Made by a program: the position numbers and the translations under genes
Part shown: positions 1 through 64,000 of the stretch, piece by piece
Position numbering within the stretch: position 1 is the stretch's first letter
Layout: each line of letters begins with the position of its first letter
The notes under the pieces: generated by a model
Databases searched by the model: none
Told to the model about the DNA's origin: nothing
Seen by the model: the letters and a program-made list of their open reading frames with translations, nothing else
DNA from: Shigella phage Sf14
Length of the DNA stretch: 64,000 nt
Direction: 5' to 3' (one strand)
Sequence record: MF327003

Positions 1-908
1 CTGCTGCATACGCTCTTGCATCTTCCGCTGAAGAAATTATTGCATCACCAGATGCAGATGTTGGTTCAATTGGTGTGATTATGGTTCACCAAGAATTAAC
101 TAAAGCATTTGAAAAGAATGGCGTAACTATTAACGTTATTAAAGCTGGTGAATTTAAAGGTATGGGTTCCCCATTCCAAGCATTATCAGAAGAAAGCAAG
201 AATAGACTTCAAAAGAGAATTGATGACACTTACAAGACTTTTACTAGTTTTGTTGCAGACTCACGTAATATCTCCGAAGAAGCTGTAAAGAATACTGAGG
301 CGAATGTTTATTCTGCTCAGGAAGCTCTTGAACTTGGTTTAATTAACTCTATCATGTCTCAAGATGATTTCTTAAATTACTTACAAGGTTCTGAAGAAGC
401 TCCTGTAAGTTTAAACACAAACAATTCAGGTGAAGAAATGACTGAACAAGAAAAGCAAGAACTAGAAGCTCTGCGTCTTCAGGTTGCTCAAATGAAAGCT
501 AAGGAACAGGAAGCAGTTCTTACAGATTTAACTGGTAAGATTTCTGCATCTGCTGAAGCTTTTGGGTTTGATGCAAAAGAAGCTGCAACAGCTATTTTAG
601 GTGCTGGTCTTGACAACCCTCTGAGTGTTCTGTTTATGAATGCTATGGAAGGTGCTAACCAGAAACTTAATGAAACTATCGCGTCCCATGCTTCTGCCAT
701 GTCTGAGAAGGATTCTGAAATCACTAAGCTGAAAGAAGCTGCTGGTGCTGTTCTGGAACACTCAAACGCTATGGAAGAACTTGGCAATGACGGCGAAGCA
801 GAAGTGGATGATGGTAAAGATACCACTCCAGAAGCAAATGTTAATGCTAACGCTGACCAACGCAAACTGGCTCTCCAGAATGCTTTGAATACTCTTATCA
901 AGAAATAA
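1..908 (+). CDS. prohead protease/scaffold-like protein, 5' end upstream of window
   Basis: Frame of ORF 75..908 is open back to the window start; peptidase-like N-terminal part followed by Ala/Glu-rich coiled-coil C-terminus; sits directly upstream of the capsid gene. Confidence 0.45.
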   Translation, partial: AAYALASSAEEIIASPDADVGSIGVIMVHQELTKAFEKNGVTINVIKAGEFKGMGSPFQALSEESKNRLQKRIDDTYKTFTSFVADSRNISEEAVKNTEANVYSAQEALELGLINSIMSQDDFLNYLQGSEEAPVSLNTNNSGEEMTEQEKQELEALRLQVAQMKAKEQEAVLTDLTGKISASAEAFGFDAKEAATAILGAGLDNPLSVLFMNAMEGANQKLNETIASHASAMSEKDSEITKLKEAAGAVLEHSNAMEELGNDGEAEVDDGKDTTPEANVNANADQRKLALQNALNTLIKK

Positions 909-920
909 GGAACACAAATA

Positions 921-1298
921 ATGGCATATCAAGGTTTTACTAAATTAGGTGAAAGAGAACCTCTTAACGATATTATCCTTTGGGAAGAAATTACCCCAAC
1001 TGGTCACTCTCGTAAAGAGTACGCTCCAGTAGCAAGCACAGAATACCGTGTTGGTGAAGTTCTGAAGGCTGACGGCTCTAAAGTAGCTGCTGGTCAAGAA
1101 GCTCAGGCAGATTCTGTATGTATCGTTAACTTCTATGCAGACCTGCAACTGTCTTATCATGGTCAGTTAAAAGTCGTTGGTATCTACCGTGACGCTGAAC
1201 TGAAAGACTTGCTGAAGCTAGAGAGTGGCGTTGATGCTGCTGCTGTCAAGTCTGCTCTTAAGGCGAAAGGTATTGATTTCGTCCCAACTGGCCTGTAA
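921..1298 (+). CDS. small head protein (possible decoration or scaffold-associated), by position
   Basis: ATG with AAGG RBS, 125 aa, between protease/scaffold and major capsid genes. Confidence 0.35.
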   Translation: MAYQGFTKLGEREPLNDIILWEEITPTGHSRKEYAPVASTEYRVGEVLKADGSKVAAGQEAQADSVCIVNFYADLQLSYHGQLKVVGIYRDAELKDLLKLESGVDAAAVKSALKAKGIDFVPTGL

Positions 1299-1329
1299 TT
1301 AATAATAAGACATTCTGGAGAATTTTACA

Positions 1330-2433
1330 ATGTTGACTAATTCTGAAAAAAGCAGATTTTTCCTTGCTGACTTAACTGGTGAAGTCCAGTCTATTCCAAA
1401 TACTTACGGATATATCTCTGGTCTGGGACTGTTCCGTTCTGCTCCACAAACACAGACTACTTTCCTGATGGACTTGACTGATTGGGATATCAGCTTACTG
1501 GATGCGGTAGACCGTACCAGCCGTAAAGCTGAGACTAGCGCTCCTGAGCGTGTTCGTCAGATTAGCTTCCCGATGATGTACTTCAAGGAAGTTGAAAGCA
1601 TCACTCCTGATGAGATTCAGGGTGTTCGTCAGCCAGGCACTGCAAATGAACTGACTACTGAAGCAGTTGTACGTGCTAAGAAGCTGATGAAGATTCGTAC
1701 CAAGTTTGACATTACTCGTGAGTTCTTGTTTATGCAAGCTCTGAAGGGTAAAGTTATCGACGCTAACGGTGTTCTGTACGCAGACCTGTACAAGCAGTTC
1801 GATGTAACTAAGAAGACTATCTACTTCGACTTGGACAACCCGAACTCTGATATCGATGCGCACATTGAAGACCTGCGTATGCACATGGAAGATGAAGCTA
1901 AGACAGGTACTGTAATCAACGGTGAAGAAATTCACATCGTTGTTGACAGAACTTTCTTCAGCAAGCTTATCAAGCATCCTAAGATTCGTGACGCATACCT
2001 TGCACAGCAGACTCCGCTGGCTTGGCAACAGATTACTGGTTCTCTGAGAACTGGTGGTACTGACGGTGTTCAGGCTCACATGAACCGTTTCTACTACGGT
2101 GGTGTTGTATTCGTACAGTACAACGGTAAGTTCAAAGACAAGCGTGGTAAGACTCATACTCTGGTTAGCATTGACGGTGTATCTGATACTAATGTTGGTG
2201 TAGGTCACGCATTCCCTAACGTAGCAATGTTAGGTGAAGCTAACAACATCTTCGAAGTTGCTTACGCTCCATGTCCTAAGATGGGTTATGCAAACACTCT
2301 GGGTCAGGAACTGTATGTGTTCGAATATGAGAAAGACCGTGACGAAGGTATTGACTTCGAAGCCCACTCTTACATGCTGCCATACTGCACACGTCCTCAA
2401 CTGCTTGTTGACGTTCGTTCAGACGCTGAGTAA
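1330..2433 (+). CDS. major capsid protein
   Basis: 367 aa ORF with GGAG RBS directly after protease/scaffold and head genes; size, composition and position typical of myovirus MCP. Confidence 0.7.
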   Translation: MLTNSEKSRFFLADLTGEVQSIPNTYGYISGLGLFRSAPQTQTTFLMDLTDWDISLLDAVDRTSRKAETSAPERVRQISFPMMYFKEVESITPDEIQGVRQPGTANELTTEAVVRAKKLMKIRTKFDITREFLFMQALKGKVIDANGVLYADLYKQFDVTKKTIYFDLDNPNSDIDAHIEDLRMHMEDEAKTGTVINGEEIHIVVDRTFFSKLIKHPKIRDAYLAQQTPLAWQQITGSLRTGGTDGVQAHMNRFYYGGVVFVQYNGKFKDKRGKTHTLVSIDGVSDTNVGVGHAFPNVAMLGEANNIFEVAYAPCPKMGYANTLGQELYVFEYEKDRDEGIDFEAHSYMLPYCTRPQLLVDVRSDAE

Positions 2434-2455
2434 TAACTTGAAAGGAGGGTTATAA

Positions 2456-2905
2456 ATGTGTTATACAGGCGACCCCGCTAATAACCCTCTTGATAGAGTT
2501 CGAATCCTCTGCACCGACACTGACAACAATGAAATCCTCATTGACCAATCGGTGCTAGAGTGGTTCTACCAAGAATCTGGAAAGGATGAAAAGAAAGCAG
2601 CCATCAAAGCTCTTAAATATTTACTCTTTCAAGTAGCCAAGATGGGAGATGAGAAAGTTGGTGGTGTTTATTTACGAAACTCTTCCAGATTCAAATCTCT
2701 GAAAGCTGTCTATGACGACCTAGTTAAAAGCTCTGTTAGTGGCCTCCCTTATGCGGGGGGTATTAACCAGTGTGATATTGATATGCGTCGTCAAAATCCT
2801 TGCTCTGTCAAGAAATATACTGAATATGGCGATGCTGTTAGATACTACGGTAGAGATTACTGTGAACGTGTCAATGGTGTATTTATTATCGAGCGAGATG
2901 AATAA
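2456..2905 (+). CDS. head-tail joining/neck protein (by synteny)
   Basis: 149 aa ORF with AGGAGGG RBS between MCP and tail sheath. Confidence 0.3.
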   Translation: MCYTGDPANNPLDRVRILCTDTDNNEILIDQSVLEWFYQESGKDEKKAAIKALKYLLFQVAKMGDEKVGGVYLRNSSRFKSLKAVYDDLVKSSVSGLPYAGGINQCDIDMRRQNPCSVKKYTEYGDAVRYYGRDYCERVNGVFIIERDE

Positions 2906-3387
2906 TGGTTAAAAGGGTTATTCACCCCGCTAGAGCTAAATTAGTCGGGGCTATGAAGAACTTGCATACGGCTAATGCTCAAGTTGGGTATTTTCAGGAA
3001 CAAGGTCAACATAGCTCTGGTTTTTCTTACTCTGCTTTAATGTACTTGCATGAAGTTATTGGTGTACCAGCAGCTTCAGGTAAAGTATATCGTAGGTTGT
3101 TTGAAATTACTATGATGTTACACAGACAGACCTTGTTAGAGCAGACTAAGAAGAATCTCTATAAGCAATTAAACAGTCTTAATACTGACCCCTCAGATAC
3201 TTTAGAAGCATTTGCAAAGAGTGCTCAGAAAGCAATTAAAAGAGGTTTTGGTAATACGGCTATATTGCCTCCTAACGCTCCATCTACAGTTAAAAAGAAA
3301 GGCTTCAATGCCCCTCTTGTGGAAACTGGAGATTTACGAGATAGCCTTGCTTATAAAATCTCTACTAAGAAAGGTATTAAAAAATGA
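2905..3387 (+). CDS. head-tail joining/neck protein (by synteny)
   Basis: 160 aa ORF, start overlaps upstream stop (translational coupling). Confidence 0.3.
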   Translation: MVKRVIHPARAKLVGAMKNLHTANAQVGYFQEQGQHSSGFSYSALMYLHEVIGVPAASGKVYRRLFEITMMLHRQTLLEQTKKNLYKQLNSLNTDPSDTLEAFAKSAQKAIKRGFGNTAILPPNAPSTVKKKGFNAPLVETGDLRDSLAYKISTKKGIKK

Positions 3388-3785
3388 GACTCTTAAATAG
3401 ACACAGCTTTGTAGTTAAAAGAAAGGTATCTGAAGATGGTCATTACAATGAAGATGGTGATTGGGTAGCTTCACAGGATGTTGTATCAATTAACTGCAAA
3501 GGTAATATTCAACCTTATATTAAGGGTTCTGTAAAGAATGGTACACAGATTGTTTTACCTGAAGGTATCAGACTAACAGATACAAGAATCCTTTTCACTG
3601 TAGCTGAGTTAAGAACGTCTGATGATGTTGATTGGACTGAAGCTGATATTGTCATGATTAAGGGACACGAATACGAAGTCTTTATGACAATGGATTGGTC
3701 TGAACAATTAGCTCACACATCCCATTATGAGTATATCATTATTAGAAGGGATAAGATGAATGCAGTTAGAAACAGCAGAACTTGA
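3384..3785 (+). CDS. neck/tail completion protein (by synteny)
   Basis: 133 aa ORF, ATGA overlap with upstream gene. Confidence 0.3.
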   Translation: MRLLNRHSFVVKRKVSEDGHYNEDGDWVASQDVVSINCKGNIQPYIKGSVKNGTQIVLPEGIRLTDTRILFTVAELRTSDDVDWTEADIVMIKGHEYEVFMTMDWSEQLAHTSHYEYIIIRRDKMNAVRNSRT

Positions 3786-4359
3786 GAAAGGTATTGTCCG
3801 AGTTTTGGTTGATGTTATTGGTCACCGTCTAGCGAGAGACAAGAATAACAGACCAAATGTTATCAGGGCTTACCCTTCAGATAATTCCAATGATAAAGGT
3901 CTGAAACCAGACCAACCTTTTATTACAGTATACTGTCAAGATGCTACCACACCTTATGGTTGGGTTCTTGATAAGTTCGTGGAAGATGATGCAGTTTGTT
4001 ACAGAATTGCTTTCCAGATTCCTGTACTGATTACTGTAAATGGTAAAGGTGCTCACAGTATTATGCTTGAGCTAAAACAAAGATTAGAGATGAGTACTAC
4101 AAGAGATTATCTAGCTGACATGACAGGTGCTTCAGTACTTGATACAGGGGCTATCCCGAATGATTATACTTATCTCAACACAGATTTTGAAAATTCTGCA
4201 CCTCTTGTTGTAACCCTTGTAAAAAATTCAGTATTAAAAGATGAACGTGGAAGTATTATTGAACGTGTCATTGTGGATGGTGAATTGGTTTACGAGGAAG
4301 GACAGGAGCCACCAGAATATACTATCCATCTAGATGTAGACTCCAAAGGGGTAAAATAA
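3760..4359 (+). CDS. tail terminator/completion protein (by synteny)
   Basis: 199 aa ORF immediately upstream of tail sheath gene. Confidence 0.3.
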   Translation: MQLETAELEKGIVRVLVDVIGHRLARDKNNRPNVIRAYPSDNSNDKGLKPDQPFITVYCQDATTPYGWVLDKFVEDDAVCYRIAFQIPVLITVNGKGAHSIMLELKQRLEMSTTRDYLADMTGASVLDTGAIPNDYTYLNTDFENSAPLVVTLVKNSVLKDERGSIIERVIVDGELVYEEGQEPPEYTIHLDVDSKGVK

Positions 4360-5712
4360 ATGTGGAATCCAATTGTTAATGTAGATATTACATTGAACAC
4401 AGCAGGAACTACAAGAGAAGGTTTTGGTTTACCATTATTCCTTGCTTCAACAGATAACTTTGAAGAAAGAATCCGTGGTTACACTTCATTAACAGAAGTA
4501 GCCGAAGACTTTGATGAAAGTACTGCTGCGTATAAAGCTGCAAAACAGCTATGGAGCCAAACTCCAAAAGTAACTCAACTGTATATTGGTAGAAGAACTA
4601 TGCAATATACTGTTTCTATTCCTGATACAGTGGCTGAAGGAAGTGAATATTCATTGACAGTTGCTATCGGTGGTGGTGTTTCTCAGCCATTCCAATACAC
4701 TGCAAAAGAAAATGACACAGCACTTATTGTCTTGAATGAGTTTAAATCACAGATTGAAGCAAGCCCAACAATTAAAGATGGTGTTAATGCTAGTGTAACA
4801 GGTACTGGTGCTTCTGCGACGATGATTATTACTAAAGCTGGTGATAATGACTTCGTAAAAGTAACGTCCATTACACCTACAACGTCTATTGCAGCAACAA
4901 CTGCTGACACGGCTTCCGCTGCTCTGGCATCCATTGAAACATATTCAACAGATTGGTACTTCATCTCAGCAGAAGACAGAACTCAACAGTTTGTCTTGGC
5001 AATGGCTTCAGAGATTCAGGCGCGTAAGAAGATTTTCTTCACAGCTAATGCTGACGTTAAGGCTCTGCAAGGCACTGATTTGACCTCTGCAACAGATGTT
5101 CCGGCACAGTTAGCTAAGAGCAAGTACACTCGTACAGTTTGCTTGTGGCATCACACAGCCGAGTTTGACTACCCAGAAATGGCTTACATCGCATATGGTG
5201 CCCCATATGATGCAGGCTCAATTGCTTGGGGTAACGCCCAATTAACTGGTGTTGCAGCATCTCTACAACCTGCTAACCAGAGACCACTGATAAGCATTCA
5301 GAAGTCAGCTTTAGACACTCGTAGCTGTAACTTCATTGACCTCGATGGTGGGGTTCCTGTAGTGCGCAGAGGTATCACTTCTGGTGGTGAATGGATTGAT
5401 ATTGTACGTGGTGTTGATTGGCTTGAATCTGATTTGAAAACATCTCTGAGAGACTTGCTAATTAATCAGAAGGGTGGTAAGATTACTTATGATGATACTG
5501 GTATTACCCGTATTCGTCAGGTCATTGAAACATCTCTTCAGCGAGCAGTTAACAGAAAATTTTTGTCAACTTACACCGTTACTGTTCCTAAAGCCTCACA
5601 AGTTGCATTGGCAGATAAGAAAGCACGTATCCTGAAAGACATTACCTTCCACGGTATTCTTGCAGGGGCTATCTTGGATGTTGACTTGAAAGGCACAGTG
5701 GCTTACGAATAA
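4360..5712 (+). CDS. tail sheath protein
   Basis: 450 aa ORF followed by small tube gene, chaperone-sized ORFs and tape measure; canonical contractile-tail order. Confidence 0.6.
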   Translation: MWNPIVNVDITLNTAGTTREGFGLPLFLASTDNFEERIRGYTSLTEVAEDFDESTAAYKAAKQLWSQTPKVTQLYIGRRTMQYTVSIPDTVAEGSEYSLTVAIGGGVSQPFQYTAKENDTALIVLNEFKSQIEASPTIKDGVNASVTGTGASATMIITKAGDNDFVKVTSITPTTSIAATTADTASAALASIETYSTDWYFISAEDRTQQFVLAMASEIQARKKIFFTANADVKALQGTDLTSATDVPAQLAKSKYTRTVCLWHHTAEFDYPEMAYIAYGAPYDAGSIAWGNAQLTGVAASLQPANQRPLISIQKSALDTRSCNFIDLDGGVPVVRRGITSGGEWIDIVRGVDWLESDLKTSLRDLLINQKGGKITYDDTGITRIRQVIETSLQRAVNRKFLSTYTVTVPKASQVALADKKARILKDITFHGILAGAILDVDLKGTVAYE

Positions 5713-5726
5713 AGGAGTAATTAGGA

Positions 5727-6173
5727 ATGGCTATGTATCAGCAATATTCCCCTAAAGATGTAGTTTGTAGCTGGAATGGCATTGCCATTGAAGGTTTTGC
5801 ACCAGACTCATTCTTGCGTCTTCAGAGAACTTCTCCACTTGTTACGCCAGTTGTAGGTGCAGGTGGTCAAGTAGCTCTGACAAGAAATGCAGACAAGACA
5901 GGTACGATTGAGATTGAGCTAATGCAGACTTCTCTATCAAACCAGATGCTTTCTGCAATTCAAGCTAAACAAGATGACATGGAACTTGAAGAAGATATCT
6001 CATCTAACTTTGTAATTTACGACCCATCTGGTTCAGTTCTGGCAACAGGTATTAATGCTTGGTTGCAAGAGCTTCCACAGATTGAATTAGGTCGTGACCA
6101 GAACTCGAAAACTTGGATTTTCGGTTGTGAGAAGTTAGACTACACTTCAACAATCCCTGCGTCAAGCGTTTAA
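5727..6173 (+). CDS. tail tube protein
   Basis: 148 aa ORF after sheath, AAAGGAG RBS, followed by intrinsic terminator. Confidence 0.55.
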   Translation: MAMYQQYSPKDVVCSWNGIAIEGFAPDSFLRLQRTSPLVTPVVGAGGQVALTRNADKTGTIEIELMQTSLSNQMLSAIQAKQDDMELEEDISSNFVIYDPSGSVLATGINAWLQELPQIELGRDQNSKTWIFGCEKLDYTSTIPASSV

Positions 6174-6186
6174 CAAATCCTAATAA

Positions 6187-6223
6187 GGGGGAGACTGTAA
6201 AAGGTCTTCCCCTTTTGTGTTTT
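6187..6223 (+). terminator. rho-independent terminator after tail tube gene
   Basis: GC stem GGGGGAGAC/GTCTTCCCC followed by TTTTGTGTTTTT. Confidence 0.6.
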
Positions 6224-6249
6224 TATAGCATAACTTTTAAGGAATCACA

Positions 6250-6651
6250 ATGAAGACTGAAACTAAAATGATTAACGGCAAGAAGGTAACTATTATTCTT
6301 CTTGGAGCAAGAGATGGTATCCGTATCTCTATGAAACTTGGTAAAGCAGTTGTACCAGCATTTGCACAGATGTTCTCTGGTTTAACCTCTAAAGATGGGG
6401 AAGCTAAAATCCCATTTAAAGAACTCGTTGAAGCTTGCTTTGAAAAGGTTGACGAACTAGATATTGATGCAATGGCAGAGACACTATTTCAGGGGGCAAC
6501 AGTTAACGACTTCCCACTGAAAATTGATAGTTACTTCCAAGCGAACTACGGTGAATTTATTGACTTCTTAGCTTTTGCTTTGGAGGCAAACTTCGGAAGT
6601 TTTTTCGAGGCAAGCATTTTCAAAAGCCTAACTTCTCAGCAGGAAGCTTAA
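6250..6651 (+). CDS. tail assembly chaperone candidate (by position)
   Basis: 133 aa acidic ORF between tube and tape measure. Confidence 0.35.
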   Translation: MKTETKMINGKKVTIILLGARDGIRISMKLGKAVVPAFAQMFSGLTSKDGEAKIPFKELVEACFEKVDELDIDAMAETLFQGATVNDFPLKIDSYFQANYGEFIDFLAFALEANFGSFFEASIFKSLTSQQEA

Positions 6652-6659
6652 GTTATTCT

Positions 6660-6887
6660 ATGCAGACCCCGCTGACTGACGGGGCTGTAAAGGCAACTTA
6701 TGATGAAGCAGATGAGATGAAATTTGTGCTTGCTATTTATGGTATGGATGGGTGTAAAGAAACACTCAACCAACTTTTTGATATGACCTTCGTTGATTTA
6801 TTATCTCTACGTCAGTATTTAGAAATCCAGAAGTCATATAAAGAAGAAATGGCTTACAACGAACTCAGAAAAGCAGGTAAAATTTAA
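6660..6887 (+). CDS. tail assembly chaperone candidate (by position)
   Basis: 75 aa ORF; stop overlaps tape measure start (TAATG). Confidence 0.3.
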   Translation: MQTPLTDGAVKATYDEADEMKFVLAIYGMDGCKETLNQLFDMTFVDLLSLRQYLEIQKSYKEEMAYNELRKAGKI

Positions 6888-9123
6888 TGGCACAATATAC
6901 AGTTGATAGTTTTATTGTTGAACTTGGATTCAGTGAAAAGGTTATTAAGGGTTTGCAAAGAGTTGAGAAAATGGCTATGCAGTCTGCTCAACGTATCGAA
7001 CGCAATATCAATAAAGCCTTTGATGTGAAGCCTAATAGAAGTTCACAAGACGCTCTAAACAGACTTGTAAAAAACGCTCAGACTGCTTCAGGCAGAATCA
7101 ATAAATCCCTAAACAATGCTATGAATTTAGATTCACAAGGTGTAAAATCACTTCGTAGATTAGAAACACAGGGTAAGAAAACAGCCAAAGAAATTAATAA
7201 GGCTCTAAGACAAGCTATGAATGTTGAAGGTAAAGTCAATGTTCGTGGTGGAGTTGGTAGAGGCCGTGGTAATACTATCCCTCCGGTTGGAGGTGGTGGT
7301 TCACCTAGAGTTAGACCTGATATTGCTCAAAGACAAATGGAAAGAATGTTTAATAACAACTTCTATTCTGGTTTGACTCGTCGTCTTGAAACAATTGGTG
7401 GACAAGGTAACCAAATGGCTACTTCCTTCAGAGGAAGCTTACAAGGAATCTATAATAAGTACAAAGGTAGTGGTAAAGTTGGTGAGTATGAGATGGAAGT
7501 TAAGAAACTCATTGACACTACCAAACGTTGGGTTATTGCAGAAAATGCTAGACTTAAGGCAGTCAGAGAGTCAGCTTGGTTACAAGACAGAGCAAACTCT
7601 TCACTAAGACAGCTTGTAGGTGGTTTTGTTTCAGCGTATGCTATGCTGGAATTAGCTCAGAAGACTATTGATGCAGGTGTAAAGAGACAGTCTGCACAGT
7701 TAGCCTCAACAGCTATCTTTGGAGGGGATACACAGCAAGCGAGAATGTTCGCTGCTACGTTCTCTCACCAGATTGGTCAGAACTACACAGACACTATGAA
7801 GCAGTACTCAAACTTCGCTGCTGGTGCTCAACCAGAGTTAGGTTTTAAAGGGACTCAAGAGTTCTATAAGAATGCTGCTATGTTCTCACGTATTCGTGGT
7901 GCTTCTGATGAAGACTTGAAAGGTATCATGGTTGCTTTCCAGCAAATGGCATCTAAAGGTAAGATTCAGGCTGAAGAACTTCGTGGACAGTTAGGTGACC
8001 GTTTGGCAGGTGCTGTTCAGTTATTTGCTGATGCTATTGGTAAAACTCCACAAGAACTTGACAAGATGATGAAAGATGGTCAGCTTCTTGCAAAAGACGT
8101 TCTACCAAAAGTCTCAGAAAAAATGAGAGAGCTTGTTGAAGCAGCAGGTGGTATGAATGCAGTTTCTAAGCAGACAGCTACCTCTATGGGTCAAGCAAAG
8201 GCAATGTGGGATAACACCCTTGTAGCTTTGTTTAACAACTCTAGCGAAGGTATCTCACAACTCTCTAACTCAGTTGCAATGTTCTTGCAAGGTTCCCTTG
8301 GTACATCTGAAGCACTTGGTACAGGTATTGGTTACCTTTTAAAAGGTGCTAGTAACCTTCTAGACTTCGTGACAGATATCATGTACCGCATTTCTTCATT
8401 ATACTATACCTCAATGGGCTATTTCAAGGAATTAGATGCTAGTCAACAGAAACTAATCAAGGATTCTGCTGAGTTAGTTGCTACGTTCACCGCTATTGGT
8501 GTCTCAATTGCAGCTATTACAAAAGTCGCTAAAATCTTTGGTGGTACTGTAGCATTTGTCAAGAGTATCTTTGAAGAAGGTATCTTAGCTAAGATTGCAC
8601 AGAAGTTTGGATTAACTACAGCAGCAGAAACAGCAGCTACAACGGCTGGTGTATCAGCAACCAGAATGGCTCTTGGTGTAGGTGGTTCTGCATTAATGTT
8701 ATCTGGTTCAGTTGACAAGAATGCTGGAAAGAGATTTAACGAGGTTAACACACCTAATCCTTTCAATGAAGCTATCTCAGGAATCACTAATCCAAAACGT
8801 CCAATGTTCTTTGACCAGAATGGACAACTTCAGTTTGCACAATATACCACAGACACTTCTGGAAATATTCAGAGAGTTGATAATGGTTTGTCAAATTGGG
8901 ATATTATCATGAACAACCTGTCTGAGTCTCTAAATAACTTTGCAAACAAGTTTAACCAGACACCTATGATGATGACTCCTTCTGGACTACCATTGCAAAC
9001 TAAGCAGACGCTTAACGTTTCCTTTAATCTGGATGGTAAGCAGATTGCTACTAAGATGGTGGATATCACTGATAAGAGTCAGGAAGATATTCTGTTAAAC
9101 TCTAGCTACCCAGAGGATGAATA

Positions 9124-9124
<1 letters not shown>
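6887..9124 (+). CDS. tail tape measure protein
   Basis: 745 aa, Gly-rich segments, Ala/Gly/Thr-rich hydrophobic stretch, position after chaperones. Confidence 0.65.
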
Positions 9125-11885
<2,761 letters not shown>

Positions 11886-11886
<1 letters not shown>

Positions 11887-12302
11887 TGAAAACAGATTTT
11901 GCAATCAATCTTGGTGGTGACTACGTAGCTAAATTAGGAAATGATTCTGTATACGTTGCTCACGGAGATTTAAAAATTACGGGTAATCAGATTAGAATTA
12001 TCCCAGAAGACGATAAAGCTACTCAGGTAGCTCAAAGATTACATATTAGGTGTCTTCTAAGGGCTGGAGAAGTATTCTTTAATACATCTGCTGGATTCCC
12101 TTATTTACAGCTTGCTAAGTTCAAGCAGAAGACCTCTATTTTTGATAATTATATGAAAGGTTACCTTGTTGAAACGAGAGATGTAACAAACATCTACAAC
12201 TACTCTTCAACAATGGATAATGCAATGAGAAAAGTGTCAGTCAGATTTAATGCAACGACAACTGCTGACGATGTTGAAATTAATACAGAGGTAAACATTT
12301 AA
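11886..12302 (+). CDS. baseplate wedge protein candidate (gpW/gp25-like position)
   Basis: 138 aa, directly precedes J-like gene. Confidence 0.35.
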
Positions 12303-13771
12303 TGGCTGGATTAACAACTACAGGTTTACAAACAAAAAGATATCAAGAAATCTTGGATGATGTTAAAGCAAGTCTGTATAGAGATATCTCACCAAACCTT
12401 GATGTTTCTGAAGATAGCGAACTTGGGTTATTCTTAGCTTCTGTTTGCCGAGGTCTTGCAGACGTTCATGAAATCTTGTCAGAAATCTATGATGGTGGTA
12501 CTATTGACAAAGCTGAAGGATTCAGTTTAGATGATGTAACAGCTTTGAATGCTGTATACAGATATGTGGCACAAGCTACAAGAGGTCAAGCTGAGTTCAC
12601 TGGTAACTCTGGTGCTCCTGTACCAGCAACTACAAGATTAAGAAGCACAGCAGGTAACATCTTTTACCCTGTGTCAACTTTCACGCTGACTCCATCTTAC
12701 TGTGTAGAGGCAAACTTAGAAGTTAACTCTTTACGAACAGATGCAAACTATGTTATTATCATTGATAACATTGAGTATTCATATCAGCCGACTAGCTCTG
12801 ATACCATTACAACATTGCTACAGAAACTTGCAGATGCTATTAATGGTGGTATTATTGCAAAGGCTGAAGTTACTAATGATGGCTCAGTTCTAAGAATCTA
12901 TAAAGACACTGGAGATATCATTGCCAGAACTAACCCTATGGTTGTTACTGCAACGACATTCTTAACATTTACAAAGATTACTTCAATCAGTGACGTTGTA
13001 GCAGATGAAACTGGAGCTATCCAGACTCTGGCAGGAACCTTGATTGAGATTGAAACAACTGTAGATGGTCTTGATAGTGTCTTCAACAGATATGATTTGA
13101 CAACAGGTCGTGATGAGGAAACTGACACAGAACTGAGACAACGTTACTTAGAATCTCTGGCTGTTACCGGTGTAGGTACTCTGGATGCTATTGTAGCTGC
13201 TGTAAAGAGAGTTCAAGGTGTGTCTGACGCTTCTGGTGTAGAAAATGATACTGAGACAACAAACTCTGATGGTCTTCCTCCGAAGTCTTTTAAGATTGTT
13301 GTAGTTGGTGGTCAGAATGATAATATTGCACAGGCAATCTGGGACACGAAACCTGCTGGTATTCGCCCATATGGTGCAATCTTTGGGACTGCATATGACT
13401 TAGGCTCTCTCCCTCACGATGTTTACTTTAGTAGACCAATGCCTAAATACGTTTTTGTCAAGGTCACTTACTCTCTTTACGATGAAGAAACTCTTAACAT
13501 CCCTGAACAGGATATTCATGACAGAATTGTTCAAGGTATCAATACCTATGGTAGAACGTTGAAAGTTGGTAACGATGTAATCCCTAACAGAATTTATGGG
13601 CATATCTATGATGTGATTCAAGGTATTGAGATTAATGAGATTAAGGTTGCACTTTCAAACAACCAAGCAATTCCACCTGCTGATGAGCAGTACACCACTT
13701 CAAGAATTACTATTGATGGTGACCAGTACACTGTTTGGGAAAGCTCACAGTATACAATTACCAAGGAGTAA
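12302..13771 (+). CDS. baseplate J-like protein candidate
   Basis: 489 aa, largest baseplate ORF, synteny. Confidence 0.4.
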
Positions 13772-13773
13772 CA

Positions 13774-14631
13774 ATGTTTAAAAAGATTGAAAACTTTTAT
13801 GAGAAAACATTGGACGAAAGAACTGTAACTCAATTCAAAGATAAGTTTATTTACACAAGTCTATTGAAATCTATCACAGATGAGTTACAATTATTAGAGG
13901 ATATTAGTAATCAGTTATATACTGAAAGAAATATTCGTGTAGGTGTTGGCACACAACTTGATAACATCGGGGCTTTGATTAAAGTCCCTAGACCTATTGG
14001 TGCTGATGATGACATTTACAGAGCTACCCTCTACATTCAAATTTTCTTAAGACGTTCTGACACCACACCAAGCTTCTTACAAAAAGCTGTTATGACCCTT
14101 TACAACGCATCATTCAGTCAGATTTTTGAGCACATTACGCCAATGACTGGTGGAATTGTTATCCGTGTAAACACTCGTAATGACGTGTTAGATACAGCAT
14201 ACACACTTTCTAAGATTGCTGCAACAACTATTGGTTCAGCAGTTATCCTTAGAGATGTTACCTTAAATGGCACTGCTTGGACTCCTGTAGAGGTTGCTGA
14301 TTCATCTCTGGCAATCACTGATGAGAACAATAACTGGTTTGTAACAAACACTAACAAGGGTCTTATTACGAACAACACAGGTGGCTCTCTAGAAGCAAAT
14401 AAATTAGGTAGTTTTGCAGATGCAGGTGTAAGAGATGGTTATGTAAGAGTGGATAAAACTGGTGGAAGTACCAGTAAAGATTATTTAAAAGTCAGCAAAA
14501 CAAACAATAGCAACGACTATTTCATTGCTGGTAAAGAAACAGTAGCAGGTGGTGATTATGGGATTATGGCAGAAGTCGCCCAAATCGTCAAAGGCAGAAA
14601 AGATAAATCTCAACAAGAAGGAAGTTCATAA
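13774..14631 (+). CDS. baseplate/tail fibre-associated protein (gpI-like position)
   Basis: ATG at 13774 with AAGGAG RBS (track ORF begins at an upstream TTG at 13735). Confidence 0.35.
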
Positions 14632-14930
14632 TGTCTCTTTCATGGTCTACAGACACAGTTGATGCTGACGGTAACCAGCTTAAAGTTTTACCACCTCCAG
14701 AAATTCAAGCCACTGGCCTATTAAGGGGTGAACCTATGGGTCGTCAGTGGTTTAACTATATTATCAACTATTTGCTTAACAAAGTAAATGGTACGGTTGG
14801 AGAGGTTCGTTCATTTGCTACGGAGCAACCTGATTTAGTTTCCAATGGTTGGGAATTAATTGACACAGTAACAGGAACTGCACCCACTAGCACGACTAAC
14901 CTTTACACATACGAATATAAAGGGAGCTAA
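14631..14930 (+). CDS. small tail protein, unknown
   Basis: 99 aa, coupled between baseplate genes and tail fibre. Confidence 0.3.
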
Positions 14931-14932
14931 TA

Positions 14933-16108
14933 ATGCCAGTCGGTGAAATTCAAATTAGTGCATTGCCTCAAGCCTCATTGCCTATTGATTTAAGTGATAT
15001 CTTTCACCTTAAGCAAGGTATCGAGGATAAACGATGCACACTTGAGCAATTACTTGCTCCACACGCATCTTTAAGAAATAACCCACACGGTGTTACAAAG
15101 GTTCACGTAGAACTCGGTAATGTTGTTAACGCACTCCAATTAGTGGCTGCTAATAACTTGTCAGACGTGGTTAGTGTTGAAGAGGCTAGGCAGAACCTTA
15201 ATATTCTATCAAGTGATGAAGTTAATGCCCTTATTCAGAATCACATTAATGACAAGAATAACCCTCACAACACTAACAAGATTCAAGTAGGTTTGTCTAA
15301 TATTCAAAACTGGACATATTCAAACTCTTACTCTGAGGATGCTGATAAGTATGCTACTGCAAAAGCTGTGAATGCTTTATACAGGGCTATCCAGAATAGC
15401 TATCCAATCGGTACTATTCATTTGTCAGTTAACCCTGCAAACCCATCTACATATTTACTTTGTGGTGGTACTTGGGAGTTAGTTTCTAAAGGAAGGTCTC
15501 TTGTCGGTTATGACACAGATACAAGACCTGTAGAATCAGTATTTGGTTCTGCTACTGTAACACTTACACAAAATAACATTCCAAGTCACACACACTCTGT
15601 GTTGTTAACTGGTGGTGGACACTCCCACAATGCAACAGTAGTAATTTCTAGCTTTGACTATGGGACTAAGAGCACATCAAGTTTTGATTATGGCTCTAAG
15701 GCCACAAACGACTCTGGAAGCCACGCTCATAATGTTAATGGTTCTGTGAGTAGTGCTGGTAGTCACAGCCACAGGATTCCATTGAGGGGTTCTGACAGGG
15801 GTGGTGTGAACGCTATTACGGCAACGGCTGATGCAGGTGTTGGTAATGCGTCATATACAGACTTTGATGGGGTTCACACACATACCTTCAACGTTAACTC
15901 TTCAGTTGGTGGTAACCACTCTCACAGTGTGTATATCGGAGCACATGGACACAGTGTTGCAATTGGTTCACATGGACACTCAGGTACTGTGACAGTTCAA
16001 TCTTCTGAGCACACTCACTCAGGTACAACTGGTGCATTTGGTGCTGGACAAGCATTTAATATTGAGCAACCTTCTTATGTTGTATATGTTTGGAAGAGAA
16101 CTGCGTAA
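14933..16108 (+). CDS. tail fibre protein with NPH-type fibre repeats, collar-like domain and His-rich HxH C-terminal region
   Basis: Repeats NNPHGVTKVHVELGNVVNA / NNPHNTNKIQVGLSNIQNW; collar-like segment PIGTIHLSVNPANPSTYLLCGGTWE; many HxH triplets (HSH, HAH, HTH, HGH); ends VWKRTA. Confidence 0.6.
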   Translation: MPVGEIQISALPQASLPIDLSDIFHLKQGIEDKRCTLEQLLAPHASLRNNPHGVTKVHVELGNVVNALQLVAANNLSDVVSVEEARQNLNILSSDEVNALIQNHINDKNNPHNTNKIQVGLSNIQNWTYSNSYSEDADKYATAKAVNALYRAIQNSYPIGTIHLSVNPANPSTYLLCGGTWELVSKGRSLVGYDTDTRPVESVFGSATVTLTQNNIPSHTHSVLLTGGGHSHNATVVISSFDYGTKSTSSFDYGSKATNDSGSHAHNVNGSVSSAGSHSHRIPLRGSDRGGVNAITATADAGVGNASYTDFDGVHTHTFNVNSSVGGNHSHSVYIGAHGHSVAIGSHGHSGTVTVQSSEHTHSGTTGAFGAGQAFNIEQPSYVVYVWKRTA

Positions 16109-16119
16109 TTATTTTATAA

Positions 16120-16136
16120 GGGGCTACACAGCCCCT
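16120..16136 (+). other. GC hairpin GGGGCTACACAGCCCC between the two tail fibre genes (no T-run)
   Basis: Perfect 6-bp GC stem; same GGGGCT...AGCCCC arms as hairpins at 48213 and 53075. Confidence 0.4.
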
Positions 16137-16153
16137 AGAAAGAGGATTTATAA

Positions 16154-18532
16154 ATGGCTGAATATAAGCTAAGTGAGCTAAACAGTATTGATACAGTTCG
16201 CTCAGAAGATTTACTTCACCTAAGAATTATCAAAAGGTCTGATATGCTAGGTGATGAAGACCGTAAAATGACCTATGCAAATTTCCTTGCCTCTTTCAAA
16301 CTAGAAAGATTCTTACAACTAACTGGTGGGGATATGACAGGGAATCTTGGCATCGTCAAATTAAGATACGGTGGAAAAGACTTATTAGACCCAACAGGTT
16401 CTTCTGAGGTTATTCTCGGTGACACTGCCAAGACCTTTAGAATTAATGCAAGTGCTTTAAGATTAACTGTAAATGATGCCACAAGGTCTGCAACAGTTTA
16501 TCACACACTTAATAAACCATCTCCTAATGAATTAGGTATGAGAACTAATACTGAAAATGATGCAAGATACGCTATGAAGGAAACTGAAAATACCTTCTTG
16601 GCAAGACAAATCATTAATATCAACGGTGTTGGTTTGACACTTAAAAGTATCTTACCAGATGGTGGAGCATATATTGAAGCAAGAGACTCAAATAATGCTT
16701 TGAGATTCACAGTTGGTAACTTGACTTCTGGGACTGATGTTACATTAGTTAACAGCAAAGGTGCTACGTTGACTCTTGGTACAAACTCTGTTAGTGTTGA
16801 CAAGAACTTTGAAATCAATGGTCAGGTTCAGCCTAATAACTGGAACAACCTTGATGCAAGATTCTTTACACAGACTGCTGCTGACCAGAGATTTGCAAGA
16901 CTTAATGCAAGTAATAACTTTGTTGGGGTTAACAACTTCAACGGGAAGACTTATGTTATTGCAGATAGTAATGCACTTAACTTAAGAGCGGCTTCAGAGA
17001 ATGCTGCATTATTTATGCGTGGTTACAACAGTGCTGGGACAGGTGCTTGGTATGTGGGTCAACCAGATGGTACGCAGTCTGAGATTGTTTTAGCAAACCA
17101 GATGACAAATGTTAACTTGAAAATTGCTACAGAGTTTTCATTTAACAAAGCTATTAATGTAACTGGTCAGGTAAAACCAAGTGACTTCGCAAACTTTGAT
17201 ACAAGATATGTTCCAAGCTCTTTAACAAACGTGCTTGCAAGAACTAATGCTGCAAACGTTTTTACTAACCCACAAACTATTGTTACTACAGATGCGGCTT
17301 TCACATTGCAAAGTGGGACAGCTAATTCATCACTATATATTGTTGGTGCTAATGCAGATGGAAACAGACGTTGGTATGTTGGTAACGGTGAAGGTAGTAG
17401 ACCAAACTCTCTGTTCCTGTACAACTACTCAAGCGGTGGTGTACAGTTAGAAATTGCTGATACTTTCATGTTTAATAGAAGCGTATCAGTATCTGGTCAG
17501 GTTCAGCCTACAGATTGGACAAACTTTGACTCAAGATACTACACACAATCTGCTGCAAACTCAAGATATATGTTGTCTGGTGTATCTGGAACGGGAACCG
17601 AAGTCGGTGATGCAACAGGTATTGCTTGGAATGCAAAAACAGGTTTGTACAATGTTACCAACTCAACTGGTGGTTCGACTCACTTAGTTTACCAAATGTA
17701 CCTTGGAATTGGCGCATCCACACCTTCTGCACAGCTTAAATTTAACTATAAGAATGGTGGAATCCACTATAGAACAGCAAGGGATGCTTTTGGTTTTGAA
17801 GAGGCTTGGGCTAAAATCTACACAGACCAAGACAAACCTACACCTTCCGAGATTGGTACTTACACCAAGGCTGAAGTAGACCAACGTATTGCTTCTGCTG
17901 TAACTGATTCTACAGACCTTAAAAAAGTGTATCCAGTTGGTATTGTGACGTTCTTTGCTTCTAATGTCAACCCAAATACAGCTTTCCCAGGCACTACTTG
18001 GACTTACTTGACAGAAGGTGCAAACAGAACTATTAGAATCGGCTCTGCGAATGGCTCTGATGTGAAAGGTCTTGGGGGTGCTGATACGGTTGCATTAAGT
18101 GTTGGTCACATCCCTGCGCACACTCACGGATTCTCTGGAACGACTTCTTGGTTTGACTATGGTACTAAGTACACAGATGCTCAGGGTGCTCACGACCATG
18201 ACAGAGGTAACATGGAAATATCTGGGGTGTTCGGGTGGTTCAGAAGTGATAATGCTGCATTCTATACTGCAAGTGGTGCTTTTGCAATGGGTGGTAGTCA
18301 GGCTTCTCATGGTTTCACTGGTTCTAACTTCACATATGGTGCTCCAGTTGATTTCTATGCTTCCAGAACTTGGACGGGTAGAACAAGCTGGGTAGGTGCT
18401 CATGCTCACGGTGTAGGTATTGGTGGACACAACCACACATTTAGTGGTGATACTGGTGCAACTGGTTCTGGTGCAGCATTCAGTGTTCTTAACACTTACA
18501 TTAAATTAATGGCTTGGGTAAGAACTGCATAA
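16154..18532 (+). CDS. long tail fibre protein (paralog of upstream fibre)
   Basis: 792 aa; LTGGDMTGNL N-terminal fibre motif; three internal repeats of the form NxSVxxxGQVQPxxWxNxDxR(Y/F)xTQ(S/T)AA; collar-like VYPVGIVTFFASNVNPNTAFPGTTWT; HxH-rich C-terminus ending AWVRTA. Confidence 0.65.
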   Translation: MAEYKLSELNSIDTVRSEDLLHLRIIKRSDMLGDEDRKMTYANFLASFKLERFLQLTGGDMTGNLGIVKLRYGGKDLLDPTGSSEVILGDTAKTFRINASALRLTVNDATRSATVYHTLNKPSPNELGMRTNTENDARYAMKETENTFLARQIININGVGLTLKSILPDGGAYIEARDSNNALRFTVGNLTSGTDVTLVNSKGATLTLGTNSVSVDKNFEINGQVQPNNWNNLDARFFTQTAADQRFARLNASNNFVGVNNFNGKTYVIADSNALNLRAASENAALFMRGYNSAGTGAWYVGQPDGTQSEIVLANQMTNVNLKIATEFSFNKAINVTGQVKPSDFANFDTRYVPSSLTNVLARTNAANVFTNPQTIVTTDAAFTLQSGTANSSLYIVGANADGNRRWYVGNGEGSRPNSLFLYNYSSGGVQLEIADTFMFNRSVSVSGQVQPTDWTNFDSRYYTQSAANSRYMLSGVSGTGTEVGDATGIAWNAKTGLYNVTNSTGGSTHLVYQMYLGIGASTPSAQLKFNYKNGGIHYRTARDAFGFEEAWAKIYTDQDKPTPSEIGTYTKAEVDQRIASAVTDSTDLKKVYPVGIVTFFASNVNPNTAFPGTTWTYLTEGANRTIRIGSANGSDVKGLGGADTVALSVGHIPAHTHGFSGTTSWFDYGTKYTDAQGAHDHDRGNMEISGVFGWFRSDNAAFYTASGAFAMGGSQASHGFTGSNFTYGAPVDFYASRTWTGRTSWVGAHAHGVGIGGHNHTFSGDTGATGSGAAFSVLNTYIKLMAWVRTA

Positions 18533-18540
18533 TTACCTTG

Positions 18541-18569
18541 TTGACTAACTGTCAAGATGGTGTTAATAT
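18541..18569 (+). promoter_or_regulatory. sigma70-like promoter TTGACT-17-TAATAT upstream of 18619 gene, flanked by inverted repeat
   Basis: TTGACT 18541-18546, TAATAT 18564-18569; perfect 10-bp inverted repeat CAAGATGGTG (18553-18562) / CACCATCTTG (18587-18596). Confidence 0.45.
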
Positions 18570-18618
18570 TTCTTAGTAGGTATTCTCACCATCTTGGCTC
18601 AAGAAGTAAGGTGATTAA

Positions 18619-18813
18619 ATGCCAACCATTCTAGCAATCCTCATGAAAAACCTTGGGGCATTCTTTTGGAAGCTTCTTTTTTCTCTTCTCAGTGAATACA
18701 TGATTGAAAAAGTGTTCTTTAAGCTTGCAAGATACCTTGCGAGTAAAACAGATACACCTATTGATGATGAATTTGTAGATACCTTGGAAAAGGCTTTTAA
18801 AGGTGAGAAATAA
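18619..18813 (+). CDS. small hydrophobic protein (holin-like candidate)
   Basis: 64 aa, hydrophobic N-terminal half, AAGGTGA RBS. Confidence 0.3.
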   Translation: MPTILAILMKNLGAFFWKLLFSLLSEYMIEKVFFKLARYLASKTDTPIDDEFVDTLEKAFKGEK

Positions 18814-19187
18814 TGAAGTGGCTTGAAGATGCTTTTAAGAATAATATTGGTGCAATCGTTGTAGGTATTTTCAGTGTAATTGGTATGTACACTACAATGC
18901 AGGTCTCTGATGGTAAACAGGAAGTGTCTATCACAAATAAGTTACAGCAGTTGGATGGTTACTCAAAAGGTAACTATTCAGCTATTCGTGACTTACAATC
19001 TGATATGAAGCTCCTACAATTAGGGATGGAGAACCAGAAAGTTCAGCTAGAGAATGTTAAGGGAGAAAACGCTAAGTTGACTAAGACCCTTGATAAGTTC
19101 TCTGACAGTGTTAACAACTTAGCACAATCTGTATCAGCTTTGCAAGCAATTACAGAACAAAATACCCAAAGCACTAAAAAGAAATAA
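18813..19187 (+). CDS. membrane-anchored coiled-coil protein
   Basis: 124 aa, one N-terminal TM segment (IGAIVVGIFSVIGMY) then coiled-coil; ATGA overlap with upstream gene. Confidence 0.3.
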   Translation: MKWLEDAFKNNIGAIVVGIFSVIGMYTTMQVSDGKQEVSITNKLQQLDGYSKGNYSAIRDLQSDMKLLQLGMENQKVQLENVKGENAKLTKTLDKFSDSVNNLAQSVSALQAITEQNTQSTKKK

Positions 19188-19192
19188 TTCTA

Positions 19193-19218
19193 AGGCTCCT
19201 TTTTACGGGAGCCTTTTT
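19193..19218. terminator. bidirectional intrinsic terminator between convergent transcription units
   Basis: AGGCTCC...GGGAGCCT stem flanked by A-run upstream and TTTTTGTTT downstream; sits between + strand gene end (19187) and - strand thymidylate synthase end (19223). Confidence 0.65.
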
Positions 19219-19222
19219 GTTT

Positions 19223-20122
19223 CTACTTACCTACTGATAAAGGTGCTTCAATCTTACCAGCATGTTTATACCCTTTCAATCCACCTAGGAAGTCATCTGC
19301 TGTCATATGTCTCAAATCTTCAAGGGACTTCAAATCTTGATGAATTTCAAACTTAGGTGCTGGAAACTCTTCATTGCCAAGAAGCTGAAAAACCTGCGAC
19401 ATATGGTTCTGATAGATTTGAGTATCACCATAAGTCCCTACCAGATATCGCGGTGTATATCCCGTCAGTTTACACAATACTTCCAAGATAAAGGCATAGG
19501 AAGCAATGTTAAACGGTAACCCTAAGAACGTATCACAAGAGCGCTGATACCATTTCAAATCCACCTCATTAGTGTTCGAGATATAAATCTGAAAAAGTAC
19601 ATGGCAAGGTGCTAATGCCATAGAGTTACTTGAGATATCTGCTGCATTCCATGCGTTAACGAGCATGTAACGGTCTGTAGGAGACTTTCTCATCTTCTCT
19701 ACAAGATTACTCAACTGGTCTACAACAACGCCACCATGACCTTCGTAGGCTCTCCATTGGACCCCATAGATTCTTCCTCCAGCGTCCTCCAGCCAATCAT
19801 TCTCTGTAGCATAGGTTGTTTTCAACCAACGTTTAAAATCATCTGTCCAGATAGTCCAACGCTCTCCGTCGTTCTCTCCCCAAGTTCTGTAACGCAAATG
19901 ACCTAGTTGGTTTTCACCGTTCATAAACCATAATGCTTCACCGAGGACTTGACGCATAAATGTTTGTTTTGAGGTGATTAATGGAAATCCACTACGCATA
20001 TCAAAACGGAACTCAGGTGGAGCAAAGGTCGAAATCACTGAGCCAGTTCGGGTTTTACGCAACTCACCAACTGATAAAACATGGTTTAAAATAGCTTTGT
20101 AGCTTACATCTGCTTGTGACAT
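19223..20122 (-). CDS. thyA: thymidylate synthase
   Basis: Hallmark motifs LAPCHVLFQ (catalytic Cys) and DTFLGLPFNIASYA. Confidence 0.9.
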   Translation of the reverse strand: MSQADVSYKAILNHVLSVGELRKTRTGSVISTFAPPEFRFDMRSGFPLITSKQTFMRQVLGEALWFMNGENQLGHLRYRTWGENDGERWTIWTDDFKRWLKTTYATENDWLEDAGGRIYGVQWRAYEGHGGVVVDQLSNLVEKMRKSPTDRYMLVNAWNAADISSNSMALAPCHVLFQIYISNTNEVDLKWYQRSCDTFLGLPFNIASYAFILEVLCKLTGYTPRYLVGTYGDTQIYQNHMSQVFQLLGNEEFPAPKFEIHQDLKSLEDLRHMTADDFLGGLKGYKHAGKIEAPLSVGK

Positions 20123-20123
20123 A

Positions 20124-20669
20124 TTAGAAAAGTCCTCTTACTTGTGGAACATAGGTATCAAACACTACAGACTTGTCTTCTGAAGGTTTGGACTGTACTT
20201 TAGCAAATAAATCTGTGTCATACAAGTACTGGAAGAAACCCTCATAAGGTAGCTTGACAGTAGCCTCTTCAGTAACTTCTTTAATAACACTGTGGAAAAC
20301 TACGTCAGCATACGGCAAAGCTGAGATTAAGATATTGGCTCCACCAATTACTAAAACATCTTCCTCAATAGAACTATCAATATACTTCAGGAAAGCCCCA
20401 AAAGCTTCAGGCTTAACTTTTGCTTTACAATGAGAGTCATCTTTAAAATCCAGACCATAAAAGTCAAGAGAGTTTGTCAAGACAAGGTTCTCACGGTTTG
20501 GCAAAGGTTTGCTACCAAGAGTCTTCCAAGTTTCGCTACCCATCAAGACTAACTGGTTAACAGTCTGCTTCTTAAACTCTGCCATATCTTGTTTATTACG
20601 AGGCCAAGGCATTCCAGTAGCTGTGCCAAACTCCCCGTTAATACCACTTGCAAAAATTAACTTAATCAT
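20124..20669 (-). CDS. dihydrofolate reductase
   Basis: N-terminal GMPWP-type motif (TGMPWPRNKQDMAEFKKQT), LVLMGSETW, VIGGANI; immediately upstream of thyA. Confidence 0.8.
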   Translation of the reverse strand: MIKLIFASGINGEFGTATGMPWPRNKQDMAEFKKQTVNQLVLMGSETWKTLGSKPLPNRENLVLTNSLDFYGLDFKDDSHCKAKVKPEAFGAFLKYIDSSIEEDVLVIGGANILISALPYADVVFHSVIKEVTEEATVKLPYEGFFQYLYDTDLFAKVQSKPSEDKSVVFDTYVPQVRGLF

Positions 20670-20938
20670 TTTGTAAATCCTTTGATAATGAACCAGTTCA
20701 GAACACGCTTCACAATCCTGTTCGGATGGTAAACAAGGTGAGGTTGTGGTTCATAACTTCCATAAGCCCAAAAAGATAAAATCTTTCCACATCCACAGCA
20801 ACGGGTGTACTCTTCAGCGATGTTACCAGAGACAATCTCTGAAACTTCACCTTGGAAGTTCTCACCTCCACAATGGCAGCATTTAACTGGCTCACCATTA
20901 TTCATGTAACACTGTGATACTCCGCTTAAGATTTTCAT
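20666..20938 (-). CDS. small zinc-ribbon protein, unknown
   Basis: 90 aa with CCHCGG...CCGCG cysteine clusters; ATGA overlap with DHFR. Confidence 0.3.
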   Translation of the reverse strand: MKILSGVSQCYMNNGEPVKCCHCGGENFQGEVSEIVSGNIAEEYTRCCGCGKILSFWAYGSYEPQPHLVYHPNRIVKRVLNWFIIKGFTK

Positions 20939-21450
20939 TTTTTGTTTACCTTAAAAGTGCGTTCAAATTTTAGTATGAAATCAAGGTCATCAACTTCACT
21001 TGACAGGAAATCTTCAAAGTGTTTTGGAACAAAGTCTAAGAAACTCATAGAACCAAAGTCACCTGTCAGTTTGATAGTGCCTTGTTCACACTCAGCAGTT
21101 ACTACATGACCACCTTCAGTCTGCTTAACAATCTCTACAATATCAGCTATAAAGATGTTTAGCAATGCTTTAAAGCTTCTTGGATACTGTGTATCTGAGT
21201 AGAGTTCAATACTTGGCTCCAGATTAACTTCAATAGAACGACTGTCACGTAGCTCTGGAGTAAATAAGTGAGCAGGAAGAACACACAAGGAATCAGCAGT
21301 GTCTTCATCAATGAACTCAATAGTTCCTGCATCATAGTTAGTATCAATCAAGAATGTCTTCTCAGTATGATTTGTAGACTTCATATGCTCAGACAACATT
21401 GATTTCAAGAACTCTGCTTCAGGCTGGCAAAGGGTAATTCCAATTTTCAT
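20935..21450 (-). CDS. hypothetical protein
   Basis: 171 aa ORF, coupled in operon. Confidence 0.3.
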   Translation of the reverse strand: MKIGITLCQPEAEFLKSMLSEHMKSTNHTEKTFLIDTNYDAGTIEFIDEDTADSLCVLPAHLFTPELRDSRSIEVNLEPSIELYSDTQYPRSFKALLNIFIADIVEIVKQTEGGHVVTAECEQGTIKLTGDFGSMSFLDFVPKHFEDFLSSEVDDLDFILKFERTFKVNKK

Positions 21451-21451
21451 G

Positions 21452-21955
21452 TTAAACCTCTACAAAAGTATCTTTGTCATTATCATACTTGAAGAATTTT
21501 ATACACTTTTGTGTATTCCAGTCAACCTTTTCATCATAAGCAATACCTTTTGCTACACGCTTTCCAATAGTCTGTGTAATGATTTCACGGAGCTTTACAT
21601 ACTCTTTCCAATCTCTTGAGCCAATAGTTATATTATATTTGTTATAACTATCAATTGCTTGTTCGTTATAGCGTATCTCCATAGGACTTGCAGGTTTGTA
21701 CAGATGGGGTAGTAAATTCCAACCCATATGCCCCTCTTCTTTGGCTAGTTCTAGTTGGTGAAGATATTCATTTAACCGTCCATCTTCCTCAAGCCACCTG
21801 TGAAGTGTCTGCAAGCCTAAGATGTTTTTGTTAAAGTGTGATGCACGTTTCACAGAGCCTAAATCACAACGATAATCTGACTTTGGTAGTGACAGTATGC
21901 TGCCTTGCAATACACTGTACCCAAAGTATAAATCGAGTTTTAAGGGAAGAGACAT
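21452..21955 (-). CDS. hypothetical protein
   Basis: 167 aa ORF. Confidence 0.3.
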   Translation of the reverse strand: MSLPLKLDLYFGYSVLQGSILSLPKSDYRCDLGSVKRASHFNKNILGLQTLHRWLEEDGRLNEYLHQLELAKEEGHMGWNLLPHLYKPASPMEIRYNEQAIDSYNKYNITIGSRDWKEYVKLREIITQTIGKRVAKGIAYDEKVDWNTQKCIKFFKYDNDKDTFVEV

Positions 21956-22299
21956 TTGATATCCTCATTTTTAAACACAAAAGTTGTGTAGTTGTGACCG
22001 TCAACATCTAACCAGACAGCCTTGACTTCAACACCATCTAGGTTCTCTGACAACTCTTTGATGAAGTGGTCTCGTACCTTTTTGGCACTGGTGGTTTCAA
22101 GTTTGATGTTAGAGATTGCAGAGCCAATTGCCATATAACCTCTTACACGGTTTGCTTCAGTATGCTTCATACCACCAGTTGTGTAAACCTCTTTCAAGGT
22201 CTCCAGAATTGCATTACCATAAAGCTTCTCTGCTGGAGTTGGTTTACTATAGAAGCCAATTGCAAAGTTATCGTTAAAGATTGCATTTTCACGTTTCAT
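21940..22299 (-). CDS. hypothetical protein
   Basis: 119 aa ORF. Confidence 0.3.
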   Translation of the reverse strand: MKRENAIFNDNFAIGFYSKPTPAEKLYGNAILETLKEVYTTGGMKHTEANRVRGYMAIGSAISNIKLETTSAKKVRDHFIKELSENLDGVEVKAVWLDVDGHNYTTFVFKNEDIKCLFP

Positions 22300-22300
22300 A

Positions 22301-22600
22301 TTAATCTGCCAGCCTTAAGTTAAAATTTACACCAAGTTTTGTACAAGCATTAAGCATGTACTCTAAAGAAATCTTTTGAGGGTCGTTAATGATATTTGAT
22401 ACACGACTCTGTGAGATTTCACAAACAGTTGCTACTTGAGCCTGAGAAAGTTTTAGCTTCTCAATCTCTTTAGAGAATCTGAAAGATACAAAGTCTTTCA
22501 TCTCTTCTATATCCATTGGACAGACATAACTCTCCATTTCAGCCTCTCTATCAGCCTCCCAAGAATCTTGAGGTGCATATGGGTCAAAGACTTCATTCAT
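22301..22600 (-). CDS. XRE-type helix-turn-helix protein
   Basis: C-terminal HTH LSQAQVATVCEISQSRVSNI; acidic N-terminus. Confidence 0.45.
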   Translation of the reverse strand: MNEVFDPYAPQDSWEADREAEMESYVCPMDIEEMKDFVSFRFSKEIEKLKLSQAQVATVCEISQSRVSNIINDPQKISLEYMLNACTKLGVNFNLRLAD

Positions 22601-22796
22601 CTTTCTTTCTCCGTTTTCGAGAAGTGTCTATTAACGAATCAAGATTAGTTGCTCTGACGTTTTCACGAGTCCCATTAATGTAGTTATCTAAAGACTCTAC
22701 AACGGTTGCAAAATCATTAGCCCAAACTCTGTAAATAACTACTCCGTCATCATCGACCACTTCACCATAGTCTGTTCTACAGATGTTCTTCCTCAT
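22593..22796 (-). CDS. small hypothetical protein upstream of HTH gene
   Basis: 67 aa ORF overlapping HTH gene start by 8 bp. Confidence 0.3.
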   Translation of the reverse strand: MRKNICRTDYGEVVDDDGVVIYRVWANDFATVVESLDNYINGTRENVRATNLDSLIDTSRKRRKKDE

Positions 22797-22798
22797 GA

Positions 22799-23179
22799 TT
22801 ATAAACCCATGCAGTGACGATTTTCAATAAAGTATTGAACACCTTTGAAAGACTCACGCATAAAGTTGTCTTTCACATCTTCTACAGTCTCAATACCTTT
22901 GCTATCAAGAAGGTCAACGTTCTGAGTGACCATCTCATCTGCTAATCTGTCATAGTAATCTCCCATAAAATGGTAGTTGTAGTCAACCATCTTATCAGTC
23001 ATTTCTTGAACAGTCTGAGCAGACAACGGTTTAGTCAACTCTCCAGCATTTGAAGCGATTTTCTGTACAATCTTACAAGATTCTAAAGCAACACCATTAA
23101 AGTTTGCTTCAGGCATCTTCATAGCTGCTGCACTAAAACTCATACCAAGAGCAACAATACCAACAAGTAACTTTTTCAT
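22799..23179 (-). CDS. secreted/periplasmic protein, unknown function
   Basis: N-terminal signal peptide MKKLLVGIVALGMSFSAAA; GGAGG RBS. Confidence 0.4.
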   Translation of the reverse strand: MKKLLVGIVALGMSFSAAAMKMPEANFNGVALESCKIVQKIASNAGELTKPLSAQTVQEMTDKMVDYNYHFMGDYYDRLADEMVTQNVDLLDSKGIETVEDVKDNFMRESFKGVQYFIENRHCMGL

Positions 23180-23196
23180 AACTACCTCCGAGGTTT

Positions 23197-23243
23197 CTGA
23201 CGGGTTCCTATATAATTTTCTATATAGGTAGTATACCCGTCAG
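23197..23243. other. 47-bp near-palindrome (nested inverted repeats) just upstream of RBS of 22799..23179
   Basis: Outer arms CTGACGGGT / ACCCGTCAG, inner arms CCTATATA / TATATAGG. Confidence 0.5.
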
Positions 23244-23262
23244 GTTACTCATGTCAACAACT

Positions 23263-23412
23263 TTATACTAAATACATTCTAACTGCTGCATTCACTGCAA
23301 ATGATAACAGAGTAAGGGCTAAGGCTGCTTTGTATGTTATACTTAACAGTTTACTTATGAAGTAAGATAATGATAAAACAACAAAAACAAACAGGATAAT
23401 TGTACTAAACAT
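23263..23412 (-). CDS. small membrane protein candidate (49 aa, below ORF-track cutoff)
   Basis: ATG with AGAGG RBS (5-nt spacing); two hydrophobic segments; read manually from sequence. Confidence 0.3.
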   Translation of the reverse strand: MFSTIILFVFVVLSLSYFISKLLSITYKAALALTLLSFAVNAAVRMYLV

Positions 23413-23420
23413 ACTAACCT

Positions 23421-24521
23421 CTATTCATAGTCTCGAATTACTAGCCCAACAGGGAACTGTAAAGAACCCTTACGAGTCATCTTCTGGAACTGAACCGTTA
23501 AAGGTTTCCCGATAAATTCTTCAGGATGTTCAGCAAGATACTGTTTCTTCTCGTGTGTAGTTTTCCATGAAACATCTACAAAGACGTTAGGAAGAGTCTC
23601 TACAACGAACTTACCATGACCACGTTTATCAGTCTTTACACCAGTTACTTTAAATTCCTGTGTGTGCATCTTCTTGTGCTTAATCAGGAAGTAAGAGCGA
23701 TGACCACACTCATAGAACGAATCTGGTGAGATTGACCGATACATTGCCCCTTCAAACTTGAGTTTAACCCAATTGTCATGAGCATTATCAAATTCTTCCC
23801 AAGAGTTAACACGGATTGTCTGAACAGGTACAACCCTGCAAGCATCACCGAGTTCAACGATTGGTGAATTATCAATAACTTCACGACGCTCAGGCCAAGA
23901 TTTAGTCTTGTCACAGATATCATACCAGTAGAATTTAAGAAGGTGACGGTCTGGATTGTCAGCATTCTTAATCATAGACACAATATCTTCCAAGTCCCAA
24001 CCATGAGCATAAATCTCACCGTCGAAATCTTCAACATCTTTGTGCAGTTTCAGCATAAGAAGAACATCAGGAATCAACTCTACAGGAATGTTGTATACCG
24101 TGTTCTCACGAGAGTATGCTGTAAAACTTTCTGAGTCAGCATCTCTTGAAATCCTGCAACGAACCCCGTCAAGTTTAGGTTGAGCATCGGCAGGGAATAC
24201 CAGATACTTCTTGTGACTTATCTTGGAAGCATCCTGAGCAAGCTGTACACCAACCTTCTCAACATTCTCTGCTTCAGACTTTGTGTAAGCATACCCTTTA
24301 CGGTCAACCTGCTTCTTGTACTTAGCAGCAACTTCAAAGAGAGCTTGCTGTTCAGCATTACGCTCATTCTTCTTACCGATGTTCTTAGGTTCTGCTGTGT
24401 ACTCTTCAAACATCATCTTGCCATTTTCTTTACCATAAGTTGTGACGACTTTATCACCTACAGCAACACATGACCAGACGTTGAAAGAACCATCTTTATT
24501 TTGTTTGTACAGAATTGTCAT
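23421..24521 (-). CDS. ATP-dependent DNA ligase
   Basis: Adenylation motif I KLDG (PKLDGVRCRI) and overall size 366 aa. Confidence 0.65.
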   Translation of the reverse strand: MTILYKQNKDGSFNVWSCVAVGDKVVTTYGKENGKMMFEEYTAEPKNIGKKNERNAEQQALFEVAAKYKKQVDRKGYAYTKSEAENVEKVGVQLAQDASKISHKKYLVFPADAQPKLDGVRCRISRDADSESFTAYSRENTVYNIPVELIPDVLLMLKLHKDVEDFDGEIYAHGWDLEDIVSMIKNADNPDRHLLKFYWYDICDKTKSWPERREVIDNSPIVELGDACRVVPVQTIRVNSWEEFDNAHDNWVKLKFEGAMYRSISPDSFYECGHRSYFLIKHKKMHTQEFKVTGVKTDKRGHGKFVVETLPNVFVDVSWKTTHEKKQYLAEHPEEFIGKPLTVQFQKMTRKGSLQFPVGLVIRDYE

Positions 24522-24612
24522 TTATTACGTGCCTCACAAGCTAGACAACCTTTTGTGAAAAATGAGTGCCAAGAGCACCCTCCAAAATCTTCAGAGATGA
24601 TACGTAAGACTC

Positions 24613-24870
24613 TCATTGCCACTTACCTTTTAAATACACATTTACAACTTGGTGGTCATAGCCATCTTTAAGTTTATGCTTGACCTCTTCAACTCTGTAG
24701 TTCCAATCATTAATCTCAACAGTCTCCCCTTCTCGTGGAATAACTGGATTGCGTTGAGCTACAGTCATAGTGCTGAAGATGTTTTCATACTTATAGATAA
24801 AGTTTACTAGAACCTGCATATCAATATCCTTCATCAAAAACTGTGGTGTGTGACTGACTATTCTTCCCAT
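24613..24870 (-). CDS. hypothetical protein (start uncertain, overlaps lipoprotein gene)
   Basis: 85 aa ORF; internal Met candidates near 24834/24819. Confidence 0.25.
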   Translation of the reverse strand: MGRIVSHTPQFLMKDIDMQVLVNFIYKYENIFSTMTVAQRNPVIPREGETVEINDWNYRVEEVKHKLKDGYDHQVVNVYLKGKWQ

Positions 24871-25066
24871 ACTTGTAAGAAGTTGTCGTCTGAGAATTTG
24901 GGCAGCGAACTACAATAACATCTCTGCTAGTGGCATCACCATTAAGCTTGTAAATCTTACAGTCTTGCATTTCTGGAGGAAGTCTGTAAGAAGCATCCTT
25001 GTTCTCATAAGAAGGGTTGCACCCCACCAGTAGGACCGCTAAAGCTGGTATCAATAATTTTAACAT
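24821..25066 (-). CDS. small lipoprotein
   Basis: Signal peptide with lipobox LLVGC (MLKLLIPALAVLLVGC); GAGAGG RBS. Confidence 0.5.
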   Translation of the reverse strand: MLKLLIPALAVLLVGCNPSYENKDASYRLPPEMQDCKIYKLNGDATSRDVIVVRCPNSQTTTSYKYGKNSQSHTTVFDEGY

Positions 25067-25076
25067 TTTAAACCTC

Positions 25077-25343
25077 TCAATAAAATAAATCTGAAGCTTT
25101 TGAATTTACAGGATTCAAAGAACCTTCGTAATGTTCTTCATAACCCTCTTGGCAGATATTATACAGTTCTTTGAATCGGGTTTCATCAACTGGTTTAACA
25201 TCTTTCTTAGCGCATAAGAAGAGATACCAATCATACCCCAAATCTCTGCACCAAGCCTCTGAGACAAAAGCTATTGATTTGTCTTCGCTCTTGAAGATTA
25301 CTAAAGCTTCTTGCTCTTTATTGCTCATTTTTGGTGTCTCCAA
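25077..25343 (-). CDS. hypothetical protein
   Basis: 88 aa ORF. Confidence 0.3.
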   Translation of the reverse strand: METPKMSNKEQEALVIFKSEDKSIAFVSEAWCRDLGYDWYLFLCAKKDVKPVDETRFKELYNICQEGYEEHYEGSLNPVNSKASDLFY

Positions 25344-25534
25344 AATTCAATATCAATAAGTTCCTGTGCAATACTCTTCAGATTCCCTTTCAAGAAAACC
25401 TTTTCAGAGTTAGGTAGGCTTGCATTATCAATGAGTCTATTCATTCTGTCAAAAAGAGTTTTCTTCCGATTCTTGATAGTCTCTTTTGAAGCCCCTTGCA
25501 TCATGGCAAGATGAGTTCTTCCACGATGGCTCAT
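25325..25534 (-). CDS. hypothetical protein
   Basis: 69 aa ORF. Confidence 0.25.
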   Translation of the reverse strand: MSHRGRTHLAMMQGASKETIKNRKKTLFDRMNRLIDNASLPNSEKVFLKGNLKSIAQELIDIEFWRHQK

Positions 25535-25731
25535 AGACGTTCACCTTTAAGGTAGCCTGTCTTATCCTTGATAATCTTGCCCCCAGCGATAAAAATATCA
25601 ACCTTGAAAAGATTTTCATTAGAAAGCTTGAGGTGCTTATGGCTACTGCAAATGATGATGCACATAGATTCAATCTCACTTTGAGAGTATCCAGCACATT
25701 GCAGTTGAACTTCAATTTCTGAAATAGTCAT
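25531..25731 (-). CDS. hypothetical protein
   Basis: 66 aa ORF, ATGA-coupled. Confidence 0.25.
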   Translation of the reverse strand: MTISEIEVQLQCAGYSQSEIESMCIIICSSHKHLKLSNENLFKVDIFIAGGKIIKDKTGYLKGERL

Positions 25732-25792
25732 ACAAGTCTCCTATACAATATAGAGTATAAGGTACTCTTCCATGAGCACCTTGTCAACACTA

Positions 25793-28492
25793 TTAGTGGA
25801 CTTCAAGCCACGATTTACCAACTTTCCCTGCACCTGTGACCAATGTCTCTTTTCTTAGCCCAAGGTTCTTAGATGCTTGACCATAATACCAGTCAGTTAC
25901 TGCTTTCACATCTGCTGTCATGCTCTCTGGACATTCCCAGCTTGTTTCATCGTGGTAAGCACAGAGTAAGCGAGCACCAATAGCTGGTTTACGACCATTC
26001 AACTTCATCAAACCTTCGTCAATCATACGACGACATGCAAGGTTGATTGCTTCATTCTGAACTTGTGCTTCTGAACCCATCAGCAAATAGTTCAAGAGTT
26101 TGTGTGGAGACTTACACCACAGCCAAGCCCCAGCAACCTTCACAAAACCACCTTTAGAGATTGCAGCAGTCTTACCAAACACCTCTTCAAGTGCTTTCTT
26201 AGTTGCTTTGAAATCAGCTTCCAAGTTGTCTAACAGTTTCTTAATCTTCGGTAAACGCACAAAGTAAGTCTGCTTAGTCAATGCACCTTCCTGAGTAGTT
26301 GCTGCTTTAATTGTTTTAGCAAACTTCTCATCACCTGCACCGAACAACAGGGCATAGATACCATTCTTAGCTTTCTTACGTCCCTTGCTAATCTCATGAA
26401 GAAGATTCTCATCCTGAGTAGCACGACAAGTCAAGATATCTTGCTCATCATTAAGGCTGAAGTAGATACTGTTCAGGGTGTGAGCATCAGTCCCTGAGTA
26501 AACTACGTACAAATCGTTTTCAGAGTCATAACGCAGATACTTGTCAATCTCTGGATTCAGATACTGGTCAAAGTGTTTGCAGTAGTATCTTCCATCCTCT
26601 TGACGAACAAACTCAATCTCTTCTTTACCCTCTGTTACCGCTTTGGTGAAGTCTTTATCACCCATGAAGTTACAGAGTAGTACAAGCTGTGCAGAGTTCA
26701 TATCAACAGATACTACGTTGGTTCCCTCTTCACAAATCCACACTGCCCTCATTGGTTCACCGTACACGGCAGCACCGGAAGGTACGTTCACAATACCATA
26801 CTGAGTCATACGTCCAGTAGAAGTGCCAAACACCATTGCACCTGCACTCAAACGACCATCTGGACGAATCTGGTTCAGCCAACCTTTCTCATCATCCTTT
26901 GAGTTCTCAATAGTCCTGCGTCGGTGCATCAAAGTATAGTACTTTGCAATCTTCTGTCCAAGCTCACCTTCGATTGTATCATAAGAAGATTCTGTAAGCT
27001 TTGGTGAAGTCCTAATCAAGCAAGGCTCAAGCACATCTGTGTACTTCTTAACAGACCAGTTATGCTCAATGTAATAGACGCCTTCATGCTCAATATAGCT
27101 CAACCCACAACGTTCAACCATCTCATCCCACTTAGGATGTTTGCGAATCATCTTTTTATTGTCTTTGAATCTGCAAACCTTGATAGGACGACCATCAGAA
27201 TCTTTTTTATAGTTCCAATCATCAGGAATCCAACCAACAGACTTTAAGTAATCCTTCACCACAGCTACCTGAGTCATTCGTGAAACTTCAAACTCAATTG
27301 GTGTAAATGGTGCATCAATCAAACCAGTGTAGCGACTAGACTCTAACTCGAAGTGGTTAACAACGTGAACATTGTAGTACTTCACAGTTTTCACAGTCTT
27401 AACTGGCTTCCAATCTTTACACTTCTTGCCAATCTTCTCATTCAGTTCATTACAAACTGCACGAGCATCTTTCATTGCTACAAAACCTTCAGGGTACTCT
27501 TCTTTTGTTACCGTGTTAGTTGGAGTGTAGCAGTTGCGTTTCTCAACATTAAAAATCTTTGTAGTTGGCTTTCCATACGGCTTGATAGGGTACTGCTTCA
27601 ACTCACCTTCACGCATCTGTTCACGATACTTTGTCTTAGGGTACTTGGTAATCCTTTTTAAACCGTCAACGTGACCAAATGTATCTACATACTCGTTCCA
27701 AGACTTGGCAAATTCTTCACCTGTAACTTTACCTTTTGTCTTAATAGTTGGTGGAAGGTGTGGTTCAACCTCAGCAGCCAACTCATTAGTTAACTTGTCA
27801 AGTTCTTTAACGTGGAACTGCATAAGTTCTACATCAGCTTTCCAACCGTTGATAGCTTGCTGACTCATCCAGAAGGATGTTTCTTTAGCTCGCATGTAGG
27901 TTTCATAAGTGTCAACACCACACTTCTTAAGCTTGAGGTACTCATTATCAAGAGCACGTTTAGTTTTGGCGTTAATCTTAATATCTTCTACAACACGAGT
28001 AAGAATCTCTGCATTCCAGACACCCCACTCTTCAATCTCTGGTTTACGGACACCTACACGAGCACCCCATGCAGCCAAACCATGAGCACCTTTGTAACCT
28101 TTTGGCGTAGGTCTATCCATCCACTGTACGCGAGATTGGATAAGTGAATCCTGAAAGAAGTCACTCCAAGGCTTACACTTAGGGTTCTCAAAGTTCCACA
28201 GGTCAGGTGCAATGTGATTAAACACCCACCAGTCATAACCCAAACCATTGTGGATGCAAAGGCGTTTAGCTTTCAGTGCAAACTCAACACCTTCACGCAG
28301 ACCACCTTTGATGTATTTTGTATACTTGTGACCAAGAATAGGCTCATCAGTGAAAACCCACACAGCAGGTTCATCACTGTCATCTTTATAGTCTGCGAAA
28401 GCCATTACGTGTGCTTTTGTAAACTCAAGGAGCAACCCATCAGTTTCTGTATCACCAACCAAATGTAATTTTTCGAAATCTACATTGTCCAT
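25793..28492 (-). CDS. DNA polymerase, family A, with N-terminal 3'-5' exonuclease domain
   Basis: Exo I motif DTETDGL near N-terminus; pol motifs RKKAKNGIYALLFGAG (motif B-like) and YHDE (motif C-like); 899 aa. Confidence 0.8.
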   Translation of the reverse strand: MDNVDFEKLHLVGDTETDGLLLEFTKAHVMAFADYKDDSDEPAVWVFTDEPILGHKYTKYIKGGLREGVEFALKAKRLCIHNGLGYDWWVFNHIAPDLWNFENPKCKPWSDFFQDSLIQSRVQWMDRPTPKGYKGAHGLAAWGARVGVRKPEIEEWGVWNAEILTRVVEDIKINAKTKRALDNEYLKLKKCGVDTYETYMRAKETSFWMSQQAINGWKADVELMQFHVKELDKLTNELAAEVEPHLPPTIKTKGKVTGEEFAKSWNEYVDTFGHVDGLKRITKYPKTKYREQMREGELKQYPIKPYGKPTTKIFNVEKRNCYTPTNTVTKEEYPEGFVAMKDARAVCNELNEKIGKKCKDWKPVKTVKTVKYYNVHVVNHFELESSRYTGLIDAPFTPIEFEVSRMTQVAVVKDYLKSVGWIPDDWNYKKDSDGRPIKVCRFKDNKKMIRKHPKWDEMVERCGLSYIEHEGVYYIEHNWSVKKYTDVLEPCLIRTSPKLTESSYDTIEGELGQKIAKYYTLMHRRRTIENSKDDEKGWLNQIRPDGRLSAGAMVFGTSTGRMTQYGIVNVPSGAAVYGEPMRAVWICEEGTNVVSVDMNSAQLVLLCNFMGDKDFTKAVTEGKEEIEFVRQEDGRYYCKHFDQYLNPEIDKYLRYDSENDLYVVYSGTDAHTLNSIYFSLNDEQDILTCRATQDENLLHEISKGRKKAKNGIYALLFGAGDEKFAKTIKAATTQEGALTKQTYFVRLPKIKKLLDNLEADFKATKKALEEVFGKTAAISKGGFVKVAGAWLWCKSPHKLLNYLLMGSEAQVQNEAINLACRRMIDEGLMKLNGRKPAIGARLLCAYHDETSWECPESMTADVKAVTDWYYGQASKNLGLRKETLVTGAGKVGKSWLEVH

Positions 28493-28751
28493 TTTTACTC
28501 CCTCTCAAATCATTCTGGATAATACCCTACAGCAATTTTCTTCAAAAAGCAAGTTGACAAACTACTTGACAAGGTGTTAGTCTTTTCGAAGTGGGTTTTA
28601 TCTTAATAGACTCCCTTTATAGATTAACTATACAGTTTCTTTAAAAGTCTTAAAAGATTTTTAATAGCTTTTAAAAAGCTTTAAAGTTATATGTATAACA
28701 TACATAAAGATAAGAGATTAAAATCTTTATAGATACTTAACAGAGGCAATC
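28493..28751. promoter_or_regulatory. AT-rich divergent intergenic region between polymerase (-) and + strand replication genes
   Basis: Two TTGACA copies 12 bp apart (28554, 28566); reiterated A/T words (TTAAAAGTCT, TAAAAGATT, TTTTAAAAAGCTTTAAAG). Confidence 0.35.
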
Positions 28752-29192
28752 ATGCAGAGGATGTACGTTCACCCAGATATCAATAACCTTGTCCAAGCTT
28801 TAGAAAGAGTTGAAGCACTTTACATTGAGGCTCAGAAGGAGTATGCTTATCAACATCGTCGAATGGTTGATGTTCAGCATGAGATAGAACTATCAAGTGG
28901 ATACGACGAAGGTTTAAAGTGTTCTGTATTTGAGCACATGAAAGAGATATCTTCAGAAAGACGTAAAGCGAAAGACACAATCTTTTTGATAGATACCTTA
29001 AAAAATAAGTTGCAAAATGGAACGGACTTAGATAGTCTATCCCAACTGCTTCAGGATGCAGAGAATACGTGGGACAGAAATTACTTCCCACGGTCTGAAA
29101 AAGGACTTGACTTCTCTTCACAAGAAAGCTTAAGATTATCACGACTTACTATTAACAAAATGAGAGAGATTAAAGATGAAAACTGTAAATGA
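28752..29192 (+). CDS. hypothetical protein
   Basis: 146 aa ORF with AGAGG RBS. Confidence 0.35.
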   Translation: MQRMYVHPDINNLVQALERVEALYIEAQKEYAYQHRRMVDVQHEIELSSGYDEGLKCSVFEHMKEISSERRKAKDTIFLIDTLKNKLQNGTDLDSLSQLLQDAENTWDRNYFPRSEKGLDFSSQESLRLSRLTINKMREIKDENCK

Positions 29193-29970
29193 GATTCTGG
29201 AAGAAAAAGGTATTGACGAAGCATTCATGCTGAACACTGTTGAGACTCTTGCTATCATTATGCGTAGCAACTCACTGTCAGGAAAATTTATCCCTGAATC
29301 TCTGCGTGTTGTAAAAAACGCTGTAGAGAATGACGAAGATTTCCGTAAAGAGGTTGAATACCTGCTGGCTAATAAGACTGATGCTCTGAAAACCATCCTC
29401 ATCGGTGTTGATGCTTTTGCAACATACATCTTTGATGAAATGTATTCAGGTGGATACATCCAGATTACTGAGCAGGGTATTAAAGAGCTCGATAACATGA
29501 GTGATGAAGACCTTCTGAAAGCTATTTGTACGCCAGTTGCTGCTGTAATGGCATCGCTAGAGAAGCGTATGAATGATAAGTCACCACGTTATGCAAAACT
29601 GGATTGGGGTTTTGATGAAGTCTCTGACAAGGCAATTCAGTATGCTGATGAGACAATGAATAAGCTGTCAGAGATTACTAATGGTCTCTCTCTAGACCCT
29701 ATTCAGGTTAAAGTAACTTCAATGTTAAATGCCATCTTTAGTATCATGGGTATCCATGCTTTACTTGAAGTGTCAAAAATGTTAGAGTCTGACCCAAGCT
29801 TTGTAGAGAGCATGTCACAAGGTGCTCATACAGCAGCACTCGGAGAAGTATTTAGTCAAACTGGTGCAGCAGTTCTTAGCACCAAGATTGCAATCAACTT
29901 TGGTGAAGAGTTTGTTCAGCAGCTAGAAGCAATGTCTGAGCGTGAACTATCTGGTTCTAAACTACAATAA
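29176..29970 (+). CDS. hypothetical protein
   Basis: 264 aa ORF. Confidence 0.35.
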   Translation: MKTVNEILEEKGIDEAFMLNTVETLAIIMRSNSLSGKFIPESLRVVKNAVENDEDFRKEVEYLLANKTDALKTILIGVDAFATYIFDEMYSGGYIQITEQGIKELDNMSDEDLLKAICTPVAAVMASLEKRMNDKSPRYAKLDWGFDEVSDKAIQYADETMNKLSEITNGLSLDPIQVKVTSMLNAIFSIMGIHALLEVSKMLESDPSFVESMSQGAHTAALGEVFSQTGAAVLSTKIAINFGEEFVQQLEAMSERELSGSKLQ

Positions 29971-29984
29971 TTGTGGCATACCCT

Positions 29985-30011
29985 TAAGCCTCCTTAATTG
30001 GGGGCTTTTTA
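29985..30011 (+). terminator. putative intrinsic terminator
   Basis: AAGCCTCC...GGGGGCTT stem followed by TTTTTATT. Confidence 0.45.
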
Positions 30012-30027
30012 TTATGGAGTGACTGAT

Positions 30028-30768
30028 ATGAAAAGTGTTATTGCATTTACTGGAAAGGCTCGTTCTGGAAAGGATACATCTTGCAGCATTGTAAAAAATC
30101 TATTGAATGAGGCTGGATACACTGTTAAAGTGTTTGCGTTTGCCGATAACTTAAAAGCAACTGCTGGGTTTATCTTTGACTTGAACTGGCAAGACCTATA
30201 TGGTGATACGAAAGAAACACCTAAAAAGTTTAGCTTAGATTTTGACAATCTTAACTCCCGTGTGGCATGGGCTTTCCAGTTAAACATGAAAAGTAAGGGC
30301 ATCCATGAAGATGCAAAACTTTGTGGTGAAATCACAGACAGGCTTATCAAAGAGCTAAAGAAAGTTGGTAAACCTACATTGCTTACAAAGCTTGGTTTGA
30401 AAAATGAATATATGATTTCCTCAAGACAAATACAGCAAGTCTGGGGTAGTGAGGTTATCCGTAAAATTCTTGGAGAGCGTTTCTGGATTACAGATTTGGC
30501 AGAACGTATTGAAAAATTCTATGGTGATTGCGTTAAGAAAAGTCACATAGGTATTGCACTGGTATGTGATTTAAGGTTTGATATTGAAGCTGAGTTCCTT
30601 CAAAGCTATGATAGCCAGATAATTGAGATTACAAGAAAAGATGCTATTCAGGTGGCTTCCCATAGCTCTGAACGTGGTATTTCCACTAACTTCTCTCGTG
30701 ATATTATCCAGAATAATGGAACGATGGAAGAATTAGAGAGTAAACTTAAAACCATTATCAATCTGTAA
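30028..30768 (+). CDS. P-loop kinase, dNMP-kinase-like
   Basis: Walker A AFTGKARSGKDT at N-terminus; ATG 30028 with GGAG RBS (track ORF begins at upstream TTG inside terminator). Confidence 0.45.
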   Translation: MKSVIAFTGKARSGKDTSCSIVKNLLNEAGYTVKVFAFADNLKATAGFIFDLNWQDLYGDTKETPKKFSLDFDNLNSRVAWAFQLNMKSKGIHEDAKLCGEITDRLIKELKKVGKPTLLTKLGLKNEYMISSRQIQQVWGSEVIRKILGERFWITDLAERIEKFYGDCVKKSHIGIALVCDLRFDIEAEFLQSYDSQIIEITRKDAIQVASHSSERGISTNFSRDIIQNNGTMEELESKLKTIINL

Positions 30769-30771
30769 AAG

Positions 30772-30972
30772 GTGTTGAAGATGAGAGAGAATAATTTTAA
30801 AGTAATTGACCACCGTACAGTGGAACTCTCATCTCTTTCCAAAGAAGTTATGATGGAGCGACTTGAAAGGGTCGCTTCAAGAAGGAAAGAGATTGCAGAA
30901 GAAATCCATGAGCTTGATAAGATTGAAAACGGTCTTAAGGCAGAACTACAACGAAGAGGTGTGAATGGCTAA
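30772..30972 (+). CDS. hypothetical protein
   Basis: 66 aa ORF overlapping primase-helicase start. Confidence 0.25.
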   Translation: MLKMRENNFKVIDHRTVELSSLSKEVMMERLERVASRRKEIAEEIHELDKIENGLKAELQRRGVNG

Positions 30973-32956
30973 ACAGAGAAAACTGAAAGATGCTGGAACA
31001 TTTGTAGGTCACTGTGCATGTCCACGCCCTCAATGTTTATCTTCAGATGCAGGTTCTATATATCGTCATGATGACGGTTCGTATTCAATGACATGTTTCA
31101 GTTGTGGAAAAGGTTTTCCAGAGTGGGATTTTGATAAAGGGCAGATTGTGAGCACTCATACTTCAGGTTCAGAGAATAAAAACCGTACATTTCGTGGTAT
31201 GGATTTGGATGATGTGAAAGAAAACCTAGAAGCAATGGATTTAAAAGACAGGAAGATTCCTGCAAAAGTCCTTGAGCGTCTTGGTATTAAAGTTGATATT
31301 GATGACAATGGTGATATTGATGCACATTTCTATCCAACATACAAAAAGGATGAAGATGGTAAGTTGCAACATGTAGGTTATCGTGTTCGTCACAAATATC
31401 CAGATGACTATCACAAAGAGCACTTACGTGGGAAGTTGAAAGACTTTTCTGGTGGTGTTGGAGATATTAAAGGTGAACTGGCTATGTTCGGTTCATGGAT
31501 TGCTCCAGAAGGTGGTAACCGTCTTTTCATCTGGGAAGGTGAGATGGAATGTGCTACAGCAATCTACATGACTTCTTTAGCAATTAAAGATAAGTCTAGA
31601 CGTAAGAATTACTGCCACGTTTCTGTACCATCTGGTGCTAATGTTAAGTCTATCAAGGAGAACTATCAGTATATTACTTCCTTTGATGAGATTTACCTAT
31701 GCTTTGATAATGATGAAGCAGGTGCTAAAGCAACTAAGGAAGCTGCTGGTATCTTACCTATTGAGAAAGTAAGACTGTTCCAGTATCCTGAAGGTATTAA
31801 AGACCTTAGTGAGTGGTGGACTAAGTTCTTCAAAGATAAAGATACAGTCTTAGAAGGATTTAAACAACGAATCTACAATGCACCTCGTTACTGCCCTGCT
31901 GGTATCAAGAACTTTGCAGACGGTTTCGACGCTATGAAGAATCGTGGTCAGATTCCTTTAATTCCTTTCCCAGATTCTTTCGGGGATTTGAATAAGCTGA
32001 CTTATGGCGGGTATGGTTTAGGTGAGATTACAACCCTTGCTGCACCTTCATCTGTAGGTAAATCTGCATATACTCGTGAGATGATTTACAAAGCATGGAA
32101 AGATACTGAGTACAACATCGGTGTAATTCCTGTAGAAGATACTTACGAAGAACTTATGGAAATGCTCTGTGCAATCCATCTTAGTAAGCAGATTTCAGAG
32201 ATTCCTTATGATGAACGTAATTGGGATGAGATTAAGGTTGCACATGCTGAGTTGTCAAAGGGTCGTCGTATTCACATCGTAGACCACCAAGGGGCAATTG
32301 ACCAAGATAACCTGCTGGAGTTTGTTGACTATCTGGTTAACAGTCTTGATTGTAAGATTATCATCCTTGACCCTATTACATTGGCGCTGTCACGCTCTGA
32401 TACAGATGAAGAAGAAGTTCTGTCTGAGTTACTTCGTCGCTGTAAGCGTTATCAGTATGCTCAGGTAAACGTGTGTCACGTTCGTAAGAGTGCAGGTGGT
32501 CAAAAGGCCAACTCTGAAGGTGGTGATATTTCTGAAGAAGATATCAAGGGTTCTGGTGCATACTTCCAGATTTCCATGAACAACATTTTGCTTATGCGTA
32601 ACAAGGTTGACCCAGACCCTGTTAAAAAGAACTTGACAAAAATCAAGCTAACAAAATGTCGCCGTCATGGTAAGTCAACTGGTATTGCTGGTCACACTTG
32701 GTATAATCCAGATACAGGTCGTCTTGTAAAGGCTGCTGGATGTGGTGTTGATATTGATGGTGCAGCAGAGAATATTCGTCAGCAGTTTGGTATTGGTGAG
32801 GCTGAAGACCATTACGATGACTCTATGCCACACTATGAAGATGTTGATTTTGACCGTGAATCTGGAGAGATTTACACACAAGAACAACGTGAAAGTTCCA
32901 CCATTCCACCTGTGATTAACGAGGATAATGATGACTGTCCGTTCGAAACTGATTGA
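30965..32956 (+). CDS. DNA primase-helicase (zinc-finger/TOPRIM primase plus DnaB-like helicase)
   Basis: N-terminal Cys4 zinc finger (CACPRPQC...CFSCG), central DxD-type TOPRIM-like region, Walker A AAPSSVGKSAY in C-terminal helicase domain. Confidence 0.75.
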   Translation: MAKQRKLKDAGTFVGHCACPRPQCLSSDAGSIYRHDDGSYSMTCFSCGKGFPEWDFDKGQIVSTHTSGSENKNRTFRGMDLDDVKENLEAMDLKDRKIPAKVLERLGIKVDIDDNGDIDAHFYPTYKKDEDGKLQHVGYRVRHKYPDDYHKEHLRGKLKDFSGGVGDIKGELAMFGSWIAPEGGNRLFIWEGEMECATAIYMTSLAIKDKSRRKNYCHVSVPSGANVKSIKENYQYITSFDEIYLCFDNDEAGAKATKEAAGILPIEKVRLFQYPEGIKDLSEWWTKFFKDKDTVLEGFKQRIYNAPRYCPAGIKNFADGFDAMKNRGQIPLIPFPDSFGDLNKLTYGGYGLGEITTLAAPSSVGKSAYTREMIYKAWKDTEYNIGVIPVEDTYEELMEMLCAIHLSKQISEIPYDERNWDEIKVAHAELSKGRRIHIVDHQGAIDQDNLLEFVDYLVNSLDCKIIILDPITLALSRSDTDEEEVLSELLRRCKRYQYAQVNVCHVRKSAGGQKANSEGGDISEEDIKGSGAYFQISMNNILLMRNKVDPDPVKKNLTKIKLTKCRRHGKSTGIAGHTWYNPDTGRLVKAAGCGVDIDGAAENIRQQFGIGEAEDHYDDSMPHYEDVDFDRESGEIYTQEQRESSTIPPVINEDNDDCPFETD

Positions 32957-33209
32957 TAGTTATCTGAAGGAGGGTTTTGAACCCTTCTATTCAGAAGAAA
33001 GTAGAAAAAAATTTGTAAAAGAGTGCTTGACTAAGATAGAGCAGTTCGGTAAAGTACTCATCAACAAGGGACATGAAGTAAAGTTTGAACACTTATCAAA
33101 AGATAATGTTGAGCAATTTGCATTAGCGATTGATGGGTTATCTACAGTTTACATCTTTACCTTGACTAATAAACATTTTGAATATGAAATATATCGGAGA
33201 GATTCATGA
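32928..33209 (+). CDS. hypothetical protein
   Basis: 93 aa ORF. Confidence 0.3.
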   Translation: MMTVRSKLIDSYLKEGFEPFYSEESRKKFVKECLTKIEQFGKVLINKGHEVKFEHLSKDNVEQFALAIDGLSTVYIFTLTNKHFEYEIYRRDS

Positions 33210-33343
33210 AACATTCTAAAGCATTCGAGAAAGTATTTGGCGATTCCATGAAAGCAACTGCTGGTAAATCTGCTGAACACTATGTACAGAAGCGAGTTCG
33301 TACAGGTAAGACGGCTCGTAAAGCAGCTAAGAAATCTGCTTAA
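33206..33343 (+). CDS. small basic protein (45 aa, below ORF-track cutoff)
   Basis: ATG with GGAGAG RBS, ATGA overlap with upstream stop; Lys/Arg-rich; read manually. Confidence 0.35.
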   Translation: MKHSKAFEKVFGDSMKATAGKSAEHYVQKRVRTGKTARKAAKKSA

Positions 33344-33428
33344 AGTGTTTGACAAGGGAGTACGAAGTCTGTAAGATTGTACTCCTTGATAGTTGAGTTG
33401 AAAGTTAATTTGAGAAAGAGGTATTAAA

Positions 33429-34289
33429 ATGTCTAAAGTTGTTAAAATGAAAGCTCCGGTAGAGAAGTACAATGGTCAAGAACGTGAGACTCTTCGTTAC
33501 CTGCTGAAAGATGTTTGGTTCTATTACCTGAACACTATTCCACGTCCTCAAAAGGGTAAATCTGTGGATAAGCATTTTCCGGGCAAAGATTGTAACTACA
33601 GCGTTTCAATTCTGGCAAAAGATGGTAACAAGCTCTTTAAAGAGTTCACCAAGTCTAAAAAGAGTCCTGAAGGTTGGGATAAAGTTACTACAGAGGCTGT
33701 TGATGCAGATGACTTCGAAGAGAAGTTTGGTTGTGAGCCTCCGTTTGAAGCTGACACCTATCACATCCTGAAGGTTAGCCGTTCAGCAGCATATAAAGAC
33801 GGTGCTGTGTGGTCAGCAAAACAGAGTTTCCCTGTAATGCTGGTTGAAGAAATCAACGGTAAGCGTGTTGCAGTTAAGCAGCCTATGAAGAAAATCAAGG
33901 CAGCAAAATCTGATAAGCACGATGATGATAAGACTTACGATGTAATTCATCCAGATATTGCAGTTGGTAACGGCTCATTTGGTAGTGTGATTCTGGCGAC
34001 TCACTTCTACACATTTGAAGGTAACGTTCTGACCAAGCCAATTCAGGAACAATTTATCATTGATACTCTGGTTCCTTACACTGGTGGTACTGGTGGTGCT
34101 ACTGAGACTGAACTGGATGAAGATGAACTGGCAATGCTTGGCCTTGCAGGTGTTGAAGACAACGGTGAAATCACTGAAGAAGATGCAAAAGATTCTGGTG
34201 ATGAAGGTAAAGGTGGTGATGACGATGACGACGACCTGCCAAACCCAGATGATGACGACGAAGATGATTTCGAAACTGACGACGAGTAA
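33429..34289 (+). CDS. single-stranded DNA-binding protein-like, with extremely acidic C-terminal tail
   Basis: C-terminus GDEGKGGDDDDDDLPNPDDDDEDDFETDDE; position between primase-helicase and exonuclease. Confidence 0.4.
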   Translation: MSKVVKMKAPVEKYNGQERETLRYLLKDVWFYYLNTIPRPQKGKSVDKHFPGKDCNYSVSILAKDGNKLFKEFTKSKKSPEGWDKVTTEAVDADDFEEKFGCEPPFEADTYHILKVSRSAAYKDGAVWSAKQSFPVMLVEEINGKRVAVKQPMKKIKAAKSDKHDDDKTYDVIHPDIAVGNGSFGSVILATHFYTFEGNVLTKPIQEQFIIDTLVPYTGGTGGATETELDEDELAMLGLAGVEDNGEITEEDAKDSGDEGKGGDDDDDDLPNPDDDDEDDFETDDE

Positions 34290-34306
34290 TAGTCAGTAAC
34301 TACTAC

Positions 34307-34336
34307 AAAGCCCTGTACAGACGTATGGGGCTTTTT
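34307..34336 (+). terminator. intrinsic terminator
   Basis: AAAGCCC...GGGCTTT stem followed by TTT. Confidence 0.5.
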
Positions 34337-34351
34337 CGTATGGAGAGTACA

Positions 34352-35398
34352 ATGGAACAATACACCTTAACAAAGCTCCCAGAGAGCGTTACACACGTCT
34401 TTATTGACTCTGATAGCATTGCTTACAAAGGTGCTTGTGTAGTTGAAAAAGCAAAGTACAAGTATGTGAATAAAATCACTGCTGAAGAATCCGATGCTTT
34501 TGATAGTGCAAAACTGGCAGCACAATGGTTGTCTGACCAAAGAGTTTTAACTGAAGAGTTAGGACTTGACTTTGATGAAGATGAATGGGAAAGACAGACT
34601 TGGAAGGAAGCTAAAAGTGAAGCTGAAGCAATTATGGCTACACAGCAAGTTCTTCAGGAGTGGTTGAAAGTCGTTGGTAAAGAACGCAAATGGATGGGTT
34701 ACCTTACTGAGAAAGGTGTTCACAAACACAAGGATATCAAAGGTCTTGAACACCAATATCAAGGTAACAGAAAAGAAGCTGTAACACCTACACACCTAGT
34801 TGCTTGTCGTGAGTATCTTCTGTCACGACCAGAGTTTAAGCTCCTAAAAGGGGGCTTCGAAGCAGACTCTATCGTTATTGCAAAAGCTGAGAAGATGGGT
34901 AAAAAAGCTGCTCTGATGAGTATTGATAAAGACCTTCGTCAAGCTGAAGGAACTTACTGTATTGATATGACTTATGAGAAAGCTCCATTAATTTTCATTG
35001 CAGATAATAACGTTGGTGAGATTTGGGATTGCCCTATCAAATCTAAACCGAAAGCTAAGAAGACAGTCGGAGTGGGTTTTAAATTCCTCTGCTATCAAGC
35101 TGTAGCAGGTGATAATGCAGACAACTACTTCGGTTTAAAAGGTGCTGGTAAGGTTGCGGTGATGAATGCACTGGAAGGTAAGACTACCTATAAAGAGTGC
35201 TTAGATGCAATCTATGAACTTTATGCTAAGAAAGACTCTTACACTTATGAATCGTGGGATGGTCAGATTGTGACAAGAACTCCACTAGAACTAATGGAGC
35301 AGCACTTCTGGATTGCATACCAAGAAAGAAATTCTAAAGATGATTTCACTTTTGATAAGTACGGGTGGACACCAAATGCTAACTCAACAAACTCTTAA
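34352..35398 (+). CDS. 5'-3' exonuclease (FEN/RNase H-like)
   Basis: ATG 34352 with GGAGAG RBS after terminator; N-terminal acidic cluster VFIDSDSIAYK and H3TH-like GDNADNYFGLKGAG. Confidence 0.5.
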   Translation: MEQYTLTKLPESVTHVFIDSDSIAYKGACVVEKAKYKYVNKITAEESDAFDSAKLAAQWLSDQRVLTEELGLDFDEDEWERQTWKEAKSEAEAIMATQQVLQEWLKVVGKERKWMGYLTEKGVHKHKDIKGLEHQYQGNRKEAVTPTHLVACREYLLSRPEFKLLKGGFEADSIVIAKAEKMGKKAALMSIDKDLRQAEGTYCIDMTYEKAPLIFIADNNVGEIWDCPIKSKPKAKKTVGVGFKFLCYQAVAGDNADNYFGLKGAGKVAVMNALEGKTTYKECLDAIYELYAKKDSYTYESWDGQIVTRTPLELMEQHFWIAYQERNSKDDFTFDKYGWTPNANSTNS

Positions 35399-35867
35399 AG
35401 AATACCTACACTATGACCCCGAAACAGGGGTCTTTACTTGGCTTAAAAAGTCAGCTAAACGTACAAAGATTGGCTCTATAGCGGGTACGAATTTAAAAGG
35501 CTATATTAGAATCTACTTGTTTGGTAAAGGTTACTATGCACATTCACTAGCTGTACTTTATATGGAAGGTTATCTTCCTGAATGTGTTGACCACAAAAAT
35601 CATGTAACATTGGATAACCGTTGGACTAACCTAAGAGCTTGTACTCTTTCTGAAAACCAATGTAATAGGTTACTTAACAAGAATAATAAATCTGGTGTCA
35701 AAGGGGTGTACTTCCATAAAAAGTATCAAAAATGGTCTACACAAATCACTTTCAAAAAGAAAGTTTATTTCTTTGGCAATTATGACACTATTGAGGAAGC
35801 AGCAGAAGTTGTAAACAGAGAAAGGTTACGTTTACATAAAGAGTTTGCTAATAAAGGTGATAAATGA
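35376..35867 (+). CDS. HNH homing endonuclease-like protein with AP2-type DNA-binding domain
   Basis: HNH region CVDHKNHVTLDNRWTNLRACTLSEN then AP2-like KSGVKGVYFHKKYQKWSTQITFKKKVYFFGNYDTIEEAA; start overlaps exonuclease 3' end. Confidence 0.55.
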   Translation: MLTQQTLKEYLHYDPETGVFTWLKKSAKRTKIGSIAGTNLKGYIRIYLFGKGYYAHSLAVLYMEGYLPECVDHKNHVTLDNRWTNLRACTLSENQCNRLLNKNNKSGVKGVYFHKKYQKWSTQITFKKKVYFFGNYDTIEEAAEVVNRERLRLHKEFANKGDK

Positions 35868-36367
35868 TAAAAATTAAAGGTTTTGGCAATTGCCCTACTT
35901 ATGGTCACTGGATTTCACTGTGTGGTGAAGTTGACCCATCAAAATACTTTGGTTTTGTATATCTAGTCTACTGCAAAAAGACTGGTCAATACTATTTGGG
36001 AAAGAAACAATTTAATAACGTCACTAAGAGAAAGGTTGCTGGAAAGACCAGACGTAAAGTCGTGACAAAAGAAAGTGATTGGATGACTTATCAAACATCT
36101 TCTGAATACATTAAGAAGGATATTGAATCTTTTGGTGAAAAAGAGTTTGACTTCTACATCATCCAGACTTACTATACGCGAGGTGGCTTAGTTTATGGCG
36201 AAGCTAACCTACAACATAAGTTTGACGTCATGACAAAAAGGATTGACTCTAAGCTTCGACTCTTCTACAATGCGAACATTGCAGCAATCAAGTTTCTTAC
36301 AAAAGAGACTTATGATGAAGCTGAGAAGAGAATCACTAAAATCATGAAACTTAATGAGAGAGTTTAA
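35864..36367 (+). CDS. GIY-YIG domain protein
   Basis: GFVYLVYCKKTGQYYLGKK matches the GIY...YIG spacing. Confidence 0.4.
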   Translation: MIKIKGFGNCPTYGHWISLCGEVDPSKYFGFVYLVYCKKTGQYYLGKKQFNNVTKRKVAGKTRRKVVTKESDWMTYQTSSEYIKKDIESFGEKEFDFYIIQTYYTRGGLVYGEANLQHKFDVMTKRIDSKLRLFYNANIAAIKFLTKETYDEAEKRITKIMKLNERV

Positions 36368-36584
36368 AATGTTTAATAAAATCAAAAATGACCATGTTTC
36401 TAAAATCCAGAGTGGCGTAGCAGCACTGAAGGAAACTATCAGTAAAGCTAAGTCAGCTACAGAATCCGAGATGGATGCTCTGGAATCACAAATTCAACAT
36501 CTGTTAAGCAAACGTGTTGAACTCAAAGAACGAATGGACTATATTGAGTCTCAACAAAAGTTGTTTGAAGATAAGGAGGCTTAA
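36354..36584 (+). CDS. hypothetical coiled-coil protein
   Basis: 76 aa ORF. Confidence 0.3.
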   Translation: MREFKMFNKIKNDHVSKIQSGVAALKETISKAKSATESEMDALESQIQHLLSKRVELKERMDYIESQQKLFEDKEA

Positions 36585-37339
36585 TGTTTAATTCCAGAGA
36601 ATCCGTAAGAAATTGGAATCTACGTTGTGGCAATAATCCAAAAGAACCATATAGCACAGAGTATTGGGAATCACTGAAAAGGCAGTCTCTGTGTATGCTT
36701 GAAGAAGCTAGAGAGCTAGTTGCAGCAGTAGAAGCCAAAGACCCTGTTGAGACCCTTGATGCTCAAGCTGATTTGCAGTATGTACTTGACGGTTTAATTT
36801 TCCTGACACAACATGACCATGATGGTGCTATCAAGGCTGTTTGTGAAAACAACAACCTCAAATACACAGACGACTATCAAGAAGCTCTACAGCGAATGTT
36901 TGATATTGAGAAACGTACTGGTGATGAATGTTACCTGCGTCAATCAATTATTGAAGGTAAAGAGTGGTTTGCGATTATTCGCAAGTCTGATGGTAAGATT
37001 ATGAAACAGTCTAATCTTCCAAAAGTTCAACTTGAAAGTTTTATTGCAGAAGTTGACGCAAAAGAATTATTTGTGGTAACATCTGACACATGCGTTATCT
37101 GCCAAGGACTGATTGGAAGTCTTGGTAGTCTTGGCATTAAAAACTTTTCTAAAGTTGAACCAATCTCTTCAAAAGCAGATAAAGACTTCTGCCGTGAGAA
37201 TGGATTATGGCTTGCGGATATTGTGTACTATGATGGTGAGAAGTTCCATGTAACCTCATATCCGAAATTGAATTATGATGCAATCAACCTCAAGCAGTGG
37301 TTGAAAGGAGTCGGTTATAATGGATTCACAGAACATTAA
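36584..37339 (+). CDS. MazG-like nucleotide pyrophosphohydrolase domain protein (N-terminal) with unknown C-terminal domain
   Basis: EEARELVAAVEAKDPVETLDAQADLQYVLDGL resembles the MazG/HisE EExxE...D motif. Confidence 0.3.
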   Translation: MFNSRESVRNWNLRCGNNPKEPYSTEYWESLKRQSLCMLEEARELVAAVEAKDPVETLDAQADLQYVLDGLIFLTQHDHDGAIKAVCENNNLKYTDDYQEALQRMFDIEKRTGDECYLRQSIIEGKEWFAIIRKSDGKIMKQSNLPKVQLESFIAEVDAKELFVVTSDTCVICQGLIGSLGSLGIKNFSKVEPISSKADKDFCRENGLWLADIVYYDGEKFHVTSYPKLNYDAINLKQWLKGVGYNGFTEH

Positions 37340-37646
37340 TAAAGGTGAAGAAGTGGTGGCAAAAAGCCACTTCTCCAACTACAACCTCTCTATGACAGTG
37401 TTTATGAATGATTCACTGTTAGACAAGTACGGAGAGAAGCCAGAAACGATTCTGGATAATGAACAAGTATTAGCAGCAGTGTTGTATAAGTATGGCTTAA
37501 ATATTGATAAACCGTACTCTTACGAGATTTGCCAGCACAGAAATACTTTTGGTAAAGTTGTTGTAGCCCCCCTGTTCATGGGTGTAGAGCGCACAGATGA
37601 CCAGTGGATTTACTTGAAACGAAACTTGGATAGATATCATGTCTAA
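37320..37646 (+). CDS. hypothetical protein
   Basis: 108 aa ORF. Confidence 0.3.
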   Translation: MDSQNINKGEEVVAKSHFSNYNLSMTVFMNDSLLDKYGEKPETILDNEQVLAAVLYKYGLNIDKPYSYEICQHRNTFGKVVVAPLFMGVERTDDQWIYLKRNLDRYHV

Positions 37647-37974
37647 AATTAAAAAGTTAACTAAAGAAGAAATCAAAGCTGGTGAAGAACTAGGCAATGA
37701 TAAGTTTGGTGAGACATTACATCATGGTGACTTTGTAATGTACACTGAAGATTGCAAAGGTCGCAGCGATATCAAATTTGGACGAGTTGTCTGCAAAGTA
37801 CGTGGTAACTTTTCAATTGCAAGACTTGAAGAAGATATTAGTGAGAAACTTGACATGGCATTCGATGAAGGTAAACGTTACTGGTATATGAATACAATGT
37901 CTAAAGGTTCACTAACAAAAGTGTCGCAGAAGTTCATTGAACTCTGGGAAAGTAAAAAGATTTTTAGCATTTAA
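37639..37974 (+). CDS. hypothetical protein
   Basis: 111 aa ORF followed by terminator. Confidence 0.3.
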   Translation: MSKIKKLTKEEIKAGEELGNDKFGETLHHGDFVMYTEDCKGRSDIKFGRVVCKVRGNFSIARLEEDISEKLDMAFDEGKRYWYMNTMSKGSLTKVSQKFIELWESKKIFSI

Positions 37975-37980
37975 TCTCTA

Positions 37981-38005
37981 AGGGGTCTCTTCGGAGACCC
38001 TTTTT
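37981..38005 (+). terminator. intrinsic terminator
   Basis: AGGGGTCTC-TTCG-GAGACCCT followed by TTTTT. Confidence 0.7.
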
Positions 38006-38025
38006 CACCTGTAGGATTTAATATA

Positions 38026-40260
38026 ATGATTACTACTATTCGCAAATCAGACGGTACAATCGTACCATTCGAACCAGAGCGTTTAAATAAATGGGCTTCA
38101 TGGGCTGACAAGAGAGGAATTATCTGGTCAGAGGTTGTCATGGAAGCTATGAAGCGTGTCTATGAAGGTTGTACAACAAAAGAAATGCACCAAGCTATGA
38201 TTGACGTTTGTATTGATAAGCAAACTCAAGAGTACTCTGATATGGCTGGGAGACTACTTCTTGGCATTATCTACAAAGAAGCTTTTGGTGGATTTACAAA
38301 GGTTCCTCAGTTACTTCCATTTGTGATGAAGATGGAGCAGATGGGGCTTTGGGAACATATGGATTACACACCTGAAGAGATTGACTACTTACAAGGTCAC
38401 ATCGTACATTCAAAAGATATCTCTTATGGGTATGCAGTACTGAAGCAGTTCCGTGATAAGTATGGAATCCGTGACATTAAAAGTGGTAAGCTGTTTGAGT
38501 CTCCACAGTTTATGTTCATGGGTATGGCTATGAAAGCCTTTGAAAGACAGCCTAAACAGCGTCGTTTAGATGATGTTATTAAGCTCTACACATATCTATC
38601 TGACCTGAAGATTAATGCCCCTACACCGTATCTGAATGGTCTGAGAGCTACAAAATCTGGCTATGCTTCATGCTGCCTAATTAAAGCAAACGATACTGCT
38701 GAATCTCTTGGCATTGCTACAAAAGTAGCTTATGACATGACCACTAAGCAAGCAGGTATTGGTATGCTGATGGAGACCAGAACAATTGGTGATGGAATCC
38801 GACAAAACACTATTGAGCATATGGGAAAACTCCCTTATTATAAGCTTGTACGTGCTGCTGTAGAGGCTAATAAGCAGAAGAGTCGTGGTGGTTCAGCTAA
38901 TAACTTCTTCACTGCATTAGACCCACAGATTGAGGATTTGCTACGCTTGAAGCACCCTACAACGGTTCCTGCAAAGCGTATTAATGAAATGGATTACTCA
39001 TTTGGTGCAAATGATTACTTCTGGCAATGTGTACAGTACGATACAGATTGGTTGCTATTCTCTTACAAAGATGCACCAAGACTGTATGACATGTTCTACA
39101 CAGCAAGTGCTGATGAATTTGCTATGGCAGTAGGTCACGCAGTTCATACAGGTGTTAAACATAAACGTGTAAAGGCTCGTGAAGTTGCCAAGTTGTTTAT
39201 TCAACAACGTTATGCTACAGGACGTGTTTACCCGTTCTTTACTAACAACGCAAACTATCATACACCTTTCAAAGAGCCTTTGAAAATGTCAAACCTGTGT
39301 ATGGAGATTGTCTTACCAGTTCATGGTTTTGAGGATGAAAGAGACCTGTATAGCTACACAGCCAAGAAAGAAGACGGTGAAGTTGCTCTTTGCTTCCTAG
39401 CTAGTTTGGTTGCAGGGAGAATCACAGAAGATGAATACGCTGACGTTGCTTATTATGCTCTTGCAATGGTTGACTCCGTTATTGACCTTATGGATTATCC
39501 GTATCCGTCAATGCGTAACCATGTTCAGAAACGTCGTTCTGTTGGTATTGGTCTTACTAATGTGGCCCATTACCTTGCGAAGAACTATGTGAACTACTCA
39601 TCAAGGGCTGGTAAAACTAAACTTCATGAGTTGGCTGAGATGCACTCTTACTTCTTGCATGAAGCATCTTTAAGACTCGCAAAAGAGCGTGGTGTACCAG
39701 AGTACATGCAGTTTACTAAGTACCCTGACGGTTGGGTTCCACCAAAGACTGCTAACAAGAAAATTGATGAAAAGCACGATGCAAAACTTCGTTATGATTG
39801 GGATGACCTGTCACAGCGAATCAAGGAAAATGGAGGTATCCGTAACTCTGTGTTAGAGGCTTACATGCCTAATGAGAGTTCTTCTCTGGCAACTAACACG
39901 ACAAACGGCCTATACCCTATTCGTGACTTCATCTTAACTAAGAAGTCTGCAACTGGTAACGTTCTGTTTATTGTACCTGATTATGAAGAGTTGAAGTATG
40001 TATATGAAATTGCTTGGGATATTGACACATTTGATATGATTGATTGCTATGCAATTGTTCAAAAATTCACTGGTCAAGCTATCTCTTCAGATTTCTATGT
40101 TGACTACTCGAAGTCTAAGAAGGTATCATTAGAGCAAGCTTTGAAGTACATGATTTATGCAAACCTTGTTGGTTTGAAAACTATGTACTACCTGAACAGC
40201 CGTATCGGTGTTGGTAAATCAGCACTACAAGATGCCTACTGTGAGGGTTGCGGCGTTTAG
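38026..40260 (+). CDS. nrdA: ribonucleoside-diphosphate reductase large subunit (class I)
   Basis: 744 aa; NLCMEI active-site motif; followed by small-subunit and glutaredoxin-like genes. Confidence 0.85.
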   Translation: MITTIRKSDGTIVPFEPERLNKWASWADKRGIIWSEVVMEAMKRVYEGCTTKEMHQAMIDVCIDKQTQEYSDMAGRLLLGIIYKEAFGGFTKVPQLLPFVMKMEQMGLWEHMDYTPEEIDYLQGHIVHSKDISYGYAVLKQFRDKYGIRDIKSGKLFESPQFMFMGMAMKAFERQPKQRRLDDVIKLYTYLSDLKINAPTPYLNGLRATKSGYASCCLIKANDTAESLGIATKVAYDMTTKQAGIGMLMETRTIGDGIRQNTIEHMGKLPYYKLVRAAVEANKQKSRGGSANNFFTALDPQIEDLLRLKHPTTVPAKRINEMDYSFGANDYFWQCVQYDTDWLLFSYKDAPRLYDMFYTASADEFAMAVGHAVHTGVKHKRVKAREVAKLFIQQRYATGRVYPFFTNNANYHTPFKEPLKMSNLCMEIVLPVHGFEDERDLYSYTAKKEDGEVALCFLASLVAGRITEDEYADVAYYALAMVDSVIDLMDYPYPSMRNHVQKRRSVGIGLTNVAHYLAKNYVNYSSRAGKTKLHELAEMHSYFLHEASLRLAKERGVPEYMQFTKYPDGWVPPKTANKKIDEKHDAKLRYDWDDLSQRIKENGGIRNSVLEAYMPNESSSLATNTTNGLYPIRDFILTKKSATGNVLFIVPDYEELKYVYEIAWDIDTFDMIDCYAIVQKFTGQAISSDFYVDYSKSKKVSLEQALKYMIYANLVGLKTMYYLNSRIGVGKSALQDAYCEGCGV

Positions 40261-40273
40261 TTTGAATAACTAT

Positions 40274-40300
40274 GAGGGTCGTAAAAGACCCTCTAAAATT
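40274..40300 (+). terminator. hairpin/weak terminator after nrdA
   Basis: GAGGGTC-GTAAAA-GACCCTC followed by TAAAATT. Confidence 0.4.
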
Positions 40301-40315
40301 AACTTGGAGAAAGGT

Positions 40316-40591
40316 ATGCTAGATTTAATTCGCAATGCGAGAATACGTAGTAAAGATAACTCACTATATTTATTTTATATTCCAAGACGGTCTTTGTATT
40401 ATATTGCAGACTTAGACTTAAAAGTTAAGATGCCAGATGGTTCTTGGAAAGAACATATACGATATGTTGATTGTTTTAATCCAAAGCAAACATATGCAAG
40501 GCCACTTGATATGTTCAACAAGGACAAATGGGTTGTTATGACAACAACTGAAGCCAGAAACTTTCTAGATACAGGAATCTTACCAGAATGA
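40316..40591 (+). CDS. small protein inserted between nrdA and nrdB, unknown
   Basis: ATG 40316 with GGAGAAAGG RBS downstream of hairpin; 91 aa. Confidence 0.35.
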   Translation: MLDLIRNARIRSKDNSLYLFYIPRRSLYYIADLDLKVKMPDGSWKEHIRYVDCFNPKQTYARPLDMFNKDKWVVMTTTEARNFLDTGILPE

Positions 40592-41661
40592 TTAATCCAC
40601 ATCCAATTTTCTTAGGCGGTGAACGAAAAACTTTCGATTCACTGAATAAACACTATCCAAAAATCTTTGAACTGTATAAGCAGCAGAAAGCACAAGACTG
40701 GTCTGAAGATGAGTTCCCATTTGAACAGTCACGTTTAGACTTTGAGAGTGTCCCTCAGTCAATGTCTGGTGTAATGCTTGAGATTCTGAAATGGCAATGG
40801 GAAGCAGATACACAGGTTGCTAAGAGTTTAGCTTTTGCATTTGCACCATTCATCTCTGATGATATCTATGCAACTGCTATCATGAAGCAATCAGAAATTG
40901 AGAACCTTCATGCACTAACTTATTCAGAGATTGTTCGTCAGTGTATCAAGAACCCTGAAACAATCCTTGATGAGATTAACCAGAACGCTGCTGTACAGGA
41001 CAGATTGAAGACTGTGAACAGAGCACTGGCAGAATTACTTGACGAAGGTATTAACTATCGTTTAAGCTATGTTTGTCAAGAGCTAATGGAGAAAGACCCT
41101 TTACACTTCCACAAAGTAATCTTAAAAGGTCTCTTTGCAGTAACAGCACTTGAGGGTATTTCCTTCATGGCATCCTTTGCATGTACCTTTGCACTTGATG
41201 CACAAGATAAATTCCAAGGGATTGCACAAGCAGTACAGAAAATTATGCTTGACGAAATCATTCACACAAAGATTGATATCGAAGCATTAAAAGAAACTTT
41301 GAAAGATGAAGAGTGGCAAGAAGCTTTCCGTCAAGTACTCCCAGAAATTAAAGTAATTCTGGATGAGGTAGTTGAAAGTGAAGAGAAATGGTCTTATTAT
41401 ATTTTCTCTGAAGGACGTGCTGTTGTAGGTTTAAATACAAAACTTCTTCACGAATGGGTTTACTACAACGCTGCTCCATTGTATGATATGTTTGGTATTC
41501 CAAGAGACTTCGTAGCTCCTAAAGAACCACCTTTGAAATATATGATTAAGAAGATGGAAATTGATAAAGAGCAAAACGCTAACCAAGAACAACAAAATGG
41601 TGCGTACCTTTTGAATACCGTTGTTGATGATTTAAATTCAGGATTTTTAGAGGTTCCTTAA
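40588..41661 (+). CDS. nrdB: ribonucleoside-diphosphate reductase small subunit (class I)
   Basis: 357 aa helical ferritin-like protein with conserved Glu/His/Tyr pattern, adjacent to nrdA. Confidence 0.8.
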   Translation: MINPHPIFLGGERKTFDSLNKHYPKIFELYKQQKAQDWSEDEFPFEQSRLDFESVPQSMSGVMLEILKWQWEADTQVAKSLAFAFAPFISDDIYATAIMKQSEIENLHALTYSEIVRQCIKNPETILDEINQNAAVQDRLKTVNRALAELLDEGINYRLSYVCQELMEKDPLHFHKVILKGLFAVTALEGISFMASFACTFALDAQDKFQGIAQAVQKIMLDEIIHTKIDIEALKETLKDEEWQEAFRQVLPEIKVILDEVVESEEKWSYYIFSEGRAVVGLNTKLLHEWVYYNAAPLYDMFGIPRDFVAPKEPPLKYMIKKMEIDKEQNANQEQQNGAYLLNTVVDDLNSGFLEVP

Positions 41662-41903
41662 TGACTTATGTAATTTACTCAAAAGATGGATGCCCACAGT
41701 GTGTGACTGCTAAGAACTTTGCTCAGGCTCGTGGCTTAGACCATGTTGTTAGAATGCTTGGGAAAGATTATGAGCTAAGTGACCTGATGGATATTGCAAA
41801 GATACCTGTTCGTCAGATGCCTTTCATTATGAAGGTTGAAGACAATGAAATGAAACCTGTTGGAACACTACAGAACTTTATGGCAGAGGTGAATAATGCT
41901 TAA
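41661..41903 (+). CDS. glutaredoxin/NrdH-like redoxin
   Basis: 80 aa with CPQC active site near N-terminus. Confidence 0.65.
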   Translation: MTYVIYSKDGCPQCVTAKNFAQARGLDHVVRMLGKDYELSDLMDIAKIPVRQMPFIMKVEDNEMKPVGTLQNFMAEVNNA

Positions 41904-42096
41904 ACGTTTATGGGATGGTTTTGTTGAAGATGCTCCGATGATTGCTCTGGCATTCATGGTTACTAGCCTGTTTACTGATTTAAAACAAGGTGCTCTATTT
42001 GGAGCTATGCTAGTATGGGTTATCTTTGAGATATTAGATATCAAACATGATTTGAGTGGAAAGCTTAAAAAGCTTATTGAAAAGTTTTCTAAGTAG
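41896..42096 (+). CDS. small membrane protein
   Basis: 66 aa, hydrophobic. Confidence 0.3.
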   Translation: MLKRLWDGFVEDAPMIALAFMVTSLFTDLKQGALFGAMLVWVIFEILDIKHDLSGKLKKLIEKFSK

Positions 42097-42106
42097 AATT
42101 AATATA

Positions 42107-42130
42107 AGGGTCTCTTCGGAGACCTTTTTT
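42107..42130 (+). terminator. intrinsic terminator
   Basis: AGGGTCTC-TTCG-GAGACCT followed by TTTTTT. Confidence 0.7.
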
Positions 42131-42145
42131 GCATTAGGAGTCAGA

Positions 42146-44290
42146 ATGGTTAAAGTACAAATTATTAAGAAAGACGGTTCACTGGAAAAACCAAATGTAA
42201 ATAAAATCGTCGAAGCAGTTACCAAGTCAGCTAATAGAGTTGGCTACAAAGAGTTACCACTAGAAGTTATCCATGCTCTTGAATCAGCCTTTATGAGACT
42301 GCTTGTCAGAGCAACTAATCAGAATGCTATGCTCATCTCTGTAGATGATGTTCACAGTATTGTGGAAGGAACTCTGGCAGAGATAAACCATGAAATCTAC
42401 GAGTCATATTCAACCTACAGAAACTATCGTAAAGAGGTTGCACAGAATTGGGATGAACTTTACCAGAAAACTAAAGACACACTCTTCTTAGGTGACCGTG
42501 AGAATGCTAACTTTGACAGTAGCTTAATCTCTACAAAAGGTTCAATCATCCGTGGGTATCTGACAAAAGAAATATTTAAGCAGTATCACTTGACACCAGA
42601 AGAAGCAAGTGCTATTGAAGATGGATTCATTTATATCCATGACTTAAGAGATTTAATCTTCGGTGGTATTAACTGTTGCTTGTTTGACATTGGAAGTGTC
42701 TTGAAAGGTGGTTTTGAAATGTCCGGCATCGAATACTGTGAACCAAAGTCTGTACTTTCAGCTTTACAGGTTATTGGTGACGTTGTACTCTCAGCAACTG
42801 CACAGCAGTTTGGTGGGTTCACTATCCCAGAGATTGACAAGGTTCTTGTGCCATATGCTAAGAAGTCTTTTGAGTATCATCTGGAAAAAGCAAAGCAGTA
42901 TAATATCACAGGGAGAGGTGGTGCATACCACTATGCTAAAGAACAACTTCAGATTGAGCTAACCCAAGGCTTCCAATCTCTGGAAATGAAACTGAATACA
43001 GTTCCTTGCAGCCGTGGTGACTTTGCATTCACAACCTTAACATTTGGTTTACTCGAACCAGATATGGCTAGTGAAGATAACCGCTTGCAATTTATGATTG
43101 CGAAGACTATTCTTGATGTGAGAATGAATGGTCAAGGTAAATCTAAGAAGCCTGTTGTATTCCCTAAACTGGTTTACATCTATGATGAAACAAGACACAT
43201 GTTAGACCCTTGGCAGGGAACTCTTTATGACAAAGCTATTGAGTGCTGTTCTAAAGCTATGTACCCAGACTTCTTAAGTGTTTCTGGTCATGGTTCTGTT
43301 GCAGAAGCTTTTGAGCGTTCAGGTGCAGTCATCTCTCCAATGGGTTGTAGGGCTTTCTTATCTCCATATCATGATGAAGATGGTAAAGAGTTCTACACAG
43401 GGCGAGCAAACATTGGTGCAGTATCTCTCAATCTGCCAATGATTTACAAGTATTCTGAAGAGAATGGTTTAGACTTCTGGACAGAACTTGACAAGTATCT
43501 TGAGATGATTAGAAGCTTCCATAAAAAGCGTTATGAGATGATTGCTAATATGCCAGCAAGTTCTAACCCTCTGGCATTCACACAAGGTGGTTTGTATAAA
43601 GGTCATAAGAAGCCAACTGACAAGATTGGTTGGGATACTGTGAAGTCTTTTACAGCCTCTTTCGGTGTCACTGCATTGGATGAGTTGACAGTCCTTGCAC
43701 AAGGTAAGAGATTACATGAGTCAGACGGTGATATTGCAAGTAAGGTTTTAAACTACCTTAATGGCAAACTGGAGCAGTTTAAACAGGAAGATGGTTTCTT
43801 GTATGCCCTCTATGGTACACCTGCTGAGAGCCTTTGTGGTACGCAATTGAAGCAGTTTAGAAACATGTTTGGAGTTGTTAAAGGTGTATCTGATAAAGAA
43901 TACTTTACAAACAGCTTCCACATGAATGTTGGTGCAGATATTACACCATTTGAAAAGCAAGACTTAGAAGAACCTTTCTTCCATGCTTGTAATGGTGGTC
44001 ATATCCAGTACGTTCGTATTGCTAATCCAGAGAATCATAAAGCTATTAGGGCTTGTGTGACAAGAGGTATGGGTAAAGGTTTCTATCAAGGTGTTAACTT
44101 TGACTTGGCAATCTGTGAGAATTGTGGTCACCGTCCAAGTGCAGATGTTGAGTTGTGTCCTAAGTGTAACTCACATGATATCTCTGTGATTAACCGTGTT
44201 TGTGGATACCTTGGCTGGACTAAGATTAAAGGTACTTCCAGAATGAACGATGCAAAAATTGCTGAGATTCAGGATAGAAAATCTATGTAA
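42146..44290 (+). CDS. nrdD: anaerobic ribonucleoside-triphosphate reductase (class III)
   Basis: C-terminal glycyl-radical motif RVCGYLG preceded by Cys4 zinc site (CENCGH...CPKCN); start moved to ATG 42146 (GGAG RBS) because track start 42056 precedes a terminator. Confidence 0.85.
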   Translation: MVKVQIIKKDGSLEKPNVNKIVEAVTKSANRVGYKELPLEVIHALESAFMRLLVRATNQNAMLISVDDVHSIVEGTLAEINHEIYESYSTYRNYRKEVAQNWDELYQKTKDTLFLGDRENANFDSSLISTKGSIIRGYLTKEIFKQYHLTPEEASAIEDGFIYIHDLRDLIFGGINCCLFDIGSVLKGGFEMSGIEYCEPKSVLSALQVIGDVVLSATAQQFGGFTIPEIDKVLVPYAKKSFEYHLEKAKQYNITGRGGAYHYAKEQLQIELTQGFQSLEMKLNTVPCSRGDFAFTTLTFGLLEPDMASEDNRLQFMIAKTILDVRMNGQGKSKKPVVFPKLVYIYDETRHMLDPWQGTLYDKAIECCSKAMYPDFLSVSGHGSVAEAFERSGAVISPMGCRAFLSPYHDEDGKEFYTGRANIGAVSLNLPMIYKYSEENGLDFWTELDKYLEMIRSFHKKRYEMIANMPASSNPLAFTQGGLYKGHKKPTDKIGWDTVKSFTASFGVTALDELTVLAQGKRLHESDGDIASKVLNYLNGKLEQFKQEDGFLYALYGTPAESLCGTQLKQFRNMFGVVKGVSDKEYFTNSFHMNVGADITPFEKQDLEEPFFHACNGGHIQYVRIANPENHKAIRACVTRGMGKGFYQGVNFDLAICENCGHRPSADVELCPKCNSHDISVINRVCGYLGWTKIKGTSRMNDAKIAEIQDRKSM

Positions 44291-44300
44291 GTAGTTGACA

Positions 44301-44340
44301 AGGTGGTGTAGGTCTTGATAGGCTTACATCACCTTTTTTA
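44301..44340 (+). terminator. intrinsic terminator after nrdD
   Basis: AGGTGGTGTA...TACATCACCT stem (one mismatch) followed by TTTTTT. Confidence 0.55.
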
Positions 44341-44359
44341 TTGAGTATGGAATTAACGT

Positions 44360-44617
44360 ATGAGCTATGATTTTTGGCCTAAATTTTGGTTATGGTTTCT
44401 TGGGATTGCATTAGTAATTCTGGTAGGTTTTGCTGTGTATGACAGTTACCACACTAAGCTTTGGATGACTGCAAACCATTGTCAGCAAACGTCACAGAGT
44501 AGAAATTACCTATACTATATGACAGTCATATCAGGCAACACTACAATCATCGTCCCACAAATCGGGACAGAGTACCTGTATGTTTGTGATAACAATCAAA
44601 CAATATGGTGGTATTGA
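44360..44617 (+). CDS. small membrane protein
   Basis: 85 aa with N-terminal TM helix (FWLWFLGIALVILVGFAVY). Confidence 0.3.
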   Translation: MSYDFWPKFWLWFLGIALVILVGFAVYDSYHTKLWMTANHCQQTSQSRNYLYYMTVISGNTTIIVPQIGTEYLYVCDNNQTIWWY

Positions 44618-44713
44618 TGATGATTAAAACATTCTTGTTAGTCACCTTAGTAGGCTCTGTCTTACTAGGTTTCTTGTTAGGGCTTTTATACAACACATTG
44701 AAAGGAAAGAGAA

Positions 44714-45106
44714 ATGACTAAATTAAATAAAAATCAAATGAACTGGCTTAAAGACTATGCTTTAGAGTGTGGCTCTTGTGAGAAAACTCACAGAAAATAC
44801 TCAGAGTTTTACATAGCATGTACCCTTTTAATAACTGATTCTGTTATTGATGATGCAACGGATGATGACATTGAACTCCCTACGGAGTTGAGTGATAAAG
44901 TCTTAGTAGTAACTGGAACATGGTCAGATTCATATGGTACAGAAATTGGTGACATGTCTTTCTACAGTATTCAGCAAACAATGAACCCTAAGTACGTTGC
45001 TTTGATGACTCGTGCTCAGGAAGATGAACTGCTTCAGGAATTTATTAAAGAGCACTGTGAAGAGTACGTCACAAAACATGTAAGTTTTGAAGTTGAGGTG
45101 TGCTAA
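44714..45106 (+). CDS. hypothetical acidic protein
   Basis: 130 aa, AAAGGAAAGAG RBS. Confidence 0.3.
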   Translation: MTKLNKNQMNWLKDYALECGSCEKTHRKYSEFYIACTLLITDSVIDDATDDDIELPTELSDKVLVVTGTWSDSYGTEIGDMSFYSIQQTMNPKYVALMTRAQEDELLQEFIKEHCEEYVTKHVSFEVEVC

Positions 45107-45591
45107 TGAACTACATGGAAATACGAAAATTTGATACAGCGAACGGTGAAGGTGCTCGTGTCAGTCTTTTTGTAGCTGGCTGCAAGCATCACTGTGAAGG
45201 TTGCTTTAACAAAGAGTCTTGGAAGTTTAATGCTGGTAAAGAGTTTACTTATGCAAACCTTTATGGCATTATGCAGATAATGAATGATGATGGAATTAGT
45301 GGTCTATCTATCCTTGGTGGAGAACCACTTGATGATAGAAATGTTCAGACAGTAACAAATATCTGTAAGCGGATTAAAACCGTATACCCAGACAAGTCTA
45401 TCTGGTTATGGACAGGTTACCAGCTACATGAAAAAATTAACTTAGAAGTGATGAAATATGTTGACGTGGTAATAGATGGTAAGTATGATGCTTCTAAACC
45501 GACACACAAACCATATCGTGGGTCTGACAATCAAATACTTTGGAGAAAAGAATATGGCTGGCAAGGTGACTGTCAATGGAGAGCAGAATAG
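45106..45591 (+). CDS. nrdG: anaerobic ribonucleotide reductase activating protein (radical SAM)
   Basis: CKHHCEGC cluster (CxxxCxxC); adjacent to nrdD; start at ATG 45106 (track ORF begins at GTG 45100). Confidence 0.75.
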   Translation: MNYMEIRKFDTANGEGARVSLFVAGCKHHCEGCFNKESWKFNAGKEFTYANLYGIMQIMNDDGISGLSILGGEPLDDRNVQTVTNICKRIKTVYPDKSIWLWTGYQLHEKINLEVMKYVDVVIDGKYDASKPTHKPYRGSDNQILWRKEYGWQGDCQWRAE

Positions 45592-45874
45592 AGCGGGTTT
45601 TCGAAGAGGTGAGATTATGACCATCTCTTGTAATAGCTCACTGTTTGGAGAGTATAAGGTTAACCCTAACACTCTTGAAGATTGGCAGAAGTATACAAAG
45701 AGCCTTTTTGATACAACTGGATTAGACGCTTTAAAAAAGCTTGCAGAAGTTGAAGTTTTCAGAGTAAAATATAAGTCACACATGTCAAACTTCTACGCAA
45801 CAAATATTGTTGAAGATGACAAAGTAATTTCCGTAACAGAAGAAGAACTGAAACAGTTCTGTATTAAACTTTAA
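45554..45874 (+). CDS. hypothetical protein
   Basis: ATG 45554 with GGAGAAAAG RBS; 106 aa. Confidence 0.3.
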   Translation: MAGKVTVNGEQNRAGFRRGEIMTISCNSSLFGEYKVNPNTLEDWQKYTKSLFDTTGLDALKKLAEVEVFRVKYKSHMSNFYATNIVEDDKVISVTEEELKQFCIKL

Positions 45875-45889
45875 TAGAGAGATATTAAA

Positions 45890-46147
45890 ATGGGAATTTT
45901 TTCAAACATGAAAGCAGGTTTCTTAGCAGCTCTGGCAAAAGCAGCAGCTATCGTTTCAATGACTGGTAAGCAGGTTGGAGTGGACGCTTCAGCAGTTGCA
46001 CAGGTTCTTGCAAGCCATATTGAACAGCAACCTTACATCCATGTTGGACGTGGTAAAGGTGGCAAGAAGCAAGCTCATCGCCAAACTGGTGCAGCAGCAA
46101 TTAAACGTGCAGCTAAAAAAGCTCGCAACCGTAAACGTAGCAAGTAA
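45890..46147 (+). CDS. small basic protein
   Basis: 85 aa, Lys/Arg-rich C-terminus. Confidence 0.3.
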   Translation: MGIFSNMKAGFLAALAKAAAIVSMTGKQVGVDASAVAQVLASHIEQQPYIHVGRGKGGKKQAHRQTGAAAIKRAAKKARNRKRSK

Positions 46148-46158
46148 GGATTACTAAA

Positions 46159-46470
46159 ATGGAAAAGATTTATAACACTCGTAAAATTCAGATTGCAATC
46201 CTGTGCCAGTTTATGGCTGATAAACACAATTCACACTATTGTGGTACAGGTTTCCTTATGCAAGGTAGTGGCTACATTAGTTTCAAAGAAGCTGTGAAGA
46301 TGTATAATGAGCACCCTGAAGATGACAAAGAGTTGAAACAACTGAAGCTTACTTATGACAAGAAGCGTAAGAAAATTGTATGCTTGAACAACCTTATCAA
46401 GCCAACTGAAAACGTTTATGATTCAATTGGTGAAGAAGGTTTCTTAAAAGTCTTGAAAATAGCTCAGTAA
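46159..46470 (+). CDS. hypothetical protein
   Basis: 103 aa ORF followed by terminator. Confidence 0.3.
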   Translation: MEKIYNTRKIQIAILCQFMADKHNSHYCGTGFLMQGSGYISFKEAVKMYNEHPEDDKELKQLKLTYDKKRKKIVCLNNLIKPTENVYDSIGEEGFLKVLKIAQ

Positions 46471-46482
46471 ACGTATATGATT

Positions 46483-46510
46483 AGGGAACTGTAAAAGGTT
46501 CCCTTTTTAT
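46483..46510 (+). terminator. intrinsic terminator
   Basis: AGGGAAC...GTTCCCT stem followed by TTTTTATTTT. Confidence 0.7.
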
Positions 46511-46522
46511 TTTGGAGAAATC

Positions 46523-47038
46523 ATGTACCATTCAAATCTGAAACGTGCTGCTGCAATGTCTGTTCTTCGTCTTGATTTTGATGAGCGTCAAGAGTTCATC
46601 GAGTCACATCAGTATGACCCTTCAAATTCTAATCACATGGTGCTTTGGAATCGTGGTAAGTTCCGTGATAGTGCCTTGTTCCAGTACTACCCTCATTACA
46701 CTATTGACAACCTCTATGAATACTGCGTTGTCAAGAACACTATTGCAACCCTTAATAAGCTTTGTAGATATTCTGGAAAGAAAGCTTTCACATTAGGCCA
46801 CCATAAGCCCGTGACAAAAGGTGGAGAGCACCATTGCTCGAACTGGTTTATCCAGACTCAAGAAGATAACCAGAAGCAGGGAGAGAAGCTTCCAGAAGCC
46901 CCTAAGATGACTTGGGAGGAACAGAAAGCATATCTCAAAAATAATATGCCACCAATGCTTGACAGGGAATATGCAGTTCTGGCAATATCACTCTTGTTGA
47001 AGCTTGAGACAGTTTATGAGGCAACTTATCATGGCTAG
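46523..47038 (+). CDS. HNH endonuclease-like protein
   Basis: GHHKPVTKGGEHHCSNW...N resembles HNH core (HH...GG...N). Confidence 0.4.
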   Translation: MYHSNLKRAAAMSVLRLDFDERQEFIESHQYDPSNSNHMVLWNRGKFRDSALFQYYPHYTIDNLYEYCVVKNTIATLNKLCRYSGKKAFTLGHHKPVTKGGEHHCSNWFIQTQEDNQKQGEKLPEAPKMTWEEQKAYLKNNMPPMLDREYAVLAISLLLKLETVYEATYHG

Positions 47039-47309
47039 AGAACAATGGGATATCAAAGAGCTTATTAGCGAAGCTGGAAATGGTAGTGAGATGTATATGA
47101 TACGTGGTCACGTCCCAGATGCACTTGCTATTGAGATGATAGACCACTACTCCAACGGATTCTATAAAGAGTTTGGAGAGCCAAATATTGAACGTACTTG
47201 GACAAAACCAGTACCAGACGGAACAGGAAACTGTTCAGTTATCTACCACATTGTAGACCCAAAGAAATGTAAATCAGCTATGGCTGTAACATTTGTAACT
47301 TTTGACTGA
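47031..47309 (+). CDS. hypothetical protein
   Basis: ATG 47031 overlapping upstream stop; 92 aa. Confidence 0.3.
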   Translation: MAREQWDIKELISEAGNGSEMYMIRGHVPDALAIEMIDHYSNGFYKEFGEPNIERTWTKPVPDGTGNCSVIYHIVDPKKCKSAMAVTFVTFD

Positions 47310-47319
47310 GAGAAATATT

Positions 47320-48201
47320 ATGAAAACTACTATTCGAGTTCTACTTAATTCAAATTCCAAAGGTTCTCATCAAGAGGCCTTCAACATTATCCAGTTCCCT
47401 TCTGGTGAGATTGGTGGTAACTTCTCAGAAGACTTAGTAGACTTTGCTGAACATGCTGCTGGTAAGATTGAAAACGTAATCTTCACAGTACAAGGTTATG
47501 ACAAAGACACACTCTTTGCATTGGCTATGGCTAAAGAGGCTATTGACCGTTTGATTCCTCAGAAAGCAACCATGAAAACTGTTCTTTTTGGATTCTTACC
47601 AAATGCTCGCTATGACCGTCACATGTTTAAAGGCGATTCAGCAGCATTAAAAGTCTTTGCAAATTTGGTAAATGCTATGGAGTTTGATGCAGTATGTGCT
47701 TTAGATACTCACAGCAACGTAGCAGAGAACTTGTTTAAGTGCTTCTATAACCTACCTCAGAAAGAGGCAGCAGTACACTTTGCAAGTGACCCACGTATTG
47801 ATTTCTTAGTGGCTCCAGATGCAGGTGCAGCTAAGAAGACTGAAGAGGCTGCTAAAGAGGTTGACAAGCCGTATATCACAATGGCTAAGGTTCGTAACCT
47901 GAAAACTGGTGAAATCACTGGTATGCGAATCCTTGATGATGTAGACTTAACTGGTAAAACTGTCATGATTCTTGATGATATCTGTGATGGTGGACGTACA
48001 TTTGTAGAGGCTGCAAAGTATCTCCGTGAAGCTGGTGCAAGCCGTGTAGAACTCTATGTAACTCATGGGATTTTCTCGAAAGGTGTTGAAAACCTTCTTG
48101 ACAATGGTATCGACCATATCTACACTACAGACTCACTAGGAAGTGCTAGTTCCCGTGGTCTGAGTCAGTTCTCGCAAGTAACTGTAGCAAACATTGAGTA
48201 A
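47320..48201 (+). CDS. ribose-phosphate pyrophosphokinase-like (PRPP synthetase family) protein
   Basis: PRPP-binding motif MILDDICDGGRT; ATG 47320 with GAGAG RBS. Confidence 0.7.
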   Translation: MKTTIRVLLNSNSKGSHQEAFNIIQFPSGEIGGNFSEDLVDFAEHAAGKIENVIFTVQGYDKDTLFALAMAKEAIDRLIPQKATMKTVLFGFLPNARYDRHMFKGDSAALKVFANLVNAMEFDAVCALDTHSNVAENLFKCFYNLPQKEAAVHFASDPRIDFLVAPDAGAAKKTEEAAKEVDKPYITMAKVRNLKTGEITGMRILDDVDLTGKTVMILDDICDGGRTFVEAAKYLREAGASRVELYVTHGIFSKGVENLLDNGIDHIYTTDSLGSASSRGLSQFSQVTVANIE

Positions 48202-48212
48202 TAAACTTTGAA

Positions 48213-48228
48213 GGGGCTGAAAAGCCCC
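48213..48228 (+). other. GC hairpin GGGGCTGAAAAGCCCC between prs-like and nampt-like genes
   Basis: Identical 16-mer recurs at 53075-53090; no T-run; sits within a promoter-like context (TTGAAG...TATTGA). Confidence 0.45.
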
Positions 48229-48249
48229 ACTATTGAGAGAGATAAAATT

Positions 48250-50076
48250 ATGTCTAAATCAGTTTATGCAGTACCAGCAGGTCTTAATGCCGATGCCTAC
48301 AAAGCTGGCCACATCTACCAGTACCCAAGTGCTACACAGTATCTTATGCTGAACCTTACACCTCGTGGTGATAAGTGGTTTAACACACCACTTGATATTG
48401 ATGGTGTAGTTGCTTTTGGTATTCAACGTTTCGTTAAAGATTACTTAGTAGACCACTGGAATACTACCTTCTTTGAACGAGATAAGAAAGAAGCTGTTGA
48501 CGAAATCTTAGAAATCATGAACGGTGTTCTCGGTGCAGATGCAATTGGTCGTGAGCATTGGGAAGAACTTCACGATTTAGGTTATCTGCCAGTTGAAGTT
48601 TACTCTGTCGAAGAAGGTACAGTGGTTCCGATGCGTGTACCAATGATTATCTTCAAGAACACTGTAGAAGGGTTCCATTGGGTAGCTGGATATCTGGAAG
48701 ATGCTTTCTCTGCTGAGATTTGGAAAGCTTCTACCATTGCAACTATCGCACTACACTACAAACGTATCTGTAAGCAATGGTCTGGCGTAACCTGTGACAA
48801 TGACTTCCACTTACCTTGGCAGTGTCATGACTTTGCAATGCGTGGTATGTCAGGCTTTACAGATGATGCTTTTAACGCTGTAGGTCACCTGACAAGCTTT
48901 AAAGGTACTGATAGCTTCCCTGCTGTCTACACTGCGAAACGTGCTTATGGTCAGTTCATGACAGTAAGTGATATCGGGAACTCCGTACCAGCTACTGAAC
49001 ACTCTGTAATGTGTGCAAACATTTCATGGAATATGAAAGACTTGTCAGAAGAAAATATTCATTCACAGTACATCATGCAGTCTGATGGTTTACTTGATGC
49101 AAAACGTTGGCGTGGCGAGGTTAAAACCTTTGAGCATTTACTGGTAGACGTCTACCCAACTGGTCTTGCAAGTGTTGTATCAGATACTTACAACTTCTGG
49201 CGTACTGTTACACAGATTCTGCCAGAGCTACGTAATGTAATCCTGAATCGTGATGGTAAGTTGGTAATCCGTCCAGACTCTGGAGACCCTGTTCACATTG
49301 TCACAGGTTACAAAGCCATTGAATGGGAAACTGCTAAGTCAATGTTCTATAAGCACATGAAAGAGCTTGCACCGAACAATACACATCTACATGACACAAT
49401 CTTGAATTGTGAAATGTCTGATATTGGCTTTGGATTCTCTGCTTGGCTAATCTCTGAAGGTTATGAGATGGTTGTTGATAAAGAAGATTTTGAATCTGCT
49501 GATACAATCAACCTTATTACTGCTCAGAAGACTGGACAGTTTACTGTGAAGCGTATGCTGACAGCAGAAATTGACGGAGCTATCCACACGCTGTATAACA
49601 TCTTTGGTGGCACTGTTAACTCCAAAGGGTACAAAGTATTGGATGAGCACATTGGGCTAATCTACGGTGATTCTATCACTCTGGAAAGGGCTAATGAGAT
49701 TCTGTCACGTCTTGCTGATAAAGGTTTTGCAAGTTCTAACGTAGTGTTTGGTGTAGGCTCATATACCTATCAGTACCTGACTCGTGACACCTTTGCATTT
49801 GCTGTTAAAGCAACTCTTGCACAGATGGATGGTCAAGAAATTATGCTGGCTAAAGACCCTAAAACTGACAGTGGTCTTAAGAAGTCTGCTTTTGGTGGAG
49901 TTGTCCCTATGTGGGATGGTGACAAGCTAGTAGCTGTAGATGGTTTTGGCTTTGCAGAGTTTGAAGGTGCAATTGACAATTGTCATAGTGCTTTGAAACT
50001 GGTATTTAGTAACTCGCAACCTTATGGTTACGTTAACCTGCGTGATGTTCGAAATACTATTGACAAGCAACTTTAA
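48250..50076 (+). CDS. nadV: nicotinamide phosphoribosyltransferase-like (Nampt/NadV family) protein
   Basis: 609 aa; size and sequence character of Nampt family; adjacent to Prs-like gene. Confidence 0.7.
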   Translation: MSKSVYAVPAGLNADAYKAGHIYQYPSATQYLMLNLTPRGDKWFNTPLDIDGVVAFGIQRFVKDYLVDHWNTTFFERDKKEAVDEILEIMNGVLGADAIGREHWEELHDLGYLPVEVYSVEEGTVVPMRVPMIIFKNTVEGFHWVAGYLEDAFSAEIWKASTIATIALHYKRICKQWSGVTCDNDFHLPWQCHDFAMRGMSGFTDDAFNAVGHLTSFKGTDSFPAVYTAKRAYGQFMTVSDIGNSVPATEHSVMCANISWNMKDLSEENIHSQYIMQSDGLLDAKRWRGEVKTFEHLLVDVYPTGLASVVSDTYNFWRTVTQILPELRNVILNRDGKLVIRPDSGDPVHIVTGYKAIEWETAKSMFYKHMKELAPNNTHLHDTILNCEMSDIGFGFSAWLISEGYEMVVDKEDFESADTINLITAQKTGQFTVKRMLTAEIDGAIHTLYNIFGGTVNSKGYKVLDEHIGLIYGDSITLERANEILSRLADKGFASSNVVFGVGSYTYQYLTRDTFAFAVKATLAQMDGQEIMLAKDPKTDSGLKKSAFGGVVPMWDGDKLVAVDGFGFAEFEGAIDNCHSALKLVFSNSQPYGYVNLRDVRNTIDKQL

Positions 50077-50090
50077 AACAGTATGATAAG

Positions 50091-50112
50091 AGGCTCCTAC
50101 GGGAGCCTTTTT
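50091..50112 (+). terminator. intrinsic terminator
   Basis: AGGCTCC-TAC-GGGAGCCT followed by TTTTTAATTT; near-identical to arms of terminator at 19193. Confidence 0.7.
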
Positions 50113-50129
50113 AATTTGTGGAGATTACT

Positions 50130-50465
50130 ATGAAAATTAAACAGATGAATGTTAATTTAATCATTGAAGAACGTTGGGAAAACATCAAGCGCCATGAAGA
50201 TGGTCATAAGTTTATCAATGAACTGTTTCAAGCAGCACAATCAGAGTTAGCTTCTGAGATTTATACAACGGTTACTTTGAAGGTTTATATCAAAGGTCTT
50301 CCACAGAACCATCAAGAAGCTCTTGATTTGTTTCAAGAAGAATTTTACAATCCAAACAAAAAGATACTTGAGAATAGTTTTGCAGTATCTTCGAGTATTG
50401 TCCATGACAGGAGTTTTGTCCTATTCAGAACTATAGGAGACAAGGTATGCAAGGTTATTGGTTAG
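50130..50465 (+). CDS. hypothetical protein
   Basis: ATG 50130 with GGAG RBS (track ORF begins at GTG 50118). Confidence 0.3.
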   Translation: MKIKQMNVNLIIEERWENIKRHEDGHKFINELFQAAQSELASEIYTTVTLKVYIKGLPQNHQEALDLFQEEFYNPNKKILENSFAVSSSIVHDRSFVLFRTIGDKVCKVIG

Positions 50466-50626
50466 AAATTGTTCTTTCACTCGGTTGTATAGTTGCTATT
50501 GCAGTGTTACTATGCAAGTACTTCTCAGAGACTGAACCTTGTGATGAATGTGAAGGTTCTGGGGTAGTTGGTATAGGGCATTGTTGCCCTTACTGTAATG
50601 GAACTGGAAAGAAATTTAAAAAGTAA
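50447..50626 (+). CDS. small membrane-anchored zinc-ribbon protein (59 aa, below ORF-track cutoff)
   Basis: AGGAGA RBS 6 nt upstream; N-terminal TM helix; two CxxCxGxG motifs (CDECEGSG, CPYCNGTG); read manually. Confidence 0.4.
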   Translation: MQGYWLEIVLSLGCIVAIAVLLCKYFSETEPCDECEGSGVVGIGHCCPYCNGTGKKFKK

Positions 50627-50627
50627 C

Positions 50628-50655
50628 TTGACAGTGGCATCTATAAAATTATATA
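50628..50655 (+). promoter_or_regulatory. sigma70-like promoter TTGACA-16-TATATA upstream of rIIA-like gene
   Basis: TTGACA 50628-50633, TATATA 50650-50655, then AAGGAG RBS. Confidence 0.5.
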
Positions 50656-50688
50656 GTTTGCCACATCGACAACTAAGGAGATATTCTT

Positions 50689-53061
50689 ATGCGCATGGTA
50701 AATGACCACGCAACGGTAATTAAAAGCTCAAGTACACTGGAAACCTCTCAGGCTCAGATTAAGATGACACCTGAAATGTTCAGTCTTCTAAGCTCAGGTG
50801 TTTACACATATAAAGAACGTGCTGTAATTCGTGAATTGTCATGTAACGCAGTAGATGCTCACATTGATTCTGGTAACGTTGATAAACCTTTCTTGGTTCA
50901 CTTACCAACTCGTTTCGAGCCATTCTTTGAAGTTCGTGACTTTGGTACAGGGCTGACTCATGATAAAGTTATGAAACTTTACATGACCTATGGAGAATCT
51001 ACAAAGAACGATTCAAACGACTACATTGGTGCTATGGGTATCGGTTCAAAGTCACCTTTTGCGATTGCTCAGTCATTCACTGTATCAAGCTATGTTGATG
51101 GTGTAGTTAACAAATACTCAGTTTACCTTGAGAATGGTATCCCTCAAGTAACTAAGTTGACTACTAACCCAACTACAGAGCCAAATGGTTTAGCTGTTCG
51201 AGTAGCGGTATCCGATAACCGTATCAACAAGTTTCATGAAGAAGCGAGCAATGTATACTCGTACTTTAAAGTTAAGCCAGAGTGTAATGTTGAGTACTAT
51301 GACATTCTTGAAGCAATGACTTCCATTTCTCGTGAAGATGGTGTCTATGATGCAATGAAGTACAAAGAGAACTGGCGCTCAAATAGTAACAGCGTCCATT
51401 TCAATGTAATCATGGGTAACATTGCTTATCCGGTTGAAATGGGTGAGTTGCTTGGCTCAGAGTTTACAAGCATTCTGCCTCAGTTCTTCCGTAGTGCTGT
51501 AGACCTTGTTAACATCTACATGCCAATTGGTTCAGTGGCTATTGCTGCATCTCGTGAAGCATTGCAGATGAATGAAACTACTAAGACCAAGATTGTTGAA
51601 GCTGTGAAGAAAATCACTAAGACAATCGTAGAAGATGTGGTAAAAGAGGTTGCTAATAAGCCAACTCTGATTGATGCTGCTCAAGCCTATGATACCATGA
51701 GGAAGGAGGCTCGTGAAATCTTTATTCACGTCCAAGATTCTCTGGAATGGCAAGGCCAGAACTTGAAAAAGCTTGAACAAAAGCTGCTAGGTATTCGCCG
51801 TGGTCAGTTAACTGAAGCAGATGGTTCTCCGTCATTCTTGAAAGATGATGCAGGTAACTTGAGGCTTGACAAAGATGGTAATCCAGTTCCTAATATTGGT
51901 AATCTGTATGAACCTGTAGCATACTACAAGTACAGCAGTCTGGAGAACCGTATTCGAGCAACTTCAGCAACTTATTCACAAGATGCAGCAATGTTTAGTA
52001 TCTTTGGTGCAATGAGTAAAGATAAGTTGAGCAACTATTTGTTCCTTATCAATGACCGTCGAAACAAGAACGGGTCTGAAAAGACAACTGGTAAAAACCA
52101 GATTATCCGTGGGGCTTGCCGTGACCGTGAACAGGAAGACTCTAACTTCCGTCGCTACAATGGTATTGCTTTCTTGTTCAGCAGTCAGCAGCAATTTGAT
52201 GAGTTTGTAGATTTGCATATGCTTGACAAGAGTCTGTTAAGTGTGCATACAATGTCATCTAAAGAGCACCACTATGAGAAACGTACTATTGTACGTGGTG
52301 TTGTAAAACTGTATAAAGCATTTATATGTCCAAATACCGACATGATTCGCTATACAGAGGTTAAAGAGAACTTTGATGAGATTGAAGAACCACAACTGTA
52401 TATCAAAGCACAGAGTGATGAAGTGATTGGTGGAATCTTCTCATGTTCACCAGAACGTGCTGCAACGTTGATGACAGAGTTAACTGGACAGTCAGTTTAT
52501 GTCTTCCGTAAAGCCAACTGGAAAAAGATTCCTGAAGATTGGACAGAAGTCAATGAACAAGTATTGAAAGATTTTATTGATGCCACACATTGGATTGAGT
52601 ATCATCGTTTCTTGACTCACCAGTATATGACAAATAATCACGATATCACTGATTGTAATGTTATTTCTCGAAACTTTACGTTTGCTGATAAGCGTAAGTC
52701 CAGAGGCCACATTTACAGTAAAGATTTTAAGAAGACTATTTTCTTAGAAGGGAATGAAGAGGCTATAGAAGCAATGTTTGGACGCTTGGCATATACTGCT
52801 GCACCAGTTGCTTACAAAGATATTACCAGCACTCTTGATACCATTCGTAGGAATATGAGAGGTTCTTGTAAGCCAAGAAAGGTTCTGGATAATGCTAAGA
52901 AGCGTCTTGAAAGCAAGTTCAAAGATTACTTTGAGAAACGCCGTAAAGAAAACTTCTTGCTTTCTAATCTGGATTGGAATAAAGTATCACCAGTCGAAGT
53001 TGGTAAGTTTTTAGGTTTTGACACTAAGAGCATTCCAGAAGATACTGTATGCTGGGATTAA
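50689..53061 (+). CDS. rIIA: rIIA-like protein (GHKL/HATPase-type ATPase fold)
   Basis: N-box ELSCNAVDAH, G1 DFGTG, G2 GAMGIGSKSPF; 790 aa; followed by rIIB-sized gene. Confidence 0.55.
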   Translation: MRMVNDHATVIKSSSTLETSQAQIKMTPEMFSLLSSGVYTYKERAVIRELSCNAVDAHIDSGNVDKPFLVHLPTRFEPFFEVRDFGTGLTHDKVMKLYMTYGESTKNDSNDYIGAMGIGSKSPFAIAQSFTVSSYVDGVVNKYSVYLENGIPQVTKLTTNPTTEPNGLAVRVAVSDNRINKFHEEASNVYSYFKVKPECNVEYYDILEAMTSISREDGVYDAMKYKENWRSNSNSVHFNVIMGNIAYPVEMGELLGSEFTSILPQFFRSAVDLVNIYMPIGSVAIAASREALQMNETTKTKIVEAVKKITKTIVEDVVKEVANKPTLIDAAQAYDTMRKEAREIFIHVQDSLEWQGQNLKKLEQKLLGIRRGQLTEADGSPSFLKDDAGNLRLDKDGNPVPNIGNLYEPVAYYKYSSLENRIRATSATYSQDAAMFSIFGAMSKDKLSNYLFLINDRRNKNGSEKTTGKNQIIRGACRDREQEDSNFRRYNGIAFLFSSQQQFDEFVDLHMLDKSLLSVHTMSSKEHHYEKRTIVRGVVKLYKAFICPNTDMIRYTEVKENFDEIEEPQLYIKAQSDEVIGGIFSCSPERAATLMTELTGQSVYVFRKANWKKIPEDWTEVNEQVLKDFIDATHWIEYHRFLTHQYMTNNHDITDCNVISRNFTFADKRKSRGHIYSKDFKKTIFLEGNEEAIEAMFGRLAYTAAPVAYKDITSTLDTIRRNMRGSCKPRKVLDNAKKRLESKFKDYFEKRRKENFLLSNLDWNKVSPVEVGKFLGFDTKSIPEDTVCWD

Positions 53062-53068
53062 AAATAGT

Positions 53069-53097
53069 TTGACAGGGGCTGAAAAGCCCCTTAGAAT
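53069..53097 (+). promoter_or_regulatory. promoter TTGACA-17-TAGAAT with GC hairpin in spacer
   Basis: TTGACA 53069-53074, spacer is GGGGCTGAAAAGCCCCT, TAGAAT 53092-53097. Confidence 0.5.
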
Positions 53098-53140
53098 ACG
53101 AACCACTAAGTAATTTTAAACAACAAAGAGAGATATTGAA

Positions 53141-54262
53141 ATGACTACTAAGACTAAAGCACAAATCGACGCAGAAATCTATGCACTGGTTAAAGAAGGT
53201 AAACTTACCAAAACTGCAATTGCTCTGAAGTATAACACTTCAACCCGTTCGGTAGGTCGTGCTGTAGAGCGTCATGAAGCAACACTGCTGTCAGGGAAAA
53301 CCAAAGCAAAACCTGCAAAGACTCTGAAAGATATTGCAAAGAGTGCTAAGAAAGCTAAAGCGACTAAGAAGGTATCTAAGCAGAAACCTGTTGCAAAAGC
53401 TGTTAAAGAAGCAGTCAAAGCAGAACCTGTAAATGCTCTGCATGAAGCAATGCAGAATAACAGCCAGATTGAGTACATGATTACTGGTGATTCTGTTATC
53501 ATGACTTTCGGTGCAGAGTCTGAGATTGTTGAGTCAACTCATCCTAACTACACTGATATTGTAATGGCTGTTGTTTCAGGTGAGTACAAGAAAGCTTTTG
53601 AACTGATGAACATTCGCAAGTCTATTGAGAACTTCACTCAAGGTGCTGTAACCATCAAAGGTGACAACCTGTATTACGGTGCTGTTCAGATGCGCTCAAC
53701 TCTGGTAGACCGTATTCTGGATATGATGAAGAAAGGTGATAATGGTTTTGTTCGACTGATTGCATTCTTCGAAAAACTGATGGAAAACCCATCAAAAGAT
53801 TCTGTAGAACAACTTTGGGGCTTTGTATCACACCTTGATGTTGAAATTGATGAAGAAGGTTATATCATCGGCTGGAAGAAAGTCACAACTCGTGGTGGTA
53901 AACTGTTTGACTCTCGTACCTGCAAAGTTCCAAATGATTTGGGTAACATTGTAGAGATGCCACGTTGGATGGTTGATAATAACCGTCATGTAACCTGCTC
54001 TCAGGGTCTGCACGTTGGTGCTTGGGATTATGTAACTAGCTTCTCTGGTGACACTATCCTGAAAGTTCGTGTTCATCCTCGTGATGTTGTTTCAGTACCA
54101 ACTGACTACAACGACATGAAAATGCGAGCTTCCCGCTATGAAGTTGCAGCGATTGTAAATAGTCGCCGTGAAGTCATCAAAGAGTGGGATGGTTCAGAAG
54201 CACTCCACGTAGTTGTAGGTACTGCTGGTGAACTGATTTCTCAGCGTAAACGTGAAGTTTAA
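53141..54262 (+). CDS. rIIB: rIIB-like protein
   Basis: 373 aa immediately after rIIA-like gene; Lys/Ala-rich linker; assignment by synteny. Confidence 0.4.
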   Translation: MTTKTKAQIDAEIYALVKEGKLTKTAIALKYNTSTRSVGRAVERHEATLLSGKTKAKPAKTLKDIAKSAKKAKATKKVSKQKPVAKAVKEAVKAEPVNALHEAMQNNSQIEYMITGDSVIMTFGAESEIVESTHPNYTDIVMAVVSGEYKKAFELMNIRKSIENFTQGAVTIKGDNLYYGAVQMRSTLVDRILDMMKKGDNGFVRLIAFFEKLMENPSKDSVEQLWGFVSHLDVEIDEEGYIIGWKKVTTRGGKLFDSRTCKVPNDLGNIVEMPRWMVDNNRHVTCSQGLHVGAWDYVTSFSGDTILKVRVHPRDVVSVPTDYNDMKMRASRYEVAAIVNSRREVIKEWDGSEALHVVVGTAGELISQRKREV

Positions 54263-54278
54263 TAAGTAAATTCCTAAA

Positions 54279-54304
54279 GGGGCTGCTTCGGCAGCCTTTT
54301 TTAT
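54279..54304 (+). terminator. intrinsic terminator
   Basis: GGGGCTGC-TTCG-GCAGCC followed by TTTTTTATTT. Confidence 0.7.
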
Positions 54305-54332
54305 TTGAAAAATGTGCAGGTTAGTGTATAAT
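54305..54332 (+). promoter_or_regulatory. near-consensus sigma70 promoter TTGAAA-16-TATAAT
   Basis: TTGAAA 54305-54310, TATAAT 54327-54332; spacer contains TGTGCAGGT, the same 9-mer that recurs in the 58.9-kb repeat array. Confidence 0.6.
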
Positions 54333-54363
54333 TGTCTGCATGTTTAACAAAATAGGAGTGCAA

Positions 54364-54912
54364 ATGAAGAAATTTGTTTTAGGTTTGTGCTTATTCTTTA
54401 CAGCACATTTAGCTACAGCATCTGACTGTCCAGAGCTTACAATCAGCCAGAAAGTTAATATGTTAAAAGCATATAACTATGGCGAAGGACAGATGGGAAA
54501 AGGTTGGGGAATCCCTTTAGCAGCTATAGCCTTACAAGAGTCACAATTAGGTGTCATGTTAGAAAATAAAAAGACTCATGATTATGGTGTTTTCCAGAAT
54601 CACTTGAAGACTGTTGTAAAGCGTAACAAGGTATCTCCAAAGGTTGCTAAGAAGAAGCTAGTAAGTGACTTCCATTACTCAGCGAAAGAGGCTCATAAGG
54701 AGCTATTATTCTGGACTAAGGTTCATGGTAACCCAGATGGAAAGTACTCTATGAAGCGTGTCCTAGCTTCTTATAATGCTGGTTACAAATACAAGATTCC
54801 AAAGGCTAGACAATACTCTCAAGATGTGTACAATAACATGAAACTGCTGGCTCAATGTGAGTTTGCAACAAACATTAAAAAGGTAAAATATGAGCGAATC
54901 AAAACAATTTGA
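54364..54912 (+). CDS. lytic transglycosylase (SLT domain) with N-terminal signal peptide; endolysin candidate
   Basis: AGGAG RBS; signal peptide MKKFVLGLCLFFTAHLATA; SLT motifs ALQESQLG, GVFQ, SYNAG. Confidence 0.5.
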   Translation: MKKFVLGLCLFFTAHLATASDCPELTISQKVNMLKAYNYGEGQMGKGWGIPLAAIALQESQLGVMLENKKTHDYGVFQNHLKTVVKRNKVSPKVAKKKLVSDFHYSAKEAHKELLFWTKVHGNPDGKYSMKRVLASYNAGYKYKIPKARQYSQDVYNNMKLLAQCEFATNIKKVKYERIKTI

Positions 54913-55585
54913 TATGGTTCTGTGTCATGCTTATGATATTAAGCCACTTGATTTAGATATCAGTTCTGCAAGTTGGTCAGATATTGCTAGAGCTGACTTT
55001 GCAGATACAGCAAGAAATGTTATATGTAGTTTTGAAGACTTTCATTCAACAAAGACACAGATTCCTTGTCAGGATTTGCTAACAGGTAAAACTGTATATG
55101 TTGGTCGTAACAGCCTTATCTTGGTTGCAAAGAACTTGGAAGAAAAACGTAAAATGGTCTTAGCAGACATTGACGGTGTTCTTACAAGCTTTAATAAGGA
55201 GCTTAATGCAACTCTGCTAACTGATGGTACTTACTCACAGTACACTGATTTGGTAGAATCTTGCAGAGCTAAACCAACATATGTTTTTAACATTCTGTGT
55301 GGTATATCAAGAAATGCTGATATAGGATTCTTAACTGCTCGTGGTGAATCACAAAGAGTTGTCACACATCTTTTCCTGAATGAGAATGTAGACAGTGATT
55401 TCCTACTGTTTATGCGTGGATTTGGTGACAATGAGATTAGTGCAGAAAGTTTGAAAGTTCGTATGCTTCAGTCTTGCATTCTACCTTACTATGATGTAGT
55501 ATGCTTTATAGAAGATACAGTGAAGAACGTGGAGAAGGTTGAAAGAATCTTACCACACATCAAAACAATGCTTGTTAAAAACTGA
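54890..55585 (+). CDS. hypothetical protein, possible HAD-like hydrolase
   Basis: LADIDGVLT resembles HAD motif I (DxDGx). Confidence 0.25.
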   Translation: MSESKQFDMVLCHAYDIKPLDLDISSASWSDIARADFADTARNVICSFEDFHSTKTQIPCQDLLTGKTVYVGRNSLILVAKNLEEKRKMVLADIDGVLTSFNKELNATLLTDGTYSQYTDLVESCRAKPTYVFNILCGISRNADIGFLTARGESQRVVTHLFLNENVDSDFLLFMRGFGDNEISAESLKVRMLQSCILPYYDVVCFIEDTVKNVEKVERILPHIKTMLVKN

Positions 55586-55596
55586 GAGAGTAAACC

Positions 55597-56058
55597 ATGC
55601 AAAACATTATTACAGTAGCTATCGATGCTTCCGGTAACAAATCACAGGTAGTTCGTGAGATTATCAAAAGTAATTTCGATGGTAAAATCTTTCGTGCAGT
55701 AAACGTGAAAGCTGATGGTAACATTCGTGAGTATCGTGCAATGTTGAATGTTACAAAACACGTTAAGGGTGTTGGTTCAACTACTGCTCATAAAGAAAAT
55801 CTGATGACTATCTATGATATGGGTATGGCTTCAGAGTTAGGTGCAAAAGGGATTGTGCAATCCGGTGCTCCTTACCGTTCTTTCAATCTGGAAACTGCTC
55901 TTATGCTTTCCTTTACAAGTGGTTCTCAAACTACCACTTACCTCTTCACAGATACTGCAACGGTTTCTGCGATTAAGGACAATACCATTAAGGCTGGCGT
56001 AGCTGCTGCTTCAAAAGCCTCAACAACGGGAGCCTTTTTCATTTCTAGGAGAAGTTAA
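55597..56058 (+). CDS. hypothetical protein
   Basis: 153 aa ORF with GAGAGAG RBS. Confidence 0.3.
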   Translation: MQNIITVAIDASGNKSQVVREIIKSNFDGKIFRAVNVKADGNIREYRAMLNVTKHVKGVGSTTAHKENLMTIYDMGMASELGAKGIVQSGAPYRSFNLETALMLSFTSGSQTTTYLFTDTATVSAIKDNTIKAGVAAASKASTTGAFFISRRS

Positions 56059-56406
56059 ATGACGTTTAAAGAATTTTGTCAAGCAGCTTTTGTAATCATT
56101 TTCTTAACAGGTGTTGGTGCTTGGGGAGGCTACACTTACAAGACCAGCCAAGTTAATGAAAAGGAGCTAACTAACCAGAAACTGGTAAGTGTTGCTAAAG
56201 ATGCTTATCAAGAAGGTTTATCAAATCTTAGCTCCAATTACAAAAATGATTTGAAAGATGTGCTTGCTAAAAACAAACACACCAAAGAGGTATTGAACTA
56301 TGAAAAAACTAAGACAGTCTTTATTAATGATTGTGCTACTGAGCCTTATGTCAGGGTGTTCAACGAGCAAAGTGAGCAGTACCTTCAAAAACTCCCAAGT
56401 AAGTGA
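56059..56406 (+). CDS. i-spanin candidate (Rz-like)
   Basis: N-terminal TM helix (AAFVIIFLTGVGAWGGY) then coiled-coil periplasmic domain; contains embedded lipoprotein ORF. Confidence 0.5.
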   Translation: MTFKEFCQAAFVIIFLTGVGAWGGYTYKTSQVNEKELTNQKLVSVAKDAYQEGLSNLSSNYKNDLKDVLAKNKHTKEVLNYEKTKTVFINDCATEPYVRVFNEQSEQYLQKLPSK

Positions 56407-56566
56407 GAGTGACAAGTATACTCAAGAAGAAGCACGTTATGAGGTTAAAGGCACTAAAGGTGAAGACCTTGCAAGTGCTCTTGAGTTTTATCGTGATGGT
56501 TACTATGAATGTACTATTAAGGCAAACAATTTAATTGATATGATTTTGTTAGGGAATAAGCAGTAA
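56300..56566 (+). CDS. o-spanin candidate (Rz1-like lipoprotein), overlapped with i-spanin gene
   Basis: Starts inside 56059..56406 in another frame; lipoprotein signal MKKLRQSLLMIVLLSLMSGC; AAAGAGG RBS. Confidence 0.5.
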   Translation: MKKLRQSLLMIVLLSLMSGCSTSKVSSTFKNSQVSESDKYTQEEARYEVKGTKGEDLASALEFYRDGYYECTIKANNLIDMILLGNKQ

Positions 56567-56835
56567 TGACAGAGAAGAATGAAACATTTTTTGTGGAAGG
56601 TTATCTTCTGTTACCAAGACCAAGTAACACTTACATGAGATTTGACATTATGCCAACGGTTATGGATGATGTAACTTGTCACATCTTTATGCAGGGTGTT
56701 TCTGCACAACTTAAACATGTTGGAAGAGATTGCAAAATACGTGTTGACAACCATCCTGAAATCAACGAGAATCACTACACATGGTTCGGGGAAGATTCTA
56801 AAGAAATCTATGCAGTCCTTAAAACGAGGAAATAA
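56566..56835 (+). CDS. hypothetical protein
   Basis: 89 aa ORF. Confidence 0.3.
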   Translation: MTEKNETFFVEGYLLLPRPSNTYMRFDIMPTVMDDVTCHIFMQGVSAQLKHVGRDCKIRVDNHPEINENHYTWFGEDSKEIYAVLKTRK

Positions 56836-56838
56836 AGT

Positions 56839-57291
56839 ATGAAAGTTCAACCATATTATACTGAGTTTAAAGATTCTAACGGTGAAATCTGCACATTACA
56901 ATGAAGCTCATCATTTGAGCCTCGTATTTGGCTTGGTGCAAAAGAAGTCTCAGTAAAGTATCTGAGCAATGGTTGGAAAGAACTGGATATACCCGCATTG
57001 ACAGGTAAGGATTTTGTAGGTAATCAACGTATGAACCTGAACCAAGCTCAGGTAAAAGAGCTACTACCTTACCTTCAATACTTCGCAGAACATGGTGAGT
57101 TACCTAACTGTGAAATTTCACCAGAAACACATACTGATAAAAAGCAAGAATTGCTTAAACTGATTGAAGAGTATGGTGATTCTCGTTACAATGAAGCTGG
57201 AGAAAGTTGTGTAGGTTCTGTAGAGGGTTTAACACTCTGGGAAGAAGCCTCAATATCCTTACTCCAACAAATCAAAGAAGTTATCCAGTGA
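56839..57291 (+). other. ORF interrupted by single in-frame TGA (56902-56904): pseudogene, readthrough candidate, or sequence error
   Basis: ATG 56839 with GAGGA RBS; frame open from 56905 to 57291; downstream segment's first start is a TTG without RBS. Confidence 0.35.
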
Positions 57292-57300
57292 GGTTTAGTG

Positions 57301-57627
57301 ATGCAACTAGATGGTAAGAATTATGTAGCCGTCTTTTCAGACGGTGAGAAAGAAATTGGTACAGCACAAGTCTGTCACAGTGGTAAAGAGTTTCTCTATG
57401 GGGTTGTTGCATTCATTGGTACTCGTGGTGATATGAAATCTTTTAAAGATTGTGTTGACAAGCTTGAAGAATCCATAGAGAATCATTGGTGTCTGATATG
57501 GCTTAATGCAGAGAATGTTAAAGAACGCTATGCAAAAGTTGGTATCCATATTGAAAGCATCGAACATGTTGACCTGTTTGAACTAACTGAAAAGGTGATG
57601 TATGAAAGCAATTCTGGTAAGAAGTAA
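57301..57627 (+). CDS. hypothetical protein
   Basis: ATG 57301 with GAGG RBS. Confidence 0.3.
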   Translation: MQLDGKNYVAVFSDGEKEIGTAQVCHSGKEFLYGVVAFIGTRGDMKSFKDCVDKLEESIENHWCLIWLNAENVKERYAKVGIHIESIEHVDLFELTEKVMYESNSGKK

Positions 57628-57862
57628 AGTTACACGTCAAGTGTTAGCAGGGGCTATATTTGTTGGACGGGATGAGGTGATGCCATTTGGTTCACGAATC
57701 TATAAAGGTTCTGTACTATCACATAGCCACTTTAAGGCTGGTGATTTTTGTCACTATATTAACAGGGGCTATCTAAGAGAGGAACTCGGATATTGGAAGA
57801 CCCGCATTAAGGAAAGATACGGTGACAGAGTATTCTTACAAGAGGTAATCTCAAATGGCTGA
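57602..57862 (+). CDS. hypothetical protein
   Basis: 86 aa ORF. Confidence 0.3.
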   Translation: MKAILVRSKVTRQVLAGAIFVGRDEVMPFGSRIYKGSVLSHSHFKAGDFCHYINRGYLREELGYWKTRIKERYGDRVFLQEVISNG

Positions 57863-58055
57863 TTTCTGCACTAAGTGTTCTGTTGAGATGTTTGGAAAAG
57901 ACACAGGGGACTTAAAAGGCCTCTTTACAAAAGCAGAGTTTGAAGCTGGTTCAGCAATGCCAGTAATCTGTGAAGGTTGTGGTGCTTTATGGGTAGACCA
58001 TGAAGGTAACCGAGTTAAACCATCTGAAGATAACGAACGTTGGGAGCATTACTAA
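57855..58055 (+). CDS. small zinc-binding protein
   Basis: CTKC...CEGC cysteine pairs; 66 aa. Confidence 0.3.
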   Translation: MADFCTKCSVEMFGKDTGDLKGLFTKAEFEAGSAMPVICEGCGALWVDHEGNRVKPSEDNERWEHY

Positions 58056-58056
58056 T

Positions 58057-58851
58057 ATGGGTATCGTAAAAATTATTAAAGGTGATATCTTTAAAGACTT
58101 TGATGGTAAGAAATTTGATATCATTGGTCACGGTTGTAACTGCATGAACTTGATGGGTGCAGGTATCGCAGCAACAATTGCCAAACGTTACCCAAAAGCT
58201 TATGAAACTGACGCTGAAGTTTATGCTACAGTAGGTGGTGAAAATCATAACCCTAAGCATCTAATGCTTGGTAACATCTCTGTAGCACGTTTTAAGCAGG
58301 GTCGAATTGCTAACCTTTACACTCAGGTTATCACTGGCAAAGATGCACGATACAACGCCTTAGAAGCAGCTTTACAGCGTCTTAACAACTACTGTAAAGT
58401 TAATCAACTTAAGAAAGTTGGGCTTCCGATGATTGGTGCAGGGATTGGTGGTCTTGATAGCATGGCTGTGCTGTCCATTATCAACCAGACTATGAAGGAT
58501 GTTGACGTTTATATGTATGTCTATGAAGATAAGATGTACAGTCAGTTGACTAGTCCTGTTACTGGTTGGGAGAACTTCAGTGAGCCTCAATACTTTGATG
58601 GTGTTGCTGTGGTAGGCAAGGATAAAGTTACCCTCAAGGTGAAGCGTAATGGCAAGGTACACACCAGTTACCCTCCGGTTGAGAAGTACAATCGAAGTAA
58701 CGCTCAAGTTACCCACCCGTTACAAGGCCACCACCACAGAGCGGTAACGTTTGGCGATGATGCAAGTGTATATATCAATGCGACTACAGAAGAGTTTGCA
58801 GAAGATTATATCACACATGAAAACGTAAACTATGTTGAAGCACGTAACTAA
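58057..58851 (+). CDS. macro domain (ADP-ribose binding/processing) protein
   Basis: IIKGDIF...DIIGHGCNCMNLMGAGIAATI resembles the macro-domain GDIT...NAAN...GGGVAGAI core. Confidence 0.5.
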   Translation: MGIVKIIKGDIFKDFDGKKFDIIGHGCNCMNLMGAGIAATIAKRYPKAYETDAEVYATVGGENHNPKHLMLGNISVARFKQGRIANLYTQVITGKDARYNALEAALQRLNNYCKVNQLKKVGLPMIGAGIGGLDSMAVLSIINQTMKDVDVYMYVYEDKMYSQLTSPVTGWENFSEPQYFDGVAVVGKDKVTLKVKRNGKVHTSYPPVEKYNRSNAQVTHPLQGHHHRAVTFGDDASVYINATTEEFAEDYITHENVNYVEARN

Positions 58852-58875
58852 TAAGTCACCTAGATAGACATAGAC

Positions 58876-58924
58876 AAGCCCTCCAAAGTTTGAGTTTTAA
58901 ATCTCAGGTAAGGAGGGCTTTTTC
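58876..58924 (+). terminator. putative terminator with long loop
   Basis: AAGCCCTCC ... GGAGGGCTT arms followed by TTT. Confidence 0.4.
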
Positions 58925-59104
58925 ATTTCAAATCTGTGCAGGTATAGTTGAGTAGAACTCTGGACAGATTTCTTTAACTGAACTCCAAAGGGAAATTTCA
59001 TTTTCAAAACGTGCAGGTCTAGACTCCAAAGAGCTTTTTCATTTTCAATCTGTGCAGATGCAGTTGGACTCCAAAGGGAAAATTCATTTTCAAATTGTGC
59101 AGGT
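58919..59104. repeat. degenerate tandem repeat array, 4 units of about 41-45 bp
   Basis: Units carry ACTCCAAAG (58982, 59023, 59068; CTCCAAAG also at 58881), TTCATTTTCAA and TGTGCAG(G/A)T; followed by C-rich tract 59121-59156. Confidence 0.7.
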
Positions 59105-59276
59105 AGGTAGCTGTAGGAAACCAGCCCCACCATCCCCTCTTACTCCCCTTCCTCCCAAAAGTCAAGCTAAAAATTTGTAGAGAACTGAAAAATAATTCTT
59201 GACGAGATTTCTGTTTTAGTGTATTCGCATACGTGCGTTCTATTCACGAAACATAAAATATTTTTAAAAAATTTTG

Positions 59277-59305
59277 TTGACTTCATAAATCCAGTCTTAT
59301 AGTAT
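59277..59305 (+). promoter_or_regulatory. early-type promoter TTGACT-17-TAGTAT (type 1 cassette)
   Basis: Followed by conserved leader TCAACGGG-hairpin-CAACAATCCTAAACTGGAGAATCT-A-rich-ATG. Confidence 0.55.
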
Positions 59306-59355
59306 TTGCATCAACGGGAAACATCCCAACAATCCTAAACTGGAGAATCTAAAAA

Positions 59356-59562
59356 ATGTTATATCAACGTGAGTTAATGATTGTTGACAACAACAAAACA
59401 AATAAACGTCGTTTCTATATGCTAATTTGTGATGTTTGGCAACGCATTTCAGAAAAGGATTTTGATAAATATGTTGATACGTCAATCAGGTCAGATTGTT
59501 ACTTGACAACTCATACAAGACAGTTTACAAGGCATACAGCAATTTATTATTACAACGTTTAA
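59356..59562 (+). CDS. early small protein
   Basis: 68 aa; conserved leader with GGAG RBS. Confidence 0.4.
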   Translation: MLYQRELMIVDNNKTNKRRFYMLICDVWQRISEKDFDKYVDTSIRSDCYLTTHTRQFTRHTAIYYYNV

Positions 59563-59573
59563 AAGGCTTGACA

Positions 59574-59735
59574 ATGATTAAAGAAAGCGATGTAATACAA
59601 TACAAAGATTTAGACGGATACCCAAAAATTGGTAAAGTCTTCTATCTCTATAAGTCTGCTATGGGTAATGATTGTATAGCCCTTACCAATGGCGACAAAA
59701 TAACCATGAAATATTTTATAAAAATTATTGCATAA
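59574..59735 (+). CDS. early small protein (53 aa)
   Basis: ATG with AAAAGG RBS; track ORF begins upstream at non-ATG. Confidence 0.3.
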   Translation: MIKESDVIQYKDLDGYPKIGKVFYLYKSAMGNDCIALTNGDKITMKYFIKIIA

Positions 59736-59740
59736 AGTGC

Positions 59741-59819
59741 TTTACATGGGGTTTAAAATCTAGTATCTTAAGCCCCAGATAAAGAGCTTTACAAACAATC
59801 CTAAACTGGAGAATCTAAA
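59741..59819 (+). promoter_or_regulatory. type 2 promoter/leader cassette (TTTACA-17-TATCTT with embedded hairpin, then conserved leader)
   Basis: TTTACATGGGGTTTAAAATCTAGTATCTTAAGCCCCAGATAAAGAGCTTTACAAACAATCCTAAACTGGAGAATCTAAAA; repeated at 4 other sites. Confidence 0.45.
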
Positions 59820-60116
59820 ATGTTTATTGCCGCAAACGTTAGAACTAAATTAAGCCAGCTATTAAGTAATATCCAATTCATTGAATCTATGCGCCGTACA
59901 TCTGAAGCCGTAGAGTGGTATCATGGAAAGATTAACAAAAAGGAAGTAATAATTTGTGTATGGAACTTTTGTAAAGAATACAAAAAACCATTGCTTCAGG
60001 TTGATATCTATGATAACACTAATAAGTCATCGATTAAGACCACTAGAGATATGGTTGATTCATATGAAATTAGTCACACTGGTAAACTATTCCACAAAGG
60101 TAAAAACAAATGTTAA
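59820..60116 (+). CDS. early small protein
   Basis: 98 aa behind type 2 cassette. Confidence 0.4.
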   Translation: MFIAANVRTKLSQLLSNIQFIESMRRTSEAVEWYHGKINKKEVIICVWNFCKEYKKPLLQVDIYDNTNKSSIKTTRDMVDSYEISHTGKLFHKGKNKC

Positions 60117-60457
60117 TCACATACGTTGCAATTTTTATCTCTATTGTGGCGCTCTATAAAGCCTTACAAGCGCACAGTATAGCTAATAAGGCACTTACAA
60201 GGGATTTAAAAATAAACCTTGTACGGGGCTTTTTAGAGCGTTTAAGCTTAGAACAATTGAAACGCTTAGAGATGAGCTTTCGATTCAAAGCAGAAACATA
60301 CCGGATTGATAACATCCTAGACGGTGATTTTAAATTAATCAGTGATTATGACATACTTCTTGAGTCAATTCAAGATATAAACCTGAAAGATTATTATATC
60401 GTGATAGCGCAAGAAATTAATAAAAAAGAGCTTGCAATGCAGAATCAAAACAAGTAA
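60110..60457 (+). CDS. early small membrane protein
   Basis: N-terminal TM helix (ITYVAIFISIVALY); 115 aa. Confidence 0.35.
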   Translation: MLITYVAIFISIVALYKALQAHSIANKALTRDLKINLVRGFLERLSLEQLKRLEMSFRFKAETYRIDNILDGDFKLISDYDILLESIQDINLKDYYIVIAQEINKKELAMQNQNK

Positions 60458-60460
60458 AGT
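60432..60460 (+). promoter_or_regulatory. early-type promoter TTGCAA-17-TAAAGT (type 1)
   Basis: Followed by ATTCATCAACGGGGCAAGATAGAAGCCCCAACAATCCTAAACTGGAGAATCTGAAAATG. Confidence 0.55.
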
Positions 60461-60516
60461 ATTCATCAACGGGGCAAGATAGAAGCCCCAACAATCCTAA
60501 ACTGGAGAATCTGAAA

Positions 60517-60789
60517 ATGTATACTACTAATGACGGTCGAACTTTGAACGTAACTTTAAAACACTATATAGACGGTGTATTAAACTTTGAAGAGTTAAGA
60601 GCAGAACAGCACCTATTAGATTGGCAAGTAGCAGGTTTACAAAAAACCGCCACAGGATATGGAAAGAAAATTCCTACATCTTGGAAAGTTCGATACCTTG
60701 GAAAGTTACGCAGAATTTATCAAGATGTTTATAGTAATAGCGGTGTAAGTTACATTATTGTTAGCGGTAAAAAATTGTATTTAGTCTAA
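60517..60789 (+). CDS. early small protein
   Basis: 90 aa behind type 1 cassette. Confidence 0.4.
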   Translation: MYTTNDGRTLNVTLKHYIDGVLNFEELRAEQHLLDWQVAGLQKTATGYGKKIPTSWKVRYLGKLRRIYQDVYSNSGVSYIIVSGKKLYLV

Positions 60790-60797
60790 TAAATTGC

Positions 60798-60879
60798 TTT
60801 ACATGGGGTTTATAGTTAGATAAGATAAGCCCCAGATAAAGAGATTTATCTAAAACTAACCTAAACTGGAGTATCAAAA
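60798..60879 (+). promoter_or_regulatory. type 2 promoter/leader cassette (variant)
   Basis: TTTACATGGGGTTTATAGTTAGATAAGATAAGCCCCAGATAAAGAG...CCTAAACTGGAGTATCAAAAATG. Confidence 0.4.
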
Positions 60880-61287
60880 ATGACTAATGCTAATCACAAA
60901 GAAGTTGCAATTTTGAAAGCACGTTTGACCATTAACCGCATCAACATTGTAACATCAGCAGCACCAGACGAAACTCTGCATAATATCATCGGTAAAATTC
61001 AGGGCGCAGTAGTAGACACAAAACAGCTTAAAGAATCCTTGCAAGATGTAGCAGCAGGGGCTATAATTGACGGTGCTCAATATGAGATGAAGGAAATGCT
61101 GTCAAAGTCAAAAGTAATGAATAAAGAACTTGACTTGAAAATGTTTCGATTTGCTGTTAAAGTGTGGCTATGTGTTGATTTTGATGCAAACTTTGCAATT
61201 GCTGATTTCTTTGCAACATGGTTACAGCGTAACTTACCGGTTGAAGTCTTCCGTGAAATCTGCGATGCAATTTATTCAGAGATTTGA
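60880..61287 (+). CDS. early protein
   Basis: 135 aa. Confidence 0.4.
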   Translation: MTNANHKEVAILKARLTINRINIVTSAAPDETLHNIIGKIQGAVVDTKQLKESLQDVAAGAIIDGAQYEMKEMLSKSKVMNKELDLKMFRFAVKVWLCVDFDANFAIADFFATWLQRNLPVEVFREICDAIYSEI

Positions 61288-61316
61288 TTGACATTGCAAA
61301 AGCATAGTAGTAGAGT
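61288..61316 (+). promoter_or_regulatory. early-type promoter TTGACA-17-TAGAGT (type 1)
   Basis: Consensus -35; followed by the same leader and hairpin as at 60461. Confidence 0.6.
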
Positions 61317-61372
61317 ACTCATCAACGGGGCAAGATAGAAGCCCCAACAATCCTAAACTGGAGAATCTGAAA

Positions 61373-61621
61373 ATGTTTAATATGTTGAATATCCCTGACA
61401 CTTGCCGACTCTTAACACAATTTGATAACCTTGGCAAGCCGTTTTTATATCATATGCCAGATAACACTGCAAAAACTTACAGTTACATTGTAAACCGTTT
61501 TACGGCTTATGGTTCAAAGTATGGCTATAATGTCAAGACTCAAAAAGTGACTTTGTTCACAAGTATTGAAGAGTTACCAACTGTTGCCGTTAAACTAATC
61601 TTTACAAAGAAAACTAAATAA
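61373..61621 (+). CDS. early small protein
   Basis: 82 aa. Confidence 0.4.
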   Translation: MFNMLNIPDTCRLLTQFDNLGKPFLYHMPDNTAKTYSYIVNRFTAYGSKYGYNVKTQKVTLFTSIEELPTVAVKLIFTKKTK

Positions 61622-61626
61622 AGTCC

Positions 61627-61705
61627 TTTACATGGGGTTTAAAAGCTAGTATCTTAAGCCCCAGATAAAGAGCTTTACCAACAATCCTAAACTGGAGAAT
61701 CTAAA
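61627..61705 (+). promoter_or_regulatory. type 2 promoter/leader cassette
   Basis: TTTACATGGGGTTTAAAAGCTAGTATCTTAAGCCCCAGATAAAGAGCTTTACCAACAATCCTAAACTGGAGAATCTAAAATG. Confidence 0.45.
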
Positions 61706-62263
61706 ATGAAATGCTTCCACGGTACTACACAAGAAAACTTTGTAAACCTTATTAATGGCGGTGATAAACCATCAGGAGTCTGGAATTGCTCTGATATGGA
61801 TGGATGTTTTTATGTCTACCCTGTTAGCAAGTTCTATGATGTAGAAAATCTGGATGACGAACAAATCATAGATGAAGGTATTAAAAACGCGCTTGATAGC
61901 GCAAGCATTACAGCAGCCTATCAAATGAAGTCACAAAAGCTTGTTATCTTGGAACTGGATATTCCAGAAGATGATTTACAAGATGACTGGAGCTGTGAGA
62001 ACATGAGCGACGTAGCAAGCTTTACAGAATATTTCGATAAAGAATGGATTAAAAAGGTTTACACAACTGAATTTAATGCTATGTATGCGCCTTTCTTTGT
62101 CCCTAACCTGAATAATAGGAACTTGGGTTATATACCAGATGAATTACGCAACATTGCGGCAATAGTCCAACGTAGTGATGAGATGAGCAATGTATATTGT
62201 GATATCTTTGACACAATGCAATTCAACGTAACAGAAACGGCTATAAACGACTTAACAGCATAA
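61706..62263 (+). CDS. early protein, unknown
   Basis: 185 aa, acidic. Confidence 0.4.
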   Translation: MKCFHGTTQENFVNLINGGDKPSGVWNCSDMDGCFYVYPVSKFYDVENLDDEQIIDEGIKNALDSASITAAYQMKSQKLVILELDIPEDDLQDDWSCENMSDVASFTEYFDKEWIKKVYTTEFNAMYAPFFVPNLNNRNLGYIPDELRNIAAIVQRSDEMSNVYCDIFDTMQFNVTETAINDLTA

Positions 62264-62326
62264 ACGATAGAATCATACCAGTTCACTAGAAAAGCCCCGC
62301 ATAGGGGCTTACAAGAGGCTTAAAAC

Positions 62327-62557
62327 ATGCTTACTACAATCTATCTTATTCTATCTATCTGCAATGGTTCACAGTGTGACTTTAAAGGTTTAGAAGAGTT
62401 TACAGGTAGCGAAAATAATGCTATTGTTGCTTGTCAGATAGCAAGGCAAGATTACCCTGCATCAGATGATATCCAATGTTACTATAAATCAGAAGATGAT
62501 TATGGCATTTACTTTGACAGTGTGAATGGTGATTATGAAATTCTTATAGAAAAGTAG
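62327..62557 (+). CDS. early small protein
   Basis: 76 aa; preceded by hairpin AAAGCCCC-GCATA-GGGGCTT and AGAGG RBS. Confidence 0.35.
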   Translation: MLTTIYLILSICNGSQCDFKGLEEFTGSENNAIVACQIARQDYPASDDIQCYYKSEDDYGIYFDSVNGDYEILIEK

Positions 62558-62586
62558 TTGACACTGAAAACGCAAACAAGTAAAGT
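62558..62586 (+). promoter_or_regulatory. early-type promoter TTGACA-17-TAAAGT (type 1)
   Basis: Followed by ATTCATCAACGGGAAGGAAACTTCCCC...CCTAAACTGGAGAATCAAAAATG. Confidence 0.6.
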
Positions 62587-62646
62587 ATTCATCAACGGGA
62601 AGGAAACTTCCCCACTAAACAAAATTCCTAAACTGGAGAATCAAAA

Positions 62647-62868
62647 ATGTTGCAAGTTCTTAACGTAAAAACCATTGATTTTAAATTCTCAAATGTTCGT
62701 CGTACCTATTTACAGCCATTTAATAACCCTGTTAGAATTCCCAACGATGACGCTAAAAAGTTGATTGATGAAATTCTAGCTAATGGCGGTTATCTGGCTA
62801 GTCATAAGCAGTATAATGATGAGGCTGGAAGCCTGATAAATGAGTTTACATATTATTACTACAAATAA
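62647..62868 (+). CDS. early small protein
   Basis: 73 aa. Confidence 0.4.
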   Translation: MLQVLNVKTIDFKFSNVRRTYLQPFNNPVRIPNDDAKKLIDEILANGGYLASHKQYNDEAGSLINEFTYYYYK

Positions 62869-62880
62869 CTAATAAAGTCC

Positions 62881-62959
62881 TTTACATGGGGTTTATAGTT
62901 AGATAAGATAAGCCCCAGATAAAGAGCTTTACCAACAATCCTAAACTGGAGAATCTAAA
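62881..62959 (+). promoter_or_regulatory. type 2 promoter/leader cassette
   Basis: Same element as at 60798 and 61627. Confidence 0.45.
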
Positions 62960-63157
62960 ATGTTATCACTGATGCAAAAACTTTCTACCTTGTGGTGTTT
63001 AAAAGGTGTAGAGTGTAACCTTAACATGGAAGGTTCAAAGATAGACCTAAAAATAGTATACAATGGAGAAATACTATTCTCACAGAATAGCAGTCATCCA
63101 CACTTCAAAGATAATGCAATTATGGCCGTGAATAATCTGATGGATAGAATTTATTAA
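62960..63157 (+). CDS. early small protein
   Basis: 65 aa. Confidence 0.35.
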   Translation: MLSLMQKLSTLWCLKGVECNLNMEGSKIDLKIVYNGEILFSQNSSHPHFKDNAIMAVNNLMDRIY

Positions 63158-63162
63158 AGTGC

Positions 63163-63242
63163 TTTACATGGGGTTTAAAAGCTAGTATCTTAAGCCCCAG
63201 ATAAAGAGCTTTACCAACAATCCTAAACTGGAGAATCTGAAA
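63163..63242 (+). promoter_or_regulatory. type 2 promoter/leader cassette
   Basis: TTTACATGGGGTTTAAAAGCTAGTATCTTAAGCCCCAGATAAAGAGCTTTACCAACAATCCTAAACTGGAGAATCTGAAAATG. Confidence 0.45.
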
Positions 63243-63584
63243 ATGGCCTATGTAACAATTATCACCGATAAAGAAAATTCGTCATGGTCTACCCAAGTTA
63301 ACGACAAAATGAAACCTATGCAGTGTCTCAAGTACTTTGAGCAATGGAACAGGGGAGAAGATGTAAGCCCCTTTCAAGTGATGCAGATTGTACATGTTGA
63401 CAATGAAGGGAATAAAACTACCCTTAACACTGAATACTATGCTACACGTTTCGAAACTCGCAAATCAGCTATGCAGGAGTTAAGAGAAAAGGGATATAGT
63501 CACATTGCCGCGCTCATTTGGTCTGATTTGCTTAAAAAACAGTCATTAACCTATGTTAAGCCAGAAAAAATCTTTATAAGCTAA
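63243..63584 (+). CDS. early protein, copy 1 of tandemly duplicated gene
   Basis: 113 aa; identical to product of 63659..64000. Confidence 0.45.
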   Translation: MAYVTIITDKENSSWSTQVNDKMKPMQCLKYFEQWNRGEDVSPFQVMQIVHVDNEGNKTTLNTEYYATRFETRKSAMQELREKGYSHIAALIWSDLLKKQSLTYVKPEKIFIS

Positions 63585-63658
63585 TCAACAACTTATAAAA
63601 ATCTTTTGAAAAACAGATAAAGAGCTTTACCAACAATCCTAAACTGGAGAATCTGAAA

Positions 63659-64000
63659 ATGGCCTATGTAACAATTATCACCGATAAAGAAAATTCGTCA
63701 TGGTCTACCCAAGTTAACGACAAAATGAAACCTATGCAGTGTCTCAAGTACTTTGAGCAATGGAACAGGGGAGAAGATGTAAGCCCCTTTCAAGTGATGC
63801 AGATTGTACATGTTGACAATGAAGGGAATAAAACTACCCTTAACACTGAATACTATGCTACACGTTTCGAAACTCGCAAATCAGCTATGCAGGAGTTAAG
63901 AGAAAAGGGATATAGTCACATTGCCGCGCTCATTTGGTCTGATTTGCTTAAAAAACAGTCATTAACCTATGTTAAGCCAGAAAAAATCTTTATAAGCTAA
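63659..64000 (+). CDS. early protein, copy 2 of tandemly duplicated gene
   Basis: Translation identical to 63243..63584; stop codon is the last 3 bases of the window. Confidence 0.45.
   Translation: MAYVTIITDKENSSWSTQVNDKMKPMQCLKYFEQWNRGEDVSPFQVMQIVHVDNEGNKTTLNTEYYATRFETRKSAMQELREKGYSHIAALIWSDLLKKQSLTYVKPEKIFIS

Follow-up and report, generated by a model that had tools for sequence, protein, structure and literature searches.

Two adjacent genes, lying on the same strand of the window (the whole 64,000-nucleotide stretch of DNA that was analysed), very probably encode two side fibres of a Felix O1-like myovirus, gp59 being the short and gp60 the long one, with a tip of the T4 gp37 type at the end of each. 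Homology, motif positions, mosaic variation and the identity of both proteins with Sf14 gp52 and gp53 were observed here. The general architecture of such tips is already known from two papers of 2025, one on the identical Sf14 proteins (Subramanian et al., Commun Biol 2025, PMC11821841) and one on Escherichia phage Bas63 (Felixounavirus; Sci Adv 2025, PMC12609058), and the finding therefore introduces no novel type of system. The practical gain is in the residue-level limits that each fibre is given for its collar, needle, head and returning strand (Table 1), in predicted metal-site counts (nine for the short fibre, four for the long one), and in evidence for the long-fibre head as a rare, separately exchangeable cassette. 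Since tail-fibre tips decide which bacteria can be attacked, the result is relevant to Shigella phage therapy and to fibre engineering, where the boundaries and site counts can guide the cuts for head swaps and the choice of histidines to mutate.

Identity of the fibre locus

The window was 100% identical to Shigella phage Sf16, and the short fibre was a 100% match to MF158043 gp59. Sf16 is classified within the species Mooglevirus Sf14; a literature search for 'Sf16' by name found nothing. Both open reading frames were found exactly where the first-pass annotation had placed them, as was every string it had quoted. The exact gp59 and gp60 sequences are both also deposited as Sf14 tail fibres: gp52 (391 aa) and gp53 (792 aa) have the same amino-acid sequences, with no protein difference. 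According to the available text of the Sf14 study (PMC11821841), these two proteins are long tail fibres, gp52 being the 430 Å and gp53 the 630 Å fibre of the cryo-EM map; gp53 is given a 'T4 gp37-like distal tip' and gp52 is described as C24-like plus gp10-C-like. In that same portion of the account, HxH motifs of the fibres are not listed and homology of the two tips is not stated.

The surrounding genes place the pair in the baseplate region. The upstream gene matched wedge 1 of the Bas63 baseplate structure (PDB 9NDY, E=2.5e-150), and gp58 matched chain S of the same structure, 'LTF platform protein (gp025)' (E=1.3e-54), which is T4 gp9-like in Bas63 (PMC12609058). The gene order wedge 2, wedge 1, LTF platform, STF, LTF is that of Bas63, in which the STF is gp26 and the LTF gp27. 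The Sf16 pair, which follows the genes for wedge 1 and the LTF platform, is orthologous to, and syntenic with, the Ounavirinae pairs Sf14 gp52/gp53 and Bas63 gp26/gp27, and the domain organisation of the Bas63 fibres is stated to be identical to that of Sf14 gp52/gp53 (PMC12609058). A programmed gp58-gp59 fusion was rejected, as gp58 is a separate, solved platform protein. Promoter, terminator and tandem-repeat scans inside both fibre genes gave nothing relevant.

Table 1. Features of the fibre locus (positions in the window; residue numbers refer to each protein)
Feature	Coordinates	Strand	Basis or remarks
Long-fibre platform protein gp58 (baseplate), 99 aa	14631..14930	+	Attachment point for long fibre
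Short tail fibre, Sf16 gp59 = Sf14 gp52, 391 aa	14933..16108	+	ORF; phrog_2097 tail fibre, E=5e-131
Short-fibre collar, N-terminal part, aa 153-218 (YPIGTIHLSVNPANP...)	15389..15586	+	Pfam Gp10_C
Short-fibre ascending needle strand, aa 219-280	15587..15772	+	HxH 219, 230, 264, 278; two FDYG[TS]K repeats
Short-fibre head, aa 281-314, presumed receptor-contacting turn	15773..15874	+	Matches T4 gp37 stretch HxH 929 to 966
Short-fibre descending needle strand, aa 315-362	15875..16018	+	HxH 315, 329, 338, 347, 360
Short-fibre C-terminal segment, aa 363-391 (...QPSYVVYVWKRTA)	16019..16105	+	Presumed return to collar
Long tail fibre, Sf16 gp60 = Sf14 gp53, 792 aa	16154..18532	+	ORF; phrog_4277, 1335 bits, full length
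Three shaft repeats of ~110 aa, aa 131-250, 251-368, 369-476	16544..17581	+	Pfam gp37_trimer
Mu gpS-like domain, aa 477-588	17582..17917	+	Pfam PF12604 gp37_C, E=3e-20
Long-fibre collar, aa 589-655 (VYPVGIVTFFASNVNPNTAFPGTTWT...)	17918..18118	+	Aligned to gp59 collar
Long-fibre ascending strand, aa 656-684	18119..18205	+	HxH 656, 680; one FDYGTK repeat
Long-fibre head cassette, aa 685-745 (RGNMEISGVFGWFRSDNAAFYTASGAFAMGG...FYASRTWTG), without HxH	18206..18388	+	
Long-fibre descending strand (HxH 750, 759) and C-terminal segment (...NTYIKLMAWVRTA)	18389..18529	+	

The two C-terminal modules and the T4 gp37 tip

The histidine-rich, metal-binding tip that recognises a receptor was first described in phage T4. 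Residues 146-363 of gp59 matched the solved tip of T4 gp37 (2XGF) with E=4.2e-25; the match of gp60 (631-768) was at E=1.1e-3, and gp60 was tied to the gp59 family by comparison of the two family profiles (hhalign probability 100%, E=3e-45, 201 columns). The modules, of about 200-240 residues, also aligned directly (gp59 153-391 with gp60 589-792, 27% identity, BLASTP E=3e-15). Their relatedness, proposed in the first-pass annotation, is thus far beyond chance, and the 2XGF matches and the HxH alignment uphold its core reading, in which a receptor-binding module of the T4 gp37 type, with HxH motifs, closes both fibres but bears a different head in each. The ends of the two proteins, VWKRTA and AWVRTA, which had been called nearly identical, have four of six residues in common; the preceding ~25 residues align too.

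The 'dense run' of HxH motifs noted earlier describes the short fibre well and the long fibre much more poorly. In gp59, nine motifs take up 18 of the 19 histidines of the module, a count reached in none of 20000 shuffles. All seven iron-site motifs of T4 are kept and two are extra: motifs of the ascending strand align with T4 gp37 883, 915 and 929, and the descending strand has the 14-9-9 spacing of T4 966/980/989/998. Only four motifs are present in gp60 (a count reached in 8 of 20000 module shuffles), and these correspond to the four T4 sites nearest the collar, 656 and 680 aligning with 883 and 915 and the other two being the equivalents of 989 and 998. At the three head-proximal T4 positions (929, 966, 980) gp60 has no histidine, the head cassette taking their place. 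In both proteins the motifs, which had been assigned to receptor-binding tips, sit in the needle below the tip and not in the receptor-contacting head.

The likeness to the T4 tip, in which HxH motifs bind Fe (PMC12609058), covers the collar, the FDYGTK repeats, the seven HxH motifs with their spacing in gp59, and a hydrophobic C-terminal strand (…NYIVRLA in T4, …VYVWKRTA in gp59). The T4 collar is PF07484-like, whereas those of gp59 and gp60 score as Gp10_C. Moreover, the T4 fibre is built of four proteins, of which gp37 forms the distal quarter and requires the chaperone gp38, whereas here one protein makes the whole fibre; no chaperone homologue is reported for the Sf14 fibres in the available text of PMC11821841.

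The gp59 collar matched Pfam PF21939 (Gp10_C) with 63.5 bits, above the curated gathering cut-off of 27, and aligned to the T4 gp10 C-terminal domain (2FKK, E=5e-7) as well as to the T4 gp37 collar. As profile positions 4-139 were matched across aa 155-390, the needle looks like a segment inserted into the fold of the collar. The Gp10_C match of gp60 was slightly under the cut-off of 27 (25.9 bits, E=2e-5), and homologues of its module carry a precomputed PF21939 match. The Gp10_C match and the alignment to the gp10 domain, together with the annotation of Moogle gp57 as 'baseplate wedge subunit and tail pin', would agree with gp59 being no fibre but a baseplate protein like T4 gp10, in the wedge or the tail pin. 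We find this scarcely credible and rejected it: the similarity is confined to the collar (gp59 aa 143-228, gp10 residues 440-521) with no whole-protein gp10 homology, the gp37 needle match is far stronger (E=4e-25), and the rest of gp59 matches fibre families. In addition, the identical Sf14 protein is assigned to the 430 Å fibre density in the available text of PMC11821841, and the Bas63 homologue is an STF with a receptor-binding tip (PMC12609058).

By cryo-EM, both Bas63 fibres have a T4 gp37-like collar, an HxH needle and a head, and the chain doubles back (PMC12609058). In the arrangement that we propose for Sf16, fibre placement is taken from the literature, as is chain reversal in relatives, and we infer metal binding, trimer geometry and receptor identity. 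Each fibre would be a homotrimer whose N-terminus is anchored at the baseplate, with the gp58 platform as the attachment of the long one. In the tip, the chain would make the collar, contribute one outgoing strand to a trimeric needle of six strands, turn in a small head and run back, its last ~25 residues (…VWKRTA or …AWVRTA) rejoining the collar. Each HxH motif of the three chains would give six histidines to one metal ion on the needle axis (iron in T4), and these ions would rivet the needle together. Specificity would lie in the loops of the head, where the ascending HxH array has ended and the descending one has yet to begin. The short fibre would have up to nine putative sites, and the long fibre four near the collar, followed by a histidine-free aromatic head of a different class.

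AF2 monomer models of both C-terminal modules had a mean pLDDT of ~66, with heads below 50, which makes them unfit for metal geometry; the collar and last strand were confident in both, with pLDDT ~90 in the gp60 collar. Foldseek of these models against the PDB gave no match at E<=1e-3, the weaker matches being T4 gp10, KP1 gp10, the A-1(L) fibre and C24. The hairpin topology was also examined from sequence alone: among 98 homologues, the lengths of the ascending and descending needle strands were correlated over all rows (rho 0.90), and this value fell to 0.33 (n.s.) on unique length pairs, because three main length classes (49/42, 62/48 and 68/52), in which both lengths increase together, dominate the set.

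Shaft and head cassette of the long fibre

The three internal shaft repeats that had been noticed in the longer fibre are real. Pfam PF20744 (gp37_trimer) matched three stretches of gp60 (E=3.9e-44, 149 bits, cut-off 21.7), and pairwise comparison of the repeats gave phmmer E values of 4e-22 to 1e-6 and z values of 4.9-27 in shuffled Smith-Waterman alignments; BLASTP of gp60 against itself listed no internal repeats. Each repeat ends GQV(Q/K)P..(W/F).N.D.R(Y/F). The domain that follows scored 72.5 bits with PF12604 (gathering cut-off 22.5), and its residues 477-582 are homologous to residues 327-429 of the phage Mu tail fibre S (gpS, PDB 8JU3, E=3e-21). In Mu this region precedes another C-terminal receptor-binding domain, one assembled by a chaperone, whereas in gp60 it precedes a gp37-type tip. 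Compared with Bas63, the Sf16 long fibre has three shaft repeats instead of five and carries a histidine-free head cassette, and HxH motifs number nine in the short and four in the long fibre, against seven in the STF and six in the LTF of Bas63.

The cassette forms an aromatic, histidine-free distal needle and head with the conserved motif HxHxRGxMxIxG…SGAF…FxASxTWxGxTS. It is rare, as only 28 clusters matched at E<=1e-3 among 1.84 billion representatives. Over 146 aa, gp60 was 57% identical to the Citrobacter freundii prophage fibre P0028 (BLASTP); within the cassette the identity was ~85% by eye, and the P0028 collar differs. A different collar type also precedes the cassette in P0199 and P0200. 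More generally, the collar in front of it was of the Gp10_C type in Mooglevirus and Felixounavirus, and of the T4/lambda-Stf type in Citrobacter and E. coli-like prophage fibres. The gp60 head was 82% identical to that of the Felixounavirus phage Tf, and only 21-25% identical to those of the Citrobacter Moogleviruses Moogle and Michonne. With the flanking HxH motifs the identity to Tf was 82-93%, compared with only 29-42% in the shaft. Among Moogleviruses it is the head that diverges, next to a conserved N-terminus, shaft, collar and C-terminal strand. The Sf16-type head is also present in 3HA14, isolated on E. coli, and in KMM2, isolated on Citrobacter, so that the link between head and host is loose.

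That the long-fibre tip of the Sf14/Sf16 lineage is a distinct, metal-poor gp37-type variant, in which the cassette, hydrophobic as well as aromatic, replaces the three head-proximal His6 sites and seems to travel as a module shorter than the whole tip, is a tentative proposal to which we give a little less than an even chance. If it is true, exchange of the head need not involve the base of the needle with its metal rivets, and the invariant M-x-I may take the place of an HxH layer.

Origin and use of the two tips

The two modules had been described as duplicated. They are homologous, and a recent duplication in this phage lineage followed by divergence would agree with the adjacency of the genes on one strand, with the Gp10_C-type collar and ...W.RTA ending of both, and with the presence of both modules, in two places per record, in all Ounavirinae records examined. 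However, the modules are only 27-31% identical, and both have closer relatives among the fibres of other phages and prophages: identity is 40-57% between the gp60 module and prophage fibres of Erwinia, Photorhabdus, Pantoea and Citrobacter, and ~50% between the gp59 needle and T4 gp37 as well as side fibres of E. coli prophages. These identity values suggest that, in Ounavirinae, the gp59-type and the gp60-type module are not mutual closest relatives, and the gp60 cassette stands behind another collar type in the three cases named above. We consider a recent in-genome duplication improbable and rejected it; the low mutual identity, the closer outside relatives and the presence of the cassette behind other collars indicate that both are old members of one family, which horizontal exchange has reshuffled.

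The central head segments of the gp59 and gp60 modules did not align to each other, and heads are the most variable part among relatives; in gp59, no segment differs more between Moogleviruses than the head (24-29% identity, compared with 83-95% in the N-terminus, shaft and collar). These observations fit the earlier suggestion that the two modules differ in specificity. As the heads are unrelated in sequence, the two tips most likely bind different structures. LPS is reported as the receptor of Ounavirinae (the available text of PMC11821841, among others), and the structures bound are probably parts of the LPS core.

By analogy with T4, the two fibres might instead act sequentially on one host, the long fibre binding reversibly and then the short one irreversibly, and would not be alternative determinants of host range. 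In its favour, a single virion carries both fibres, each of them retracted along the sheath (PMC12609058 and the available text of PMC11821841), Ounavirinae depend on the LPS core, and from the Sf16 group to the Moogle/Michonne group the two heads change jointly; nevertheless, both are long fibres at the baseplate periphery, unlike T4 gp12. We regard sequential action as possible, with the balance somewhat against it. It is compatible with the structural explanation of two gp37-type tips and differs from it only in the use made of the two specificities.

Genomic setting of the two fibre genes

The 4-kb fibre stretch is 100% identical to that of Shigella phage Sf16 (MF158043; Ounavirinae, Mooglevirus, species Mooglevirus Sf14), whose protein numbering is used here, and an exact-sequence look-up showed that gp59 and gp60 are also deposited as phage Sf14 tail fibre proteins. 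The two ORFs adjoin each other on the plus strand.

Features of the fibre region and its neighbours (window coordinates)
Feature	Position	Strand	Remarks
Baseplate_J-type wedge protein	12302-13771		upstream of the fibres
Wedge protein 1 (Bas63 gp024)	13774-14631	+	PDB 9NDY, E=2.5e-150
Long-fibre platform protein (Bas63 gp025)	14631-14930	+	99 aa; 9NDY chain S, E=1.3e-54; directly upstream of the short fibre
Short-fibre gene gp59	14933..16108	+	ORF, 391 aa; Sf16 label 'putative tail protein'
Long-fibre gene gp60	16154..18532	+	ORF, 792 aa; Sf16 label 'tail fiber protein'
Region downstream of the long fibre	18619-19215		hydrophobic protein, holin, terminator
Hydrophobic protein	downstream of gp60		64 aa; phrog_402, unknown function
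Annotated holin	downstream of gp60		124 aa; hydrophobic N-terminal segment, then long polar tail
Bidirectional terminator	19192-19215		perfect hairpin; faces convergent thymidylate synthase and DHFR genes

For wedge protein 1, the mechanical ORF list gave a TTG start at 13735, running into the preceding gene; the ATG at 13774 agrees with the deposited annotation and with the PDB chain (285 aa). The platform counterpart, gp51, is entered in the Sf14 protein table as 'Homolog of T4 gp11?', with 'No' in the last column (PMC11821841), a label that looks superseded. No tail-fibre chaperone-like gene adjoins either fibre gene, and no tRNA genes were found across window positions 1-64000. The terminator hairpin is common to the fibre side and the convergent thymidylate synthase gene. 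GC skew is negative at about 20 to 28 kb and positive elsewhere in the window; the negative stretch spans minus-strand genes from 19223 (td, frd and neighbours).

Related C-terminal modules with different HxH needles

Residues 153-391 of gp59 and 589-792 of gp60 aligned at 27% identity (E=3e-15), and comparison of their family profiles (38 and 45 homologues) gave an hhalign probability of 100% (E=3e-45, 201 columns), which confirms the proposal of the first-pass annotation that both fibres carry related C-terminal modules. The T4 gp37 receptor-binding tip crystal structure (2XGF) was matched by gp59 146-363 (E=4e-25) and by gp60 631-768 (E=1e-3); the gp59 collar additionally matched the T4 gp10 C-terminal domain, and gp60 477-582 matched the phage Mu fibre gpS (8JU3, E=3e-21). 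With Pfam Gp10_C, gp59 scored 63.5 bits, above the cut-off of 27, and gp60 25.9 bits, just short of it. Pfam also reported gp37_C and three gp37_trimer stretches (E=3.9e-44) in gp60; these agree with pairwise phmmer comparisons (E=4e-22 to 1e-6) on the three internal shaft repeats previously noted (about 131-250, 251-368 and 369-476). For each module, the monomer structure prediction averaged about 66 in pLDDT: collars and terminal strands were predicted with confidence, but heads scored below 50. Foldseek searches of both models against the PDB gave no match at E<=1e-3.

The C-terminal ending shared by the two fibres (gp59 …YVVYVWKRTA, gp60 …IKLMAWVRTA; T4 gp37 …NYIVRLA) is matched by the very end of the Gp10_C profile. 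Because of this match the needle looks like an insertion within the collar fold, in agreement with the published chain reversal at the head and return to the collar (Bas63 paper, PMC12609058).

Prophage fibres of Erwinia, Photorhabdus, Pantoea and Citrobacter share 40-57% identity with the gp60 module; for the gp59 needle, identity to T4 gp37 and to side fibres of E. coli prophages is about 50%. Each module is thus closer to fibres elsewhere than to its partner (27-31%), which makes a recent duplication in this genome unlikely; judged from their sequences, both modules belong, as old members, to a single widespread family.

Nine HxH motifs were found in gp59, at 219, 230, 264 and 278 (ascending strand) and at 315, 329, 338, 347 and 360 (descending strand); they account for 18 of the module's 19 histidines, and none of 20000 shuffles reached nine. 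Only four occur in gp60 (656 and 680 ascending, 750 and 759 descending), a count equalled or exceeded in 8 of 20000 shuffles of that module. The description 'dense run', previously applied to the HxH motifs of both fibres, therefore holds for the short fibre and not for the long one. In a three-way alignment with T4 gp37 785-1026, all seven T4 motifs (883, 915, 929 and 966, 980, 989, 998), which are stated to bind iron (PMC12609058), are faced by gp59 motifs, with the same 14-9-9 spacing on the returning strand, and gp59 has one more HxH at each collar-proximal end. gp60 retains just four collar-proximal sites (T4 equivalents 883, 915, 989 and 998); between them, residues 685-745 are devoid of HxH, aromatic-rich and of about the T4 length.

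Citrobacter-type short fibres (Moogle, Michonne, HP1 and Henu12) have one ascending HxH fewer, two more FD(Y/H)G.K repeats and one more descending HxH(S/T)V.IG unit, and still nine HxH in total (3+6 versus 4+5). On both strands, the short-fibre needle seems to grow in steps of whole repeat units.

Proposed fibre organization and published structures

In the best-supported model, both proteins form homotrimeric fibres anchored by their N-termini, each ending in a collar, a six-stranded needle and a head. Axial His6-metal sites, up to nine in gp59 and four in gp60, would rivet the needle; head loops would contact the receptor, and the two unrelated heads would confer two specificities, both probably for parts of LPS. 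For gp59 and gp60, metal binding, the geometry of the trimer and the receptors are what we infer here; homology, motif register and mosaic pattern come from this analysis, fibre placement and chain reversal from the literature.

In the 2025 Sf14 cryo-EM paper, gp52 (391 aa) and gp53 (792 aa), the counterparts of gp59 and gp60, are assigned to two long-fibre sets of 430 and 630 Å; gp52 is described as having a gp10-C-like and a C24-like region and gp53 a 'T4 gp37-like distal tip', and the authors suggest that each fibre may recognise a receptor of its own, probably LPS core (PMC11821841). The 2025 Bas63 paper places a T4 gp37-like tip (collar, HxH needle, head) on both STF and LTF, counts seven and six HxH, respectively, and calls their domain organization identical to that of Sf14 gp52/gp53 (PMC12609058). 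T4-type receptor-binding tips on both fibres, as first proposed, are thus upheld by the 2XGF matches, the HxH register with T4 and these published fibres. The feature is real and was accurately described; in view of the two papers, its interpretation is correct but already known for these proteins and close relatives. The increment is limited to the residue-level map, the nine-versus-four site count and the rare, apparently exchangeable long-fibre head cassette.

Apparent head exchange among related phages

For seven Moogleviruses and two Felixounaviruses, identities were compared segment by segment. Conservation among relatives covers N-termini, shafts, collars and C-terminal strands: in Moogle and Michonne, the short-fibre N-terminus, shaft and collar are 83-95% and the long-fibre N-terminus 85% identical to Sf16, whereas heads are only 24-29% (short fibre) and 21-25% (long fibre) identical. 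The reverse pattern was observed in the Felixounavirus 'Shigella phage Tf', whose long-fibre shaft is just 29-42% identical to Sf16 gp60, while the ascending HxH strand (93%), head (82%) and descending HxH strand (89%) are close to it; NBEco004 has the same head. Because the Tf shaft is divergent and its head and HxH flanks are near those of Sf16, the long-fibre head with its flanking needle appears, from these alignments, to have moved between genera.

A search with gp60 676-750 against 1.84 billion representatives returned 28 clusters at E<=1e-3, four of them at E<=1e-10, with the common motif HxHxRGxMxIxG…SGAF…FxASxTWxGxTS. In some of the matching fibres (P0028, from a Citrobacter freundii prophage, P0199 and P0200), the gp60-type head is joined to a T4/lambda-Stf-type collar and …NYIVRLA ending; P0028 is 57% identical to gp60 over 146 aa. 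By its distribution, the long-fibre head cassette is rare and appears to be separately exchangeable. The Sf16-type head was found in phages from Shigella, E. coli (3HA14) and Citrobacter (KMM2), and this spread of one head across isolates from three hosts limits the link between head and host.

The long fibre of ESh19 is mostly 97-100% identical to Sf16 and 49% identical in shaft repeat 3; the divergent patch (window 17280-17494, gp60 aa about 377-447) is a short recombinant patch within the repeat region, away from the tip. In Citrobacter phage BSwM KMM2, the annotation splits the long-fibre gene into two CDS because of two close frame changes in the collar (about 3540-3600 of locus L011), whose sequence can be read in another frame. 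The long-fibre region of vB_SflM_004 is divided into four CDS, and its short-fibre CDS is cut short at 331 aa. The broken fibre CDS of these two phages probably reflect errors of sequencing or assembly, not biology.

Follow-up and report, generated by a model that had tools for sequence, protein, structure and literature searches.

Why does the DNA-metabolism operon of a Shigella phage carry a run of eight small genes between those for ligase and DHFR? A preliminary description of the 64,000-nucleotide stretch of phage Sf14 DNA analysed here (sequence record MF327003; hereafter the window) had placed the run at this position, as we confirm, and had offered its genes as candidates for host-interaction or anti-defence functions. 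By sequence, the window belongs to a Mooglevirus (Ounavirinae), a Felix-O1-like myovirus close to Shigella phage Sf16, to which it is >99.6% identical. Seven of the genes, gp65-gp71, are already deposited for Sf16 (MF158043), mostly as hypothetical proteins, and gp047-gp054 of Citrobacter phage Michonne (NC_028247) form the same block, orf49 included (gp047). The block is 90-100% identical to the deposited genes of these two phages, which are labeled as hypothetical proteins and as a 'transcriptional regulatory protein'. The Sf16 record omits orf49 and begins gp65 at an internal ATG; the 90-aa start of gp65 is backed by its homologues and by the Michonne annotation. The promoter and hairpin described below are annotated in neither record, and the Felix O1 paper states the temporal regulation of that phage to be unknown. 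The features of the block and its downstream end, with gene names as in Sf16 and positions of the window, are as follows.

23263-23412, minus strand: orf49, 49 aa
22799-23179, minus strand: gp71, 126 aa
22593-22796, minus strand: gp70, 67 aa
22301-22600, minus strand: gp69, 99 aa, the HTH gene
21940-22299, minus strand: gp68, 119 aa
21452-21955, minus strand: gp67, 167 aa
20935-21450, minus strand: gp66, 171 aa
20666-20938, minus strand: gp65, 90 aa
20124-20669, minus strand: DHFR, downstream end of the gp71-gp65 unit
19223-20122, minus strand: thymidylate synthase (TS), downstream end of the gp71-gp65 unit
19192-19215: bidirectional intrinsic terminator, end of the gp71-TS unit

All eight open reading frames lie on the minus strand where they had first been placed, but the tight coupling then ascribed to the whole run holds for seven of them. 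ORF coordinates give a 2-nt gap at gp71/gp70, an 8-nt overlap at gp70/gp69, a 1-nt gap at gp69/gp68, a 16-nt overlap at gp68/gp67, a 1-nt gap at gp67/gp66, 4-nt overlaps at gp66/gp65 and gp65/DHFR, and a 1-nt gap at DHFR/TS; ATGA overlaps couple gp65 translationally to both gp66 and DHFR. We infer that a single transcript, running from promoter to terminator, carries gp71-gp65, DHFR and TS. The exception is orf49, which an 83-nt promoter region splits from gp71. It starts 8 nt past the ligase stop, ahead of the promoter, and is therefore part of the ligase unit. Its product carries two hydrophobic segments, in line with its earlier description as a double-TM ORF.

Comparison across related phages does not support an accessory island with gene turnover. 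Every one of the 36 sequenced loci, which come from three genera, has the order gp71-gp70-gp69-gp68-(gp67)-gp66-gp65-DHFR-TS, and the distance from the HTH gene to DHFR takes only two values, ~1151 or ~1635 bp. The sole gene within the operon to vary in presence among these loci is gp67, found in Mooglevirus and Suspvirus and missing from every Felixounavirus locus. The HTH gene matched 257 phage records, all of them Felixounavirus, Mooglevirus or Suspvirus by name; the cluster DNA was likewise matched in 257 records, with the same breakdown by organism and host. Within genera, dN/dS is 0.03-0.21 for the small genes of the operon, and ligase, DHFR and TS fall in the same range. Purifying selection acts on all eight reading frames, orf49 included (0.14-0.41), so all are real genes. 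Between genera, divergence is greatest for gp71, gp70 and gp66 (33-51% identity, vs 67-78% for DHFR and TS). The stretch of Pectobacterium phage Wc4 that we examined between ligase and TS contained only a gp68-like and a weakly gp67-like gene; the cluster is not universal at the subfamily scale, and the Ounavirinae plan as such can therefore do without its genes. On this comparative evidence, inheritance of the seven small genes is vertical; they are clade-specific, under ordinary purifying selection, and form no exchangeable accessory island.

By the same comparison, the only plastic, indel-prone point is the junction between ligase and gp71, which holds orf49 and the palindrome discussed below. 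The gap there ranges from 89 to 2139 bp across related loci, and other genomes carry in it a cassette of two genes that is nearly identical among them; homologues of orf49 occur in 10 of the 36 loci, at 40-94% identity.

The genes are thus conserved and core to their clade, but a housekeeping function can be assigned to none of them. They had been described as lacking known function, and the searches agree: gp69 apart, PHROG matches led only to families of unknown function, sequence searches of Pfam, NCBIfam and PDB came back empty for six of the eight, and no analysis here yielded a function for gp65, gp66, gp67, gp68, gp70 or gp71. The zinc ribbon ascribed to gp65 is well founded, as both CxxC knuckles (C20-x2-C23 and C47-x2-C50) are kept in all 25 distinct homologues, with no curated family in Pfam or NCBIfam matched at threshold. 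The products of gp66, gp67 and gp68 are orphan folds. gp66 is acidic (pI 4.6) and 41% identical between genera; its family comprises 19 sequence clusters, whose long contigs match Ounavirinae genomes in size, and its profile found no match in PDB. The C-terminus of gp67 has a weak relative adjoining the ligase of Wc4 (E = 0.002). The most conserved orphan of the block, gp68, has a predicted alpha/beta fold that is found in phages alone.

What, then, does the HTH gene regulate, and with which partner? Membership was judged by a score above the Pfam gathering threshold across the HTH domain, and gp69 exceeds it over residues 43-95 for both HTH_3 (34.1 bits, cut-off 23) and HTH_37 (30.3 bits, cut-off 27), as befits the XRE-type gene first proposed here; it also matches PHROG 1373, 'transcriptional regulator' (E = 5.5e-24). 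Its nearest solved relatives in a PDB profile search are HTH antitoxins, HigA2 (E = 1.7e-3) and then PezA, HipB and HigA3, a group in which N-terminal tails bind the partner. We infer from these similarities that gp69 is a DNA-binding protein of Xre/HigA2 type. A conserved acidic N-terminal extension of ~35 residues precedes the HTH, and across homologues the helix stretch SQ(S/A)RVSNI varies only at position 65 (S or A). Its neighbor gp70 ends in a nearly invariant basic tail, VRATN-I/L-DSLIDTSRKRRKKDE. Conservation is highest at the N-terminus in gp69 and at the C-terminus in gp70, and variation there is concentrated at third codon positions. The translational coupling of the two genes and the complementary charge of these conserved tails suggest that gp70 and gp69 act as a pair. 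Most probably the pair would regulate phage (or host) transcription at the switch from the early to the replication phase.

The likeness to antitoxins raises another interpretation, namely that gp70-gp69 is a toxin-antitoxin-like pair or that gp69 is an antitoxin mimic neutralizing an infection-triggered host toxin. In the higBA2 layout the toxin gene comes first, followed by an HTH_37 antitoxin with an N-terminal neutralizing tail. The upstream, overlapping position of gp70 agrees with this arrangement, as do the length and architecture of gp69: like HigA2 (101 aa) and other Xre HTH antitoxins of this type (HTH_37; PDB 7ewc, 2a6c), it has ~100 aa and an N-terminal extension leading into a five-helix Cro/C1-type HTH. 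NCBIfam adds matches to HigA and Y4mF antitoxins, but these are sub-threshold (24.2 bits for TIGR02607 HigA, cut-off 47.7), and all antitoxin matches fall in the generic HTH core (E ~2e-3) and short of curated thresholds. At just 67 aa, gp70 resembles neither RelE/ParE nor any other toxin family and found no match in Pfam, NCBIfam or PDB. The setting differs as well, gp69 residing in the replication operon of a strictly lytic phage, to which an addiction module would be of no obvious use. We consider a toxin-antitoxin role very improbable.

The regulatory region in front of gp71 bears on the remaining interpretations. Its elements, the Shine-Dalgarno sequence being read from the sequence, are listed below.

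23257-23230, minus strand: sigma70-type promoter, TTGACA at 23257-23252, 16-nt spacer, TATACT at 23235-23230
23197-23243, minus strand: nested palindrome, outer 9-bp stem CTGACGGGT/ACCCGTCAG, inner 8-bp stem CCTATATA/TATATAGG
23185-23189, minus strand: Shine-Dalgarno sequence GGAGG of gp71, 5 nt before the ATG

The promoter matches consensus at 11 of 12 positions and is the one site in the 64 kb to fit TTGACA-N15-18-TATACT; most related loci, in all three genera, repeat the block AAAGTTGTTGACA-N16-TATACT behind their ligase gene. The 47-bp palindrome noted earlier is genuine, with 100% matched arms in both the outer (23197-23205 and 23235-23243, 9 nt each) and the inner pair (23207-23214 and 23221-23228, 8 nt each). 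The outer stem encloses the -10 box and has its 5' arm in the promoter spacer, and the RNA fold is stable (-25 kcal/mol, z = -3.18). Across relatives this stem covaries, with four versions on the same promoter. The palindrome is an ordinary promoter-plus-hairpin element, not private to the cluster, since the window has a dozen such hairpins linked to promoters: the 12 intergenic promoters have a mean fold z of -2.78, vs -0.08 for 20 intragenic look-alikes (Mann-Whitney p = 7e-5). At the rIIA promoter, the sequence of the stem differs between Sf14 and SUSP2 while its position is kept.

The inner repeat could instead be an operator, with a gp69 dimer binding CCTATATA-N6-TATATAGG just downstream of the -10 box and repressing its own operon. 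The repeat is perfect over 22 bp and lies at the start site; its AT-rich core, (T/A)ATA(C/G)AAAAT..TATAT, is conserved behind TATACT in promoters of both types and in all three genera, and the related CTATAAAATTATATAG occurs in the rIIA promoter. The two-fold symmetry is lost in Felixounavirus, however, the SUSP2 rIIA promoter lacks the element, and elsewhere in the window only loose copies are present. In type-B promoters the element abuts the Shine-Dalgarno sequence, where an AU-rich translation enhancer fits equally well. We consider an operator for gp69 quite unlikely.

Promoter repeats together with an HTH gene also recall the acr-aca operons that occur in phages and further kinds of mobile element, and the preliminary description had likened the 67-aa ORF and its neighbor to a small-gene-plus-HTH layout often seen for anti-defence genes. 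In such a scheme gp70 (perhaps gp71) would be an anti-defence protein, for example an anti-CRISPR, and gp69 an Aca-like autorepressor acting on the promoter inverted repeats and so damping a strong early promoter. The arrangement stands, as a 67-aa gene does overlap an Xre-type HTH gene from upstream behind a near-consensus promoter with inverted repeats around the -10 box and start site; the divergence of gp71, gp70 and gp66 between genera and the near-absence of the cluster from the Wc4 region would also be in keeping with it. The guilt-by-association pattern does not stand, because a search of 5.8 billion proteins gave no more than 15 sequence clusters for the gp70 family, the long contigs recorded for some of these match Ounavirinae genomes in size, and even the most divergent cluster adjoins the same HTH. 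Whereas the upstream gene of acr-aca operons varies across diverse mobile elements, gp70 precedes gp69 in 36 of 36 loci, never with another partner, and by these searches is absent outside the Felixounavirus/Mooglevirus/Suspvirus clade. No relative named Aca appeared among the 22 HTH matches to gp69 at E <= 10 in a profile search of all PDB sequences, as judged by name. Within-genus dN/dS values (gp70 0.04-0.18, gp71 0.07) give no arms-race signal, the outer repeat is wholly different from lineage to lineage whereas just one residue changes in the gp69 helix stretch, and the operon has seven further genes, running on into DHFR and TS. An anti-defence role is distinctly improbable.

A closer parallel for the hairpin is found in the promoter-early stem-loops (PeSLs) of T4-like phages (Arbiol et al. 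2010, PMC2839356; Comeau et al. 2014, PMC4122927). PeSLs are intergenic and combine a sigma70-like promoter, a stem-loop between or overlapping its boxes, and the Shine-Dalgarno sequence and start of the next gene at the 3' end; they are repeated in the genome and tied to plastic regions, their stem-loops terminate or attenuate upstream transcription, a terminator role having been shown, and the elements recombine with one another (PMC2839356, PMC4122927). The element described here shares the order TTGACA-16-TATACT, then GGAGG, within an 83-nt gap, a stable stem-loop that overlaps the promoter, recurrence at 12 hairpin promoters, and a copy at the only indel-prone junction. It differs in its host genome, which is Ounavirinae and not T4-like, and in its stems, which are not built of G-runs and C-runs and change from site to site. 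The copy at 23197-23243 is moreover nested around a second, AT-rich repeat. No U-tract follows the hairpin in the sequence, so that a terminator role like that of PeSLs is doubtful.

The first gene behind this promoter, gp71, has a predicted export signal: its N-terminus reads MKK, a hydrophobic core and AAA|MK, a Sec-type signal peptide that agrees with its earlier listing as a secreted protein. An AlphaFold2 model (pLDDT 87.8; N-terminus <50) places helices at 30-44, 54-85 and 93-120, and gp71 is accordingly a predicted periplasmic three-helix bundle. Cys35 and Cys123 are invariant in close homologues, and none of the 27 distinct homologues lacks either cysteine; the bundle is probably disulfide-stapled. 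Might gp71 work in the periplasm as a factor for superinfection exclusion or lysis control, in the manner of T4 Spackle or RI, and be the cluster's only host-interface gene? The signal peptide, cysteine pair and small helical fold would suit such a factor, as would its place directly behind a strong promoter, its status as the fastest-diverging protein between genera (33% identity) and the presence of rIIA/rIIB-type genes in the phage. However, Foldseek found no similarity of the gp71 model to Spackle, RI or any other solved protein in PDB (nothing at E <= 0.001; best E = 1.1, TM ~0.3-0.4), and the within-genus dN/dS is low. We view this assignment as possible but unlikely.

Taking the locus as a whole, we favor, with moderate confidence, its interpretation as the promoter-proximal part of a conserved ~4-kb transcription unit with an HTH-pair regulator and a PeSL-type hairpin. 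In this model, the strong sigma70 promoter at 23257-23230 would drive gp71-gp65, DHFR and TS up to the terminator at 19192-19215, the gp69-gp70 pair would regulate transcription as the phage passes from the early to the replication phase, and gp71, a three-helix bundle, would be exported to the periplasm. The palindrome would be a composite PeSL-type promoter/stem-loop, whose outer stem may form in read-through RNA of the ligase unit or in DNA and would mark the operon's one recombination-prone junction, the site of gain and loss of orf49 and other cassettes. The inner AT-rich element would be a conserved gp71 leader, serving as translation enhancer or operator.

Two bolder and rather unlikely extensions go further. 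In one, the promoter hairpins of Ounavirinae would be true PeSL-type mobile regulatory cassettes driving exchange at the ligase/gp71 junction; if true, a second lineage of myoviruses would share a mechanism so far known from T4-like phages only. In the other, the invariant gp70-gp69 pair would be a new kind of phage regulator or antitoxin mimic, its HigA2-like HTH protein being controlled by a 67-aa protein with a basic tail.

The small genes between ligase and DHFR are best understood as belonging to a stable operon, early or of the replication phase, in a Felix-O1-like phage; the first seven genes of this operon are clade-specific orphans. All eight minus-strand ORFs of the preliminary description are present (20666-23412), and the tight coupling claimed for them holds for seven, gp71 to gp65 in the numbering of phage Sf16, which are separated by gaps of 1-2 nt or overlap by 4, 8 or 16 nt. 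It does not hold for the eighth, the 49-aa orf49, which begins 8 nt past ligase and is set apart from gp71 by 83 nt. This stretch is the sole real intergenic gap, and it houses both a sigma70-type promoter, the only such near-consensus site in 64 kb, and a nested palindrome. From gp71 to gp65 the genes run unbroken into DHFR and then thymidylate synthase (TS).

Elements delimiting the gp71-to-TS unit
23257-23230, sigma70-type promoter, TTGACA-16 nt-TATACT, matching 11/12 consensus positions
19192-19215, bidirectional intrinsic terminator, end of the unit

A promoter-like site inside the unit (22827-22798, 11/12 matches) was set aside as a promoter for gp70, which it is unable to serve because its -10, which takes in the stop codon of gp71, ends just 1 nt short of the ATG of gp70.

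These genes are already known, as hypothetical proteins in GenBank entries of a much-sequenced phage group. Over 6 kb around the cluster, Sf16 (MF158043; Ounavirinae, Mooglevirus, species Mooglevirus Sf14) matches at a rounded BLAST identity of 100.0%, and other Shigella and Citrobacter Mooglevirus phages at 92-98%. A base-by-base comparison over 12 kb found 41 differences, so the window belongs to a very close relative of Sf16, not to Sf16 itself. Within the cluster the sole difference is at 21827 (gp67 N43K); a second is found at 18220. The DNA polymerase gene accounts for at least 18 of the 41; these cluster at 26477-27239 and beyond, which suggests a recombination patch. In Sf16 the counterparts of the seven are gp65 to gp71; orf49 corresponds to a 49-codon ORF which goes unannotated in the Sf16 record and is gp047 in that of Citrobacter phage Michonne. 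For gp65 the Sf16 record uses an internal ATG as start (79 aa; affected stretch 20906-20938); homologues and an ATGA overlap favour the 90-aa start. One source lists a gp66 homologue (P0033, 99% identical) as a hypothetical protein of an Escherichia coli 'plasmid' (AB2J12_25145), probably a phage genome assembled and deposited as a plasmid.

Is the cluster an accessory island? We compared 36 loci, taken from phage records, IMG/VR contigs and one metagenome contig and spanning the genera Mooglevirus, Suspvirus and Felixounavirus; the order gp71-gp70-gp69-gp68-(gp67)-gp66-gp65-DHFR-TS is identical in all 36. The distance from the HTH gene, gp69, to DHFR takes only two values, ~1635 bp where gp67 is present and ~1151 bp where it is not; every Felixounavirus locus lacks this gene. 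A tblastn search with gp69 matched 257 phage records; the cluster DNA also matched 257, with the same breakdown by organism name and host. Felixounavirus proteins are 33% (gp71), 51% (gp70), 72% (gp69), 71% (gp68), 41% (gp66) and 61% (gp65) identical to those of the window, compared with 67% for DHFR and 78% for TS; over long times, then, divergence has been faster for some of the small proteins. Within genera the seven genes all have a dN/dS of 0.03-0.21, and ligase, DHFR and TS lie in the same range; neither these values nor the 36-locus comparison shows any sign of diversifying selection or gene replacement. At greater phylogenetic distance the cluster is not universal: in the polymerase-to-TS region of Pectobacterium phage Wc4 (Ounavirinae, unclassified), a gp68-like gene lies beside polymerase and a weak gp67-like gene beside ligase, and none of the HTH gene, gp70, gp71, gp66, gp65 or DHFR was found. 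Fixed order, low dN/dS and partial absence in Wc4 thus indicate a gene set that is clade-specific but stable, and the accessory-gene turnover envisaged earlier is confined to the ligase/gp71 junction.

One of the seven orphans is probably a DNA-binding regulator, as predicted from its HTH, working with its upstream partner. The HTH call on gp69 (99 aa) is borne out by Pfam HTH_3 and HTH_37, both over threshold; the Xre-type domain spans residues 43-95, and the acidic extension in front of it, MNEVFDPYAPQDxWEADRE.EM..Y, is strongly conserved. The gene overlaps that of gp70 (67 aa) by 8 nt, and the last 24 residues of gp70 are nearly invariant, with a terminal basic tail, SRKRRKKDE. Within the conserved segments, variable sites fall mostly at third codon positions (18/30 in gp70, 23/43 in gp69), so that the constraint acts on the proteins. 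Complementary conserved tails in coupled genes suggest that gp70 and gp69 may form a physical pair. The preliminary description had likened this layout to that of anti-defence genes with an associated regulator. We consider the corresponding acr-aca (anti-CRISPR) reading improbable, since the main comparative test failed: the upstream gene is invariable and does not spread outside the clade. The gp70 family comprises 15 sequence clusters among 5.8 billion proteins, the most divergent of which adjoins the same HTH, and no Aca-named protein appears among the 22 solved-protein matches to gp69 at E <= 10. The nearest solved relatives are HTH antitoxins, HigA2 (E = 1.7e-3) followed by PezA, HipB and HigA3; the controller protein C.BclI is among the matches too. 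The resemblance to HigA2 would fit a toxin-antitoxin-like pair or an antitoxin mimic, but gp70 is without toxin features, and we regard such a role as quite improbable.

In the best-supported picture another of the orphans, gp71, is predicted to be exported; the signal peptide ascribed to it is typical, and two cysteines occur in every homologue. Its confident AlphaFold2 model (pLDDT 87.8) shows a three-helix bundle behind a disordered signal peptide; in a Foldseek search against the PDB the model matched no solved fold, only generic helical bundles (best E = 1.1). A Spackle-like or RI-like fold was rejected in the same search. It is conceivable that gp71 acts in superinfection exclusion or lysis timing, as its location and divergence make plausible, but the Foldseek comparison lends this no structural support and we think it unlikely. 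Both this role and the two alternatives for gp70-gp69 are compatible with the operon reading. Two further features of the preliminary description find support: the zinc ribbon of gp65, with two CxxC pairs in 25/25 distinct homologues, and two hydrophobic segments in orf49. When all eight proteins were scanned against Pfam, PHROGs and NCBIfam, the HTH alone scored, the others falling in PHROG families of unknown function. Single-sequence searches of the PDB (gp66, gp67, gp68, gp70, gp71) and profile searches (gp66, gp68) gave no significant match, and searches with gp66 (acidic, pI 4.6), gp67 and gp65 returned nothing past their own families. Large-database searches with gp70, gp71 and gp66 found close relatives only; an exhaustive representative search with gp68 added three phage homologues at greater distance, along with some long proteins that are spurious. 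Like gp71, gp68 has a confident predicted model and no known fold relatives.

The one plastic point, the ligase/gp71 junction, is also where the palindrome lies. From ligase stop to gp71 start it measures 89 to 2139 bp across loci, and holds orf49 in the window and nothing, or a 62-aa Cys-rich basic ORF, in other genomes. In many it is a two-gene cassette, absent from the window and present in loci L003 (5510-7480), L007 and ~20 others.

Proteins of the two-gene cassette (PHROG families 4652 and 5926, of unknown function)
Protein 1, 200 aa, MELNAMKLLNIKITG...
Protein 2, 146 aa, MNTKALAAKFSYGD...

The cassette is near-identical (a few substitutions) across Felixounavirus, Suspvirus and Moogle, whereas its flanking genes are just 33-70% identical, and it is flanked by GGT-rich repeats and two hairpin-bearing promoters. 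Judged by these sequences, it looks recently mobile.

The palindrome has the nested form described for it, both pairs of arms being perfect, 9 nt long in the outer repeat and 8 nt in the inner, and its RNA has a folding energy of -25 kcal/mol (z = -3.18). In each of the three genera the promoter block AAAGTTGTTGACA-N16-TATACT is found again 3' of ligase, and most related loci carry it; GTTGTTGACA-N16-TATACT proved too unspecific as a collection-wide scan pattern. In every version the inverted repeat opens in the spacer and closes past the -10, and its sequence varies.

Versions of the outer stem
CTGACGGGT/ACCCGTCAG, the window and Michonne
TAGTGGGT/ACCCACTA, ESh21 type
AAACATAGCAAGT/ACTTGCTATGTTT, locus L008, IMG/VR contig 2974508577
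TGGTGAGTA/TACTCACCA, Felixounavirus, Suspvirus and Moogle

Because the covariation is full, yet the gp69 helix stretch SQ(S/A)RVSNI varies at one residue, the comparison argues that the outer stem would serve as a nucleic-acid structure and not as a gp69 operator. The 5' arm of the hairpin lies upstream of the expected start, and the hairpin would therefore form only in DNA or in RNA that reads through from the ligase unit. The AT-rich inner repeat corresponds to a leader element, roughly (T/A)ATA(C/G)AAAAT..TATAT(A)GG, that also follows a second promoter type preceding gp71 in cassette-bearing genomes; in Felixounavirus its two-fold symmetry is lost and it abuts the Shine-Dalgarno sequence. 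It may with equal likelihood be an AU-rich translation enhancer or an operator. Further inner or outer palindrome copies within the window were loose matches only, which leaves an operator of the regulon type unsupported.

The window has 12 intergenic sigma70-like promoters, and in most of them a stem-loop sits between the promoter boxes or overlaps them.

Intergenic promoters with a stem-loop
18541, 23257, 25787 (-)
33349
44295, stem followed by a T-run, a composite promoter-terminator
50060, likewise a composite promoter-terminator
50628 (rIIA), stem GTGGCA/TGCCAC enclosing the -10 (50628-50665)
53069

As a set, the 12 have a mean z of -2.78, far better than shuffles, compared with -0.08 for twenty intragenic look-alikes (Mann-Whitney p = 7e-5). 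The rIIA promoter stem of SUSP2 reads GGTGCAG/CTGCATC (L161, 328-366), and the corresponding rIIA gap of Felixounavirus E9 has no promoter. On its AT-rich right-hand side the window has three promoters of a different class from that preceding gp71, at 59277, 61288 and 62558 (+). They have a conserved leader in common, in which CATCAACGGG is followed by a small hairpin and then by CCTAAACTGGAGAATC, ahead of the start codon. Also in the window, 63397-63491 and 63813-63907 (+) are identical 95-nt stretches (TTGACAATGAAGGGAATAAAACTACCC...), 416 nt apart, suggesting either direct repetition or duplication of a small gene.

The promoter-early stem-loops (PeSLs) of T4-like phages combine strong sigma70-like promoters with stem-loops placed mostly between -35 and -10 or over the -10; they are concentrated at sites of ORF gain and loss, attenuation of transcription has been shown for them, and a part in mediating modular shuffling is proposed (PMC2839356, PMC4122927). 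The promoter hairpins of the window share this anatomy, but the copy upstream of gp71 has no U-tract. Two aspects are mildly new: that the palindrome belongs to an Ounavirinae family of PeSL-like promoter hairpins, and that its place is at a cassette-exchange junction.

As it stands, the cluster matters little, and it provides evidence against the more exciting anti-defence reading. How Felix-O1-like phages time their gene expression is unexplained (PMC3185647), and gp69, with gp70, is the sole conserved DNA-binding candidate in the replication operon. Since they lack known fold relatives, gp68 and gp71 are reasonable structural-genomics targets. The promoter-hairpin composites and the mobile cassette make the ligase/gp71 junction a concrete site at which modular shuffling of the PeSL style could be examined beyond the T4 group.

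Follow-up and report, generated by a model that had tools for sequence, protein, structure and literature searches.

A small open reading frame (ORF) in the window, that is, in the whole stretch of 64,000 nucleotides of Shigella phage Sf14 analysed here, is best explained, judging from its sequence, as the gene of a bona fide lipoprotein that is processed by SPase II and belongs to the phage-restricted family DUF4884. For its role we tentatively propose a receptor-independent effector acting in the envelope of the infected cell. Superinfection exclusion, the function put forward in the original prediction, is a plausible hypothesis in such a receptor-independent form rather than in a form resembling that of the T5 lipoprotein Llp. 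DUF4884 is a large, phage-restricted and uncharacterised family, and public records already list the gene itself, as a hypothetical protein.

The lipoprotein gene and its genomic setting

The window originates from a Felix O1-like myovirus of the Ounavirinae (Mooglevirus). Over 4 kb surrounding the lipoprotein ORF, it showed 99.8% identity to Shigella phage Sf16, where the ORF corresponds to gp75, annotated as “hypothetical protein”; orthologues are Michonne gp43, Moogle gp40, and FO1a gp90. Its exact position, as given in the original prediction, was upheld by the ORF list and the sequence (Table 1), and translation revealed a product of 81 amino acids, MLKLLIPALAVLLVGCNPSYENKDASYRLPPEMQDCKIYKLNGDATSRDVIVVRCPNSQTTTSYKYGKNSQSHTTVFDEGY. 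In the Michonne record, a ribosome-binding site is annotated at the place equivalent to the GAGAGG motif of the window.

Table 1. Positions in the window of the lipoprotein gene, its elements and further loci discussed in the text
Feature	Position	Strand	Remarks
Lipoprotein CDS	24821..25066	minus	complete, 81 codons + TGA; from ORF list and sequence
Start codon ATG	25066-25064	minus	
Stop codon TGA	24823-24821	minus	
Shine-Dalgarno-like GAGAGG	25073..25078	minus	6 nt 5' of the ATG; read from the sequence
Signal peptide, residues 1-15, MLKLLIPALAVLLVG	25022..25066	minus	n-region with K3 and 11-residue hydrophobic core; from the translation
Lipobox L13-V14-G15-C16	25019..25030	minus	match to the PROSITE-type rule
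Mature domain C16-Y81, 66 aa	24824..25021	minus	linker of ~10 residues, then predicted all-beta domain
C36	24959-24961	minus	candidate disulfide partner of C55
C55	24902-24904	minus	candidate disulfide partner of C36
DNA ligase gene	23421-24521	minus	
DNA polymerase gene	25793-28492	minus	
Bidirectional terminator	19192-19215		closes the minus-strand cluster
i-spanin gene	56059-56403		99% identical to annotated Michonne spanin
o-spanin gene	56300-56563		98% identical to annotated Michonne spanin; overlaps the i-spanin gene

The N-terminus of the product satisfies the lipoprotein rule of the PROSITE PS51257 type, with a lysine within the first seven residues (K3), uncharged residues from I6 to V11, and the sequence L12-L13-V14-G15-C16. 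Its hydropathy reaches a Kyte-Doolittle maximum of 2.02 (17 residues) at residue 1. The claim of a canonical lipoprotein signal peptide, consisting of K3, a hydrophobic core, and the lipobox L-V-G-C16, held true, with the cysteine kept across relatives, and so did that of a mature domain of about 65 residues with further cysteines, these being C36 and C55. C16 is predicted to be the diacylglyceryl-modified first residue of the mature protein. In E. coli, the residue at position +2 directs the sorting of lipoproteins by the Lol system, and with the asparagine found there the protein is expected to be sent to the outer membrane of enteric hosts.

The lipobox pattern alone does not go beyond chance, since shuffled windows match it as well. 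Of the window's 575 ORFs that start with ATG and reach 50 aa or more, only two were recovered under the PROSITE-type rule, namely this ORF and the o-spanin, while each shuffled window gave zero or one match, or about one match per two shuffled 64-kb windows. This frequency would suit a chance ORF or an annotation artefact carrying a fortuitous lipobox, but the conservation data refute such a reading and leave it with practically no probability. Across the Ounavirinae, the mature part displayed a dN/dS of 0-0.07; between the window and Michonne, dN was 0 at a dS of 0.44, and between Mooglevirus and Felixounavirus dN/dS was about 0.05 despite saturation of the synonymous sites. Synteny across the Ounavirinae, the presence of a ribosome-binding site, and the 517 related clusters with their invariant cysteines described below likewise speak against an artefact. 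Because the mature domain is conserved under strong purifying selection, we count the gene as real, and its sequence evolution supports the view of a translated gene under strong constraint. The signal peptide, on the other hand, diverges almost freely between genera (pN ~0.5) and keeps its hydrophobic character and the lipobox.

The original assignment to the replication module was confirmed as well: the gene is the third of five small genes that separate the DNA polymerase gene from the DNA ligase gene, within a cluster of genes all on the minus strand, which carries on beyond the ligase with an HTH regulator, dihydrofolate reductase, and thymidylate synthase up to a bidirectional terminator, with the holin and the late genes on its other side. 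As the preceding gene stops 10 nt upstream of the ORF and the ORF shares 14 nt at its 3' end with the start of the following gene, it is embedded in a tightly packed cluster. Citrobacter phage Michonne, the Felix O1 strain FO1a (a Salmonella phage), and the Escherichia phages warpig and LMP34 share this gene order. The immediate surroundings, made up of small hypothetical genes, DNA polymerase, and ligase, are neither a lysis nor a tail module, and the tail fibre genes are located more than 5 kb away on the opposite strand. A search of the window with the family HMM revealed this single copy only. A scan for promoters and terminators gave signals at chance level, so that the timing of expression follows from gene position only, and our literature search found no Felixounavirus transcriptome; by its position, the gene is presumably transcribed together with the replication genes and before the late genes.

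The DUF4884 family

The protein matched a single PHROG, phrog_902 of unknown function (E 6.7e-17 over residues 1-76), which was also matched by all other members of an alignment of 94 sequences, comprising the query and 93 relatives. Every homologue recovered carries a precomputed match to PF16225, i.e., DUF4884. Our local Pfam-A scan of the query gave no PF16225 match even at E <= 10, and the Pfam assignment thus rests on the precomputed matches of the homologues. The local Pfam and NCBIfam scans yielded nothing significant, the nearest being Zn_ribbon_InsA (E 0.09) and TrbK (E 0.03, in the signal-peptide region of one homologue). With HMMER, 517 clusters (50% identity) were recovered at E <= 0.001 among 1.84 billion representative proteins, nearly all with a length of 75-120 aa. 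A literature search found no functional study of DUF4884, the family being named in passing only. Since DUF4884 has no assigned function, membership in the family explains nothing about the role of the protein.

Residue frequencies were taken from an alignment of 161 sequences, consisting of the query and 160 recovered relatives. The lipobox cysteine C16 and C55 are conserved in 99% of them, C36 in 100%, and P30 in 98%, followed by D35, K37, V52-V53-R54, P56-N57-S58, T60-T62, and G67-K68 with 70-94%. The family signature can be written as YxLPxELxDCK[IV]Y ... VVRCPNSxTTT ... GK, corresponding to Y27-x-L-P30-x-E-L-x-D35-C36-K-[IV]-Y39 ... V52-V-R-C55-P-N-S-x-T-T-T62 ... G67-K68 in the numbering of the query, and C36 and C55 are spaced by 17-20 residues across the family. 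The signal peptide is a family-wide trait, with K or R in column 2/3 and hydrophobic residues in columns 4-13; 149 of the 160 relatives carry a lipobox-like motif, with G/A in 96% of the 161 aligned sequences at position -1 and L in 75% at position -3. The +2 residue varies between N, S, D, and E, with Asp in about 14-16%. Due to this variation, the membrane of residence may differ between members, and a location in the outer membrane may not be universal.

AlphaFold2 predicted five strands (residues 19-22, 37-42, 50-54, 60-66, and 69-75) with a pLDDT of 68, and a second run (pLDDT 62) showed the same topology. In this model C36 and C55 flank a predicted beta-hairpin, which makes an intradomain disulfide the natural reading; it probably staples an all-beta domain of about 50 residues, which would hang by a tether of 10 residues from the periplasmic side of the membrane. 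A structure search of the PDB with the model returned no similar solved structure, sequence and profile searches of the PDB chains gave no match, and a Foldseek comparison with viral models matched only other unannotated phage “lipoproteins”. With a pLDDT of 62-68 and no known fold matched, the model provides no mechanistic clue.

By tblastn, about 570-600 phage records were found to carry DUF4884, among them myo-, sipho-, and podophages with hosts in the Enterobacterales, Vibrio, Aeromonas, and Acinetobacter. Besides the Ounavirinae, carriers include a Klebsiella phage of the Stephanstirmvirinae, Cronobacter CR3-type phages, the T4-like Acinetobacter phage Acj61 (Straboviridae), an N4-like Vibrio phage (Schitoviridae), Acinetobacter Saclayvirus, Acinetobacter myoviruses of 44-55 kb, Vibrio phages of 114 kb, an Aeromonas phage, and jumbo phages (Asteriusvirus, Eneladusvirus) of E. 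coli, Salmonella, Erwinia, Serratia, and Yersinia. To our knowledge, the named lineages are lytic. The copy of Acj61 has its best matches in other Acinetobacter phages with unrelated genome sizes, a first hint of grouping by host. An entry in a published annotation table adds a DUF4884 protein in a T1-like phage of 49.9 kb. Outside phages, a strict DNA motif, which recognises 17% of the members, had no match in 185,579 bacterial and archaeal species (one genome each), the DNA of the gene had none in 5,426 complete E. coli genomes at a search reach of about 65-70% identity, and the family consensus matched one of 72,556 plasmids. This near-absence from the bacterial genomes searched indicates that DUF4884 is essentially a phage family.

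The position of the gene was compared across these lineages. In Vibrio phage D17, it lies between the genes for an origin-binding protein/helicase and ligase, and in Acj61 directly upstream of spackle (phrog_1586, E 9e-17), gene 61.1, and the primase gene 61. The latter arrangement, with an exclusion gene inside a replication cluster, is the situation that the original prediction had envisaged. No conserved partner gene was found among the neighbours compared across lineages or in metagenomic contexts, which implies that the protein acts alone. ORFs of about 120 aa located downstream in several lineages were considered as partners and rejected, since by eye they showed no relation among themselves, nor did any of them resemble the neighbours in the window. 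Small membrane or secreted proteins are encoded within a few genes of DUF4884 in most lineages; this is weak evidence, as early regions commonly hold such genes.

Comparison with receptor-masking lipoproteins and spanins

Blocking of the phage's own receptor was one of the mechanisms originally suggested for the lipoprotein, and this part of the prediction is disfavoured. In exclusion of the Llp, Cor, and Rtp45 type, the lipoprotein would attach, from the periplasm, to the outer-membrane protein that the phage itself uses as receptor and block adsorption allosterically. Llp binds FhuA on its periplasmic side, and Rtp45 of phage Rtp binds LptDE, reportedly forming a beta-sheet with LptD (PMC12685063). 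T5-type receptor-binding proteins have been described as encoded with cognate exclusion proteins, and in Drexlerviridae the genes of the receptor-masking lipoproteins adjoin that of the receptor-binding protein (PMC8594841). Llp is mentioned in a bioRxiv preprint as being made shortly after infection.

The size class, the lipoprotein anchoring, and the predicted outer-membrane sorting of our protein are those of this group. T5 Llp (PDB 7QJF, 8A60), which comes from a virulent phage and has a 77-aa precursor, is likewise a small disulfide-containing lipoprotein with its anchor in the outer membrane, and the short N-terminal sequence DCKIY resembles KCEAYY of Llp. A first hhalign comparison even gave a probability of 66.8% for Llp, but this was mostly due to the signal peptide, and homology was rejected as the value fell to 1.3% (10 columns) on the mature domains. 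Homology to Cor (T1/phi80/N15; phrog_1119), a small lipoprotein of similar length, was rejected too: 23 of the 94 family members showed weak matches to its PHROG (best E 7.8e-5), the query itself showed none, and without signal peptides the matches vanished, leaving 0.3% against the Cor alignment. The known exclusion lipoproteins are, however, mutually dissimilar, Cor and Llp reaching an hhalign probability of just 2.4%, so that missing homology does not exclude a masking mechanism. The cysteines also differ in their arrangement, being 17-20 residues apart in DUF4884, whereas in Llp and Cor the second one is C-terminal, about 48 residues from the first.

Further differences concern genome organisation and receptors. 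The DUF4884 gene never adjoins a receptor-binding or tail-fibre gene, unlike cor of T1, which is found in the tail module just after the tail genes, or the loci of the Drexlerviridae; in Sf14, it is located between polymerase and ligase, far from the tail genes. While Llp is tied to FhuA and to a receptor-binding locus, the reported receptor of Felix O1-type phages is LPS, not a protein (PMC8594841). Moreover, the domain occurs with the same near-invariant residues in lineages with unrelated receptors and hosts. Rtp45 (PDB 9RPS), a lipoprotein of about 6 kDa, is comparable in that it acts where the outer membrane meets the periplasm, and its beta-sheet mode of binding LptD could be open to the all-beta mini-domain of DUF4884 too; it belongs, however, to phages with LptD as receptor, and nothing links the Sf14-type phage to LptD. 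The lack of matches, by sequence or fold, to the PDB entries searched also argues against receptor masking. Taking together the distance from the tail fibres, the use of LPS, and the many receptors among the carriers, we regard receptor masking as quite unlikely.

A second group of small outer-membrane phage lipoproteins comprises the Rz1-type o-spanins, and the DUF4884 product might be thought of as such a subunit or as a second spanin in lysis. A distant homologue in Vibrio phage PhiImVa-1 is annotated as “putative spanin”, and eight of the 94 family members weakly matched an Rz-like spanin PHROG. Among the matches shown individually, however, Acj61p058 pointed to Cor and the PhiImVa-1 protein to the Rz-like PHROG, and the latter match comprised only the N-terminal 41 residues including the signal peptide. 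The gene of an Rz1-type o-spanin overlaps or neighbours that of its i-spanin; the DUF4884 ORF neither overlaps nor borders on any i-spanin-like gene, no neighbour has an N-terminal transmembrane segment, and the gene belongs to the replication cluster, away from the lysis genes. An identity as o-spanin was rejected, given that the window already has its own overlapping i-spanin/o-spanin pair (56059-56566), and a spanin function of any kind appears highly improbable.

Possible roles in the infected cell envelope

In the receptor-independent reading that we tentatively favour, the small domain would bind something that many Gammaproteobacteria or many incoming phages share. The target could be a conserved constituent of the periplasm or the outer membrane, or the apparatus with which a second phage penetrates the periplasm, and binding would shield the infected cell against secondary infection or lysis from without. 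The occurrence of the same near-invariant residues whatever the host or phage lineage points to a conserved target or to a conserved scaffold. However, these residues, largely of structural types (Cys, Pro, Gly, and turn residues), could be purely structural and the binding surface variable, with a lineage-specific target; the functional surface may then be the variable hairpin tip together with the C-terminal tail, with targets differing between lineages. General exclusion or protection against lysis from without, brought about through one conserved envelope component or through the periplasmic entry apparatus of incoming phages, is in itself on the unlikely side.

Such an action would be functionally closer to that of T4 Spackle than to the receptor-masking Llp, Cor, and Rtp45. 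Spackle is periplasmic and functions in superinfection exclusion, and RI and Spackle act in lysis inhibition as well (bioRxiv 10.1101/2025.11.12.688109). Like the presumed DUF4884 effector, Spackle (gp61.3; phrog_1586) is an early, small, envelope-targeted protein encoded in a replication cluster, and its periplasmic action is independent of the receptor. In contrast, it is not a lipoprotein, the Acj61 copy having no lipobox, and there is no sequence relation, as the query matches phrog_902 only and not phrog_1586. The occurrence of both proteins in Acj61 means that they are not simple substitutes. A block at the periplasmic or DNA-entry step is plausible, the adjacency of DUF4884 and spackle in Acj61, a single case, giving it weak support.

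Alternatively, the protein might be a periplasm-facing lipoprotein with a role other than exclusion in the infected cell, for example, a factor that adjusts the timing of lysis (an antiholin, a regulator of endolysin or spanin, or a sensor in lysis inhibition), an inhibitor of a host peptidoglycan hydrolase or protease, or a silencer of an envelope-stress or envelope-located defence pathway. A conserved, phage-restricted single gene of the early region without a conserved partner fits these roles equally well, the periplasmic early proteins RI and Spackle of T4 serve lysis inhibition as well as exclusion (bioRxiv 10.1101/2025.11.12.688109), and, going by the annotation of its relative Michonne, the phage has genes of the rIIA/rIIB type. 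Against this stand the absence of linkage to the holin (~18.8-19.2 kb), the spanin pair (56.1-56.6 kb), and the endolysin, which lies outside the window, as well as the lack of any match in the PADLOC defence-system library and of any known inhibitor fold. Taken as a whole, this set of roles is possible, albeit rather doubtful.

As it stands, the lipoprotein gene is an ordinary hypothetical gene, already catalogued, that lends itself well to experiments. Lytic phages secure the cell they infect by means of small early proteins directed to the envelope, and few mechanisms are known, namely those of Llp, Cor, Rtp45, Spackle, and Imm. For an uncharacterised phage gene, DUF4884 is unusually widespread, with more than 500 clusters, all three tail morphotypes, and hosts from Vibrio to Acinetobacter. 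If it proved to be a general factor of exclusion or envelope takeover, this would matter for the design of phage cocktails, because one phage could exclude others, and it would draw attention to a conserved site in the envelope of Gram-negative bacteria that drugs could target. A receptor-independent action of DUF4884 would then represent a new mechanistic class beside Spackle, Imm, and the receptor-masking lipoproteins.

Lipoprotein signals and small exported proteins in the window

Besides the ORF of the DUF4884 protein, just one ORF of the window carries a lipoprotein signal, that of the o-spanin, in which it reads MKKLRQSLLMIVLLSLMSGC. The o-spanin and i-spanin genes overlap, the pair spanning positions 56059-56566 on the plus strand, and both are nearly identical to their counterparts in Citrobacter phage Michonne. 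Within the replication-type cluster, a small, mostly hydrophobic protein of 49 aa is encoded immediately after the DNA ligase gene; it corresponds to gp47 in the annotation of Michonne, and no gene is annotated at this site in the record of Shigella phage Sf16. The 126-aa protein, carrying a classical cleavable signal peptide (MKKLLVGIVALGMSFSAAA), is predicted to be a second exported protein of this cluster.

Features of the window other than the DUF4884 gene
Feature	Position	Strand	Assignment
i-spanin	56059-56403	+	99% identical to Michonne gp139
o-spanin	56300-56563	+	98% identical to Michonne gp138
49-aa ORF	23263-23412	-	phrog_22006, E 2e-7
126-aa protein	22799-23179	-	phrog_4332, function unknown
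Perfect bidirectional stem-loop terminator	19192-19215		Point of gene convergence

At the terminator, the plus-strand late (holin) genes meet the minus-strand nucleotide-metabolism/replication cluster. The end of the window (about 60790-64000) runs on to coordinate 1 of Sf16, whose record is linear, showing that permutation or joining differs between the two sequences. An intergenic repeat of about 90-98 nt is present in several copies (89-99% identical) in this early region, which, compared with Sf16, also appears to contain a duplication of some 400 bp.

Assignment and annotation of family members

PF16225 (DUF4884) was given to every homologue by precomputed annotations. With the threshold relaxed to E <= 10, a local Pfam-A scan of the window's DUF4884 protein and four homologues still gave no PF16225 match; the local copy of Pfam-A may lack this model or contain a changed version of it. 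In Escherichia phage warpig, the orthologue is intact in the DNA (about 2430-2700 of its locus, L017) and unannotated, the record listing instead an overlapping ORF, warpig_4 (2610-2912). A distant member in the Vibrio phage PhiImVa-1 (Schitoviridae; locus L010, 2956-3240) is labelled 'putative spanin', which is probably a misannotation: no i-spanin-like partner adjoins the gene in this locus, and the match to the Rz-like spanin PHROG comprises only the N-terminal 41 residues, signal peptide included.

Neighboring genes and a plasmid record

In Acinetobacter phage Acj61, the DUF4884 homologue Acj61p058 lies directly upstream of the spackle homologue Acj61p057 (locus L011, 2956-3546), the pair being located within the primase (gene 61) cluster. 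A further small predicted lipoprotein (MKYFAIALALLVSSGC...) is encoded four genes upstream (1622-1897). Escherichia phage PBECO4 encodes a second putative small lipoprotein of 91 aa (phrog_31263; locus L006, 3572-3847) two genes downstream of its DUF4884 gene. This protein is not detected by the family HMM (E > 1), and its 'YECPG' cysteine context is similar to that of DUF4884.

Among 72,556 plasmid records, a single one revealed a DUF4884 match, namely the 113 kb Acinetobacter baumannii 'plasmid' NZ_CP062920.1 (109453-109605). Being similar in size to the family-carrying Acinetobacter phages (103-110 kb), this record may represent a phage or phage-plasmid.

Follow-up and report, generated by a model that had tools for sequence, protein, structure and literature searches.

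Phage genomes are known to carry free-standing homing endonucleases of several families. One such family combines an HNH nuclease with an AP2 domain, and nuclease genes have been described at recombination boundaries (PMC10448857). The part of that paper that deals with the family cites Magnani 2004 and mentions 'IPA-HNH' relatives in ICP1. Felix O1 has been reported to harbour six HNH copies (PMC3185647). Homing endonucleases of the GIY-YIG type are typically accompanied by NUMOD domains, which are C-terminal (PMC1564403). In T4, the HNH homing endonuclease mobE is present between nrdA and nrdB (PMC2790892).

The DNA analysed here, referred to as the window, is a stretch of 64,000 nucleotides from Shigella phage Sf14 (MF327003), a Felix O1-like Mooglevirus of the Ounavirinae. 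It is collinear with Shigella phage Sf16, with 99.2% identity across positions 1-49,876. The two phages are sister isolates of the same species (Mooglevirus Sf14).

A sequence-only reading of the window had listed four endonuclease-like ORFs and described them as insertions that mark sites of mobile-element activity. All four were found on the + strand at its coordinates (Table 1), and very probably one of them is a mobile element and the other three are residents. The description as insertions and as sites of activity suits only the HNH-AP2 ORF, which is polymorphic among relatives, has an exact empty junction, occurs as at least three alleles and lies between divergent flanks. The same reading had named identical gene content in all relatives as an argument against itself. 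This is what was found for the GIY-YIG gene, the 171-aa ORF and the 91-aa ORF, which are single-copy in every relative (about 295, 427 and 295 records, respectively, counts that, like the other database counts below, include GenBank and RefSeq duplicates of one phage), and it was not found for the HNH-AP2 gene. Here, a real mobile endonuclease is told apart from three genes that only look like one. Neither domain content alone, be it GIY-YIG or HNH-like, nor a place on the map between nrdA and nrdB suffices to call a recent insertion. The HNH-AP2 endonuclease family and the HNH copies of Felix O1 are already published, and the finding itself is an ordinary one.

Table 1. Features of the window discussed in the text.
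Feature	Position	Strand	Evidence or remark
5'-3' exonuclease gene (PIN/FEN-like)	34352..35398	+	PHROG_107 exonuclease 1.7e-63; Sf16 gp88 exodeoxyribonuclease
Upstream divergent flank relative to the empty relative Sf13, putative co-conversion tract	35317..35375	+	
HNH_3 + AP2 gene, predicted free-standing homing endonuclease, allele A	35376..35867	+	Pfam, PHROG_99; cassette adds 485 nt to the empty arrangement
Nucleotide-invariant 33-nt block, encodes HYDPETGVFTW	35409..35441	+	contains hairpin GACCCC-GAAACA-GGGGTC (35415-35432)
Divergent flank on the downstream side, putative co-conversion tract; covers the opening ~170 nt of the GIY-YIG gene	35862..36031	+	haplotype shared with other allele-A genomes
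SegE-type GIY-YIG gene, nuclease only	35864..36367	+	Pfam SegE_GIY-YIG PF19835 E 2.7e-27; PHROG_447 1.6e-47
Conserved hairpin GAGGGTC-GTAAAA-GACCCTC	40274..40293	+	directly after the nrdA stop, upstream of the 91-aa ORF ribosome-binding site
Conserved 91-aa ORF	40316..40591	+	predicted SH3/Tudor-like beta-barrel
Conserved 171-aa ORF, HNH-like (H-N-N) beta-beta-alpha motif at aa 89-119	46523..47038	+	PHROG_3500 full length 3e-93

Gene order and domains at the exonuclease junction

The arrangement that had been noticed from the letters, namely an HNH-AP2 ORF overlapping the 3' end of the exonuclease gene and followed by a GIY-YIG ORF, is indeed present. The overlaps measure 23 nt, up to the exonuclease stop at 35398, and 4 nt (ATGA). 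The labels of both genes are already known from the near-identical published phage Sf16 (GenBank MF158043), whose record lists gp88 as exodeoxyribonuclease, gp89 as 'HNH homing endonuclease' and gp90 as 'GIY-YIG nuclease'. At the protein level, the window ORFs are 100% identical to gp89 and 99.4% identical to gp90. The position, overlaps and order of this pair are alike, with no substantive difference between the two phages.

The domain searches that had been proposed as a check recovered HNH_3 and AP2 as well as SegE_GIY-YIG in the back-to-back pair; the 91-aa ORF gave no nuclease domain. HNH_3 was matched at aa 53-95 of the HNH-AP2 ORF (Pfam E 9.6e-12; score 44.8 bits, cutoff 24.8), and the ORF as such matches PHROG_99, 'HNH endonuclease', at 2.4e-70. 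The AP2 match at aa 106-144 (E 8.7e-5) reaches 23.2 bits, which is less than the Pfam gathering score of 33.3, and for this reason other alleles were checked. All four that were tested have AP2 in the corresponding place, and with 47.5 bits a paralogue exceeds the gathering score. A C-terminal AP2 domain is, by these profile matches, predicted for the family and marginal on the sequence of the window allele alone.

The window ORF resembles the published HNH+AP2 family in its N-terminal HNH_3 nuclease and C-terminal AP2, in being free-standing and in its place between conserved genes, at a boundary of raised divergence and recombination. It exists in one copy in the window genome, whereas Felix O1 has six HNH copies. 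The catalytic pattern DH...N...N (VDHKNHVTLDNRWTNLR) aligns with the active-site region of I-HmuI, the HNH nicking endonuclease of Bacillus phage SPO1, which has the same HNH_3-type motif DH..N..N; the sequence match to I-HmuI (PDB 1u3e) is weak (E 0.1). I-HmuI differs in being intron-encoded and in its C-terminal DNA-binding region. An intein or intron context was rejected for the window gene because the HNH has an ORF and a start of its own, in another frame. Similarly, an upstream TTG at 35313 was rejected as its start, as the Sf16 annotation and all alleles favour the ATG at 35376. The dN/dS of the gene is about 0.04, and it is, judging from these substitutions, functional and under strong purifying selection and not decaying.

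Near its 5' end, the gene contains a 33-nt block that is common to all alleles at the exonuclease/GIY-YIG site and to a paralogue at another site. The hairpin in this block was flagged as terminator-like, and the RNA fold of 35355-35450 has an energy of -19.1 kcal/mol (z -2.0). The block may serve regulation or be a hotspot of gene conversion peculiar to HNH-AP2 elements.

Presence, alleles and flanks of the HNH-AP2 gene

Among 30 related loci, 15 were empty, six had allele A (the window allele) and nine had allele B. The distance between the anchors was exactly 276 nt in all 15 empty loci, against 761 nt with allele A and 767-770 nt with allele B, and one exact junction was common to every empty locus. 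The same sporadic presence was observed in the phage database, where 90 of 285 records were filled, that is, covered at least 80% of 35290-36060, and about 195 (some two thirds) were without the gene. The window allele, at 80% or more amino-acid identity, was found in only 19 records, and the site as such has three protein-distinct alleles.

It may be asked whether the phage has recruited the HNH-AP2 protein for a function of its own, for example as an AP2-mediated transcription factor or as an HNH associated with packaging, so that the gene would not be selfish at all. The strong purifying selection, the translational embedding of the gene in the exonuclease-GIY-YIG operon and the nucleotide-invariant 5' element common to paralogues would agree with such a role. 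This explanation is nevertheless very unlikely, as the close relatives without the gene include some genomes more than 97% identical, and alternative alleles at one site together with divergent flanks are hallmarks of homing and not of a housekeeping gene.

The divergent flanks, whose boundaries are sharp, were compared with those of Sf13. Mismatches in the two tracts amounted to 45 of 234 aligned nt (19%), while elsewhere they were 41 of 3,982 (1.0%), a pattern that carries the signature of co-conversion. An independent tract of this kind was observed in Henu12. Its backbone is the same as that of the window (99.7% and 97.3% identity either side), and within a replaced tract of about 1.4 kb, it carries a Moogle-type allele, 96.6% identical to that of Moogle. 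Going by the sequences compared, the replacement in Henu12 is an independent event. An association scan of the 30 related sequences, carried out for prediction of the recognition site, found only position 35359 linked to presence of the gene beyond the junction itself; it is the sole flank position with full linkage, being A in the 15 empty loci and G in the 15 filled ones. Thirty related sequences and one linked substitution are too little to define a target.

With regard to age, comparison of Mooglevirus with Felixounavirus gives allele A a dS of 1.2-1.4, near the backbone dS of 1.3-1.8, and the search for a recent donor of the window cassette gave no candidate, the best match outside Sf16 being 84%, close to the inter-genus backbone level. 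The acquisition is therefore not demonstrably recent, and no recent cross-genus transfer can be claimed; on sequence grounds, allele A may have long co-diverged with its phages. Furthermore, two empty genomes (L013 and L018) have the filled-type haplotype further upstream, which is as compatible with loss or recombination as with gain.

These observations, that is, the inter-genus dS similar to that of the backbone, the persisting haplotype in L013 and L018 and the failure to find a high-identity donor outside Sf16, would also suit an ancient resident of the exonuclease/GIY-YIG junction that has been deleted repeatedly, so that the polymorphism would reflect decay and not invasion. Such a history is improbable. 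Every one of the empty loci has the same exact junction, at which the end of the exonuclease gene and the start of the GIY-YIG gene form a working overlap, and encodes an exonuclease with another C-terminus; independent deletions are an unlikely source of these loci, since they would not regenerate such precision. The allele swap of Henu12 within a near-identical backbone and the strong purifying selection on the gene, which is not decaying, also speak against it.

The HNH-AP2 ORF is, on the sequence comparisons made here, the only one of the four suspected genes that behaves as a mobile homing endonuclease. The proposed mechanism starts from an HNH_3-AP2 ORF lodged where the end of the exonuclease gene overlaps the beginning of the GIY-YIG gene by four codons. 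During mixed infection, by analogy with free-standing phage endonucleases that have been characterised, its product may cut or nick the intact junction of a co-infecting Ounavirinae genome without the cassette, at a putative empty target site of roughly TTTAAGAAATATAATTGG/GAGCC..ATGAATGAAG. Repair by recombination with the HNH-bearing genome would then copy in the 485-nt cassette and some flanking DNA, in the lineage of the window some 60 nt on the upstream and some 170 nt on the downstream side. The last nine or so codons of the exonuclease come from the 5' end of the cassette in HNH-bearing genomes, so that the protein ends in ...DKYGWTPNANSTNS in filled genomes and in ...KKYNWEP.MNED in empty ones. 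The cassette would supply a replacement exonuclease C-terminus and keep the ATGA stop/start coupling to the downstream gene, by which the host genes remain intact.

The practical value of the finding is modest. For engineering of therapeutic Felix O1-like or Mooglevirus phages, the exonuclease/GIY-YIG junction offers a natural, tolerated insertion site and a predictable recombination hotspot.

The GIY-YIG gene beside the exonuclease

The GIY-YIG protein has the same SegE Pfam catalytic domain as T4 SegE and the other Seg proteins, which are free-standing homing endonucleases. Among 13 diverse homologues, residues G30, F31, Y33, Y44, G46, E113 and N136 were invariant; no residue could be assigned as the canonical catalytic Arg in this comparison. 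Out of 167 aa, the catalytic domain occupies aa 22-139, with only 28 residues after it, and no separate DNA-binding module was detected in Pfam, PHROG or NCBIfam. Searches of the PDB with the single sequence and with a 13-member profile reached neither I-TevI nor another GIY-YIG nuclease, and matches to a TRP channel kinase and ribosomal eS1 were dismissed as chance. The gene is near-universal in cyanomyoviruses, where it is labelled 'NAD synthetase'. Judging from the domain matches, this widespread label, borne by PHROG_447 and by RefSeq proteins, appears to be a mistake, and the proteins appear to be GIY-YIG nucleases instead.

The distribution of the gene is not sporadic. It is present in all 29 complete Ounavirinae loci, and each of the approximately 295 records matched at 60% identity or more, the same record number as for the 91-aa ORF, has it in one place. 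The dN/dS is 0.03-0.08 (about 0.05) with saturated dS, and its cross-genus amino-acid identity of 88% exceeds that of MazG (76%) and orf76 (44%). The pairing with the exonuclease, as overlapping genes, is also present in the roseophage DSS3_VP1 (Naomviridae), an unrelated phage from a different family. From these data, the gene behaves as a fixed, single-copy Ounavirinae gene, a resident partner of the exonuclease and not an insertion.

The strong SegE_GIY-YIG match and the conserved catalytic residues could instead mean that an active Seg-type homing endonuclease has gone to fixation, the pair then being two stacked selfish elements, as the sequence-only reading implied. A homologue in Stenotrophomonas phage Moby has structural genes as neighbours and is described as SegD-like, so that some members of the family may move. 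Fixation of a selfish gene is all the same unlikely here. No record is without the gene or has it elsewhere, a fixed selfish endonuclease would be expected to decay, whereas this one is conserved above its neighbours, the DNA-binding domain is missing, and the exonuclease pairing is kept in a different phage family. The single fixed copy, the strong conservation, the absent DNA-binding domain and the pairing across families are also what set it apart from T4 SegE/Seg.

A more specific proposal, put forward tentatively, is that the protein is a domesticated homing-endonuclease domain, now fixed and working together with the phage 5'-3' exonuclease. By analogy with T4 endonuclease II, such a partner may nick host or replicating DNA to give entry points for the exonuclease, in nucleotide scavenging or recombination. 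If this partnership is true, the HNH-AP2 elements would parasitise the point at which two genes of an essential pair meet. The conserved pairing of the exonuclease and the GIY-YIG gene is the sole part of the present findings that might repay experiments.

Two further ORFs suspected as insertions

A further HNH-like ORF had been proposed at 46523-47038. For the HNH-like part of this claim, the searches gave a weak but consistent motif; an insertion it is not, since the gene is conserved and single-copy. The 171-aa ORF has no match in Pfam, and the signals obtained are weak (phrog_2214 at 2.3e-5; the HNH region of the NCBIfam IscB model at 5e-4), with HNH PHROGs matched by 11 of 12 members of the family, the best at 3.5e-6. 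Residues H93, N107, D115 and N116 are invariant in the family. The AlphaFold2 model has a pLDDT of 71.5, and nearly all of its top Foldseek matches are HNH domains, albeit non-significant (best E 0.35). The 427 records hold the gene in 429 places, that is, about one per record, and they range from Mooglevirus to Erwinia phages and also include coliphages with genomes of about 150 kb. Going by this distribution, the gene is a fixed, single-copy lineage gene and not an insertion. A similarity of its N-terminus to Protein A (whole-sequence E 1.8e-10) was treated as chance because tandem repeats of the engineered target had been summed, the per-domain E being 1-9. The Sf16 record places its label 'putative HNH endonuclease' on a DUF7390 ORF (window 46159-46470) and not on the 171-aa ORF bearing the HNH-like motif.

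The 91-aa ORF, located between nrdA (38026-40260) and nrdB (40588-41661), had been likened to the homing endonuclease that T-even phages carry there. It shares with T4 mobE its map position only, the T4 arrangement itself being as the claim described it. The protein differs in having no HNH or other nuclease motif. HNH, GIY-YIG, LAGLIDADG and PD-(D/E)XK domains were found neither in Pfam and PHROG searches nor in the model fold, which is a confident, small SH3/Tudor-like barrel. The gene is present in all relatives, with one place in each record, and adjoins nrdB wherever annotated features are listed. By its predicted fold and distribution, the 91-aa protein is not a nuclease but the product of a fixed lineage gene. 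The hairpin region at 40274..40293 is so strongly conserved that gene callers run the 91-aa ORF homologues through it as FSFNNYEGRKRPSK.

Gene order and domain content of the locus

All 257 phage records matched by a 4.7-kb query around the locus are Felix O1-like (Ounavirinae). The closest match, at 98.8%, is Shigella phage Sf16 (Mooglevirus, species Mooglevirus Sf14). By local BLAST, Sf16 is collinear with the window and 99.2% identical over positions 1-49,876, and its GenBank annotation is therefore transferable almost base for base. The collinearity persists to about 59.8 kb and is lost in 59800-64000, a region that differs between isolates. Repeats of about 95 nt are present in the window (60788-60886, 61612-61712, 62863-62964 and 63155-63245). 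They match several spots in the small-ORF region of Sf16 (record L077, at about 9913-10006, 10370-10479 and 11332-11422), and some of these fall between annotated genes.

The genes follow the order exonuclease, HNH, GIY-YIG, a small ORF, MazG-like pyrophosphatase, two small ORFs, nrdA, the 91-aa ORF, nrdB, glutaredoxin, nrdD, nrdG, small ORFs, the 171-aa ORF, PRPP synthetase and phosphoribosyltransferase. All four ORFs that the sequence-only reading had named as endonuclease-like insertions were found as it described them. Its interpretation holds for one of the four, the HNH-AP2 gene; the GIY-YIG, 171-aa and 91-aa genes are fixed lineage genes. HMM searches recovered both the HNH and AP2 domains and a clear GIY-YIG domain in the first two ORFs.

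The finding is already known: the first two ORFs are named 'HNH homing endonuclease' and 'GIY-YIG nuclease' in the Sf16 GenBank record, Felix O1 was described in 2010 as having six copies of HNH (PMC3185647), and endonucleases of the HNH+AP2 type have been recognised as a family since 2004 (Magnani et al., as cited in PMC10448857). The present analysis adds the exact empty site, the putative co-conversion tracts, the multiplicity of alleles at one site and the fixed-lineage status of the other three genes.

Features of the locus in window coordinates
Feature	Position	Strand	Remarks
HNH-AP2 ORF	35376-35867	+	HNH_3 E 9.6e-12, AP2 E 8.7e-5 but below gathering score (Pfam); PHROG_99 'HNH endonuclease' 2.4e-70
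33-nt block CACTATGACCCCGAAACAGGGGTCTTTAC(T/G)TGG	35409-35441	+	hairpin at 35415-35432; also in comparison loci L083, L086, L091
GIY-YIG ORF	35864-36367	+	SegE_GIY-YIG domain E 2.7e-27
Hairpin GAGGGTC-GTAAAA-GACCCTC	40274-40293	+	directly 3' of nrdA stop (TAG at 40258-40260)
91-aa ORF	40316-40591	+	between nrdA and nrdB
171-aa ORF	46523-47038	+	weak HNH-like signals; single-copy

A probable mobile cassette between exonuclease and GIY-YIG

For many genomes with 97-98% identity to the window, coverage of the 4.7-kb query is only 89%, and in the alignment the segment missing from them is exactly the HNH-AP2 ORF. Occupancy was scored at 30 Ounavirinae loci from GenBank and IMG/VR, by the spacing from a fixed anchor in the exonuclease gene to one in the GIY gene. 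Half of the loci (15/30) are empty, with a distance of exactly 276 nt in all; six carry allele A, the window's version (761 nt), and nine carry other alleles (767-770 nt). At least three protein-distinct alleles occupy this one site. Coverage of at least 80% of window 35290-36060, for which an HNH gene must be present at the site, was seen in 90 of 285 database records. Only 19 records have the window's own allele (amino-acid identity of 80% or higher).

The flanks of the insert (35317-35375 and 35862-36031) differ from those of the empty relative Sf13 by 45 mismatches in 234 aligned nt (19%), as against 41 in 3,982 nt (1.0%) outside them. The downstream haplotype is common to other allele-A genomes. 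Henu12 is an independent example of this recombination signature: its backbone is 99.7% identical to the window upstream and 97.3% downstream, with only 85-87% identity within about 34800-36190, and its HNH gene is 96.6% identical to Moogle's allele. Both patterns agree with the published account of nuclease genes at the boundaries of genetic exchange (PMC10448857). Together, the occupancy pattern and divergent flanks bear out the reading of the ORF as marking a mobile-element site, and sequence comparison argues that the gene is a mobile cassette. The activity had also been called recent. For the window lineage this was not borne out, because, between the two genera, allele A has a dS (1.2-1.4) close to that of the backbone (1.3-1.8) and a phage database search found no donor closer than 84% apart from Sf16. 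Only position 35359 of the flanks is fully linked to HNH presence, and the recognition site is therefore not predictable from sequence.

Where the cassette is absent, the stop codon of the exonuclease gene overlaps the start codon of the GIY gene (ATGAATGAAGATTAA). In the window, the 5' end of the HNH-AP2 ORF shares 23 nt with the exonuclease gene (stop at 35398), and the ORF overlaps the GIY-YIG ORF by ATGA. As the cassette of filled genomes provides a new exonuclease C-terminus (…WTPNANSTNS*) and the ATGA junction, neither host gene is damaged. The cassette gene itself is intact and constrained (dN/dS about 0.04 between allele-A copies). I-HmuI aligns with the active-site stretch of its protein; all other alleles tested also have AP2, in an unchanged position, and in a paralogue it exceeds the gathering score with 47.5 bits.

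Over the 33-nt block, the 15 HNH-AP2 genes at this site are all identical in nucleotides, even at synonymous positions. Its exact 26-mer core and surrounding bases are identical in a paralogue at another genomic site, the protein of which is otherwise strongly different. The block folds as a 6-bp GC-rich hairpin, flagged terminator-like. According to RNA folding (-19.1 kcal/mol, z -2.0), bases 3' of this hairpin are predicted to pair to the ribosome-binding region. The block could serve to limit expression or could be a hotspot of gene conversion. In one IMG/VR copy (L014, of an 84,419-bp Ounavirinae genome), 1 nt is deleted from the hairpin block (CTATGA-CCCGAAAC), which is invariant elsewhere. 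The deletion would frame-shift the first 14 HNH codons, and reflects either decay of this copy or an error in sequencing.

The GIY-YIG gene as a resident and probable partner of the exonuclease

With tBLASTn, about 295 records were found to hold the GIY-YIG gene (identity of 60% or more), each in one copy and always adjoining the exonuclease; the gene is a resident rather than an insertion. The record count equals that of the conserved 91-aa ORF. Between genera its protein is 88% identical; the corresponding figures for MazG and the neighbouring 76-aa ORF are 76% and 44%. With synonymous sites saturated, its dN/dS is 0.03-0.08, and 13 diverse homologues show no variation at the GIY, YIG, Glu and Asn positions. 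Unlike GIY-YIG homing endonucleases, in which C-terminal NUMOD domains are typical (PMC1564403), the protein is only 167 aa long and domain searches found no DNA-binding module in it. A selfish endonuclease that reached fixation is less likely in view of this missing domain and the strong constraint; in our reading, the gene would be a fixed nuclease working with the exonuclease. In the roseophage DSS3_VP1 (Naomviridae), a 38% identical homologue has an overlap with the end of a 5'-3' exonuclease, and this exonuclease in turn shows distant similarity to that of the window. Cyanomyovirus homologues lie near nrdA/nrdB, and that of a Stenotrophomonas phage among structural genes. The pairing kept across phage families is the only lead of some interest.

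The family is labelled 'NAD synthetase' in PHROG_447 and many RefSeq proteins (for example, L092 3941-4381 and L093 3938-4462). This annotation looks wrong: domain evidence gave no support for NAD synthetase, and the sole domain found is the SegE-type GIY-YIG nuclease.

The 91-aa and 171-aa genes

The 91-aa ORF had no nuclease-family match in Pfam, PHROG and further domain searches and is conserved in the lineage, which speaks against an endonuclease-like insertion. The nrdA-orf91 intergenic region is more conserved than the ORF itself, and for this reason gene callers extend its homologues upstream as FSFNNYEGRKRPSK.

The 171-aa ORF is a single-copy gene, found in 427 records that span Ounavirinae, Erwinia phages and coliphages of about 150 kb in genome size. 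Its status as an insertion therefore falls; its HNH-like character stands as plausible. The window's protein has no Pfam match. In the family alignment, H93, N107, D115 and N116 are invariant (pattern FTLGHHKPVTKGGEHHCSNWFIQTQEDNQKQG); 11 of 12 members match phrog_2214 'HNH endonuclease' (best 3.5e-6), one matches Pfam HNH (0.0085), and the HNH region of an IscB model matches at 5e-4. An AlphaFold2 model (pLDDT 71.5) places a beta-beta-alpha element at aa 89-119, and nearly all top Foldseek matches are HNH domains, with a best E of only 0.35. These several weak signals agree on an HNH-like motif, which is plausible but unproven.

Over residues 11-53 (46553-46681; LDFDERQEFIESHQYDPSNSNHMVL), the protein locally resembles a helix from a domain of staphylococcal protein A. 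The match reaches significance only as a sum across the tandem repeats in an engineered PDB target (E 1-9 per domain) and is probably due to chance. The preceding DUF7390 ORF (46159-46470, 103 aa) is labelled 'putative HNH endonuclease' in the Sf16 GenBank record; no HNH signal was found in it, and the HNH-like motif sits in the next ORF. A metagenomic protein of 259 aa (P0014) combines the DUF7390 Pfam domain with a match to the whole 171-aa protein, which may reflect either a link between the two families or read-through of a stop codon.
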